Positions 1 through 64,000 of a stretch of 64,000 nucleotides of DNA are shown piece by piece. This DNA is from Leucoraja ocellata (Eukaryota). The stretch covers positions 5,704,001 to 5,768,000 of the forward strand of contig JAWMAR010000030.1 of assembly GCA_036785375.1 (NCBI GenBank), written 5' to 3'. Positions within the stretch are counted from its first letter, which is position 1. Each line of letters opens with the position of its first letter. Under the pieces are notes generated by a model, which made no database searches, had not been told where the DNA came from, and saw only the letters and a program-made list of their open reading frames with translations. The position numbers were made by a program, and so were the translations under genes.

Positions 1-318
1 AGCATCTGTGGAGAGAGAATTCTGAGGAAAGATCCTGCAGCTGCAAGATGAATTGTCTCTCTCCAGAATTTCTGCTTGACCTAACAGGACATCTTCAGTA
101 TTTCATGGCCAACAGAGTTGGCTGGCCAAGGGTCCAGACTCTACATTTTAGCTGGTATTCCTTTTCAATATTAATATTTGGACCTCACAGTTTAGCTCCA
201 AGATATTTATGCCTTAGAATGTTTAGTAGTGGCTTTATGTGTGTAAATTGGATAGCATATGTATGATACAGATATGACATTGTGAACATATTACACCACA
301 ATTTTCTCATTGATGTAG

Positions 319-381
319 GGCGAGCCTGGGTCAGAAGGCTTCAAAGGTGATAGAGGTGATCGAGGTCCCCTGGGACTGCCT
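319..381 (+). CDS. COL13A1: COL13A1 exon (63 nt) [21 protein letters not shown]
   Basis: tgtag|GGC...CCT|gtaag; perfect Gly-X-Y. Confidence 0.92.
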
Positions 382-2352
382 GTAAGTTCTATTTTCTGTT
401 ACTGCCATCAATCTGTACTTCTAGCGGATACTGTCAATGTGGGATTTCTGGGCATGAGAGTGAAATTAACATGGTCTACAAATCATATTCATTCTTTAGA
501 CAGCTAATTTTATAGAAACCATCTAACCATAACTTGTGTGTTACCGCACGTTAGACTACCGTTTTTAAAACTAAAAGACACATCAGATTAGGGAATTTTT
601 ATAATTTACCTGTACAGTCAGGTGAGCAGTTCCAGAGGTGAACATCTGCCCACTTAACAACTTCATGTTGAATTCAATCTCTGAAGGGGAGAAATCAACT
701 TGGTCCTTCTGCAGAAACCTACCACTCCTTGACAAGCCATGAATTGTTTTAGTGCGTGCAACCCTCTCAGCCTCACTTCCCATAAAACTGAAAAAACGTA
801 ACATTAAATAGGTTGGCTATTGGCCGGGCTAACTTTCCAAGAAATAAATAGAGTTCCAGGGAATTTTGGGGAGGAGAAGGGCAGTGATGGTAGGGGGCGA
901 AAATAAGGACAACAAAACCAAGTGAGAACCAATCCAACAGCCGCAGAACGAGGAAGGGGGGGCCACGGTGGCGCAGCGGTAGAGTTGCTGCCTTATAGTG
1001 CTTGCAGCGCCGGAGACCCGGGTTTGATCCCAACCACTTGTGCTATAGTATCTGTATGAAGGTTGTACGTTCCCCCTGTGACCTACATGGGTTTGCTCCG
1101 AGATCTTTGGTTTCCTCCCACACTCCAAAAATGTTCAGGTATGTAGGTAAATTGGCTTGGTAAATGTCAAAATTGTCCCTAGTGTGTGTAGGATAGTGTT
1201 AATTTGCGGTGGTTGCTGGTCTTCGCGGACCAGGTGGACCTAAGTGCCTGTTTCCGCGTTGCATCTCTAAACTAAATTAAAATAAAAGGAAAGTAAGCAC
1301 CAATTATGTCTCACTTCCAGAGACTTATTTCTGGGCTTTTTGAGCAAAATGCTGGTCTGAAAATTAAGCCGAGCCTTTCTGAATCAGCATCTACAGTATA
1401 AATCAACACAAACATGGCACATGGGCTAAGCTTGATACTGAGCAGGGTCAAGATTATCAAGAACAAAGTCATAGCTTTTAGACCAGCATTATCCATGTTC
1501 TCTACTGCAGAGTCTGGGTCTTCAGCCATGCATGCAGCTGAAATTCCTTTCATCAAAACTCAATTCAGTATTTTTGCATTCCAAAATTATTCGCAAGGAC
1601 AAATCGAGGCACGGGACATGTTTTTTTAAATGAAAGATTTTTCAAAATGTAACAACAATCTTTAATCATTCATGGTGTCCTAATGAGGAATACTCATAAA
1701 TGAACAGAATTTGCCCATTCATCAAGGCTTCTCAGAATTGGTTTGAAGTTACAGTCTGTCTTCTACCATAACTGTACATTCCTGTCAAATGTCACCATAT
1801 TTGCCAATCCCATTCTTATTCAAAAAGCTATTGAACTGGCTCTTGAAAGTATTGAGCACTCAAAACCCGAGTAAAGTCACATCTCCATATCCCAATTAAG
1901 AGGCGGAACCCTTGTCCTGGGAACATTGTTTTGAGATTCACCATCCAAGAGAAAAACACAATATCCAAGTTGTCAAAGTGTTTAAGAAGGAACTGCAGAT
2001 GCTGGAAAATCGAAGGTACACAAAAATACTGGAGAAACTCAGCTGTTTCGGCCCGAAACGTTGCCTATTTCCTTCGCTCCATAGATGTTGCTGCATCCGC
2101 TGAGTTTCTCCAGCATTTATGTGTACACCCAATTTGTCCAGCCCTCCGAGTGAGATCACAATCCTTCCAGAGGAAACAGAACCATTCTACACAATCTATG
2201 GATAACATCAATAACTATAGGGAAGTCCTTCCTTAGTTCTGGATGATCAACAGAATTTAAAGATTAGGCAGATGGGAAAAAAAAACGCAAGCTTAAATTC
2301 ACTATTAAAGTCACAGAAACATGAGAATATACTAGGTATTGAAAGCTGCAGT

Positions 2353-2393
<41 letters not shown>

Positions 2394-5300
2394 TGAAGTC
2401 TAATGTTGAAATAGCGTATTTCTTTCTGCATTAGATAATCCATTATCCATTGTGTAATGGATAGAAAACAATGCTTTATCACCAACATTGCCATAATTCA
2501 TTATTGATCCAGTGTACATGTATCATAATTCACTTTCAATCACACAAAGTGCTGGTCATATTCACTCTTTGCTAATTGTGAAGATTTGGCATTCGGTATT
2601 TTCAGCTAGTTCCTGTGCTGGTTACCTGTTCTGTAAAATTATTACACAGGTAACTCCTGGTAACCACAATGATGTTTCCATTGCCAATTCACTATCAAAA
2701 TATTAAAGCAAATTCAAAAGCCTGAAATATTCAGCTAAATTGTTTGTGTTTCCAAAAGCTTTCATGTGTGCTGATAGATATGTCAAGTCTTCATCCCTTT
2801 CAACATTATGTCATCACCTTTCATTGAGTTATGCCAGCACATGTCCCTTTTCACTGCTACATTCATTTCTTCCCCACTGTTCTTTCCACTTTTAACACTT
2901 CATACACTGTCCAGGGTGCTTCTGGCTTAGATGGACAGCCTGGACCACTGGTGAGTTCTGTATGTCCATTCTCCTAGATAGTTCGTGCCTGCTACACTGC
3001 TGTTGGACTGCATTGTGAATTTAACATCGCTGGAATCCATGCCTGTACAGTGAATCATTACCATTGTCAATGAAGCATGAGATATATGCCAGTGCATGCG
3101 ACTGCTTAATTAACATTTTGGTTTACCATTCGGATTAGGAAATGCTTAAGTAACGTGACTGTTCAATGGCTACAAATATTGCAGCCACAGCGTTGTAATT
3201 CTGGTAAATTAACAAATGTAGGAAATGAAGAATTAAAATGCTTTTAAACAAAATTAGTTTTGTTGAGCGGGATGCAATTTTGGTTCTAGCAATTGTCCTA
3301 CATTTACATATACCAAAGCAATCTGTGGTTTACAGTAAATCTATCCTGTCTTAGTAGGTCTGAAGCATTTAATGTTGATGTGTAACTTGGGCCTATGATC
3401 TTACTGAGTTATACTGACCAAAGTGGACCCTTCAAATTAAAGTGTAACACATATCCATGCTGCAAGATTTGTTGCACGGATTCCGAAATCATTGCGATAA
3501 AATTCAATTTCGGTCGATTAGAAAGGGTAAAGTACTCATGCCAAATTTCACTCCCAATCTATATTCTCTGGTGTCATTTATGAAACCCCATTGCTAGGCT
3601 GAGCTTCTGCGATTCCATACAGTGGCCTGTACAGTCTTTGATAAGTTAATGTATTGTAAACATCCCATCCATTTAAGCAAGTTAGCATAGAAGTTAATCG
3701 GTTTAGCCAAATTGTTCAGAACACCCCAAGAGAGAAAGTCTCCTCAAAGGTAAACTTTGCAAAAGTGAAGAAAATCCCTCGGTTGTGACTAACTACTTGA
3801 TCCAACCACTAGGTACAGAGTTCCGAAGATCAGAGCAAGAGACATCCCACCTCCCATTGACTAGTATTTCCCTCAAGAACAGGACTAGCTTGTTGATAAT
3901 CAACAATGCCCTGGAATACTGATATTCACCACAAAATACACTTTCCTATTCATACATTCATTACTCAGTGGAACTCGTCAAAATTATAGTCTCTGCCTAA
4001 GGAGCATTGTTGCAAGGTTAGTAGACGCCTAGTAGGACGATTTATGTCCCCACCGGCAGGAACCATGCCCATGAAGTGCTAGCTCTACTACTTGGAAGTG
4101 GCGAACCCTTCTGTAGGGTATAGGTACCTTCATAATCATGTCCAGTAACCAAGACAGCAATTGGCACTGCAGTGTATCAACATTTCAAAGTGTACATTAG
4201 TGAGACTGGATTTCAATTAGATTCATTTCTTTGGCAGCCCACTTGAAAATGCAGATGCACGCTTTCTGTTTAGCTGGTTCTTCCCTTGCTCAGGATTACT
4301 AGATTTTAACAAAATACATCACAGGTTTTCAATAAAATAAGAAATGCACAGACCTAAACATAACTATTCCGTTTTTTATAATATTGGAAAATAAATCACA
4401 GTGTCGAATGAGGCTGAATTATGTCTTATGTTCCCCTGCCTTCTTGAAGGCTCTGAGATTTTTTAAAGGAACATCACCAGCCTATTACTGCAGGGACCGC
4501 TGCAAAATGTAGGAGAATATGCCTTTTTTTTTTAGTTTGTTACTGCAGAATTGGACCCTTGAGCTAGATGCAGCAGATTTTTTTCAACCTTTCATAGTGG
4601 AGACGGAACTTGATCCCTTTTTGTCATGTTATCAGTTCAATATATGTAGGCTGCTCCAGTACTGGATATTCTCTAGTAATTTTGCATTGGAATCAAAAGC
4701 CTCCCTCATCCCTTGCCTCCCTCACACCTCAACCAAAGAATATCTGTCCATTATCCCACTGGAGTAGATATATTTATTTGTCATGTATGCTAATCTGCAT
4801 ATTAAAATAGCAGGAGTTTGTACTTTGCCTCAGAATGTCAGTAGAAAAATGACTGAAGCAATTTACAATGCATTTTCCATATATAATTAATGACCAAGAG
4901 AAATGTCCAGCCTTCACTGTGCTGCATGGTGGCTTGTCCTCAACAGTAGTTTATGTGCATTTTCTCACATGAATCAATACAGTAAGAAAGATTTTAATCC
5001 CACAGTAAATAAAAACCAAAAAAAAACTGCAGATAACAAAGATCTAAAATCTAAAGGAAAAAATCCTGGAAACACATAGTAGATCAGGCAGCATCTTTGG
5101 AAAGTGAAACTGAGTTAATTTTCCGCATTGGATAAAGTGTTTCTCTTTCCTCAGATGCTGCCTGACCTGTTCGATATATCCAACATCTCAATTTTTATTT
5201 CAGATGGTAATTTTAAAAAGCTGAAAAGAATTTGAGTAAGCTCATTAATGTCCCTGTATGCCTGTACTGACAAAATTACTGAGCTTTTTTACTGCATCAA

Positions 5301-8300
5301 TGAGCCAAAGGCTCTTCAGATAGTTATCAGCAATACACAGGGCAACAATCTTATTTTCCCATGGGTACCTGATAAACAAAAGAGGGCCATGCAGACTACA
5401 TTTCCATCTACATAAATTCCACGTAAACGGCCAAGGATTTTATCCTACGGTCTATATTTTCTTTTCATTCACTCGCCCGTCCTAAGAAACAATGTAACTT
5501 GATTGTATTTGTATTGTATTTTAGAACAGAGCCACAAAATGGCAGTGTTAAGTCTCTTGGTTCACCATTTCTAAATTCACCTGTTTGGCCACATAGAAGA
5601 CACAAGAGGAGACACATGAAATTGGTGGGCAGATGAATTCAAGGCACTGCCTCATTTTATATGTTCTACAGATCCTATTCATCACATTGGCAAAACCCAG
5701 GCTTATTTCACCAACAGAAATGCCCCAGTCCTACTAAGAATGCGCTACTTAATTTTCTTTAGGCTGAGCAACTGGTTCATGTACTATTCTCTGAATGATC
5801 TAAGTGCCCTTCCGCTCTAATGCTAGGCCTTTTTTGTTAATGGCATTGTTGCTAGAAAACAGGTGAGGGTAGTGTGTTGTTCTTAAATATATAAATATAT
5901 TCATTTCTATGTAGGGTGTACCAGGGCCAGCAGGACCAAAAGGAGAAAGGGTAAGAGTGAGACGAAATGTGGGCCATTGGGCTAAGGCAATTTCAATTGC
6001 AAATCTCCATGGACACCGTACAGAATAGTAAATAGTTGAATGTAAATGCTTATGACCAATATTTTAATTCCAAGTGATTTTATGTGCAAATTTATTGGTA
6101 TGTATCGTGACTTTTAGGTCCTCACTCCATGTGAGAGATTACAATAGATGGGCATAAAGATTGAATTTATAGTAAAATTAATATATTTTGCATTCTGATA
6201 TAGTGACTACTCATCTTGTGTATATATGGCACAACTGATAAGTGGCAGCATATAGTAATGCCAATTATGCAGTAACCCTACACATGTCCAATTTTGCAGC
6301 TAAGCAGTTAAGAAAACTACAAGCCAATATCTTTGCCTGAACCCTTTACTTGTTTTGATGTTGGTAATTGCTAATGGAAAAAGCATCAGATTCGGGGGAA
6401 GTCATAATTCATTGCCTATGGACATTCAATTATACTTTGTCACATGTACCTAGGTACAGTGAAATGGTTTGTTTTGCATACAACCTGGTAAAATCATGTA
6501 GCAGTCCTCATCCAGGCAGTATACAAGTGTTACTATGTTTTGGTGCCGATGAAGACAGCAAGAGTAACTCAACGCGTCAGGCAGCATCTCTGGTGAACAT
6601 GGATAGTTGACGTATCCTTGGCTAGAGTGCAAGATCTTCCCTCATTGGCAAGATGTACAGCCTTTTTTGAAGGTGCTGTTGATTTCATTACAGGAAACAT
6701 AGAAAATAGGTGCAGGAGTAGGCCACTCGGCCCTTCGAGACAGTACCGCCATTCATGGCTGATCATCCACAATTAGTACCCTGTTCCTGCTTTCTCCTCA
6801 TATCCCTTGATTCTGTCTACCAGAGATCAATTTATAAATGAGTCAGAAGTATAAAATTATCAAAGCCATATTGTTCACTTCCAATCAGGAAACTTACTTG
6901 AAATTCAATCCAAGTATTCAAAATATATGTGGATTGCTCTATCCGAAGCTGTGAGGTTGAACTGAGTACTTAAGCAACATTGACAATGGGCTGGATGAAG
7001 GACAGCATAAATAATAAAAGTGGCTGGAGTTGGTTATCATTTGTTGTTTGAAGTCCAGCTTTGGAAGGAGCAGGACTAAATATTTTTGATTCCCAGCTTG
7101 AATTTCACATGCATTTCTTGTTAGATGTTTGCAATATGGATACAATACCTTCAACGCTGAGCATCATAAATCCTCTCATCGTTTATGATTTTATCTCGGG
7201 TAGGAACTCACAGACAGTTACGGTCATGACCCAGAGGTGAGGTAGGAGCAGTATAAAACTAAATGCCACATGCAGAATTCTATCTTCTCCGAGACAAAAT
7301 AATAAACGTGAAACTACAGCAGAACTCAAGAATTAACAAAGATATCTATACGTCAGTTTAAAAGCCCATGGCTGATCTTTGACACAACTGTATATTTTTC
7401 CTAGACCCTTTCACTAGATCCCATACTACCTATGGTTAATAAAAGATGGATCACACTTCTTGTCATTCTTCAATAATATTTCATCAATATGCCCAAGTTC
7501 TAGACTTCCCCCAAGCAGAAATGGCTTCTCTCTCATCCATCAGTTCCTTTTAATATCTTGTAAACTTCATACAGATCTGCCATAACCTTCTAGATGTACA
7601 GTGAATGGGGCCTTAGATTATATCATCTCCTAATTTATACATTGGAGTCCAGGAAACATTTGGATAGATCAACGTTACTCTTCCAGGGCCAGTATATCCT
7701 TCCAATAATGTAGTGCTTAGAACATGCACACAATACACTCAGTGGTGTGACAAGCAATCATGTAGCTGTAACATCAAACCACAGGTGTGCCAAACATTTG
7801 GAAGCAATGACTGGTATTTCATTGTGTAGGAAGGAACTGCAAATGCTGATTTGAACCGAAGATAGACACAAATAGCTAGAGAAACTCAGCAGGATAGGCA
7901 GCATCCCTTCTTCAGACTGAAAGCCACGGGAAGGGCCTTCGAGAGATATTGGTCTTTTTATTTATTTTAAGCAGAGAGAGGAGGTGATTCTGACTCCTGT
8001 GGGAGTGGAAGTGAATGGTGCGTAGATGGAGCAGTAAGGAGATGTGGGATGTTGTCAGTAATGCAACAAGTCAAGGAGAGAATTAATAGAGATTATTAAG
8101 TCACAGGTAACTTAATAAAGTGGCCACAAAAATCTCAATGTCATGACGTTCATACTAAAGAGATTACACCTTTGAAGAGTGAGGAAGGTATCCGAAGGGC
8201 AGGTCTATTGATTCAAGAACTTTAGAGATTATGACAGGTTGTGTTTAGACATGCACGTGCACTTCCTAGCAAGAGTCATTGAAAATGACCTGAAATGGAG

Positions 8301-11300
8301 CACTGCCAGATTTTTCTTCATTTCCTCAATCTTTGGCATCATTATGGCATCCGCATATAATGATGTCAAATAACTGGGCAATAAACACAGGGTGGTCCTG
8401 GTCAGTATGTCTCGGTTGTACGCAAGCTGATTTAGTTATTGGTCAGCAAAATATATATTTTTCAATGCAAACTTTGTACACCATGTGCATAAGAAAGATA
8501 AAGTGAAACCCATCTAAACATTCATCGCAAGAGCATAAACGTGAGCACATGCCCTCTGTAAGTATTCAACCATGTGCACAAGCTCATCTCAATGAAGAAC
8601 TTTTGTTGTAGCTTTAATTGAAGAAGTTAGTATCAATTGATAGAATTAACACATTTTACTTTGATTATATGGGCTGTTCGCTAATTTTGTTTAATTGGTT
8701 TTGTTTTAGGGCGATAAGGGAGACATGGGAATTTCAGGACCAACGGGACCACGGGGATTACCTGTAAGGACGCTGGTTAATATGTTGTGTTCTGAAATAG
8801 TCTAATTTTAAGTAATGCAGCTGGTGGGATTTGAGTTTCATTTGTGTTTGGTTTGTTATTGGCTTAATATTGTCATGTCCACCAGGACACAGTGAAATAC
8901 TTTGTTTCGTGTGGTATCCAGGCAGATCACATCATTTATGAGAACAATTATACCATATATGGTGCAACAGGTATCCCAAAAAAAGGAAAGGGAGCAGAGT
9001 GCAGAATATAGTGTTATACCTAGAGAAAGTTCTGATTTTAAAAAGTGCAAATGCTGCAACCAGATAGTTTGGAAGATCAGTAAAATTGGGTGGGTTCAAA
9101 ATATAGATTCCAATACAAGTACTCCTAATTCTTGCCAGATGTATCGAGTTAAAATTGGTTTGGTTCATGGCAAGTATGGAATGCGTTTTATATCCCACCA
9201 CATGGTAAAACCAACAGGGAATTAACTGTGACATTAAAACAAATCTACAAAATACTCGTTATTGTTAACGTTATCTCAAGGTTAAATGGTAGACAAAAAT
9301 GCTGGAGAAATTCGGCGGGTGAAGCAGCATCTATGGAGCGAAGGAATAGATGACGTTTTGGGTCGAGACCCTTCTTCAAGATTATATGTATCATCAGGTG
9401 GAGCTTTTAGGAGTATCACTTCCAGTTTGGGTTTCTGGGAAAACTAGTTCTATCAATCAGCACCCTCCTCAATCAATCCAACTCAGATATTAAAGTATAA
9501 TTCAAACCATGGTTGCAAAACCACATATATACATCTTCATATGGACTTTTGATCAACAAAGCTGACCAATTTGTCTACCAGGTCCATAAGAAAGTGCGTG
9601 TGTGCTTTGATTGTTAGCCCCAGCACCACCCCCTTACCTTGGCAAATGCAAAGTTTGAAAATTACCTTTTTAGATGCAACACCAATAAGTGAGGCACAAA
9701 ATCTTTTTTTCTTTCTTTTTTTTTTAAAATATTTTATTTTATTAGAAGTAAGTACAGTCATATGGCACCAAAGTGCCTAATATATATTTTCATAATACAT
9801 TTTATGTACAACTTCTTTTTGAGGCACAAAATAAAAGTAATCCAATGTCTGTACTGTTATCACTGATTGGTATCCCACATCCTGTGGTTTGAATAGTTAT
9901 TATCTGCAAACCGTTGGCTGGTCAATAAAGATCTCCTCTGGAAGCGATCTGACGTTGATGAATTAAGATCACCGTGGTCTCTTGCTCTGTCTCTCTTGCT
10001 TGTAAACCAGTAATACTTTCATTACCGGCTGACCACAGATGGTGTCTAATCAGTGAAGTAATTTCAAATTGAGTTTTATTGATGACTGTGTGTTGCCTCA
10101 TATTAACTCAACTTGAGAAATATGACCTCTGCTAATGTCTTTTTCAGGGTTCACTGGGACCAACGGGTGAAAAGGGAGGCCGGGTAAGAATGAATGGTCT
10201 TCTGCATGGTCTCGTTTATGTGGACAATTATGCTAATATGCATGTTATTGAAGTAAAATATCAGCTTTATTTACAAGGACCATATTTTCCTCTGGATGTT
10301 ACATTTGGGAGGTGTGCAAAAAAAAAGACAAAAAATATAGCAAACAGTAACAAACGTTGTATCTGATTCAATCTGGGAAGCCCTCATGGGAAATGCTGGT
10401 GAGAAACAATGTTCTTCTTTGGATTCATCAAGGGCAGGTTTTGCTAACCATGGGGAGAACTCTGGCAGAATAGCACCTGAATGTTGGGAAGGTGTTTGCT
10501 TGAAGAATAATGAATGAATATGGAATCAGTTGTGCATCAGAAACATGTCCCCTTCCATGCCAAATGTTTTTCCTCTTCATTTATTCCATTTGACCCCATG
10601 AATCCTGGCAACATCCTCATCCTCTGAACACTTTCCAGCTTAATGTTTCCTATCACAAGGTGACCGAATCTGAACACCATATTCCAATTACATCCTCACT
10701 AGTGTCTTGTACAACCGTAACATAATGTCCCAACTTCTATACTCAATTGTGTAGGAAGAAACTGCAGATGCCGGTGTAAACCAAACATAGACACAAAATG
10801 CTGGAATAACTCGTGGGGCATGCAACATCATTCCTTCTCTCCAGAGATGCTACCTGTCCTGCTGAGTTACTCCAGCATTTAGTGTCTATATTCTATACTC
10901 AATTCGCCGACTGATGAAGGCCAGCCTGCCAAAAGCCTTCTTCACCACCCTGTCTACCTTCAATGCCTCCGTCAGGAAACCATTTGTACTCCTAGACCCC
11001 TTTGCTCTGCAACATTCCCCAGGACCCTACATTCACTGTGAAATTGCTGTCCTGGTTTGACACCCCAAAATGCAACACCTCACGTGTATCTGAATCAAAC
11101 TTCATTTTGCCATTCCTTAGTCAACTTTCCTAGCTGATCAAGCTCCATCTGTGAATCTTGACACCCATCTTCACTGTCTATGATAACACCCATTTTAGTG
11201 TCATCTGCAGACTAGCTCGTCATGCCTTGTACATTCTCCTCCAAATCATTGACTTCGATGACAAACAACAATCTGCCTCCAAATCAATAAAGCAACCTTC

Positions 11301-14300
11301 CAACATCACCCTCTGTTTTGTACCATTAAGCAAAGTTGGTATCCCGTTAGCGAGCTCTTCATGGGTCCATTACGATTTAACCTTCCAAAATTGGACAAAT
11401 CAGAAATAAATATAATAACACATATGACTCATATGTGTTATTATATTTATTTCTGATTTGTCCAATTTTCTGTCATTTCTGCTGAATTACATGTATATGC
11501 AATTCCAATAGCTTGTAATTAATATTTTTGGAATAAGAGATTTGTATGTTTTTGCGAATCAGAGGAAAATATTACCCTGGTCATCAGCAAAGTAGAGACC
11601 ATTATAATAATCAACAGCCAGTAATAAAAATATCCAGCCTTAACCGTGTCTTACATGTAATCTAGGGTGCAACTGCACTTTAATTAAAAAGATGGATGTA
11701 ATTTTTTAAGTATCTGTTTGATTTAGGCAAAATCATTTTATTTGAAATTGTCAATTTAAATTATTTAATTTTTCATATCCATTGTACAAAGTAATCCTAA
11801 TTCAAACAGAAATACAAGAGAAAGTGTTGTGAATTGGAATGTGTGTGATATGTGGTAGGTGTTTGAATCATAATGCATTGTTTCTTCTTTTTTGCTATTT
11901 TTCTCCTGTGTTCTTATTCCTTCCGACAGGTCTGCCTTACCCCCCTTTATCCCTTCCTTCTGTTCTACATTAATCCTAAATTATCCTGCTTCCTCCTTCC
12001 TGAAACAGCATTTCCTTCTTCCCGACAGTGATCCTATTTTGCGAGCAAGTCCATAACAGCTCAATTTCTCCTAAACTAATGAACATTCTGACCCTCTAAT
12101 TCATTATCTAATTTGCCTTTATATTTATAAGGAGACTCAAGTTTTAATAAAGTACCCACTGTAATCTCTTTCTAATTTCAAAATAATACAGAACAGGGTA
12201 CAGATTCCATTTTTTAACAACATATTCTGATCCTTAATCATCTTTAAAATATCTTTTTGCTAAAAACTATACTCTGTGCAAAAAAATAAATAACTGAATC
12301 ATAAACTCAAGAAAAAGTACCTGAGTGTTTCCAAACACTGAAGGACTATTTAATCAGTCAGTCTGTTATCAGAAACAATCTTCTGTACGTGTTAGTACAT
12401 CATCAGTATCATACCTTTAAAAAACTTAATGATACTGAAGTTTACAATTAAGTATAACTGTCCTAACAATTTAATCAATGATGAAGCAAATGTTTTAATG
12501 AAACAAATTTGAGATAAAATCTGGAAGTGTTAATTCAACATTCTGTTCTCCCCTTTTTTCTATAGTGTCTTGTTCTTTGACTAATAAAAATATTGTTTGC
12601 AGGGGGAGAAGGGAAAGAGAGGTGCTAAAGGGCCTAAAGGGGATAAGGGAGACCAAGGAGTGCCTGGATTAGATGCACCTTGTCCATTGGTATGTTCTCA
12701 TGATGTCGTTGAAAATGTCAGGTATTGTAATGGAAAAATAAGGGAGGAACTATCACCCCTGCCCAATGGTACCACTGATATGAATTCTTTCAGTGCAAAC
12801 CTGAAGCCTGCTTTCACATATTGATATGGTAACTTGGTCACAAATCTACTTCATTTGGCTGGAGTATCTGCTACCACTGTAATGTGGTTTCAGAGCTCCA
12901 CCTTAATGGTGGACTACATGAACCAAGGTCCAATTGCTCTCCAGTGACAAAACACAGTCAGAAATTCTTGGCCTGCCATATTGGCCCATCTCAATTACTC
13001 AACAGTAATCAAAAATCTTTTCTGGCCTTAAGATTGGCGAGTGTGTCTAATGCAGGTCTGATGGTTTGCATCAAAGTTTCCTTTGTGGTACTTACTGGAC
13101 ATAGAAAGAACGATCTCTGATAACGTGTCACTTTGTCACACGTCGACGTCTGCTCCAATGTCCTCCCTCCTTTCTCCATCTATGTGAAAGTTGATTCAAG
13201 ATGCATTTGTATTAACCAAGTCAGTTCATTTTGTAAACAGGGATTTCGAGGCATTAAAGGAGAAAAAGGTGAACCGGGCTTACCTGGCCTGGATGGGCTT
13301 GACGCCCCTTGCCCATTGGTATGGTGTTACATCCCTCCCCTTCCTGCACGTGAATCATTGTAATCCACTTTCATGCATGCTGGTGAACTAATAACTTCAA
13401 ATGCAACCTAAGAAAGTACTGCTTCAGCCCCACAAATCCATGAAATCCAGTGATGGATATGCTTATTTGCTCATTTTGAAATTCTTTACATATTTGTTCT
13501 ATGCAGTTCTTTTTCTCTACAAATTTGACTACATACACCAAAATACCTCAAATCAAATGATGCTCGATTTACAATTTATGAAGAGAGACCTTTTTCCAGA
13601 CCATACACAAGAATAGCTCACAACATAAACTGCAGACAAAAAGTGAATTAAATTTCATTTTGCCATTCCTTAGTCAACTTTCCTAGCTGACTAGTGCAAG
13701 TAACATACAAATGCAGTTAGCTAAGATTTCATTCCATTTCAAAACTATTTCACTGACGATATGCTACACGACAACGATATGGAAAGTGTTATGTAGATGT
13801 AGGATTAATACATATTTATTTTGAGTTTCTTACATTTCACAGTTGATACTTTAATTTCTAATCAATGTCCATGAATAGTCTTGATAGTAATCTGAAAATT
13901 TCTGTTATTGCTTAAGAAAATACTAATAGAGAACTCTATAAGGACATTTAGACATAAAAACAACATTTTTAGGAAATCAATTGTGAAAGGTGTAATGATA
14001 ATGAAAATTAATCCTTTTACATATTAAAAATGTGACATGTGTAAGAAAGAACTGCAGGTGTTGGTTTAAACTGAAGATAGACACAAAACACTGGAGTAAT
14101 TCAGCAGGACAGGCAGCATCGCTGGAGAGAAGGAATGTGTCGAGACCCTGCTTCAGTTTCCATTTCCCTCTGTCCTTTGACAGTAGATTCAGGCAATTTA
14201 CGATAAAAACAAGCATTCATCACTGAAAATTCTGTCAATTAGTTGAATTTGAGTTAGATATTAATATTGCACCACTAAAATCCCTCCTATTTATAACCCT

Positions 14301-17300
14301 GTTCTATTTATAACCCTTCTCCCATACTGGTCATTTATCTCATTGCTGTTTGTGGATGCATGCTGTGCACAAATTGCTTGCTGCTTCTCTTATATTATAA
14401 TATAGTATGCACTTCAAAAATGCTCCACTGGCTGAAGAACGTGAGGACATCATGAGGTCATGTAAAGCAGTACAGAGTTGCAAATTGTTCTCACTTCTCG
14501 GCAATTAAACAACGCTAACCCATATCCTATGGAAAAGTTCACCTTCATTTTAGCGGCTTTGTCCTTCCTTGCAACTTCAAAAGCCAAGCATTCCCATTGA
14601 ATTTCCCTTACTTATGTAATGCTGCTGCAGTTAAAATCTCTTGCAGAATCCTCTCTTATTTATCACATCAATGCTCCTGTTTCACTTTTCAAAACCAATT
14701 AAGAATTAACACCCCTCACTCCTTCCCCACCTTTCCTTAATTGCCACTTTTCTGAAACCCTGTCCTGAATGCATTCCAACAGAGTACCAATGGGTTCATA
14801 TTAATTACCTTAAATCATGTTTATGCCTAAATAAATCAATCTCATTGATGGTGCATCAGTGGGAAATCAAATTCTATTTATTTTTGTAAGAGCCAAGAGT
14901 AATCTTAAGAATCCTTTCTATAACATAGAACATATTTAGCTTTGTGAATCGTTTCTTTAAGTATACTGATCCTGTTTTAATTACAAAAAGAGTTGTACCG
15001 AACCATTTTTCCCAAAGGCAGTGCAATGCATGTCCATTAGTTTTAAAGCTTGCTTAAATTTTTTGCATTTGGAATCGATATTTTATAAGAAAGCATGTTG
15101 CTTACAACTGAATAGTCATAAGTAAATCTACTATTTTTAATCTATGAGGTACAGCAAACATGTAATTTAAGAATCAATGACATAATCAAGTGGTTTGCTA
15201 GTTTCTTAGAAAGCAAGCAAGGCAGGTGAAAATGTGAGAGAGAAATCTGAGCCATTATGCTATCCAAGTGTGGCAGGAAAGACTTCCTTTTCAAAAGTCT
15301 CACTTGTTGTGCTGATGCCTCACAGTAACCTGAACACTGCCTGGAAAACCCATTGCCAGAGTTTAATGAGATAAAGCTTGAAGCAACACTGCAACTGTGC
15401 AATATAGATATAAAATGATGGTAGTATCAAGAATTCAATACTGAAGTGAATTTTGTATCTCCTTTCAAGTCATATGATCTGAATCCATTTAGAAATAAAT
15501 GGGTTAGTGTCAGATTAAAATAGCAGATGCAATAGTATATGAGGAATCTATTTAGTGCATATCAGCAATCATTTCTTGATTATTTGATTAAACTCTATGC
15601 TGAATGACACCTTTCCAGTGGATAGAGACTTGGTTTCATTGACTTTTGATGCATAGTATTTGATATAATGGTTTGTAAAGGAAAATTTGCCAACTGAAGA
15701 AAGGGTTCAAAATCACTCCTTCACTGTTGAGTTTACTAGTTGAAGCAGTCATGTCCATGTGTACCATCTAGCTATCTTGGAGGATTGTATAAATCACAGC
15801 ACTATTATACTGTTCTATAACAATGTAGAACACTATTATAGTATTCACCAAGTTAAAGAATATGTGAAGCTGGGCAGACACAACGTCTTAAAACAATGTT
15901 AACATTCAATAATATCGCAGAGGACATCTCCAAGATTTGCCACTGGCGATAGTCTTGTTATTTGAGAAGACCTGACACGGCAAATGTGGCAGATGAACAA
16001 GATCAATAATCAGATAAATAAGATCAGTAAGATGATAAAGATGAAGGTGAGAAACAGAGTTAGTATTTCAGGTCAATGATCCTCTATCAGACGATCATCA
16101 ACCCAAAACATTAACTCTGTCTCTCTGTCCACACAGGCTTCCTGATCTGCTGACCATATCAGCAATTTTTTAATGTTCTTAATAAATTTTATTTTACATT
16201 TCTGGGACTAAGAACTGGAAGAGCTCCTATAATTAGTTGAATTGAATTTGGGTTGGTGAGGGGGTTGGGAGAGGGGAAAGGGAGGGTGCGGTGGGAGGGG
16301 GGTTGGGAAGGGAAAGGAGGGATGGTGTCGGGAGAGAAGGACGAAGAATAGAAAATTCTAGGAATCAAAATGCATGGAGGTTGATGTAATAAAGGTTACG
16401 ATGCAACATTTTCCAAGCCTGCACAATGTTGAGATGAATGTTGACATGTCTGATTGAAGAGATTATGTGTGTTTATTGCCATGTTTCCACCAAGGCTAGA
16501 AATATGTTATATAGCCATAAAAATCATCCAATAGCTGGCAAAACAGGAGCTGAGGTATTAGTTGAATCTAAACGGATACAGTGGTAATGTAATTAAATCC
16601 ATATTGGTGTTAATGTAATTTAATCTCCATTAAACAATCAGACTAGGTTAGTTGTGATTCTAGTGCTGAATTGATTGGTGGTATTTTCTAACTACTGCCA
16701 AGCAAGATGCACTTACAAGATTACATCTCAGTTTTACCTCGTTAAGGAAGATGAATTAATGTTTCAAATCGAAATGCTAAGATTTCAACAAAGGTATTCA
16801 GCCAATGATATGTATCCAAGTACAGCTAGGACTATCTCGAACAGCAAGCTAGATATTGTTAGCATAAACAATGTTTCCCGTCTCAATGAAGCATGTCGTC
16901 ATTTCCAAAGTATTACTTTAATGCAATCTCTGACAACCATTCGACAAATTTCAATTCAGTAAACACTTGATCAAGAAACTCCTCCAATATAATTTGATGT
17001 TGTTTAAATTACAAAAATATGTAGTTGTCAAGTGGCCACAGTTCCCAAGTTTGGATCTCAATTTCAATTCTCCAGTAGATCTGATTCTAGTTTCCTGCTT
17101 TTCCTTAAAGGCGCTTTCCATCAAGTTAAGGTATTTGTGAACAAATAGTGGGAAGGGAAGCAGATACAGAAAGTAATTTAAATAGGTGACATAGAATTAA
17201 AATTGGATAGAAACAAAAGAAGAAAAAGATATATAAATATTTTCTCTGTTTGTACTTATAGGGTGAAGATGGTTTACCTGTACAGGGCTGTTGGAATAAA

Positions 17301-18653
17301 GTAAGTAGCGTTAAACGTATTTGAGCATGTTTGTGTGCTGCACCTATAGTGTGTTTTCTAATCAGAATGAATAGTGATTCATCTTTGAATTGATTGGAAG
17401 TTACAAGTGTGTGCAGCATGATCATTTCTAAGCCTGTTCCTACTGTATTCGCTGGGAACTATAAACAAATGGCACAGGTTAAATCCATTATCATCAGCAA
17501 TTACTATATCATTGCTTTAGAAATTTGATTTTGGCAAGGATTCTTTCACTGTTACCATTTTCTTGTTAATCGTGAACAGGCTTTAACAGTGGCAATAATA
17601 TTATTACAGCTCATTTTCTTTCAATAGGGTCCTTTAGAAATGGCTCTCAATTAATCATGAATTTGTGATATAAAATTGCTTCTACTTAATACTGAGTTCA
17701 TACACTGTAATTCATATTGGACCCGGAATTACACAGCAGCATCTCTGAAAGATACAATAACCACAAAATGTACAACAAAAACAAGTTAAAAATGCAAATG
17801 GTTTATTTAACATCAGCTAATTGCACCATAAAGTTGTAGAAATGTAGGAATTGTAGAATTGTAGGAATATACCAGACCAAAATAAATGTACAGGCAACTT
17901 GTGCTTTGAACGGGAATTATCAGGTCATCTATTAAAACATGTAAATTATTAATGGCAATTATAAAGTGTTAATGTACCTCGCTCTTTGAAATGAAGCCAC
18001 CATTCACTAGCCTTATTCGCAAAAATTGAATTTTTCATATCCCACAAATTCATCATCTCAATCTAGAAATTCTTCTATACAATATAAACATGCAACGATG
18101 AACATATTATCAAATCATCATGGCAATGAAGGGGCTGTTTAGCCCATCAATTCCATGCTAGATCCCTGAAACAAAGACTGTTTAACCCCTTCCAGTAAAC
18201 TGCTCTGTTGTCATATTTGACATTTGACATTCATCCATTTATTGGTTATCATCTTGAAGCCCAACTAAAGTAATGAGCATTATATAGAGAATCGTAATGT
18301 GTGAACTCTCAAACTGAGCTCTTTAATAGGATAAATTCAAAACATTCTGTGTGACTTGTTTCAAGTAATTTTTGGAGAGGTGCTTATTTATTTGGTAAAC
18401 AGGGAGTCAATCAATATGGAGGGAGAAATATCAGGACTAAAAAGAAAGATTCACCCAAAAAAAAAAAATCTCATTCGATCAACTTCAATAACAAATAATT
18501 GAGGTTATAAATATGTAGTTGTCTCTAGATGGCTCAATGTCAAGAACTGTTTCACATCTCAAATACATTTCCCCTTTATTGACTTGTTCTGTGATGCCTT
18601 GGTTTGAAGTGCTGATGTTTAAACTAACCTACATTTGCTTTTCTTTGCAGTGA
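319..18653 (+). CDS. COL13A1: Collagen type XIII alpha 1 (MACIT), 3' part; gene begins upstream of the window
   Basis: Phase-0 Gly-X-Y exons with AG/GT ends at 319-381, 2915-2950, 5915-5950, 8710-8763, 10148-10183, 12603-12689, 13241-13318 and 17262-17300; stop at 18651-18653. The C-terminus [21 protein letters not shown] matches the collagen XIII NC4 domain as I recall it. Confidence 0.92.
957..1282 (+). mobile_element. tRNA-derived V-SINE (HE1-like), full length
   Basis: A box GGTGGCGCAGCGG, B box GGTTTGATCCC, V-domain ggtttcctcccaca, LINE-like tail ending in CTAAA repeats. Confidence 0.85.
1978..2128. mobile_element. Inverted pair of PLE terminal-repeat fragments
   Basis: gaaggaactgcagatgctgg...ctggagaaactcagc, then the reverse-complement arm ...gctgagtttctccagc. 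Confidence 0.75.
2357..2394. repeat. (GT)n microsatellite
   Basis: Visible GT run. Confidence 0.95.
2915..2950 (+). CDS. COL13A1: COL13A1 exon (36 nt) [12 protein letters not shown]
   Basis: ccag|GGT...CTG|gtgag; Gly-X-Y. Confidence 0.9.
5915..5950 (+). CDS. COL13A1: COL13A1 exon (36 nt) [12 protein letters not shown]
   Basis: gtag|GGT...AGG|gtaag; Gly-X-Y. Confidence 0.9.
6693..6815 (-). mobile_element. CR1/HER1 LINE 3' tail
   Basis: Reverse complement of the tail at 55870-55987. Confidence 0.75.
8710..8763 (+). CDS. COL13A1: COL13A1 exon (54 nt) [18 protein letters not shown]
   Basis: ttttag|GGC...CCT|gtaag; Gly-X-Y. Confidence 0.92.
10148..10183 (+). CDS. COL13A1: COL13A1 exon (36 nt) [12 protein letters not shown]
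   Basis: tttcag|GGT...CGG|gtaag; Gly-X-Y. Confidence 0.9.
10560..11386 (-). mobile_element. Old CR1/HER1 LINE ORF2 fragment, interrupted by a PLE derivative
   Basis: Antisense CR1 ORF2 similarity (e.g. tttgacaccccaaaatgcaacacctc, gtcatctgca). Confidence 0.7.
10749..10890. mobile_element. Foldback PLE terminal-repeat derivative with 14-bp TSD
   Basis: TTCTATACTCAATT at 10735-10748 and 10891-10904. Confidence 0.85.
11387..11469. repeat. Perfect inverted repeat, 41-bp arms with 1-nt spacer
   Basis: 11387-11427 is the exact reverse complement of 11429-11469. Confidence 0.97.
12603..12689 (+). CDS. COL13A1: COL13A1 COL3/NC4 junction exon, variant A (87 nt) [29 protein letters not shown]
   Basis: ttgcag|GGG...TTG|gtatg; within ORF 12597..12824. 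Confidence 0.93.
13241..13318 (+). CDS. COL13A1: COL13A1 COL3/NC4 junction exon, variant B (78 nt) [26 protein letters not shown]
   Basis: aaacag|GGA...TTG|gtatg; intact Gly-X-Y with the same GLDAPCPL end as variant A; within ORF 13133..13363. Confidence 0.85.
14325..14490 (+). mobile_element. Deu-domain SINE (AmnSINE1/SacSINE1-like) fragment
   Basis: tggtcatttatctcattgctgtttgtgg...tgctgtgcacaaattg...cacttcaaaa resembles the Deu-domain consensus as I recall it. Confidence 0.65.
17262..17300 (+). CDS. COL13A1: COL13A1 NC4 exon (39 nt) [13 protein letters not shown]
   Basis: ttatag|GGT...AAA|gtaagt. Confidence 0.95.
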
Positions 18654-18810
18654 TGATGGTCTAACCTCAGAATGGAGTGTGTACATAGAATATTTATTTT
18701 TATACAGTTTTTTGCAATTATAAATGTTACCTTTTTTAAAACTAATTCATATTTTAATAACACACTTTGTATAAATTGTATTAAATCCTGTGTTGTCTAC
18801 CATTGTCTTT
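18651..18810 (+). other. COL13A1: COL13A1 terminal exon: stop codon (TGATGA) and proximal 3' UTR
   Basis: Strong acceptor ttttctttgcag|TGA with a CTAAC branch point upstream. AU-rich UTR with TGTACATA (Pumilio-type) at 18680-18687 and ATTAAA at 18780-18785 followed by GT-rich sequence. End position inferred. Confidence 0.75.
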
Positions 18811-20504
18811 GTACCTGTGTATTCATCTGCTAATTTTGAGACATAATACTGCAGTTATTATTTGCATGATATTCGTGCATAATATAAGGAGCCACAGCTG
18901 CATTGTAATTTATTGTATTATATGAAGTGGGCTGCCCTTAACTGCAGACCTGGTTATTTGAAGCCATTGCCCCAAGCCACCAATTGCAAACTGTATGTAT
19001 TCCTGCCAGGGATTTATTTGTGTCTAAAAACAAAGTACTGGAGGAACTCCGCAGGTCAGGCAGCATCTTTCGAGGGAATCTGCAGACCAGAATCTTTCTT
19101 CAGAGTCCTTCATGCTGAAGAAAGATCCTAACCTGAAACATTGTCTGTCTAATTACTTCCACAGATCCTGTCTCACACTCCGAGTTCCTCCGGCATTTTG
19201 TTTATTGTTCGATTCCAGCATCTGCAGTTTCTTGTGCCTCCATTTATTTGTGTTTTTTCTGCTGATATATCACAATGTGTGTTAACCCCAATATAAGCTA
19301 AACAATTCAATTAAATTACTTCAGCAGAGGCAGCTGATAATAAAAATTGAGAAGGGAGGGATGCGTTCCTTTTTTTATTTTTGTAGGTGAATCTGTATCA
19401 AATAATTATATGTCCTAACCAGGGCGAACAATATTAAGGAATGCTAAACTGTTGTCTCAGCATTTCAAGCCAGCCATGGTTAATGTTTACATGCTGTGTT
19501 AAGCTTCAGCTCCTAGAAAAACACTTAAGTGTTATTACAGTTCTTGACTGATAGCAACTCTTATTAATGGTTGTATGGTGACGAATAAACTGATTGTGAT
19601 AACAGCTGAAAGTACAGCCTTTTTTTGCTGAAGTTGACTTTATGATTGGGAATAGCAGAAGGCACAAATAAAGATGTCATTTGACATGGCCCACAAGAAT
19701 AAGGCTTGCTGTTTGTTTTCAACTAATTGCATGATCCAGAGGAATTTCCTTAACCATGTGTACAAGCTTTTAGATACTCTAAAGTTTGGAAGACATATGT
19801 ATATACTGTTACAAGATGATGCCGTACATCTGCTATCCGCTTTACTACCGGTAAAACAAATTCAGTCTTGAGCAATTTCTAGTCCACAGAGACACAGCTA
19901 TCAAATGTGTTTTGCATCAATTTTCTGAGAATCACAAAGCAACAATTCACAAAAATAGAGAGCATTTGTTGTTTTTTTTCCTGTCCTGGATCTTTGATAG
20001 AAATGTTTCAATTAAATCTACCCTCATCCCGCTCTTTTCCCATACCCCAACAGATCTTTTTCAATCAATAATCCAATTCCCTTATTGAATCAACTTCCAC
20101 TGGCATTGGGAATTCCAGTGGAACAACTATCTGATGTAGAAATAATGTTGTCACTCCTTCACTGCCACTTCATCAATACCCAGAAACGCACTTCCTAAAA
20201 ACGTTGACAACACATTCGCCATGCAAACTGCAGCAGTTCAAAAAGCTGCTGCCATAACATTCATAATCGTGGCAGTTTTTCAATAGGCATACTTCACCTT
20301 TCATATGCTGGCTGTATCTGACCATCTAAAGATCTCCAGAGACATGCAGTACATTGCTTGTTGAATTGAGGGAACTGTGGAAAATCATTGTCAGGGAATC
20401 TTCAATGTTCTCACCTACTTCCTTTACTCCCTGGAGGGAAGCCATCTGATCCTAAGATGAAGGGCTAAGATGTGATTGTAGATTGTAGCAGTACTAATGC
20501 TACA

Positions 20505-20830
20505 GAGAGGTACAGCACAGAAACAAGTTATTCAGCCCATCAAGTCCATGCCAACCATTCACCATCCATTTACCCTAAACCTACATCAATCCCATTTTCC
20601 GTACCATCCTCAACAGCTTTCCCCAGATTTTGTCACTCACCTACACACTAGGGACATTTTTTAGTGGCCAATTAACTTACCAATGTGCACATCTTTGAGA
20701 TGTGGGAGGAACTTAGAGCCCAAATTGGCATAAGGAGAATATTTAAACTCCACACAGACAACAACCAAGGTCAGAATTGAAGCCAGATCTCTGTCACTTC
20801 ACTGTGAGGCAGCAGCACTATCAGCTGCAC
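20505..20830 (-). mobile_element. Old V-SINE (HE1-like)
   Basis: Diverged reverse complement of 957-1282 (ctacacactagggaca, tgtgggagga, aaactccacacagac). Confidence 0.7.
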
Positions 20831-23800
20831 GTAAACACCAGGATCCATACATTTGTTTATTAACTAATGTCCCACAGACAAGCAAATCAGCCAACAGACT
20901 GGTGAAATGTTAAACCTTTTTTTTTTAAACACGTGCGCAACCAGTTAGAAAACCCTAGTCTCTAATCTGAACACAGTGAGGTACATGTATGTTTCTACTC
21001 CTGAAACTACAGGAGGAATCAGTGGACTTTGCTCGTGACTGGCGCTTGAAGTGACAAATTCTGAACGATGTATTTACCTACTACCAGGGTCAAACTCCGT
21101 GGCTAAATGTTAAAAAGTAATGAATTTGGCCAAAGCTGGAATGATTTGAAAAGGGCTACAGAGCGACGTTCCACGACTCCTTGTCGAAAACAAAAGAGCT
21201 TGACACAAAAATAATGGAGGAACACATGCTGGAAGTTACAGAGTTACAGAATGGGACATCAGCTGCGTAGTGGTCATTTGTGTACCGTAGTCGCTGAAAT
21301 CTGTGGCTGAGCCACCTTCTACCTTGTACATCAGGCGGGATGTGAAAAAGCAACAAAATATCCATGTGCATTTTGACTGTGAGACTCGAAGGTCTGTTTT
21401 ACGGAACCAGATCTTTTGCACAGGAATGGTCTGCTGAGCAGTTTCTTTTGATAAACATATATATTTTTGGTAGACCTTTAACTAGAAGGTCACAGTCACT
21501 GTGGATTTATTTTTTCTCTTTCTACTGAAAAAGGAAGAGATAACTACACTGCCAAGTATGAAAATGATTCCTTTTAACAGATGTGCTTTTGAGAACTGAC
21601 CAGAACTGCTGGCAGTTTCATCTTTTATTATGGTGATATTTCAATGACTTAGTATAGTTCATTTAAATAAGTAATTGGTATCATCTCCTTTCTTTGAATC
21701 AAAACTTGTTTTGTTACTTTTCCTGCATTTGTGAATGATTTTTTTTATTATGGAGGGAGGGTGTTACTTCCCATTCACCCAGAGGATCCATGATCCATTT
21801 CTCAGACAACTGCATTTAGATTTTTAAAACTTATTTTTTCTAACTTTACATGCAAAGAGCTTGTAAAGTTAGAGCTCTGTCAACCACACACAAACTAGAC
21901 CAGTGCAACAAATGGCTAAATCCCTATGTTTAGGCTTTAAGATGCTTTAATTATGCTTCTCATGCCGATTTAGTGTTGGAAGCCATCAGTTTAAGTGAAG
22001 TGCAATTGGTCTGCAGAGCAATAATTTCAATTTTTACGGCCTATTAAAATCATACTTTGAAACCAAATGCATGCTTGACAACATTGTTACTTTTAAACAA
22101 TTGAGATCCATATGACACCGGCCTTTTTAATATGGCCACATGAATCATCCATTCATTCCTATCCAAGCAATCCTTTTAGTTTTTGTAAGCCATAGTGTTA
22201 TTGAGGATAATGAGATTCCATTTTGCTGTAATTCTTGATGCAGAGCGGAAGGAGGCCATTCAACTGATAATGCACGTGCCAGCTCATTAGCAGAGCTAAT
22301 CAGTCTAGCTTCTATCAAACCAATGCCTTCGCAACTGGTGCTATTGTCTGAACATACTTTTCCACTGCTTTGGTTCCAGCCAATTGCTTGGTTAAATTTA
22401 CACTTGGTTAAATAAACTTACTGCACATGCACAGGAGGGGATAAAAAAAACTTTTGAAGAGTTGTAAAAATTACTTTTAAGTTTTTCTAATGAATGAATC
22501 TTAGCAAAAAATATGTTCTGACTTCTGAAAATGTAACTTTTTTTTGATCCGAAACATTTTCTAATCCTTGCATTCTGTAAAAAGTTTGCAATCTTGTCAC
22601 TTTTTTTTGTCAGCTTCTGTTTTACTCCAAGTATCTTTGCTACAGGAGTTATTTGCTACAGTCATTACAAAGCTACAGAAGCGATATGTACTATTGTATT
22701 CATTTTTAATGGTCAGTTTTAATGCAACATTCAATTTTGCATTCATATTGCATAAGTTATTTTGATGCCTTTGAATCAACTTGTTGAAGTGTATGCATTA
22801 GCAATCACAAAAATCCATTTACAAACTTTTTATATCAGGATTTGTTTTTGTAGCATAAGATGTATGATACTATAAAAAAAATACTTGTAAATTAACTTGT
22901 ATTATATTTTTTGAGTTTATTACATTGAAGGAGATCAGTAAATATGACTCCAATTTCCAGTTTTTTTTTGTTGAAGCGCTAGACATCTGTTTACTGACAG
23001 GGTCTATTTGCAGGCTGTTCACACGTACTAATTGCATGCAGAAACTTTGATTGTATAAACATCTACTTTTTAAGAAATATATTTTTCAAAAAAAAATCAA
23101 ATGGATATTGTACTTTACCTGTGCATTTAGTGCAGTTAACTTTCCCACTGTATGTGGGATTCTGCTCTGAAAACATCATTTATTTTACCCGGTGAAATTG
23201 TAAAGGGTTTGAATAATATGTGGTTTCTGACAACATTTGGCTTATCATTTTTGTCTGTTATATCTGCTGTACAGAACATAAAACTTTTAAAATGAAATTC
23301 CACCCCGTTGTTTCTTTATTAATCATGGTCAATAGAGAAAGAGCAGGTGAACTCTGTTGATGCCCAGGGTCTGAAGAAGGGACCCTACCCAAAACGTCAT
23401 CTGTCTATTTCATCCATAGATGCTGCCTGGCCCGCTGAGTTCCTCCAGAAGTTTGTGTTTTGCAAATAGAGGAACATGTTAAGTGAAGTATGGCAAAGGA
23501 CCTAAAAACTTTCTCCAATCTTGGGGGAAATCATATCTACTCCTCCACCTTCCATATAAAACACAAGGTTGAGTTACAATGCCACTGCAATGGACAACTA
23601 ACTGAGAAGCAATGTATTCTAAGCCTAGTTTCTGACTACTGTTGACACCCATGAATCATGAGAATCATGAGAATAAAATCATGAGAGGAATAGATCGGGT
23701 AGATGCACAGTCTCTTGCCTAGAGAAGATGAACCAAGGACCAGAGGACATAGGTGTAAGGTGAAGGGGAAAAGGGTTAACGTTCAATTTGCTGCCCCCTC

Positions 23801-23879
23801 TTCTTATGCCTTTTTGAGCAAGGCTATGTTATCTAAAACCTAGGTTAGCTAAGCTAACCCCGCAGCAAACAACACTGTT

Positions 23880-24446
23880 CTGAAGATAGATACAAAATGC
23901 TGGAGTGACTCAGTGGGACAGGCAGCATCTCTGGAGAGAAGGAATGGGTAACGAACGTATCAGGTTGAGATCCTTCTTCAGACTGATCCATCGCAGCAAG
24001 TGTGGAGCACAGGGCACGGAAGAAGAACTATTGCGAAAAGTGGCAGATCGACTGTCGGTACCAGTAATCGGGTTGTGTCCGAACTGCGAGGTCTGGAACC
24101 GGAGTTGGAATCCCCGAGCTAGAAGATGGAGACGCAGGCAAGCATTGAGAAAACAAACATGGTTGTGGTAGTGAATCTGGGTTAATATGTGGTCGTAGAG
24201 TCGGCGATCAGGAGGAATCACAGAGGGAGAGTGGATGTTGCTGAACTCTCGTCGGAGAGAGGAGAAGAACTTCTTCAAAGAAGAAATACCTTGAGGAGAT
24301 TTACCAGTGGAGCAGACAAAATATGTAAGAAGGAACCGTTTAAACCGAAGAGAGACACTAAATGCTGGAGTAACTCAGTGGGACAAGCAGCATCTCTGGA
24401 GAGAAGGAATGGGTGACTTTTGGGTTGAGACCCTTCTTCAGACTGA
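23880..24446 (-). mobile_element. PLE fragment: terminal repeat, ORF 5' end, second terminal repeat in tandem
   Basis: Two same-orientation repeat copies (23880-23987, 24325-24446) flank ORF-like KKFFSSLRREF...HVCFLNACLRLHLLARGFQLRF. The same repeat-to-ORF junction recurs at 35240-35352. Confidence 0.7.
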
Positions 24447-26574
24447 ATTCCACCTAATTCTATAATTTATACTGTACTTTAGTCATTGAGGATTTATGAT
24501 ATAATTTTAGGTGGAATACAAAAAATCACCAGAAAAATCTAGTGTTACATGGACTGCAAGACATTGCAGTTGCTGCAATCTTGAGCAAAGGTGCTTCAGG
24601 AATTCAGCATTGCATAGTCATAGTTATACATCGTGGATGGAGGCTCTTCGACCAAGCCTACCCACGCCGACCAACATGTCCCATCTACATTATCCCACCT
24701 GCCTACGTTTGTCCTGCATCCTCTAAACCTGGCCGGTCCATGTTCCTGTCCATCTGTGGAGGGGCTGGACAGGTGACAATTGGGGTCTTAATCCTTCTTC
24801 AGACTCATTGTCCTTTCAGTCTGCAGAAGGGTTTGGACCCGAAATGTTGCCTGACCATTTCCTCCCCAGATGCAGCCTGATCCACTGACTTCTTCCAGAA
24901 GTTTGCATTACGTTATTTGGACGAGAGGTTTCTACAGATATTGTGCCTGCTTCAGAACAGTTTTAATTATTTTGGTGAAATGACGTACCCTGCTAATAAT
25001 TCCAATGTGGGAATGGGATGGGCCGCTGCTGATGTCCACTTCACGATCACCTCACAGAGCGTCTCTTATCAGTAAATCTAAATAATTCACGCAAGCAAAT
25101 GTTAGATGCAACCTCTATTCACAAATCATCTGTCTCATCATCCCTTAGTCTTTGCCTCGAAAGGAGGAAGGAAGCTGTAGACTTTTCAGAAAGAATTAAG
25201 ATAAATGCAATTAGAGGGCTGATGCTCCCAGACTTCAAAGTGGATGGAACATGCAGAACTCATGGAAATTTAGTGTGAGCTGAACTATCATATCAACTCC
25301 ATGCTCAATATTTCACCTTTCCTTTAGTCAATAGAATGTGGACTGCGGTTTGTCTTTGGAAGGCGGATCCCCTGCTGTGATTCTCCCTATATCTTCAAAG
25401 AGTGAACATTGAAAAGCCCTAGATGTACTTTCCTGGAGTTGAAGCATTGAAGTTAACAGATGCCAGTACAGACCAAAGATTAGGTTTAGGTTATTCATTG
25501 TCAAGTGTACCAAGGTACAGTGGATAACTTTGTTTTGCACGCTGCCCAAACAGATCAGATATACCATACATATATACATTCAAGTTAAATTCATGTAAAA
25601 TAGGTGAGGCAAAGGGGAAGACACAAAGTGCAGAATACTGTTCTCAGCATTAGGGCGCATCTGTTCCATAGACCAAGTCTTCAATAGGATTGGAGATGAA
25701 TCGGACAGCAACCTGGCTTATGGAAAGCCTACTTACTGGCAGGTCAATTGGTCATTGTAAATTATCCCTAGTACATAGCTGAGTGGTCAAAATCTAGAGT
25801 AACTACCAGGAAATTGGGGAATTAAAAATAGAATTAGTGTGGATGCTGGAATGCTGAGGAAAAATAATGTGTTGGAGTAGCTCGGCGGGTCTGGCAGCAT
25901 CTGTGGAGGGCGACATTTTGGATGGGGACCATTTTTCCGTCTTATTCATTGGAAATGCAATTGTGAAAGGTAAATGGGGCACATGTTTGTTGAACCCTGG
26001 AGCAGCCATGGTATTAAAAGTATAATTTCCATCAAGGTCACAATTGCAATTATCGTCAGAACCAAAGAACTTGGACCACAGCTGGAGTGTGTGGCCTTTG
26101 GAGGTGACTCCACCACTTTTGTACATTAACCTGGTTACCTTGACTATTTCCCCATCCATATCTGTTTCCTTGCTCCTTGATGCACTCACGTATGTATTCA
26201 AAATGAACTGCAGATGCTGGTTATACCAAAGATGGACACAAAATGCTGGAGTAACTCAGCGGGTCAGGCAACATCTCTGGAGAAAATGGATAGGTGATGT
26301 TTTGAATTGAGACCCTTCTTCAGACTCAGGCACTCATTCATGGTTTGATTATATTCCTGTACGGTATAATTTGGTTGGAGAGCATTGCTAAACAAAGTTT
26401 TTCACTGTATCTCAGGGCACGTGACAATAATAAGCCAATATATTATCAGTTTCCAAAACCAATTGATCCCAGTGTTAAATAAAGTTAACAGCTGAGCACC
26501 AAAGGTGCCTGCTCTCGCGAGCCCTTCCCTTGCTGACTGTGAAGTTGACCCTGGAATTCAGGTGATTGGCCAAG

Positions 26575-27175
26575 TTTAATGCCAGAGGTATTTTTGAGAA
26601 TGATTGGGGTAACATATGATGAGCGTTTGATGGCCCCGGGCCTTAGAAAATTGAGGGGGGACCTCATTGAAACTTACCGAATAGTGAAAGGCCTGGATAG
26701 AGTGGATGTGGAGAGGATGTTCCCACTAGTGGGAGAACCTAGCACCAGAGCCCAAAGCCTTTGAATAAAAGGACGTACCTTTAGAATGTAGATGAGGAGA
26801 CATTTCTGTAGTCAGAGGGTGGTGAATCTGCGGAATTCATTGACATATTCGGCTGTGGAGCTTTTAAAAATAGCGGAGTCAGGGGATATGGGGAGAAGGC
26901 AGGAACGGGGTACTGTTTGCGGATGATCAGCCATGATCACATTGAATGGCAGTGCTGGCTCGAAGGGCCGAATGACCTACTCCTGCACCTATTGTCTAAA
27001 AATCACTGGATATTTTTAAGGTGGAGATCAACAGAATCTTGATTGGGGTGCCAGGGGCTATGGGGAGAAGGCGGGATAATGGGGTTAAGAGGGGAAGTTA
27101 GATCAGCCATGATTGAATGGTGGAGTAGACTTGATGGGCCGAATGGACTAATTCTGCTCCTTTAACTTATGAACA
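26575..27175 (+). mobile_element. CR1/HER1 LINE 3' fragments (two tails)
   Basis: ORF 26579..26764 [25 protein letters not shown]; tail gggccgaatg.cctactcctgc. Confidence 0.85.
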
Positions 27176-27604
27176 TAAACTGATGAACTTTCTGACGGGC
27201 TCGTACTCCCTGTTTACATCCGCCAGAGGGAGGGACTGAGTCGAAGGGGATCAGCGCAGATGTGGTGGGAGGTGGGAGGTGGGAGGTGGGATCGGTTTGG
27301 GCACGTCCCGGTCCCACTAACCCCGCAGTCTGTCCCAAAGATCTTTGGTCTAACCAAGGGCCACTACGGTGCAAAGCCCAGGAGGGAGAGAAGAGGAGAC
27401 GGCGCCGGGATCGTGCATCAGCCCAGTCTGCCTGTGTTTACCGATGCAGAGAACGGCGGCTGCATAGGGAGACAAAACAAAGCGCTGTGGAGGAACTAAC
27501 TCATCAGGTCAAGCAGCATCTGCGGAGGGCGAGAGATGGCTCGGGTCTGGACCCTGCATGGGGGTCGGAGAGGGGAGATAACCTGTTGAAGAGGTAAGCC
27601 AGTA

Positions 27605-27875
27605 TGTGTAGGAAGGAACTGCAGATGCTGGTTTAAACCGAAGATTGGCACAAAAAGCTGGAGTAACTCAGCGGGTCAGTCAGCATCTCTGGAGAAAAAG
27701 GAATAGGTGGCGTTTCGGGGTTTGCACCTCTTTGTTCTATATCTCTACATCACCGTCTATATCTCTCGTTTCCCTTTCCCCGGCTCTCAGAGTGAAGAAC
27801 CCGAAACGTAACCTATTCCTTTTCTCCAGAGATGCTGTCTGACCCGCTGAGTTACTCCAGCTTTTTGTGTCTTAG
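27605..27875. mobile_element. Inverted pair of PLE terminal repeats
   Basis: Arms about 27648-27718 and 27800-27870 are reverse complements. Confidence 0.8.
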
Positions 27876-28239
27876 AGCTGGTGAGGCGAGGAGGGAGTTA
27901 GTGGCAGATGGGGCCAGGTTGGAGTGGGGGATAAATAATGGTGGAAGGGAGGAGGGCGACTCAGACCCTGTCTTCCCCTCTACCCCCATGTTAGCTCCAA
28001 TATCTCACCGCTCTCTGCACGCACCACTCCCTCCATCTTCCTCCCTCCAATCTATCTCCCTCCCTCCCTTCCATCCACCTATTTAATCTGCTGGTGTAAA
28101 TGCATCTACTAAATCTTATCTTTGAGATTTTAAACTGTGCAATAGTCAGATGCTGTTTTGAAAGGTTTTGTTGGTTAGCTTCCCTTTCAGATTCCGTTCT
28201 CTCTGTGGGACGAGTGTACATTGAACCTGATGTTTGTTA

Positions 28240-28480
28240 CAGCGCTATAGATTTGCGGCGTAAAACATAGATGAATTAGCCTTTCTCTCCCTCCCACCCC
28301 GAGGGACTGGTTTGCTTCGCGGGGCGGGGGTTACAGGATTAGATCAAAAATAATCAGTGCAATCTACGTTTGAGTTCATTGTTCTTTCCCCCATCCGCCG
28401 ACCCAGTTCTCCCGCATCCAAGCTGGTTTTCTCAATTCTACATCACAAGGGCAATACTGGCCAGCGATTCCCGGGGTCTC
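28240..28480. promoter_or_regulatory. Candidate promoter of the PRKG2-like gene
   Basis: Locally CpG-rich, non-repeat, GC box GGGGCGGGGG at 28321-28330, about 2.6 kb upstream of the ATG exon. That exon has a splice acceptor at 30902, implying an upstream UTR exon. Confidence 0.3.
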
Positions 28481-28529
28481 TGTCCTGCCTCAACCCTTCC
28501 ACCCTACCCCCTGCACCCTTTGTATTACA

Positions 28530-28745
28530 ATGTGTTCTCCGCCTTCCTCTGCACTTTCCCTCTCCTTCAAACTCATCCCTCTTCTCCCTCCAATCTCCCC
28601 CTCTCCTCCTCGTCTCTCAATTCACAGTCTTTCCAATTCCCCTTCCTTCTCCCTCCAATCTCGTCTCCTCTCTCCATTTCTCAATTCACGTCTCTCAATT
28701 CGCTGTTCCTTCTTCTAATCCTCCTTCTCCATATCTCGATTCACT
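28530..28745. repeat. CT-rich low-complexity tract
   Basis: Pyrimidine-rich with recurring tctcaattc and ctccaatctc motifs. Confidence 0.8.
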
Positions 28746-30955
28746 ATTCGCTAATAAATAATAATAATAAATACTTTATTGATCCCCTCAGGGAAATTCA
28801 GAATGTTATGTCTCCGTACACATTCAACCTATCACATCTAGGCATTCACCGTTCCTTTCCCTGCAACCACATCATCTTCCCCTTAGTCTCCCCTTCTATA
28901 CAAGAAACTGGAGGAGATCAAGCCTACTCCTTACTGTCCAATAAGACCACATCTGCTCTAATCTCAAACGCCTTCTCATATCTTCCTCATGAAGTTTGAC
29001 CTTCCTGTTATCCCAAACGATGTATCAGCCTTGAGTAGATTCAATTGTTCAGTCTGCACAGCTTTCTGGAGTAGAGAATTCCAAAGATTAATGCTCTTCT
29101 ATTCCTTCCCGTCCTGCAGCGATACTTTATTTGTGGATTTGTGGAGAAGTATCTTCACAGCCATTCCCCTGGGGGGAGAAGAGTTAAAGATCACTTTCAT
29201 CATCGTTTGACAAGTTGAAGGGTTTTTATCTCGTTTCTCTATTGTCTTAAAGGTTTGAGTAGTTTATCTCATGATGTCAGGTCCATACAACTCCCTTTTA
29301 CTAATCTCACTCTCCTATTGTTTCTCCAGATTGGTTTGCACTTCTAATATTTATCCATCTTTCCCTTTGAACAGTGTATAATCTCAATTGCAAATGGGCC
29401 AATGGATTCTAATTCTAATAACACTTAGTCTGAAATACGTTCTTCAAACCTCTCCACTTTAATCTTCAATGCTAAGTTATTCCACCATGTTTCAGATATC
29501 ATAGATCCTTTCATTGTATATTCTTTCACAGATTGTCCTTTTACTGAGTAGCTGAATGTTTGTTTTATGTTCCAAATTCAGCAATCTATAACTATATGGT
29601 ATGTTTTTTCCACATTTTCTATCTATTCCCATAGCGGTTGACCTAGAAGTATTCAGGACCTTTGAACTAACTAAAATGTTGGATATATTTATTTTCACAT
29701 TCTCTTTTTTTATAAATGGCTTAATTCTTATAAACTCCACAAATCAGACACCTGTGGTTCTTAACAGTTTCTTTCATCACGAGATGTCAGTTTCATCACG
29801 AGAGGTAATTGAAAATGACATGCATTGCTTCATAGAACACGGAACGTAGAACAGTCCCGCACAGGAACTGGCCCTATGACCCACAATGTGCAAAACATGA
29901 TGCCAAGTTAATCTATTCTCTGATGTACATGACCCATATTCCTCCATTCCCATTTCCATGTCCCTGTCCAAAGATGCCTCTTAAATGTCCCTATCATTTC
30001 CACCACCTCCCCTCGCAACATATTCTAAGTACCTACCACTCTCCGCATGAAAAAAAAACTTACCCCACACATCTCCTTTAAACTTTTCCACTCTCACCTT
30101 AAAAACTATACACATGATATTCTATTACAGAGCCGGAGAACAAGGGTTGAAGAGGGCCGTGCAAGGAGAGGGACAATGGGTCATGGGACGATCAGAATGG
30201 AGTTGATGGCTGCAATGAACCTTTGTGGCCAGGGGCTGTAAAATGGTGCTAAAATGGCGACTCGTGCATATAGACTCAGTGGGTATTCTATACCTTCTGT
30301 ACTAACTGGAGATTGTGCTTATGTGTGGTGATAGTCAAAGCTGAACTGTACCTTGGTACACATGATAATGGAGAAACTATTGACTAAGCTCCCCCATTTG
30401 CTAACCATTGGCTTTAATAATTTTTAGCTGACACTAAAAAAATAAACTTTTAACTATTAAAAAGACCTTTAATTTTGGAAAATCCATTGGGAAAAATAAG
30501 TTATTGCAAGTCTGAAACTCTTAGACCATTAAACCTCCTTTTCCTCAATGCCTTCCCAATATTCATCCGTCACCCAGGGACCAAAAGCAAATCATCATTG
30601 CCACACTGCTATTGTGACTGTGTCAACCATGTTTTCTACATTAAGAACAATTGGCAGCCTAGCACATGGAGATCCTGGAGAGGACTGCATGCCCCATTAA
30701 TCAACTAAGTAATGCCCTTGGGATCTTGGGCTAAGGTTTGATGACAATTTATACACATATGGTTAAGTGTAATTGTTTACTGTATCATTTGCAAGGAGGA
30801 AGCAATTGTTAATGGAACCAGAAAGAGTTTTAAGAAGCACTATATCAGCTGCCTGTGTTTTAACAATATTCTACTGTATGAATGTTTTCTTTATTTTGGC
30901 AGCAGTCTAGCTTGGCATCTGTTGAGAGAACTTTGGGATGATTTATATTCATGCA

Positions 30956-31395
30956 ATGGGAAACGGTTCTGTGAGAGCACCAAGGCATGAACAGAATAAC
31001 TCCCCCCATACCCCGACAGACACCTCCTTGGAGAACTTGGCCAACCTCAGAGGGAAGATTGTTACTCTAGAAGAAGAACTGAGGATGAAGGATGAGCAAC
31101 TGAGGCAGAAGTTAAAGACAATACAGTCGCTGGAAAAAGAACTTAAAGGGAAACTTTCCCAAATCGGCAAGCTTCAGGATGCCATTGGGTACAATACCTC
31201 TTCTGCCAACCAACACAAGAAACTGGTCAGTGTCATAAACCAAGGGCCAAAACGCTTTGCCCAGGTGGCGACTGAGATCCACCGACGCCTCAAGGCCAAA
31301 GAGGGAGTGTCAGCGGAGCCGACCTCCCGGAATTATTACTGCCACAGTGTGCACCACTTCTCCATCGAGCAGCTTCGAGTACGGAAGGATTCCAG
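30956..31395 (+). CDS. PRKG2L: PRKG2-like coding exon 1 (myristoylation site, leucine zipper, autoinhibitory segment)
   Basis: MGNGSVRAP...VRKDS; donor CAG|gtaag; ORF 30938..31399. Confidence 0.93.
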
Positions 31396-34300
31396 GTAAG
31401 AATGAAGAACCTCACCTGGCCCAGCAAATGAGCAGCTAGATTCCCACAACACTGTGGGAGATATACAACCCATTCAACTTAACATGCTCCTCAGACCAAG
31501 GACAACCTTAGAAGGCAATCACATCATTAGCTTGGATAATTCTGTACTTATTTATGCACCATACTTTCTCCTCAAGCAACATCGTAAATGGCCACAATTT
31601 TAACACAAATTCAAACTTGGCTGGGGATCGTGTAAGCTCATAGTATCAGATACTTCCAATTTGCATGGATGTGTATAGTTCTAAGGCAACCTAGAAATTC
31701 CCAGTTAATTACCTGCAGGTTGGTCACAGCACAGTAAAAAACCTCAGAATAACTAATTACCTGGTTTGATAATCATCAGCAGAAGGTTTAGCTTTCATTC
31801 TTACAGAAGATTATAAAACCAAAAGACTGAGCAAATACTGAACAATGAAGTCTCATTTTCAAATTGACAGCAATATATGTTTGAATCCAGAATAATTAAA
31901 GGCAATAATCTAAAGGCTGCAATTTAATTGTTGGATATGAACCAAACTCTGCATTCTGTTAGCTGAATTACTAAGAGGTTGTAACTCTAAGATTCTCCCC
32001 ATTCTGCAGTAGGAATGATTAGAGATTTCTTGCAGACCAGATTCAGTGACATTTAAAAAAAACTATTAATTTTCTGGTATAAAAACACCATAAAGAACAA
32101 AGGAGCTGTCTTCTTCCACTCAATCCGCATTGTCTGTAAACAGCACATTGATTACCATAGTTTCCTAGTATCCTGGTCAATATTAATCCATAATAGTATT
32201 AAACCTCACTATATGTCATTTATCATATGACAGCTGTCTGTTGTCCTTAAATAATAGTTTGAGCTACATAACAACATAAGTACTACAAAACGTACCAGAT
32301 TGTGTGTAAAATACATTGGAACATGAAGGTCCCTGCATTGAAGAGTAAGGCAACAACATGTATTTCTATTTTTCTTACACTACCTCGGGTTTCCCCATCA
32401 GGTTTGATAATTCATCCAATGGCCTATTTAATCCTCAGGCCCATGCATAAATTGGGAGTTTGTTTACTTAACAAAAGCACATGGCTGTGGAGAGGTGGTT
32501 CATATGACTATATGAACTTGTTCTGGTGATATCTTGATTTTCATTATGAGTTTGAATTGGATACAGACCAAAAAAAACCACCTCAAGGAGCAAATAGAAA
32601 TAATGAACTACAGATGCCGATTTGCAACAAAAAAAGACACAAAGTGCTGGAATAAATCAGCAGGTCAGGCAGCATCACTGAAGAACATGGATAGTTGAAG
32701 TTTTGGGTTGGGTCTCTTCCTCAAACTGACCAGTCTATGAAAGGTCTGGACCCATCCCGTTTCTCCAGGGATGCTGCCTAACCTGCTGTGTTACTCCAGC
32801 ACTTTGCGACTTTCTCAGAGAGCAAGTGCGCTCCTCATTTTTGGCTGTCCCTATCTCAATGGTGGCAATCCTTCAATTTGATTCCAGCACAGTAAAAATA
32901 AGTATCTGAAGAAAGGTTCCAATGTCTCTGTCCACTTCCCTCCATAGACGCTGCCTGCTCCATAGATGCTGCCTGTGTTCCTCAGGCACTTTGATCTTTG
33001 CCATTCCTCGGGTGTTATGGGGAGAAGGCAGGAGAATGGGGCTGAGAGGGAAAGATAAATCAGCCATGAATGAATGGCAGAGTAAACTTGATGGATCGAA
33101 TGGACTAATTCTGCTCCTATAAATTATGAAATTTTAAATTTATGAACTTTGTTCCAGATTCCAGCATTTGCAGTCTCTCGTGCATCCAACATGAAATATC
33201 AAAAATTTCCCTTCCACTCAGTGTTAATTGCTAAATACAGGAGGGTAATGTACGTGGAATGTTTTTGTGATGATTACCACTAGGGATGTTTGTGATCACC
33301 TGAGGATTATATTGTGCAGCTTGAAGAAACTGATAACCGATGCGATAATGCACAACGAATTCCTGAAGAAGCTGGAATCGCAGCATGTGAGGGAGATAGT
33401 GGAGTGCATGTACGAGAGGAGCTACCAAGAAACAGATCTCGTCATCCAGGAGGGAGAGCAAGGAAACCACCTCTATGTTCTAGCAGGTGGGCCTCATCAT
33501 ATTGAACCATTAGAACCATTCTAAACTTCCTCGATCATCGTCTGCTTTGATCTGCATTTTCACATCTTACCCTTCCATATCTTTAGTCTCCCTCTCCCCT
33601 GACTCTCAGTCTGAAGAAGGATCTCGACCCGAAAGGTCACCCATTCGGTCTTTCCAGAGATGCTGCCTGTCCCGCTGAGTTACTCCAGCAGTTTGTGTCT
33701 ATCTCATTGTATTAATGCTTGATGTAAAGGGTGCCTGTCCTTTAGGCCGATCTGCATGTCACCTTCATGAACCTGAATTTGCTCCTTATAACATCTATTA
33801 AAATCCATCCTCCAGTCTTCTGAGAAGATTTCAGGTTTTCACCATTTGCGTGGAAGTGATAATAGACAATAGGTGCAGGAGTAGGCCATTCGGCCCTTCG
33901 AGCCAGCACCGCCACTCAATATGATCATGGCTGCTCATCCACAATCAGTACCCTGTTCCTGCATTCTTGCCATATCCCATGACTCCGCTATCTTTAAGTA
34001 CTAAACAACATTGGTGTTGATTTTAGGATAATGTCCTCTGGTTCCATACTCTTGTTATGTGTTTTAATAATCTTGTTGTTTGTTGATTGGATAAATGGCA
34101 ATGTAATGATCTAGAACATAGAATATTGAGCATAGCAGTACTGCACAGGAACAGGCCTTTGGCCCACAATGTCTGCCCAATATGCCTAGATAAACTAATC
34201 TCATCTGACTATATATCCCTCTATTACCTGCATATCTATGTACCTGTCTAAAAGCCTCTTACAGTAACTGCCACTTTTGTATCGGCCTCCACAACTAACC

Positions 34301-37300
34301 CCGGAAGTGAGTTCCATACATCCACGGCCCTCCGTGTAAAATCACTTGCTCCGTATATCTCTTTTAAACTTTGCCCCTCTCACGTTAAAGCTATGCCCTC
34401 AAGTATTTGTTTTTTTTCCCCATCCTGGCAAAAAAGGTCTTGACCGTATATCCTATCTTTGCCTCTCATCATTTTATACGTTTCTCTTTGGCTCCTTCGT
34501 GGAATTCCTGAATATTTAAGTTATAAAATAAAACTGGAATCTTCATTTTGCGGCTTTTCTTTTTAAAGAGGAATAATTGAGAAGGGATGTGATGGAGATC
34601 TATGAAACAAAGCAGCGACTTAATCGGACAGACATTGCAATGATGCATCCACTTATCTGAGGGTCCAGAAGTCAACGTCAAAAACATGAAACAATCACAG
34701 TTCATCCAGTAGGGTGTGCGGGCAAAATCTTTACCCAGAGAGTGATGAGAATTTGAAATCTATTCTAATGGCGAATAGTTGAGGTGATTGTGTTGATAAA
34801 AGAAAAAACTGCCTGAACACTCGAGACAGAGAAGCAATCTGTTGATTTGATAAGATGGAAGTGGGAGGAGGTTGGCTGCAGCACCAACGATTTGGGCTGA
34901 ACAGTTTTCGACACGGTGCTGATTCTGTGGTGTTCATTGAAAGGTGCTAATTGTATAATCAATCATTAAGCTGAAGATGAAGCCTAACAATGCTAAAATA
35001 AAATTGGATAGTGGACTGTGCAATAATGAAAGCTAATTTAAAGCAGTGCACCTGTTATGAGATTTAGACATCCATTACAGCCTGACGTCAGTCTCTGATT
35101 GAAGTAACTTTGAATATTGTTGCAAAATGCTGGAGTAATTCACGGGTCAGACAGCATCTCTGGAGAAAAGGAATTAGTGATGTTTCGGGTCAGAACCCTT
35201 CTTCAGACTGAGAGCCTGTGGTATATGTGGTATAAACTAGCATCTGCAGTTCTTTCTTACACATTTTGTCTGCTCCACTGCGATATCTCCTCAAGGTATG
35301 CCAACTTTTAGGAACTTCTCCTCTTCTCTCTGACGGGAATTCCGCAACACCCCGTGTCTGCTTTCAATCTGAAGAAAGGTTTCGAACTGAAACGTCACCT
35401 ATTCCTTTTCTTCTGACCCGCTGAGTTTCTCCAGTATTTTGTGTCTGTCTTCGGTATAACCCAGTATCTGCAGTTCGTTCCTACACAATTTAATTTTCAA
35501 CATTGAATGTTACTGCAAATAAATGTTAACTATACTTTTACAGAAGGGATTTTGGAAGTTATGCAGAATGGCAAACTGTTGGGACAGATGCAACCAGGGA
35601 CAGCCTTTGGCGAGCTTGCAATTCTCTACAACTGCAAAAGGACTGCTACTGTTAAAGGTAACGAAAGCTAGATCTCTGTGAGTGTTGGTCTTTCTCTCAC
35701 TCCTCTCCTCTCCCTGTAAGTGCAGAGCTGACATGCAAACTGGGAGTGGTGTGGAGAAGCTGCTCTGATCCAGTCAATGTCAATGTCAAATTCTGCACCA
35801 ACGAACTGAATGTGTGTGTCAAGCTGAAGATCTATAACTAATGCTGGACTCGGTGCCTATCCTGATGGTGTGAGCATGAATGGAGGACTCAATGACAAAG
35901 GCAGACAATGGCACAGAATAGCACCGCATTTTATATTTCAAGTGCTGATTGGTGCACACAAAAGTGGGCTGCTTAAATATCCCAACGTAACTACAACTTA
36001 ATTCTTCATTGACAACAACCGATAATTATATTATGTCAGCTCATGAATTTAATAATTTACCCAACAGTTTTCATAGAAGTCTCGCATCCAAGGTGACAGA
36101 TTTTAACCTCAGCTTTGGGGAACTTCACAAGGACAGTTGTACCTTCTTTTGGGGAAGAATCTTAGATGCTGCATTGAATGGTGGACGAATATAGAATATA
36201 AGGAAACATAGAACAGTGAGCCTAACATCTGTGATAGGCCTGTTGCTAGAGAGGATTCTAAGGGATAAGATGTTTATGCATTTGGATAGATGGGCTGATT
36301 AGGGATAGTCAGCATGGTTTTGTTCATGGGAACATGTGTCTTACAAATCTGATTGAATTTTTTGAAGAAGTAATCAAAAAGATCAATGAGGGCAAAACTG
36401 TCGACGTCATCTATATGGACCAGAAAAGCTTTTGCTAAGGTTTTACCATGGGGGGCTACTGTGGAAGGTTAGATTGCATGGGATCCAGGGAGAGTTAGCC
36501 TACTGGATAGAGAATGGGCTTAACGGAAGGAAGAAGTGGATGATGATGAAAAGTTGTTTCGAGGCGGCCTGTAACTAATAGTGTGGCTCAGGAATCGGTG
36601 CTGGGCCCACTGCTGTCTGTGGTTTATATTAATGATTTGGGTGAGTAAGTAAAAGGCATAAATAGTAAGTTTACAGATGACACTAAAGGTAGTGTTTTAG
36701 ATAGAGAACATGGTTATCAAAATTACATCAGGATCGTGAACAACCAGGCAAGTGGGTTGAGGAATGGTTGATGGAGGATGTTGTTAAGATAGAAAGAGTG
36801 CAGAAGAGATTTTAAAGGATTTGGCCAGGACTTGAGGGCCTAAGCTACAGGGAGTGGTTGGCCAAGCTTGGGCTTTATTCCTTAGAGTGCAGGAGGATGG
36901 GGGGGTAATCTTATAGAGATGTATAAGATCACGAGGGGAATAGTCAGGGTGAATGAACAGGTATTTTATCCAGAATAAGGGACATTGGGTTAAGGTGAGA
37001 GGGGAAAGATTTATTAGGAACCTGAGGAGCAACTTTTCCACACAGGGTAGTGGGTATATGGAATGAGCTGGCAGAAGAGGTAGTTAAGGCTGGTAGTATA
37101 ACAACATTTATAAGACATCTGGACAGGAACATGGATAGAAACAATTTAGAGAGATATAGGCCAAACATGGGGAGGTGGTACTAGTGTTGATGGGGCATCT
37201 TGGTCGGCATAGGTAAGTTAGGCCCAAGGGTCCGTTTCCATGCTGCACGGCTCTATGAATCTAAAAGACGATCTCACTTCAGAGAGACAACCAGCTGGCC

Positions 37301-40300
37301 AGCTCAGGTGGAAGGTTTCAACTCTGACATGCTTCAGACAGGCGAAGAAATTCCATGGTGTTGGTACGAGTTAATCAGGGAAAAATGTGAAATATTCCTT
37401 TTATAGTTAGATTACAGAGATATCAATCTTCTCTAAAGTTAATCTATAACTATGATTTGGTCGCTCCGATATTTATTAACTGATCTATCGCCCGTAACTT
37501 TTTCAGCTGTGACAGAGTCTTGGATTTGGGTTCTGGATCGTCAGGTTTTCCAAAGCATCATGATGGAAACAGCACAGGCAAGGAATAGGAAATACTTCAA
37601 CTTCCTCAGCAGGTGAGAGCTGGAAGCCCCCGGCTGCCTCAGACAACCATCTCTGCATCCTTCCTTAGACCCTCCAAATGTAACTGAGCCAGTGTTTTAT
37701 AAAGTTTCATCATGAAACCTTATTTATACCTTTCAAGAGTCAAGGGAGTTTTATTGTCATGTGTCCCAGATAGGACAATGTAGAATACCTTTTGTATCAT
37801 ATTTATAAATAAAGCCCAGAGGATCGGAGGGAAAGATAGATCAGCCATGATTGAATTTATTATTAATGTTTTCTATCACTTTCCATTGTGTCTCTTTTCA
37901 TTCCATAGATTTAAATCTTGATGAAAATGGTTTAATGGGGCTTTATGGTCACATGCACCCAAGAGTTTGTTTTGTTTGCATACACTTCAATAAAATCTTA
38001 CTGCACATAAACACAATCATACCTAAGTACAGAGTGTTAGATTAGTAGATTATACTGAGGCAGTACGCAAGAGTCGCCATGTTTCTGCCGCAATCTTGTA
38101 CCTTCAAAATTCTTAAAAATGCAGTTTTATCTTGGCCTTAAATGCCTGCTGTCTTGGTGGCAGCGCTGGGTCAAATTTGCAGGGGTTGACTGACCTGGCA
38201 ATGATGTCAGTGTTCTCTACTGCTGCTCTGCCACCCTGTGCTGCTGCAAGCTGCATCTAATCCATGTGTTTGTTTGACAAACCCATCCATCTGCCCAAAA
38301 CCCATCTCAAGGTACTTTCCCAGATAGCCAGGGTCTCTGAGTAGAGAAAATAATGTTTCTTGTGTTATGTTTACGTACAGAGCTGAGGAAATACAGAGCT
38401 TATTGTTAGTGCTGGATGTGGAATAAGTTTCTATTGACATAATGCAATTTTAAAAACATTTGTATATTTATTATGTAGTGTTTCGATATTGAAAGGCTTG
38501 CCCGAAGAGAAGTTGTCCAAGATTGTTGATTGTCTTGAAGTTGTGAGTACATTTTCTTTAGTTTTGAAGGTTTTTCAAGAGCATATTTGATTATATTCAG
38601 GATGTACTAATATCGTGGCATGTCGCAATCATGAATTCCAATTGACACATTCATGGGCTTTTAAAGAAGCATTCAAGATTCACGATTCAATTTCAATGTC
38701 ACATGTACCAATTAAGGTACAGTGGAATTTGAGCCACCTTGCAGCCATACTAAGTAAAAAGCAAAAATATACACAGTACATAAAATCAAGTTTAACGTCA
38801 ACATCCACCACAGTCCTCACTGTGATGGAAGGCAATACAGTTCAGTCATCTTCCTCCTTTGTTGTCACAAGAACAAAGTATAATGTCAGATATCAAATTC
38901 CTTATTGGCTAAACCATCTGAGATGTCAAGTGAATGGATTGTTATTTGGCCACTAGGAAGAACACTCACAAGACACTCAGTCTGTGCGAAGGGTCTCCTC
39001 ACCGTAGAAAGCATCTTATTGGGATACATCACAACTTGGTTGACCAACAGATGTGGCCAAGATCGCAAGAGAGTTTTGGATGTAGCCCAGTCCATCACAC
39101 AAACCAGCCTTTCGCACATCTATTCCATCTGCATTTCACTCTTCCTTGGGGAAAGTAGCCAATTTAACCAAAGGTCATTTAAACCCCAGTCGTTCCCTGT
39201 TCTTCACTTTTCTATAGGGCAGAAGATACAAAAGTTTGAAAGCCCATACCACCAGATAAGCTAAACTATCCTCTCATAAGCAAAGGGTGTTGTCCTGATC
39301 TCCCCATCTACCTCATTGCAAGCCTTGCACTTTTTACAATCTTGTATTGTATGATTTGACTGGATTGCATGCAGGCAAAGTAGTGTTTAACTATTTTTCG
39401 TTACAGTAATAAACCAACAAAGCTGGAGCAGTTTTTCTCCAAGTCAGATATGTAGATGACCAAAATTATTGGGAATTCTTCAGGGTTAAGTTTGTCAAGA
39501 TATCAAATTGTTGCCTTCAACGTTGAAACGTAAATCTTCAGCGCCAGCCAGTTACTAGAGGGAAGAAAGTGATACAATTTGCTGTAAATTATACAATTTC
39601 CTTTGCTGTAAGGGTTTTTGATTATGTTAAAGGCCATTGGGATGTTCATCTTGCTATCGGGGCTTCAAAGGAGCAAATGTCAAATTTCCCCAATCTTCTA
39701 CAATTTTTTTCTGCATGAAGAAGGTTCCCGACCCGAGACATCACCTATCCCCATTCTCCAGATATGCTGCCTGACCCACTGCATTACTCCAACACATTGT
39801 GTCCTTTTTTTGTAAAACCAGCATCTGCAGTTCCTTGCATCTACTATTTTCTTCATATGTTGCTGTTGTGGTATCAAATGCCACCTATAAACATCTATAT
39901 CAAACACTAGTAGAAACATTTGTATAGTTTGTGCCCACCAATAACACAAGATTTCAATATGAAAGGGTTTTTTATGTCAGGCCAATGCAGGTTCTTTCAG
40001 CTTGACTTGATAAAGTTATTTTAATACTACTTAGACCTCCTATTGAATACTTTAGCTAAATAGTCCAGCTTGACCTCCTCCAGTGATTCCCAGCATGATA
40101 GATGTCAATTTGCAGCCAATTCAATGCACTGCATGTGACATATAAGGCTACGAGCTCTGGCAACATTCCGACTATTGTGCTTAAGGCTTGTACTCCGGAA
40201 CCTGCCGCACCCGTGTCCATGCTGTTCAAGTATAGCTTCAACACAGCAACTTCTTAAAATTTAGTTTAGAGATACAGCGCAGTAACAGTCTCCTCGGCCC

Positions 40301-43300
40301 ACCGAGTCTGCACTGACCAGCGATCACCGCACATTAACACAATCCTACACACACTAGGGGCAGTTTTATATTTATACCAAGCCAAGTAACCTGCAAACCT
40401 GTACGTCGTTGTAGTGTGGGAGGAAACCAAAGATCTCGGAGGAATCCCATGCAGGTCATGGGGAGAATGTACAAACTCCGTGCAGACAGCAGCCGTAGTC
40501 AGGATCGAACCCAGGTTTCTAGCGCTGTAAGGTAGCAACTCTACCACTGCACCAGTGTGTCACCCTATATGACCTTGTGAAACATTGACCAGCCTGACTT
40601 GTCCACAAGAAGCAGATCTGCCTGCCACCGCCCATTCATCTCCTCCCGATCATCAGCAAAGTGATGGATGGGATTTGACCATGATTATTATCATTGAACC
40701 TCCCAATGTCAATTTCCTGGGGGCTACTGTTGACAAAAGCTGAACTGGAGTGGACATATATGGATATTATATTATGTATATATACACAATGTGGCTACAA
40801 ATGTAGGTCGGAAGCTAGGATTCCTGCAGTGAGTTACTCACCTCCTAGCTCACCGAAAAGCCCTGTCCCACGGTACAAGTTCATTCCAAGAGCTCTCCTG
40901 AGTTTGCCCAGATTCGAACTCGGAGATTTACAGTAATGGCCACTCGTCGGTACTCGGGGCTCTCGTGGACATTTTTCAAATGTTCACAAGTCTTCCCGTG
41001 CTTACCTGCCGTTAGTGAGATTTGCTGAGTACCTGCCATTCGTGTTACGAGCCGGTAAGAGACGTACCCGAGCTCCAACGTACCCACTACGTTCATTCTC
41101 CGTGCCTACCACGAGTTTGAGGTTTTTTTTAACTCGGGAGAGCTCTTGGAATGAACTCGTACCGTGGGACAGGGCTATAAGCCTGTCCACCATCCACAAG
41201 GTTCGAACCAGGAGTGTGATGGAATACTCTCCATTTGTCTTGATGTGTGCAGCATCATCAACACTCAAAAACCTCAACACCACCCAGGGCGAAGCAGCCT
41301 GCTCGATAGGCAGCCTATCCACAACTATTCACTCATTTCATCATCGCTGCCCTGTAGCAGCAGTTTCTACCATCTACGGGATGCATTGCAGCCACTCACC
41401 AAGACTCCTTGGAGAGCACCTTCCAAGCCTACAATCTTTACCAGGTGGAAGAACAAGGGAAACAAAAACATGGGAACACTACAAACTGGAAGTCACCCTC
41501 CAGGTCACATGCCTTCCTGACTTGGAAATATATCACAATTCCTTCACTCACTGGGTCAAAATCCTGGAGCATCCTCCCTTACAAAACCTCAAGGACTGCA
41601 GATATTCCATAACCACCACCTTCTCCAGTGTCAGAGTCATAGAATGATATAGTGTGGAAACAGGCCCTTCGGCCCAACTTGCCCAACATGTCCCAGCTAC
41701 GCTAGTCCCACCTGCCAGAAATCAGTGCAATCAGGAATGGGTAGTTCCATGAAGGAGGGTCTGAAGAGGGGTTTCGGCCCGAAACGTCGCCTATTTTCTT
41801 CGCTCCATAGATGCTGCTGCACCTGCTGAGTTTCTCCAGCAATTTTGTGTACCTTGGGTAGTTCCATGTCACCTCAACTTCCAAAGCCCACATCCCTTGA
41901 AAAAATAATAAAAAGGTATAATCAGACTCTTCTGGACTTTATCTTGCACTAAGCGTTATTGCCTTTGTCATGTATCTGTACACTGTGGCCGACTTGATTG
42001 TAATCATGTATTGTCTTTCGAACAAAAAAGCTTTTTACTCTATCTGGGTGCACACGATAATGACCTAAACTGGCTGGGCTTTTCAGGACAAGCTCTTCAT
42101 TCAAGTTACACAGATCAGAAAAGGTCATACCCCTCATTTGTCTATGAGTTGGAATTTGGAGCAATAAGGAGCCTTGTACCATGAAGTATAAACAAAATAT
42201 TTATCTTCCTAGATCACTACAGGCTTGCAAATGATGCCAGTAGCATATCTATTCCTATGCCTAATCAATCATTTTTTTACTATCTACCTTCAATGCCGTA
42301 GTAATGTTCAATCTCTCCATCTCTGCTAGGATTACTACGATAAGGGCGATTATATCATTCGTCAAGGAGAGCAAGGTAGCACCTTCTTCATTATTGCAAA
42401 AGGAAAGGTAGGAGATGATGTATATTCATGAATTTATCTGTGGAGTCCCATTGCTATGAGATGTGATCCCGCTAAGGGCAATAATTCTTGGATCTTTTTT
42501 TGAAGGAGGATTTACTGCTTTTTGTGATAGCAGTTGTCTGTGTATTAGTAAATGAATGAACCAACTTGCATTCTAATCTTAATTGTATGATCTAAACTGA
42601 TTGATTGATGTAAGAGTGGTTGCAATTTTTTGCATTTCTGGTGGTGCAATCTACAGCGTGAGTTTAAAAGGTGTCTAAAAAACTATAAATAAGTGCAAGG
42701 ACATGCCTTAGTGAAATTTCGTCCTCAATCCAACCACCAAAATAAACAGAGTGATTTTGTTTGCTGAGTGTACCGCAGGTGCCTATGTACTAATGCCACA
42801 TATAAAATGTGCTGTTTGAAGCCATTTTCAAAGTCTTGCATCATTTTTCATCGCAATCTAAGAGAGGTCAGGTTTGGGGGAGTTCCCACCACCACGGGTA
42901 CCATGTAATCCCGTGCTACCTGTTCAATGATCGGATAGTCGGCCACTAAACCATCTCCGCCACCTGGTTTGCCAGGTGACGAGGGGGCTGTGGACCTCCA
43001 GCCGGTCCAAAAACAAGGCCCGTCAAAGGGCAGATGAGTTCCTAGCGAGCCAATGGCCATCCACACTTCAGTAGAAGTTGCGATCACTGTCGTGCACGGC
43101 ATTGTAAGGCACCATGCCTGTTGATGTTTTCAACAATGATGATGATGATTAGAGAGGAAACACACAAATGCAATAACTGCCATGTTGCCAGACTATCAAT
43201 TAGCAATGTGACAAGTTGTTCTGAAATAGAAGTTGTTTCTGTTAATGTGCATTTGTATCTGTCTGCTATTGAAAGATGTGAGGGCTCTTGTGGTTTTATT

Positions 43301-46300
43301 GATCCTGAACAGGTCCAGGTGACACAGACAAGAGAGGGAGATGAAGAACCACAAGAAATTAAGAAATTAAAGGCAGGAGAATACTTTGGAGAAAAAGCAT
43401 TAATAAGGTACGTCAGTATGCAGTGCATGAAATCCCATCAATTGGGATTGAATGGAAAGGAAACAGCAGACAAGATTTAATTAGTGCAGGTCTTGATTTG
43501 CAGAACTAAGTTTTGGCATCACTCAATACATTCTTGGAGCTGACTAACCTGTGCTGTGAAAGAAACATAGACTTAGGCTCCTGGTAGATCATTATCAGCT
43601 TAGGAACCTTCCCCCATTTGCTCTATTGTCTAGTGAAGCGAACAATGATATAACATCGGCTGTGGCTCCTCTGTCACACTGCTAATCCGAGTACAAATAC
43701 TTCTGCTGTTTTCTCCACGCACTCTTCTGCAAGGAAGAGTTGTGAATGTGCAAAATAGCAATCATACTTCACAAACATTATGTTCTTCATATTGCTAGTC
43801 ATTGTTTTAAGTCTTTGTGGTATCACAGAGTTTTAATTTCAGCTTATGACAGAGAAATACTATTCTACAAAATGCCTGAGTAGAACAAAGTGAAAATTAC
43901 AAGAACAAGACAACACAATAATTAGTAAATGAGCTGCTTTATAAATGGCAGTTTGACACTTGGTGGAACAAGGCAGCTTTCTTATTCATCATACAGCCAG
44001 AGCACGTGAGATACTAAACAAATGCACCCGGATAGAGTTGTGGGCGGCTTTATTGTGAGCTCTGATTCACGGCAGAAAGTGGAACATATTACTGACTCTT
44101 TTGTCCTTATTGTACATTCAGCCCATTTATAGACTTTTCTTTAGCACATTCAGCCCATCCATACAATGTTAACCTGAACAAGGAACTTCAGATGCTGGAG
44201 GATAGATCCAGTCCTGACAATTACCTGTCCATTCCCTCCACAGATGTTGCTTGACCCATTGAGTTCCTCCGCAACTTTGTATTTTGTGCAGGATGTAGCC
44301 ATATAGTCTACAGCATAAGTGTCCACCTAAGTACGTCTCAATGTATAGAGAGCATTTATGCCTCCATCTATCCTTCATTCTGAGGGCTCAAGACTCCTAC
44401 CGCTCATAGCTGACTTCTTCATTTGACCTGTCTATTGACTCCATCCCCAACTAATCCCTTTAATCAACCCCCAGCTCGTTTCTCTGCTTCTTTCTTTTGC
44501 GATGCCTTGCTTGATTGCTCAGTTCATAAAGACCAAGTGTTTGAATGTAAAGAATGCATTGACCACACCTTACATCAAAACTAATTGAATGGATGAGGTA
44601 ACAAGTCCTCTGTGGAAGAATTGAGACCAAATCATAAATATTTGTTTCGCAATGCTACGATAATGTGCCTACTCCTGCTCTGAAATAATATGTTTATGTC
44701 TTCATCCTGATAATGCTTTATACATCTTTGGGATAAGCAAAGAGTTGGGATGTAACTAGAACACATTTGTAGAATCGGGTGACAACACTGTATTCCTTAA
44801 CTGCTTTAATTGTATACATTTGAAACGATATTCAAAATATTCTATTAACATTACATTACAAGTACATTGAGGACATTTAAATAGAAATGTGAATTCTGAA
44901 AGCGATTTCACAAATGAAAAAGTCAGATCAGAAAATCAGCCCTAATCTGATCGCAACATCTTTCTTTTCTCTCCTTACGCAGCGACGATCTCCGTTCTGC
45001 AAACATAATTGCAGATGATGATGATACCCAGTGCTTGGTTGTAGATCGCGAGTAAGTCTTCCTATGGAGTGAACTTTCATGCAGTGGGCAGTGGGGATAT
45101 TGAGTGGTATTTCAACTTTGGCAGGAATAAAACGTGTTTTACACATACTCAAATCACCATCAGCTCTGCAGTGGGATTTTCATAAATGACAAAAAGCAAG
45201 AATTCAATATTCAGTGGTGAAATATTATTATTTGAGATTGAGAGGCTACAGTAATTCACCTGATATCAGGATACAATTTCTTGCTTCTCTAACTCTGCTG
45301 CAAGCAAACCCTGCTTGTACTCACAACTAACCCAAGCATCAAACCACCAACGATCAAAATCAGGCACAACCTTCACTGGCTGCTCAAGGCACTCTGCCCT
45401 GACCACAATATCCTTGTAGCTAGAGAGTTTTAATTTTAGGGTTGTGAAACCTAACAAGCCATAATCAATTGTCGCCTTTATTCTAATATAACAGTTCACA
45501 CTGCCCATCACCTACTAGTCTGTGCAGTCCTTCGGTTTCTTTCCCTTTCCAGTCTCCAGTCTGGTACCTATGTCACTGTTCGGAACAACTTTTTATTATT
45601 ACAAAAGTCATAATACTGAATTGTACTCCAGCTAATCAAATACAATGTCACTTGTCATAATGGGGTACATTCTACTTGAACAATAATTCAAGTGAGAGGC
45701 AAATTCAATGGTATTATTCATTAACAATACGATGCATTTTATCTCAGGTACTTAGCATGGTTTGTGCTAGACCCCCCCCCCCCCATGCCTTATAAACATT
45801 TTCCCTTCCAATATACATCCAGTTCTCTTTTCATAATTACTGTTCAACCTGCTTCCTCTGCCCTTTCAGGCAGCACAAACATTTTGCATTAAAAAAATCT
45901 CTGCATCTGCTCTCTAGTTCCTCGCCGATTATTCTAAGCCTATATCCATTGATTAGTCACCCTGATAGTGGAATCAATTCCTCGCTATCTTTTCAAAAGA
46001 TTTCTCTCCCCAAACCTCCTCTGCTCTACAGCAACGATACCAGCTTCATTTCAAAATGTCCTATCGCATAGGAACTATGATAATGATTAATTATCTAACA
46101 TTCACATTTATGAAAACCCTCTGAATAGCCAAGAGCTATTGATGCCAACTACAAAATGGATCGATACTTACAGTTCGGAGATAAGTGGTCTCAGGGCACC
46201 TCTGGTTTACAGATACAGCAAGGAAACAGGCCCTTCAGCGTACTGAGTCTGCATCGATTAGCGATCCCTCTAACACTGTCCTGCACAAACTGGGGACAAT

Positions 46301-49300
46301 TTAAAATTTATACAAGCCAATTAACCTACAAACCTGTATGCGGTGATGGGTGTGTGGGAGGAAACTGAAGATCCCGGAGAAAACCCACGTGGTCATGAGA
46401 AGAGTGTACAAACTCCATACAGACAGCACTCGTAGTCAGGATCAAACCAGGTTCTCTAGCGCTGTAGGCCGCAACTCTACTGCTACACCACCGTGCCGCC
46501 CACAGTGCTCCCCTGGTTCTGTGACTCTGGCCAACCTAGTTGGACCTCTGGACCTCTCCATGGTAACAGCAGATGCTTCTGATGATCTTATACCCTGTCT
46601 AAGAACTAACAGGCTTGTTCAACAACTGGAATTTAGCTTGGATACCAATTAAGTAGGTTTTCATCTCAGCTCCTTGAGTCGCAGTCCAACGAAAATAATA
46701 CATATAAATAATAAGAAATCTGCCCTAATTGTTCAATGACATAAAAATAATGGCTTGCAAGTGAAGTTCTTCACTGATAAACTTAATTGCAGAGTATGAT
46801 GATATCCGCTGCTTAGTTGTAGATTATGAGTACGTCTTCCTGTGGAGTGAACTTTCATCCACTGGTTAATTGAGTGTTATTTCAATTTCAAAAGGAATCA
46901 AATTTGGTTTGCAAAACCTCAAATTATTTAATTTAAATTTAATTAAACAAAATAAAATATATCTATGTTCAAATATGTTATATAAAGTGCCGAAGATGTG
47001 TGACATTTCCCCTGACATCATGATTATCCCATTCATCTGCTTCCTCTCCCTTGTCTCATCTCTACTCCTCTAGCTTCTAAGGGTCCTTCTCCTCCACAAT
47101 CCCGTACCCCCCCCCCCCACCCCCCTCTCCACCCCCAACCCTCCTCTTTACCCAACTTGATGTGCCCACTAAAAAGTTTTTAAATTATGTGATCGGATTC
47201 ATCTAAATGCATTTTAAAATGTGTCCCCAGCGTGTTTAACCAAATGGTTGGCACATATGAGGAGTTGCAGACCTACTTGAAGGAGTACGTGGATCAACTC
47301 TCCCGCAGTGATGAAAACAGAAATACAATGTCAGTATCCTCCATTTCTAATTGTATCATTAGTTCGTTTGGAGTAAATCCTACTAGTTGATGTTATGCGT
47401 TCACACTGTATATGTAGTTGCAGAGCGGACCTCCTGTCCCTGAGTCAAAAGGCACGACTAGCTCCCTTTCTAGTAACCTGGTGGAAATTGTGCCCTGCCA
47501 TAGGATGTGTTATACTTTGGCTGGGATGTTAACCAGAATTGTCATCAACATGTGCCCCATAGCCCAATCGCCCCATTGTACTGCATCCCTTAAAGCTCTA
47601 TATCAGTCTCCATTCAAGTGGTCTCTTGCTTCAGTCATGCATAGTCTTTCATTCCCACTTTAGTGCAAGTGTTTTCAGTTGTCATACAAGCACCATGCGA
47701 TGTGTTTATGGAAAAGCAAGTTCGATGGGTCAAGTCATGCTTGTCACTATGTTCTTCCAGCAGTTTGTTTTTTTGCTCCAGATTCCAGCATCTGCAGCAT
47801 CTTGTGTCTCCCTCATCTCCCCCCTCTTCACCACGATTTTTGTTCCCGAGTAGATTTCACCTACCAAACAGGCGAGAGAAGGAATGGAGAAGAATGCAGA
47901 TTTTCTTACTGTTAATAAACTTGGTGAAAAGAGTAGGGCATAAGAACACGGGAAAATTGGAGCAGGAGTAGACAGGACCAAGGAGTATTTATGTCAAAAC
48001 TTGGCAAGCAAAATTTGACACAAAAGCTGTGCAAGTTAAATCAAAGCAAGGGAAAAGAGGTGTTGTTTTTACAAAAAGTGAGTGATGAAAGAAAACAAAA
48101 ATTCACATGCCAATCTATGAAACGTTTCCAAAGCCTTTGATTGAGAATTTGTAGAAACAGGTTGTGCAGTAGCTGCCAGGTACTTTATTGAATGTGTTCC
48201 CTCATTCACTGCTACCAATTAAAATCTGATTCCTTTTATTTCCGAAGGCCATTCACAACTGCGCAACAACTTTCCTCTGAGTGCATCGAGGTGATGCGAC
48301 TGAGGGAAAAGGTGGCCAAATTTATGAATGTATCCCCTTCCAAAAACTTTGACATTATTACCACTCTGGGCATGGGAGGCTTCGGCCGTGTAGACCTGGT
48401 GAGTGGGATTGGAATGAAAGTGATGGGGAATGTTTGTATGGGCGAGAGGGATCATTGTCAAAACTATGTCTACATGGGCAAAGTGGGCAAAGCCTGTTTC
48501 CATGCTGTGTAGCTCTAATATTGTTAATGGTACAAATTAAAACAATCTAGTTAAGGTGGTGTCATGGTAGCACAGCAGTCAAGTTGCTGTCTTACAGTGG
48601 CAGGAGCCGGGTTTGATCCCAGGTGCTGTCAGTATGGAGTTTGTATGTTCTCCCCATGACCTGCATGGGTTTTCTCCTACACACATAAACCTACAATGTT
48701 CAGTGTTTGCACTGGTGCTGATCGGTCAACCTCTAAGCGCTGGAGGAACACAGTGGGTCAGACAGCATCTGTGGAGGGAAATGGACAACAATGTTTTGGA
48801 TAGGGACCCTTCTTCAGTCTTAACTGCCGAGTTCCTCCGACAGTTTTTTTACTCAAGATTCTGCCATCTGCAGTCTTGTGTGTTGCCATTTTACTGCTAA
48901 TTGGTCACTTTATGTACCACTCCTTTTCAAACTCATTGCTGTGCACTGAGCTATTTATCAATTTAAATAGTAAATGTTCGATCTGGAGTTTAAATGATTA
49001 GCTATCATGGATATGTTATAGTGCATCATGCTCCTTTAGCTAAAAGGATGAGTCCTTCAATCTTGCTTTTTCTGTCTGTTATGTTAACTGAAATGTCTTG
49101 TACAATTCGGTGCTTCTCCAGGTGAAGCTGAAGGATGAAGATATCACCTTTGCCCTGAAATGTATCAAAAAGAAGCATGTTGTGGATACTCGGCAACAAG
49201 AGCATGTCTACTCCGAGAAGAACATTCTGCTTCAGACCAAATGCCAGTTTATTGTGAGGTGAGGCAAGCTTCATTTTCCAGAGATGATTAAGATTTGAAG

Positions 49301-52300
49301 CGAGCTGTGCACTCGTTCCAGTCATCTCCTGTGAATGGGATTTGCATGTTTATATGCTTATGCACATGTGTGTGTAACTATCTATCTACACGTGCACGCG
49401 TACACACATATAAATATATATATCAATCAATCAATCAATCAATCAGTTGATGTGTGTGTGTGTGTGTGTGCGTGTATATATATATTTTTGAGTGTAGAAA
49501 GGAACTGCAGATGCTGGTATATACTGAAGATGCTGGAGTAACTCAGGTCGGTAGCATCTCTGGAGGAAAAAGGATGGGTGATGTTTTGNNNNNNNNNNNN
49601 NNNNNNNNNNNNNNNNNNNNNNNNNNNNNNNNNNNNNNNNNNNNNNNNNNNNNNNNNNNNNNNNNNNNNNNNNNNNNNNNNNNNNNNNNNNNNNNNNNNN
49701 NNNNNNNNNNNNNNNNNNNNNNNNNNNNNNNNNNNNNNNNNNNNNAGTGTATATATGGTAATAAATTTACATTTAGTTATGAGGGCATGTAACTGTAGAT
49801 GTGCATTAAATGCGTGTAAATGTGAATATAATGTGTAGCCACTATATAAGTGTGTATTCTGCCAGTCTATGTGTATGTGGGCTTCCCTGTGTATGTAACT
49901 GTCAGTGGATCTTTGTGTAATTTTTGTATCTTTGCAAATGTTGGTAATTTGTATGTACGTGGGCACATTTTCAGTTAATACTTACAGAGTTATGTATAGT
50001 GCAGGTGTCTGTAAAAATGTGTGCAAATCTGTTTCTATGTCCTATAGTCTTCCAACTGTGGGTAACAACTATGATCCATTCAGATTTTAGCTCATTACAC
50101 CTTTGCAAATCAGAAGTATGAGAATAAGTCACTTCAGTTGATGACTTGGTAGCCTAGGTACACCAGGAAATTTATTTCCTGCTCATTCATGCTCAAAGAT
50201 GACACCCTGAATGTCAGGGATTACGGGGAAAAGGCAGGAGAATGGGGTTGAGAGGGAAAGATAGAATGGTGGAGTAGACTTGATGGGCCGGATGACCTAA
50301 TTCTGCTCTTATCATTTATGAACATGAATTTATTAATGTGTTCCCCCTGTCTGTTTCACTCACTAGACCAGGAAACAACATTGGCATATTATGTAAGCAC
50401 CGATGCATTTTGTTTCATTGCATTCACTCAACTCTGGTCTGAATTTGATATATCTGACTGCTTCCTACTCCAAAACACCCTTGTAGTTTCAGCCCCCTCC
50501 TTGGGTGTTGTCAAACTTTCTCTGCACAAACCTTTAGTGATGAAAATGGTCAAAGTTGCCTTGTGAAAGTGCTGCTGGCACATTTACACCAAGCCACCTG
50601 TTGTTTTGTGCCTTCAGACTGTCATAGCTTCAACCAAATCTGAAGCACATGTCATTTTCAAATGTCAGCTCAATTTATGATTGAAATGAATTGTGTGTCA
50701 GGCATGTCTGGAGACTTACAATGGGGTGTGCAACAAAGATGATAAAGCCTTCTGCTCCAGCTGCCTGCTTAAGAGTGCACAGGAGTCTTTTATCAAAGAA
50801 TATTTTAGAATAATTTAAAAATAATAGATAATGCTACAAAGCATGTCATACATACCAATTAATATGGAAAGGCAATTGCTTCGTGTTGATTTATTTTACT
50901 TTGCGTATTACCAATCTGCGGATTGTATGAAAAAGTGTTTATCAATGATTTCTAAATAAGATCAAAGGAAGTAAGATTGTGCATTTCCAAAGCACCCGCC
51001 GTAGCTTCAAGGTGTCGCAAAGCATCATGCAGTCAATAAATTTATTATTTTGAATGCGTAAGAAAAGTGGCAGACAATTTAAGCCCACATGGAGGACAGA
51101 TAATGTTGAGATTATTGTGCTCACATCAGAGAAGTGAACCTGTGACCTCTAACTCAGTTGCATAGTAATGTCTGATCCCTAGATTCTCTGCGCTGAATGG
51201 CTTCCCCCCTCAGCACTCTCAGAGTGCCCATGCTTCAATTCACTCCATCCCAACCACAGCACAGGTGCCTCAACAAGAACAAACACCCCACGATGACACG
51301 AGGTTGCCCAACTACAGGGTGGATGATCAGTGCAACGTTTATCGGCAGAAAAATAATCACCGGCACTCAGTCAACACAAGAGGATGGAGGTGGATTAACC
51401 ACGTTCTAGCGGCAATTTTGCATCACCATGTCTTTGATTGTTATGTGGAAATGTTCAGCAGATCAGGCAGCATCTGTGGAGAGAGAAGCATGGCTTAATG
51501 TTTTAGGTCAAAAGCTTCTACCATGCGACATTTACAATGGGACTGCTTTAAACTCAAAGAATCCATTGCCATCAAAATGCTGGCCAATCAGTGTAATTTT
51601 TGACGAGTTGGTTGTATGTTCCTTTCAATTGTTACGAGCTCCAGTATTGTGCCTTGCCTCGCAATGATTTTTAAGGATAAAAGCACCAGTCACTTTATGA
51701 TGTTCCCAAAAGATTCTTCATGAGGATGTGACCATTGCTACAATGCTGGTGTGCTAGTATGTTTTCCTGCTTCCCTTGAGAAGTTTCCTTTCTCTGGTGA
51801 TGATTGAGTAAGGAATGCCACACATGGGAGCTCCAGGATTTTGACCCACTAAGGATGAAAGAACCAGAATGGGTTTCCAAATCGGTGATGAGGTGCAGGG
51901 AGAGAGTGAACGAAAGGTTAGTGTTTGAGGAAACCAGATATTACTGGGGGGCTGTATGAATTTACAAAGATAGGGAGGAAAGTATTCACATTATTAATCC
52001 AGGATAGTATTCACATTATTAAATCAATGCTTCAGAGCTCAGGAGAGAGGGCTTGGTCGGGCAGGGCGTGGGAATTGATGAAGTCGGTGATGTTGCTAGA
52101 AATGGTGGCCTGGTGCTCGTCAGTGGGGTCATGGTCCAAGGGTAAGTAGGAGGAGGTGTCCGAGAGTTGGCGCGTAGCCTCAGCTTTGTAGAGATCGATG
52201 CGCCAGACTACCACGGCACCTCCCTTGTCGGCTGGTTTGATAACCCAATCTGGGTTTTTGCGGAGTGATTCAATGACAGTGCGTTCAGAGGGGGAAAGAT

Positions 52301-55300
52301 TAGAGTGAGACAAGGGAGTGGAGAAGTTGAGGCTGCTTGGTCGGGCAGGGCGTGGGAATTGATGAAGTCGGTAATGGTGCTAGAAATGGCTGTCTCCTCC
52401 CCTTCCTTAACCCTCTAGCTGTCTCCTCCCACCCTCCCATCCACCCGCCCTCGGGCTCCTCCTCCTCCCCTTTTCCTTCCTTCTCCCCCCCCCCCCACCC
52501 CCCAACAGTCTGAAGAAGGGTTTCGGCCACAAACGTCACCTATTTCCTTCGCTCCATAGATGCTGCTGCACCCGCTGAGTTTCTCCAGCAATTTTGTGTA
52601 TCTTCAGAGCTCAGGAACAGTTTCAGTTTAGTTTACTTTAGAGATATAGCATGGATATAAGCCCTTCAGCCCATCGAGTCCGCACCGACCAGCGGTCACT
52701 GCAGTCTTAAGAATGGTTCTGACCCGAAATGTCACCTGTTCCTTTTCCCCAGAGATGCTGCCCAATCTTGTAGAACCCAGTGCCATTTCCAACATTCAAC
52801 CACATATTTTAACTCATTTTAACCGGAGCAAAGAATAGGTTCTGTTGCGAGACTCTTTCAAAAATAATAAGGGAAATATCTGATGGCTATCTAACTGTGA
52901 CTTATAGGTTGTACCGGACTTTCCGAGATTCCAAGTATGTGTATATGCTCATGGAGGTGTGTCTGGGCGGGGAGCTGTGGACCGTCCTCCGTGACATGTG
53001 AGTGTATGTCATTTTTATGTTCCAATGTTTGAATGTATTTCGTCAAAATGCAGGAAGATTGCTCCCGATGTTGGGGAAGTCAAGGACAAGGGGTCACAGC
53101 TTAAGGATAAGGGGGGAAATCCTTTAAAACTGAGATGAGAAGAACTTTTTTCACACAGAGAGTGGTGAATCTCTGGAACTCTCTGCCACAGAGGGTAGTC
53201 GAGGCCAGTTCATTGGCTATATTTAAGAGGGAGTTAGATGTGCCCCTTGTGGCTAAGGGGATCAGAGGGTATGGAGAGAAGGCAGGTACGGGATACTGAG
53301 TTGGATGATCAGCCATGATCATATTGAATGGCGGTGCAGGCTCGAAGGGCCGAATGGCCTACTCCTGCACCTAATTTCTATGTTTCTATGTTTCTATGTC
53401 AATCCATGTCCATTCCAATGCAGGCTACTGTGTATGGCCACTGTTAGGATTGCAAGGGAGGTGGAATATAAGCCATCATCTATCTATAGATCTGACAACC
53501 TTACCTCAATTCCAATGGTCTTGGATAAAATATAGGTGGAAAGTGCTGGGAATACTCAGTAGGTCAGGCAGCATATGTGGAGAGAGAAAGAGTGTTATGC
53601 CTCTTAACCTCTGGAGACTTTGCGCCCTGCTCAAGGTTTCCGTGCGGTTCCCGGAGGTTGCAGGTAGTGGAAGCAGGTAGGGAGACGGACAAAAACCTCC
53701 GGGAACCTCCGGGAACCGCACGGAAACCTTGGGTGGAGCGCAAAGTCTCCAGAGGTTTCCGTTCAGGTTTCCTAAGTGGGACAGGGGCATTATTGTGTTA
53801 TTGCTTCAGGTTGATGATCTCCAATGTCTAGAAAAAAGTTGCAGCACAGATTCACCAAAGAGGGAAATGGTCTTAAAAATGTTTTCTTAGGGACAGATTT
53901 TCTCACAGTTCCTTTCTTCAAGGTTGAGGTCTGCTCTTAAAAAAATATCAAATGATCTACTCGGGTAGAGAAGAAGCCAGAACATGAACATTAGAGCCAG
54001 GTCACTCAAAGGTGAACTCACAGAAAGGACAGTGGTAAACTTCCTTAAGTATCTGTGGATGTGGAGGTCACTGTACTTGCCATTCTTTCTACTGTGAAAG
54101 GTGAATCCCAAGGAGAAGGCGATTCATTGAAACTGATACAAAGTATTAAATCCCAATCACACAGCCAGGTAAATTCCAATCAATGGGAATGCAGCTATGT
54201 GCTCCCTTGTGCACAAATAAAAACAAATGTCCACAGATAAATCAGAGTCCGAGCCATTGACCTTAAGTGGCCTTAAGTCACTGATCTTAAGTGGGTCAAG
54301 TTTAGGTTGAGTTTTAAATGTGATTCTTTCTGTTGACCTATCTGACCAAACCATCCTGGGTAATACATTCTTCCAAGCCCACAATATGGACAGGTGGCAA
54401 TAATAACTAGTTCCATGGCAATGCAGACTCTCGAGATGCCTCACAAGGACACTATCAGATAGTAGGAGAAAAGAAAACTGATCCGTCCATTAAGGGAGCT
54501 GAATCTGTGTTTGTGTTCACAGGTGTTTCTTTGAGGAACCGACAGCCAGGTTTTGTGTTGGATGTGTTGTGGAGGCTTTTGATTATTTGCACAACAGAGG
54601 AATCATTTACAGGGATCTCAAGCCTGAGAATTTGCTGCTGGACTCTGACGGATATGTGAAAATGGTACGTATTGATCCAGTGGAACCAGTAACAACTCAT
54701 ACCGTGCACTGGCAGATACAACCTCCATCAGTCAGTCTCTCATTGACACAATACATCAGCAAGTAAATTCTCACCTTAAAGCCATCCCTCTAGCATTGGA
54801 TATTTCCATCTTGGGAAAAACAACTGACCATCTATGCTATCTTTGCCTCTCATAATTTTATATACTTCCATCAGACCTCCTCTCAACCTCCAGTGTTCCA
54901 GAAGAAATAATCCAACCTCCCCCTGTGACTAATTCCCCTTAATTCAGGCATCTTTCTGATAAACCTTCTCGGCATTCTTTCCAAAGCTTCCACATCCTTC
55001 CTGTGTTGGGTCACTAGGACTACATGCAATACTCCACATGCAACCATACCAAAATCCTATAAAGATGCACCATGAATGACTTCCTGACTCTTATACTCAA
55101 TGGCTACCATCAAACTGTTGGGTACGTGATCCTGCGGTGCAACCATGATTGCCTTGAATTACAATTACATCAGCTACCAGTCAATGGATTATAAAGGGAT
55201 GAGAAAGGTGCTATTTAAATGAAACTTTCATTGCTTTGAATAAATTGACCCCTGGAGACACAAGGAACTGCAGAACCTTGTGTTCCAAAAAAGGACACAT

Positions 55301-58300
55301 CGTGCTGGAGTAACTAAGCAGGTCAGGCAACGTCTCTGGAGAACAAGGATAGGTGATGATTCGGGGAAGGGTCCCATCCCAAAATGTCACCCATCCATAT
55401 TCTCCGGAGATGTACAGGGTCTTGGTGAGACCGCACCTGGAGTATTGCGTACAGTTTTGGTCTCCTAATCTGAGGAAAGACATTCTTGCCATAGAGGGAG
55501 TACAGAGAAGGTTCACCAGACTGATTCCTGGGATGTCAGGACTTTCATATGAAGAAAGACTGGATAGACTCAGCTTGTACTCGCTAGAATTTGGAGGATT
55601 GAGGGGGGATCTTATAGAAACGTACAAAATTCTTAAGGGGTTGGACAGGCTAGATGCAGGAAGATTGTTCCTGATGTTGGGGAAGTCCACAACAAGGGGT
55701 CACAGTTTAAGGATAAGGGCAAAATCCTTCAGGACCGAGATGAGAAAAACATTTTTCACACAGAGAGTGGTGAATCTCTGGAATTCTCTGCCGCAGAAGG
55801 TAGTTGGGGCCAGTTCATTGGCTATATTTAAGAGAGAGTTAGATGTGGCCCTTGTGGCTAAAGGTATCAGGGGGTATGGAGAGAAGGCAGGTACAGGATA
55901 CTGAGTTGGATGATCAGCCATGATCATATTGGTGCCGGCTCGAAGGGCCAAATAGCCTACTCCTGCACCTATTTTCTATGTTTCTATGATGCTGCCTGAA
56001 CTATTGAGTTGTTCCAGCACTTTGTGGAGTTCTGCTTTTAATGGTGTCAAATTAAGCTGATGGATCCCATCTAGGAAGTCTCAATCTGCTCTCCCCGGGG
56101 GCATGTCTGCATCCTAGCTGCCTAGTCTCACTGACGCTCTAACACCCAGCATCAGAATTAAACTTAAATGCTGGATGCTTTGGAGAGGCATTAATTCAGG
56201 AGTAGTCAATCAAAGCTTTCCACTGACAAAAACTGTGTGGGCTGTGAGCTGACTGGAGAATTTTTTAAATGAAAGTCCTTAACCTCGCTACAAGAGAAAC
56301 ACAGAACCTTTCTTCACCCAGAAAATGCAGCGAGTGCATTTTTAAACTGCGCAATGTGCAAAAGTTATTTTTAAATCTCCAATAAGTTTTTGTTTCAAAA
56401 TCGTGATAAAACGATTCTGTTTTCTGTGGGAAAACGGTCACCAATCAGGAGACACGCATTTTAAATAATTGGTGAAAAGAATAGAGATGAGGAGGAAGCA
56501 TAGTTTTGAAATGCAGCAATTGATTACAAATTGGTATGCTCTGAATGAGGAGCCTACTGTTTCAACAGGACCTTTCAAGATGAATTGGCTAAACACTCGT
56601 ATAGGAAATGATTGCAGTACAATTATATTGATAGCTCTTTTGAAGAGATAGCATCAGCATAAATGGATGAATGGCCACCTGTGCTGTACCAGTCTACATA
56701 ATTTCGGTATAATACGGTGGAGAGATGGAGATAGGCCAAAAAACTGCTGGAAAAACTCAGAGGGTCAGGCAGCATCTCTCGAAGCAAAGGAATGGTCAAC
56801 ATTTTGGGTTAAGAACCTGCATTAGGACTGAGAGGGAAATGAGTTACAGATAGAGATGGGGGGAGGGGTAATGCCCTTGTCCCACTTAGGAAACCTGAAC
56901 AGAAACCTCTGGAGACTTTGCGCCCCACCCAAGGTTTCCGTGCGGTTCCCGGAGGTTGCAGGTGGTTGCAGGTAGTGGAAGCAGGCAGGGAGACTGACAA
57001 AAACCTCCGGGAACCGCACGGAAACCTTGGGTGGGGCGCAAAGTCTCCAGAGGTTTCCGTTCATGTTTCCTAAGTGGGACAGGGGCCTAGGGCAGAGGCT
57101 GGGAGGTGATATGAGAAGCCAGCTGAGGGGAATGGATGATGAGCAGATGGGTGAGGGAACGGGGCGAGTGCTGAGACAAGAAGCGGGTAAGTGATAGGTA
57201 GAAACCTAAGAAAAATACATTACTTAATCAGATGACATCGGGAGGATGAGGTGAAAGTCAAGCTGGAGGCTGGAAGGTGATAGATGGAATCAGATAAGGA
57301 AGGAATGATGTGCACATAAAACCAGGAGGTGAAGGAGATGTGAAAGATGAACCAAGGGAAAGATACCATGAGGTAAGTGGTGTACAGGCAGACAGGATCA
57401 GGTGGGGGCTGGAATGTCTAGATAATGAACAGGGTTGTCGGGTTAAAGAATCAAGGAATGTAGATGGAGTTCAATTAAAGATTGGCCATAAATGACTGGT
57501 TCAGAACCATTAGATACCCAAATAGTTAATCATACCAAAGCTTCCAAAACAACTCGTCAACCAACACCAAAGGATGCTTAACGTTCTACACAACCCAAGC
57601 CCTGTATATGCTTCCACAAATGCTCTGGTCTTTGTGCAGGAAAACACAAGCACCGTCAACCCTGATATTTCTATCTCAGAACACTTTTGAGGAACCACAA
57701 GCTAAACCAAGCCAATGTAGATTGGAGAAACAAAGAACTGCAGATTTTGATTTACACAAAGGACACAAAGTGCTGGAGTAATTCAGCGGGCCAAGCAGCA
57801 TCTCTAAAACATGGATACATGACAGTATTGGTTAGGATCCTTCTTCCTGGGTCCAGACCTGAAACATCACATATCCGTGTTCTCCAGAGATGCCACATTA
57901 CACGTTGAGTTACTCCAGCTCTTTGTTTCCTCCATTGTATATTGCAAGTGGCTTCATACACGTCAATCAGTAACTCATTACATATGTGATTCCCCCAACC
58001 CCTGTCTTTCAGGCTGATTTTGGTTTTGCTAAGCGGATTGGCCTGGGCAAGAAGACCTGGACCTTCTGTGGAACCCCTGAGTACGTTGCTCCAGAGATTA
58101 TCATGAACAAGGGCCATGACTTTGGTGCAGACTATTGGTCTCTGGGAATCCTGGTCTTTGAGCTTCTGACTGGAAAGTAAGCATTGAAGCAGTAAGTGTA
58201 AATCACACAGGGTACATTCACATCAGGTGCACTCACACTAAAGGCACTCACACAGAGCACACACTTATAAAGTGACCATTTACAGTGATTTAGCACAAGC

Positions 58301-61300
58301 TAGACCCTGGCTGGGTTGTGACAGGATTCAGCCCATTGTGGATTGTTTCAAGGAGCTGACCACTTATTTCCCATTCCTTGATACTTACCAGTTAGCCCTG
58401 CACATTATTCTTGGATGTTTAGAAGATAGATCACATGTTTTTTTTGTATGCTGCGTGCTGCGATTTTCATGAACACTAAAAGGCTAAAAGAAAATTGGGA
58501 AATTATACTTCTGAGTCTCCAAGTCTGGGCATATCATCTGCATCAGCCACAAGTTGCAAGGAAAAAGGCCGTACTGTGACCTTCACCAACTTACAATCCA
58601 TTTCCTGGATTTCAACTGCAAGAGTCAGCGGCTGCTCACTGAGCCCAGTCCAACCATCAAACTCGCATTTGCTCTGGTCCTATACAGATCCTGCCAACTA
58701 TCGTTCATCAACAGAAAAGGGGAAATATGATCTGAAGAAAGTCCCAAATCACTGTTTACAAAACTGGACCAAACAAACCTATAATTGTGTGATTTTCTGT
58801 CTCCCCAGTCCTCCATTTACTGGTCCTGATGCAATTGAAACTTACAATATGATTTTGAAGGGAATGGAGCAAGTGGATTTTCCAAAACGGATCCCTAATC
58901 GTCCAGCAGATCTGATCAGGAGACTGTGCAAGTAAGAAACATGATTTACAATTATAATATCTTGGCACTGGATGAAAGCACCAAAGTCATGCCAGCTCTG
59001 GTAGCTCGTTAAGTCAAACGATTGTTCTGTTAATCAGTCACCACAGAAGAGGGCATGGAAAACCTGCAATAATGGAGAACAACAGGTCTGGCATGAATGA
59101 GGAGCTCAAATAAATTAGCTTTAGTCGATAGAAAAGCATTGAGGAAATTAATGGGAATGAAAGGTGAGAAATCTCCAGGACCTGATGAACTGGTTCAGAA
59201 GAGTCTGAAGAAGGGTCTCGACCCAAAATGTCACCAATTCCTTCTCTCCAGAGATGCTGCCTGTCCCGCTGAGTTACTCCAGCATTTTGTGGCTACGTTC
59301 GATTCATCTGCAGTTCTTTCCTACACAAGGTTCAGAAGGAGTTGTGTGTAGATATCACGAATGCTATGGTGGTCATCTTCCAATGTTCCTTGGATTCTAG
59401 AATGGGTCCCGTAAATAGGAAGGTAACAACTATAACACCGCTATTTTAGGAAGGAGGGAGAGAAATGAACAGATGAACTAGGCACATAACAGTAGATGGG
59501 GGAAATCATGGAATCTATTATCAAGGCAGTGGTAGCAGGGTACATGGAAAATACTAATTGGATTGGACAAAGCCAACATGAAAATGGGAAAGAGAAGTAA
59601 TGTTTGACAAATCTGGTGGATTTTCTGGAGAATATGAATAGGTGATTTTTCGGGTCAGGACCCTTCTTTAGATTGATTGTGGTGAAGGGGGGAGGGGAGA
59701 AAGGACGGGCAGGACAAAGCATATTATCTTTGATCAGGGAGACTATAGCTATTTAAATATTGCCAAGTATGAATGTGTTTGGTGAAGGAATTGAAAAACA
59801 CGAAACAGTGGTCATATTTTAACCTGGCTATTTAATAATTGTGCAGAGTTAATCCAACAGAAAGGCTGGGAAATAAGAAGAATGGAATAAATGATATTCG
59901 GAAACAGAAGTAAGTGAGCAAACCAACTGACATACCAAGTGGGAAATTAGACTATACTGTGTAAGAGTTGATATCTGAAAGCATAGCTTTACACACACTA
60001 TATTGTACAACTCTGGACCTCTTTCCCTCAGTCTGTTGTTTAAAGGGCCTGCCCCACGATGCGTGTTCACCCAAGAGCTCTCCCGAGTTAAAAAAATAAT
60101 AAAACTCGTGGTATTCTATGAACTCCTACGACCTTCCACGAGTATGATCACGAGCTCCATGAGATCCTACGAGTAAAAAGTAACGATTTTTTTCATCACG
60201 AGTATTTTTTTAATCGTGAAGTTTTTTCAACACTGTGAAAAATGTCCACGAGTAAAAAAATACTCGTGATGAAAAAAATTGTTACTTTTTACTCGTAGGA
60301 GCTCGTGAACATACTCGTGGAAGTTCGCAGGAGTTCGTAGAGTGAAGTCGCATCGTGGGACAGGCCTTTAAGGCTTTGATTGAATTATTTAAAATGCTTG
60401 TCGGGTAAATCATTAAACGTCAGTGAATTTGAAGATCAGCCAATATCTAATTCAATTTGTATTGTATTGGAATTAATTTATTAGCCAAGTATGTAAAAAC
60501 ATACAAGGAATTTGATTTGCCATACAGTCAATGTTGGAATAGGCTCAAAGGACCAAGTGACCTTCTCCTGTTCCAATGAATTGATTTGATGTCTGCATGC
60601 CACAACCCCAGTCAATTTATTCCTGGCTTCAGCAGGAGACATATCAGAAGGTTCCTCTCAGGATCCAATAAGACCAATCCCAGAGAATAAATAGGAGTAA
60701 AACCTTTCACTCCGCAACAGCTCAAGACAACCATGAAAATTCACTGCTATATTAAATTGACTCCTGTGATGTGGTCAATAATATAACCCAGGTCATTATA
60801 TTCTGGTAGAGTATTCCAGAAAATCTTTGACCAGAGAGGAAGCGATTCAGGTGAAATGAATAGATAAGGCAGAACCAGAGAAATAGATGAGGAAGAATAA
60901 AACGGGTGTGGAGAAAATAAGTCTTGTAAAAGAGTTGCAGAGCATAAATACCAATGTGGACAATAAGAGGAGGTTTACCTGAAACTTCTTCCTCAAATAC
61001 AACAGTGGAAATGCATAAAATCTATGACAGAATTCAGCAATTTTGCCCATTCTGTGTTCGCCAGTCACCAAGCTAACCACAATAAATAACCAAGCCTGTC
61101 AGTAAGGGACGTACAAAGACTACATATCATAACCTCTCATGGACACATTGAATGGTGACCAGGGTATTGCCTCTACTACACTTTAGTTTAGTTTTGTTTA
61201 GTTTCATGCACTGAGATACAGTGAAAAACATTTGTTTGGGTGCTATCTAGTCAAATAAAAGACTATTCATGATTACAATCAAGCCGTCCACAGTGCACAG

Positions 61301-63935
61301 ATAAAGGATAAAGGGTATATAGTGCAAGATAATGTCCGATTAAAGACAGTTCAAAGGTCTCCAATGATGGAGATGGGATGTCAGAACCACACTCAAGCTG
61401 ATGAGAGGATCATTCAGTTGCCTGATAACAACTGGGAAGAAACTGTTCCTATATCAGGATAGACACAAATGCTGGAGAAACACAGCGGGTGAGGCAGCAT
61501 CTATGGAGCGACGTCACCTATTTCCTTCGCTCCATAGATGCTGCCTCACCCGCTGAGTTTCTCCAGCATTTTTGTCTACCTTTGATTTTCCAGCATCTGC
61601 AGTTCCTTCTTAAACAGGCAAGAGATAGAAAGGTGTGAGAATAACCAAGACTCTTCAGCAGCGGAGCGCTGGCAAATGACAGGCCACACACCACGTAATT
61701 TGTAGATGTCCAGCATGGAGGTTGGTGAGCGGGTGAATGGCTGCTCTTCAGTCCCCTTTCATTCTGCTGTGGCCCTTTTGAAAGTAATTAAGATCAACGG
61801 CGGCAGCGTGGGCCTCGGCTGCGGTGGGAGGAAAAGACAATGGGGACCCAGTGTGGGGGTACCGCTGTGAGAGAGGGTGGGAGAACAAAATGGGACCCGG
61901 TGTGGGGGAGGGGGGGGGGCACTTTAGTGTTGGAATCCCAGGGGATAAGTCTGTGTTTGTTCCTTTGTTCTGGTGACAGCAGCCAGCCAACAGTCGCTTG
62001 TCTTTTTCTTTTCGTTTTCACTTCTAATTTCAAGTTACTGTGTACCGTGTGTGTTGCGACTGTCGGCAGACCAATTCCCCTCCGGGGATGAATAACGTTT
62101 TATCGTATCGTATCGTATCTCCCAGCGGTGAACACAAAACAATCACTAGCGCTGTCCAAAATAATTCACGGCACAAAACATCCGGAGGTCTTTCAGGAGC
62201 GGCGATGCCTCACTAACACATTATCATGCAGGAAAGATCAATGTGAAAACTAGATACTTTCTCCTTTATAAAAACATTATAGCTTTCATATTCAATGGGA
62301 GAAATCATTGCAATGCTTGTTAATATGCACAAACCTCTCAGGGATCCTTGAGCTATCTATCACTCTTTAATTGATAGTTACTGCAAAGAGAATAAATGAT
62401 CTCTTCTCTAATGATAAAAAATTCCTTGTCCTGTCACTTTGTTTTCAGATGGTTTCAAGGCTTCGACTGGGAGGGGCTACGGGCTCGGAAAATGAAGTCC
62501 TTGCTTAAAAGAGAGGTAACAATGTTAATATTGTTTAACACGCTTCTAAAACAATTCACAGACACCCAGGCATCATAGGAAACTATTCCATAGAGAATCA
62601 TTGTAGAATCATGGACTTACTGCCCATCAAGCACACACCAGCCAAAGAAACGTTGTTTAGGCTGATCCCTGATCCCTTGAAGGTTGCAATTCAATTGAGA
62701 TACTTTCCTACTTGATTGCTTCTACTGTGATTTCAAGAGGTAAATATACAGATTCCAACCAAGCTTTGAATGAAAATGCATAATCTCTACATCATTCTGA
62801 TTCTATCACCAAGTATCTTAAAGCCATTGACCGTTCTACTAAAGGAAGCAAAAAAAGATACAAAGTGCTGGAGTAACTCAGTGGGTCAAGCAGCATCTCT
62901 GGAGAACATGGAGAGGGGACATTTCAGGTGAACTTTCTTCAGACTCTAAACAGATGTCTCCTTCATCTGAAGAAGCATCCTGACCCAAAACATAACCTAA
63001 CCAAGTTCTCCATAGATACTGCCTGACCCACTGAGTTATTCTAACACTGTTTCTTTTTTTTGTAAACCAGCACCTGCAGTTCCTTGTATCTATTAAAGGA
63101 TTGTAGTTTAGAAAATTAAAAAAGTATTGAACCTGCTCCATTATTCAACAAGGTCATGGTTGATTCTTCAACTCAACTTCACTTTGATATGGAATCTGTA
63201 GTCTATGTATCCTCATATCCAAACATGTCTCTATCTCAGAGTTCAACATACTCAGAAGGTGAATGAGATTTCTCATTCCAGATTTAAATTGACAATCACT
63301 TATGTTAAGACTTAGCCATGTGAGAGTGGACTCTCCAACCTAAGGAATAAGCCTCACCATGTCCATCCCACCAAGCTGTCTAAGTGTATTAGGCTTTAAT
63401 GAGATTGTTTGTCTGAACCCTAGTTTTTGAGAACATCAAACCTAAGAGATTCTATTCAGCGTGAACATCAGACCTAAGAGGGTACACAAAATTGCTGGAG
63501 AAACTCAGCGGGTGCAGCAGCATCTATGGAGCGAAGGAAATAGGCGGCGTTTCGGGCCGAAACCCTTCTTCAGACTGATGGACAGACCTAAGAGACTCAT
63601 TTCATCAGCATTCAGATGTTATTTTCAGAATATATCAAAAGGTGGAATTTGCAAGTCAACCAGCCTTATTTGGTTAAAAATTAGTTATAATTGCAACCTG
63701 TTAGGAGAAGACTGGTTATTGCAGAGGAGCAGAATATTTGTTGATTCAGGTTCATAAGAATGAGTTACTCCAGCACTCGGTGTAAACCAGCATCTGCCGT
63801 TCTTTCTTACACCATCTTATGTTTCCTTCTTGCTTTCAGTTGCAAGGACCAACAGACCACAGCCACTTTGACAGCTTCTGCCGTAACAATGAACTGCCTC
63901 CAGATGAGTTCTCAGGCTGGGATGAGGACTTTTGA
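30956..63935 (+). CDS. PRKG2L: cGMP-dependent protein kinase 2-like; complete, 18 coding exons, 754 aa
   Basis: Exon phases join without frameshift (2265 nt). N-myristoylation start MGNGSV, leucine zipper, pseudosubstrate [47 protein letters not shown], kinase motifs [21 protein letters not shown] and [11 protein letters not shown]-terminal GWDEDF*. Paralog identity (PRKG2-like vs PRKG2) is inferred from linkage to COL13A1. Confidence 0.9.
33320..33486 (+). CDS. PRKG2L: PRKG2-like coding exon 2
   Basis: [18 protein letters not shown]...GNHLYVLA; AG/GT; 167 nt. Confidence 0.95.
33535..33703 (+). mobile_element. PLE terminal-repeat derivative with near-intact hammerhead core
   Basis: CTGAAGA-AGGATCTCGACCC-GAAAGGTC at 33611-33638. 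Confidence 0.8.
35120..35487. mobile_element. Composite PLE remnant (inverted repeat, ORF start, repeat)
   Basis: Minus-strand hammerhead core at about 35179-35206; ORF start region 35298-35352; + strand repeat 35369-35487. Confidence 0.75.
35544..35657 (+). CDS. PRKG2L: PRKG2-like coding exon 3 (CNB-A phosphate-binding cassette)
   Basis: [38 protein letters not shown]; 114 nt. Confidence 0.95.
36245..37262 (+). mobile_element. Degraded CR1/HER1 LINE ORF2 (RT region) and tail
   Basis: Traces of [31 protein letters not shown] and SKFTDDTK; 3' tail shared with the HE1-like SINE. Confidence 0.85.
37507..37612 (+). CDS. PRKG2L: PRKG2-like coding exon 4
   Basis: [35 protein letters not shown]; 106 nt. 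Confidence 0.94.
38479..38542 (+). CDS. PRKG2L: PRKG2-like coding exon 5
   Basis: [22 protein letters not shown]; 64 nt. Confidence 0.94.
38990..39415 (+). mobile_element. Rex1/Babar-type LINE 3' fragment
   Basis: ORF 38905..39264 [13 protein letters not shown]...[16 protein letters not shown]. Confidence 0.75.
40258..40565 (-). mobile_element. V-SINE (HE1-like), full length
   Basis: Reverse complement of 957-1282. Confidence 0.85.
40859..41176. mobile_element. PIF/Harbinger-type MITE
   Basis: About 46-bp TIRs starting AGCCCTGTCCCACGGTAC / GTACCGTGGGACAGGGCT. Confidence 0.85.
41752..41854 (+). mobile_element. Short PLE terminal-repeat insertion with 14-bp TSD
   Basis: TGGGTAGTTCCATG at 41738-41751 and 41855-41868. 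Confidence 0.88.
41757..41792 (+). ncRNA. Minimal type I hammerhead ribozyme motif (PLE-type)
   Basis: GGGU-CUGAAGA-G-GGGU UUCG GCCC-GAAA-CGUC-GCCU: intact core, stem II hairpin, palindromic ACGU in place of stem III, possible 4-bp stem I. Activity untested. Confidence 0.7.
42330..42407 (+). CDS. PRKG2L: PRKG2-like coding exon 6
   Basis: [26 protein letters not shown]; 78 nt. Confidence 0.95.
42868..43150 (+). mobile_element. Non-autonomous retroelement with (GAT)n tail, RTE-like
   Basis: CpG-rich insert, tail gatgatgatgat, flanked by AGAGAGG at 42861-42867 and 43151-43157. Confidence 0.6.
43313..43407 (+). CDS. PRKG2L: PRKG2-like coding exon 7
   Basis: [31 protein letters not shown]; 95 nt. 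Confidence 0.95.
44983..45051 (+). CDS. PRKG2L: PRKG2-like coding exon 8
   Basis: [23 protein letters not shown]; 69 nt. Confidence 0.94.
46205..46501 (-). mobile_element. V-SINE (HE1-like)
   Basis: Reverse complement of 957-1282. Confidence 0.85.
46762..46829 (+). pseudogene. Decayed duplicate (pseudoexon) of PRKG2-like coding exon 8
   Basis: 68 nt vs 69 nt. Aligns to 44983-45051, and the downstream intron aligns too (gtcttcct.tggagtgaactttcat). In-frame TGA TAA. Confidence 0.85.
47231..47329 (+). CDS. PRKG2L: PRKG2-like coding exon 9
   Basis: [33 protein letters not shown]; donor gtcagt; 99 nt. Confidence 0.92.
48248..48398 (+). CDS. PRKG2L: PRKG2-like coding exon 10 (kinase Gly-rich loop)
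   Basis: [11 protein letters not shown]...[12 protein letters not shown]; 151 nt. Confidence 0.9.
48555..48725 (+). mobile_element. V-SINE fragment
   Basis: A and B box remnants (gggtttgatccc); internally deleted. Confidence 0.7.
49122..49258 (+). CDS. PRKG2L: PRKG2-like coding exon 11
   Basis: [45 protein letters not shown]; 137 nt. Confidence 0.95.
49589..49745. other. Assembly gap (157 N) in PRKG2-like intron 11
   Basis: Run of N, preceded by (ATCA)n, (GT)n and a PLE repeat. Confidence 0.99.
52045..52601. mobile_element. Penelope-like element insertion: inverted RT fragment plus 3' terminal repeat, 15-bp TSD
   Basis: ORF 52032..52313 (-) [33 protein letters not shown] carries the PLE DKG motif; + strand repeat at 52390-52601; CTTCAGAGCTCAGGA at 52030-52044 and 52602-52616. 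Confidence 0.9.
52908..52997 (+). CDS. PRKG2L: PRKG2-like coding exon 12
   Basis: [29 protein letters not shown]; 90 nt. Confidence 0.95.
53045..53400 (+). mobile_element. Young CR1/HER1 LINE 3' end
   Basis: Near-identical to 55655-55987; ends in (TTTCTATG)n. Confidence 0.9.
53598..53789. mobile_element. PIF/Harbinger-type palindromic MITE (left TIR partly deleted), TTA TSD
   Basis: TTA|TGCC...GTGGGACAGGGGCA|TTA; same family as 56872-57087; inserted in a PLE repeat. Confidence 0.85.
54523..54664 (+). CDS. PRKG2L: PRKG2-like coding exon 13 (catalytic loop)
   Basis: [47 protein letters not shown]; 142 nt. Confidence 0.95.
54760..55102 (-). mobile_element. Old CR1 LINE fragment
   Basis: Antisense similarity to the CR1 ORF2 C-terminus (caatactcca, ataattttatatacttc). 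Confidence 0.65.
55412..55987 (+). mobile_element. Young CR1/HER1 LINE 3' end nested in a PLE repeat
   Basis: ORF 55353..55904 [18 protein letters not shown]...[12 protein letters not shown]; the host repeat is split at ctccggagatg / atgctgcctga. Confidence 0.93.
56872..57087. mobile_element. PIF/Harbinger-type palindromic MITE
   Basis: About 80-bp near-perfect inverted arms TGCCCTTGTCCCACTTAGGAAAC.../...GTTTCCTAAGTGGGACAGGGGC, preceded by TAA. Confidence 0.88.
58013..58176 (+). CDS. PRKG2L: PRKG2-like coding exon 14 (DFG, activation loop)
   Basis: [28 protein letters not shown]...ELLTG; 164 nt. Confidence 0.95.
58809..58931 (+). CDS. PRKG2L: PRKG2-like coding exon 15
   Basis: [40 protein letters not shown]; 123 nt. 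Confidence 0.95.
59847..59909 (+). CDS. PRKG2L: PRKG2-like coding exon 16
   Basis: [20 protein letters not shown]; 63 nt. Confidence 0.94.
60044..60368. mobile_element. PIF/Harbinger-type MITE, TAA TSD
   Basis: TAA|AGGGCCTGCCCCACGATGCG...CGCATCGTGGGACAGGCCTT|TAA, with an internal inverted repeat. Confidence 0.88.
61458..61616. mobile_element. Foldback PLE terminal-repeat derivative
   Basis: Arms 61469-61511 and 61527-61570 are near-perfect reverse complements. Confidence 0.85.
61660..62119 (+). mobile_element. Non-autonomous LINE derivative with (ATCGT)n tail
   Basis: Ends aattcccctccggggatgaataac...(atcgt)3, a hairpin-plus-microsatellite tail; 5' boundary uncertain. Confidence 0.55.
62449..62515 (+). 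CDS. PRKG2L: PRKG2-like coding exon 17
   Basis: [22 protein letters not shown]; 67 nt. Confidence 0.95.
62850..63092. mobile_element. Inverted pair of PLE terminal repeats
   Basis: Minus copy about 62855-62946; plus copy about 62967-63090. Confidence 0.8.
63481..63582 (-). mobile_element. Short PLE terminal-repeat insertion with 12-bp TSD
   Basis: CAGACCTAAGAG at 63469-63480 and 63583-63594; near-identical to 41752-41854 in reverse. Confidence 0.88.
63840..63935 (+). CDS. PRKG2L: PRKG2-like last coding exon
   Basis: [31 protein letters not shown]; 96 nt. Confidence 0.95.
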   Translation: MQGPTDHSHFDSFCRNNELPPDEFSGWDEDF

Positions 63936-64000
63936 GGATTGGCTTCCACATCTGAGGATGAAGACTGAGAACCTCAGGAATCTTGGAGAAGTGGGAACAA

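Follow-up and report, generated by a model that had tools for sequence, protein, structure and literature searches.

The window analysed here, the whole stretch of 64,000 nucleotides of Leucoraja ocellata contig JAWMAR010000030.1 (positions 5,704,001 to 5,768,000), carries exons of a gene that, from its motifs, we take to encode a cGMP-dependent kinase (PRKG). These exons span about 31.3-58.1 kb of the plus strand and encode two cNMP-binding parts and a kinase domain; the first of them lie near 31.3, 33.3-33.5, 35.6, 37.5, 38.5 and 42.33 kb. Between the last two of these lies an insert of 103 bp (41752-41854) enclosed by perfect direct repeats (14 of 14 bases), in the sense orientation of the host gene and 461 bp ahead of the acceptor at 42329. 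The initial annotation had described both the repeats and the sense orientation, and its placement in intron 5 holds if coding begins with the exon at 31.3 kb. Shortly before the insert, positions 41635-41717 hold a piece of a different repeat, presumably related to a shark LINE tail, which it resembles. The features referred to below are the following.

41738..41751, plus strand: 5' target-site duplication, 14 bp, identical to 41855-41868
41752..41758, plus strand: junction filler, non-family bases (AAGGAGG); the family reads CCC[C/G]ATCAGT upstream of the core
41759..41760, plus strand: GT, first family-derived bases and 5' arm of helix I (2 bp); putative 5' end of the template RNA
41761..41768, plus strand: hammerhead core C3-A9 (CTGAAGA, 41761-67) and the extra nucleotide before stem II (G, 41768)
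41769..41780, plus strand: stem II, 4 bp (G10.1-C11.1), with a UUCG loop
41781..41788, plus strand: GAAA (41781-84) and CGTC (41785-88), with palindromic ACGU, loop III absent and a GUC triplet; predicted cut after 41788
41789..41854, plus strand: helix I 3' arm, then the remainder of the pLTR, ending here at the first start site of reverse transcription
41855..41868, plus strand: 3' target-site duplication, 14 bp, identical to 41738-41751
42330..42407, plus strand: next host exon, a cNMP-binding part (AG acceptor, 26 codons, GT donor)
52378..52603, plus strand: young copy retaining about 132 nt of the PLE 3' UTR upstream of the core
63481..63581, minus strand: second young solo copy in the window, with a 12-bp duplication, beginning about 8 nt before the core

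The repeat family to which the insert belongs accounts for 49 profile matches in the window (3,575 bp, 5.6% of its length), 28 of them near full length, which makes the earlier estimate of roughly 30 copies a fair one. A loose core pattern matches the window 16 times, against 8.0 +/- 2.8 in shuffled versions (none of 100 shuffles reached 16); taken alone this is modestly above chance, and the real support comes from the repeat family. A scan of the window with Rfam at gathering thresholds gave no match. Genome-wide (3.44 Gb), a 24-nt core pattern has 34,623 exact matches and its reversed control none, while 744 kb of untargeted DNA yielded 299 profile matches, which extrapolates to about 1.4 million with both arms of inversions counted. 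Copies were compared in a sample of 1.344 Mb that comprised, besides the window, 68 stretches of 10 kb taken without targeting and 60 that each had an exact core match at their centre; as the latter make up 60 of the 129 stretches, the young set is biased to intact cores.

The hammerhead and the bases that precede it

The insert carries an intact hammerhead core in the order of type I, C3UGANGA9 ... G12AAA15 ... UH17, at 41761-67, 41781-84 and 41787-88, and a palindromic stem III (ACGT at 41784-87), as had been recognised from the start. The core is also better preserved than the sequence downstream: the majority sequences of the eight clusters are identical in 14 of 15 core columns, compared with 39 of 60 columns downstream. 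Among the young copies, ACGT followed by C or T is found in 85 of 93, and the cleavage triplet is GUU in 66 and GUC in 19 of the 93. GUU is the majority triplet of the youngest cluster (98% identity). An extra nucleotide follows A9 (G41768 in the insert), and stem II is closed by G-C in 220 of 306 copies. For this stem the initial annotation had looked to covariation as a check. Three of its pairs are essentially invariant, one is U-A (154 of 306) or U-G (110 of 306), and the loop varies; these changes are one-sided, and no two-sided compensatory change was found among the eight cluster majorities (306 copies).

Folding models, which omit the core contacts, disfavour the hammerhead both as a monomer and as a dimer. 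It is absent from the unconstrained fold of 41738-41868 (z 0.15), its energy exceeds that of the ensemble by 3.3 kcal/mol for the 56-nt core and by 5.1-6.8 kcal/mol in context, and the dimer hammerhead (-27.9) would cost about 16 kcal/mol relative to the cofold minimum (-43.6). A permuted type III hammerhead that would cut just before the core was also considered and discarded on paper, as its stem III would fail to pair.

The nine nucleotides before the core had been regarded as part of the element, with GGGT as the stem I arm. Only the last two of them, GT, belong to the family, and AAGGAGG is junction filler. The family reads TCAGT at this place, the majority sequence in all eight clusters even though TCA is unpaired in helix I, which leaves a helix I of 2 bp; this is its length in 72 of the 93 young copies. 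In the insert, by contrast, the filler provides a helix I of 4 bp with a 6-bp extension. The same filler recurs in the genome (71 exact matches to a 21-nt pattern and 54 to a 33-nt pattern). Since it is found across several subfamilies with unrelated upstream flanks, and is often the end of an inverted arm (three of six independent young loci), it was likely copied, during 5' joining, from the antisense of the arm downstream in the element itself, which would be the reason why it pairs with 41789-41801. The idea that GAAGGAGGGT identifies a master element whose helix I is long was rejected, because in the 30 loci inspected per pattern the matches come from several subfamilies and either have inverted arms or are flanked upstream by unrelated sequence.

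The autonomous parent element

The relationship of the family to Penelope-like elements (PLEs), already proposed in the initial annotation together with the PLE tail, is borne out by the sequences that extend some copies upstream. Among the best 30 genomic matches, six run into a common 3' UTR rich in pyrimidines, three of them as far as an ORF that ends in a GIY-YIG domain. A stepwise 5' walk led to an element of about 4.1 kb (L191) in which the repeat, the pLTR, stands at both ends of an ORF with RT and GIY-YIG domains. The first bases of its 5' pLTR are the GT at the two positions before C3; the region equivalent to 41789-41854 continues directly into the 5' UTR and the ORF, whose start codon is likely about 160 nt after C3. 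The whole insert, except for the seven filler bases, matches this pLTR; it lacks an optional tail of about 36 nt.

The ORF of L191 is interrupted by frameshifts, as are those of the other copies examined. On L142 and L006, Pfam reports RVT_1 (E 4e-4) and GIY-YIG (E 2e-4 to 0.014), both below the Pfam cut-offs. The protein has 172 relatives of at least 829 aa at E <= 0.001, the best with 53% identity, and those listed bear no informative names. A linker of the form CX2-5CxxC (CNRKKCNTC) precedes the endonuclease in the translations of L006, L020 and L142, and a DKG motif is present as well. These features point to an endonuclease-positive PLE, probably of the Neptune/Nematis type. The N-terminal part of the ORF (L191, L234) contains a proline-rich block of tandem repeats of about 27 nt whose number differs among copies, and when complete the ORF would encode about 1,250 aa, which exceeds the length of most listed relatives.

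Solo and ORF-linked copies fall in common clusters. In the two youngest subfamilies, the end of a GIY-YIG ORF lies within 900 bp upstream in 39 of 102 copies, and in the subfamily of the insert 19 of 63 copies are linked to the ORF in this way. A pyrimidine-rich upstream tract like that of the PLE 3' UTR is kept by members of all eight clusters (16-67%, against a background of 2.4%). The initial annotation had presented the family as a distinct non-autonomous, SINE-like one, and this part of it is not supported: as judged from these comparisons, the insert is a solo copy of a PLE pLTR rather than a member of a separate SINE family.

Copy ends and the origin of the solo copies

Ninety-nine young copies starting at the core were sorted by an automatic rule into 42 long, 37 short and 20 inverted ones, and inspection moved three from short to long. 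Accordingly, the 5' ends of 54 lie no more than about 8 nt from C3, while the other 45 extend into the 3' UTR or the ORF. Only two of these 45 end between -9 and -120, and the remainder are spread past 4 kb. After de-duplication, the short or inverted young copies (n = 55, including the three reassigned) have G at -2 in 50 cases and A at -3 in 34; a match to the family upstream sequence of eight or more bases is found in none. Their 5' ends are not confined to one base, as those of the short copies spread from -2 to about -8. The 3' ends of young copies fall into two classes about 36 nt apart, at about +94 or about +130 from C3. Thirty loci chosen by the start of the ORF gave a related picture: eight begin at the core edge (six of them independent), 15 are partial tandems and seven are cut inside the pLTR.

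Copies bear target duplications, and head-to-head inversions are frequent (20 of the 99 young copies are inverted). The 149 neighbour pairs within 400 bp comprise 89 head-to-head, 30 tail-to-tail and 30 same-strand pairs; tandem arrays were not found, and just one of these 30 same-strand pairs has intact cores in both members.

Junctions were also counted throughout the genome with a filter requiring that the four bases upstream all be unlike the family, which gave 2,097 at -2, 426 at the cut site and 81 at a +4 control; the anchors differ, and of true junctions about 0.32, 0.21 and 0.21, respectively, get past the filters. The cut-site count is thus about five times the control, and among 11 independent cut-site loci two are simple insertions, the other nine being inversions, internal deletions or an insertion. 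A clean excess of copies beginning at the cut site was found neither in the junction-filtered counts nor in these 11 loci, and a small excess may exist. Perfect head-to-head tail palindromes joined at 2-nt GC microhomologies occur genome-wide at two sites, with 33 and 70 loci. Those at the cut site were considered as a record of cleaved templates, an idea that was abandoned because they number 33 loci, whereas a control GC lying 14 nt downstream has 70.

The short copies and the full-length element begin at the same spot, the Initiator-like TCAGTC, and the former are therefore likely reverse transcripts that run from an internal priming site to the 5' end of the RNA. That these ends lie a short way before the core and not at the cut site speaks for an integrated template that was uncleaved and probably began at this point. 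As suggested by the DNA junctions and the motif, RNA polymerase II would start within the pLTR at TCAGTC, which we take to be a match to the Inr consensus, and GAAACGTC would occupy +24 to +31 as the counterpart of the downstream element of Penelope. By analogy with an anole element, the RT would have two internal sites at which it can prime. Copies of 95-135 bp would arise when it primes in the 5' pLTR of a full-length template, or on a short transcript initiated in the pLTR, and long, variably truncated ones when it primes in the 3' pLTR. The template RNA would be uncleaved, and the hammerhead would cut, if at all, only as a dimer or aided by the PLE protein. Joining of the 5' end to the target would then have added the seven filler bases, lengthening helix I of the insert by chance. 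An extra G copied from the cap and one created at fold-back junctions are not separable among these ends. On the whole, it is quite likely that the insert is a solo pLTR copy, reverse-transcribed from an internal priming site to an RNA 5' end two or three bases before the core, and that it is probably inert in its intron, this single copy being most likely without effect.

In a poly(A) run from a related organism (X24; 10,109 reads, about 6% of the run), RNA reads show no pile-up of molecule ends on the full-length element; the library is a fragmented one and cannot reveal starts. In the same reads, most bins of L191:2000-4200 have first mates on the PLE sense strand in about 2-4-fold excess. 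If the library is of the usual stranded kind, this bias would represent PLE-antisense RNA, possibly host transcripts with antisense copies.

The solo copies could instead constitute a SINE-like lineage in which pLTRs with an internal promoter are transcribed by themselves and re-copied by the PLE enzyme. Their very high number (about 1.4 million by extrapolation) would fit such a lineage, as would the putative Inr and DPE-like positions contained in the solo unit and the composition of the older clusters: in these five clusters only 16-29% of copies keep the pyrimidine-rich upstream tract, the 70-85% that lack it counting as solo, and the end of the ORF lies within 900 bp upstream in 13 of 189 copies of the older clusters, several probably by chance. 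However, the insert's own subfamily is ORF-linked in close to a third of its copies (the 19 of 63 given above), long members are present in every cluster, the 5' filler crosses subfamilies with unrelated flanks and so marks no single lineage, and the 3' ends coincide exactly with PLE priming sites, with neither a poly(A) nor a simple-repeat tail. We therefore regard this origin as unlikely for the family, although solo copies, above all those of the older clusters, may propagate themselves and small solo-only sublineages may exist. Somewhat less probable still is ordinary 5' truncation, that is, priming at the 3' pLTR by an enzyme that stalls just past the hammerhead, at its structure or at the C-rich tract, and not at the end of the RNA. 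PLE insertions are mostly 5'-truncated according to a recent preprint (bioRxiv 10.64898/2026.07.22.740005), the C-rich tract starts directly upstream of the core, and the scatter of 5' ends over about 7 nt would be expected of a stalling enzyme. Nevertheless, a structural stall would not be expected at the position of the ends, which is upstream of the helices; the next 110 nt hold the ends of so few longer copies (2 of 45); and full-length elements stop at the same place, at a site that matches the Inr.

The remaining alternative concerns the activity of the insert rather than its origin. With its 4 + 6 bp helix I and its GUC triplet, 41752-41854 might be an active ribozyme that cuts the kinase pre-mRNA. 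Its core is intact, its orientation is sense, and it is one of only four among 93 young copies to reach at least four contiguous helix I pairs. On the other hand, the hammerhead fold is predicted to be unfavourable as a monomer and as a dimer, and the absence of loop III makes a partner necessary, while the nearest upstream sense copy (39.7 kb) has a broken core. Moreover, a minimal hammerhead monomer tested by others failed to cleave and dimers were slow (PMC4209133). Taken together, these data make an active intronic ribozyme very improbable, and a solo pLTR copy that ends at the start of its RNA remains the preferred reading.

Relation to known Penelope-like elements

Minimal hammerheads in PLEs have been known since 2014. 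The results and discussion of Cervera and de la Pena (2014; PMC4209133), where no cartilaginous fish is named, describe them for the pLTRs of metazoan PLEs, most of them being single, dispersed motifs that derive from truncated elements; two reviews (PMC6765202 and PMC6155905) also treat them. The metazoan motifs share with the skate family the type I core, the extra nucleotide between 9 and 10.1, the G10.1-C11.1 pair and the palindromic 15.2-16.2 without loop III. Helix I has 2 bp here and in D. virilis, but 4-5 bp in the schistosome motifs; the youngest subfamilies here differ in being mostly GUU, and the copy number is far above the 4,000-9,000 given there for coelacanth and Xenopus (PMC4209133).

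With regard to the coding part, the CX2-5CxxC linker has been assigned to Neptune and Nematis by Craig et al. (2021; PMC8557442), who also describe for these PLEs other traits found here: an RT followed by a C-terminal GIY-YIG, the DKG motif, partial tandems, inverted 5' copies and an optional tail of 30-40 bp. The skate element departs from them in the long proline-rich repeat block of the N-terminal ORF part and in the absence of (TA)n targeting from the flanks examined. None of six chondrichthyan names appears in one supplement of that study (PMC8557442).

The closest experimental counterpart is Poseidon of Anolis carolinensis (PAc), whose RT starts internally at the two sites that bound the tail and uses uncleaved RNA (Frangieh et al. 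2024, PMC11167929). As in the skate family, the PAc hammerhead lies at the junction of pLTR and ORF and two RT start sites bound the tail; the PAc template is uncleaved, as the skate one probably is, with no ends at the cut site in PAc and no clean excess of them in the skate. The PAc hammerhead needs the protein in order to cut and is dispensable for insertion in vitro (PMC11167929). The PAc ORF, however, begins inside stem II, whereas here the start codon is likely about 160 nt after C3; the skate element differs also in having the linker zinc finger; and the main text of that paper does not describe solo copies whose starts cluster sharply at the core edge, as they do here (PMC11167929). 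The role of the PLE hammerhead was left open in that work and in the consulted portions of Craig et al. 2021 (PMC8557442).

Transcription from within the pLTR also has a precedent, as PLE transcripts have been described to start there from an internal promoter of the Inr/DPE type, with a downstream RGACGTGY element in D. virilis Penelope, in Schostak 2008 (PMC2377424). Tandem retrozymes and PLEs have been surveyed across vertebrates, one chondrichthyan included, in the preprint text of Li et al. 2026 (bioRxiv 10.64898/2026.07.22.740005). As described in that text, the non-LTR retrozymes resemble the solo copies in being pLTR-related, non-coding and provided with a type I hammerhead, but they form tandem arrays with complete hammerheads, whereas in the skate single units or head-to-head pairs lie scattered, each with target duplications of its own. 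Our search of the literature found no description of this skate PLE family, and the supplements of Li et al. 2026 may list it.

A more far-reaching proposal, which we put forward only tentatively and consider doubtful as a whole, is that the core of cartilaginous-fish PLEs doubles as a Pol II promoter. The Inr TCAGTC would set the capped end 3 nt before C3, with a GAAAC-GU box at the downstream-promoter position (+24 to +31), and the resulting RNA would have a helix I of 2 bp that makes self-cutting impossible. About half of the insertions would be strong-stop-like cDNAs of the first 95-135 nt, seeding on the order of a million promoter-bearing mini-copies, and fold-back junctions would occasionally complete helix I, as in 41752-41854, thereby turning such copies into cleavage-competent intronic ribozymes.

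Whatever the fate of that proposal, the family provides a very large natural data set of copies that start just upstream of the hammerhead core and not at its cut site. For genome annotation, it means that a dominant short repeat of this genome belongs under solo PLE pLTRs and not under SINEs.
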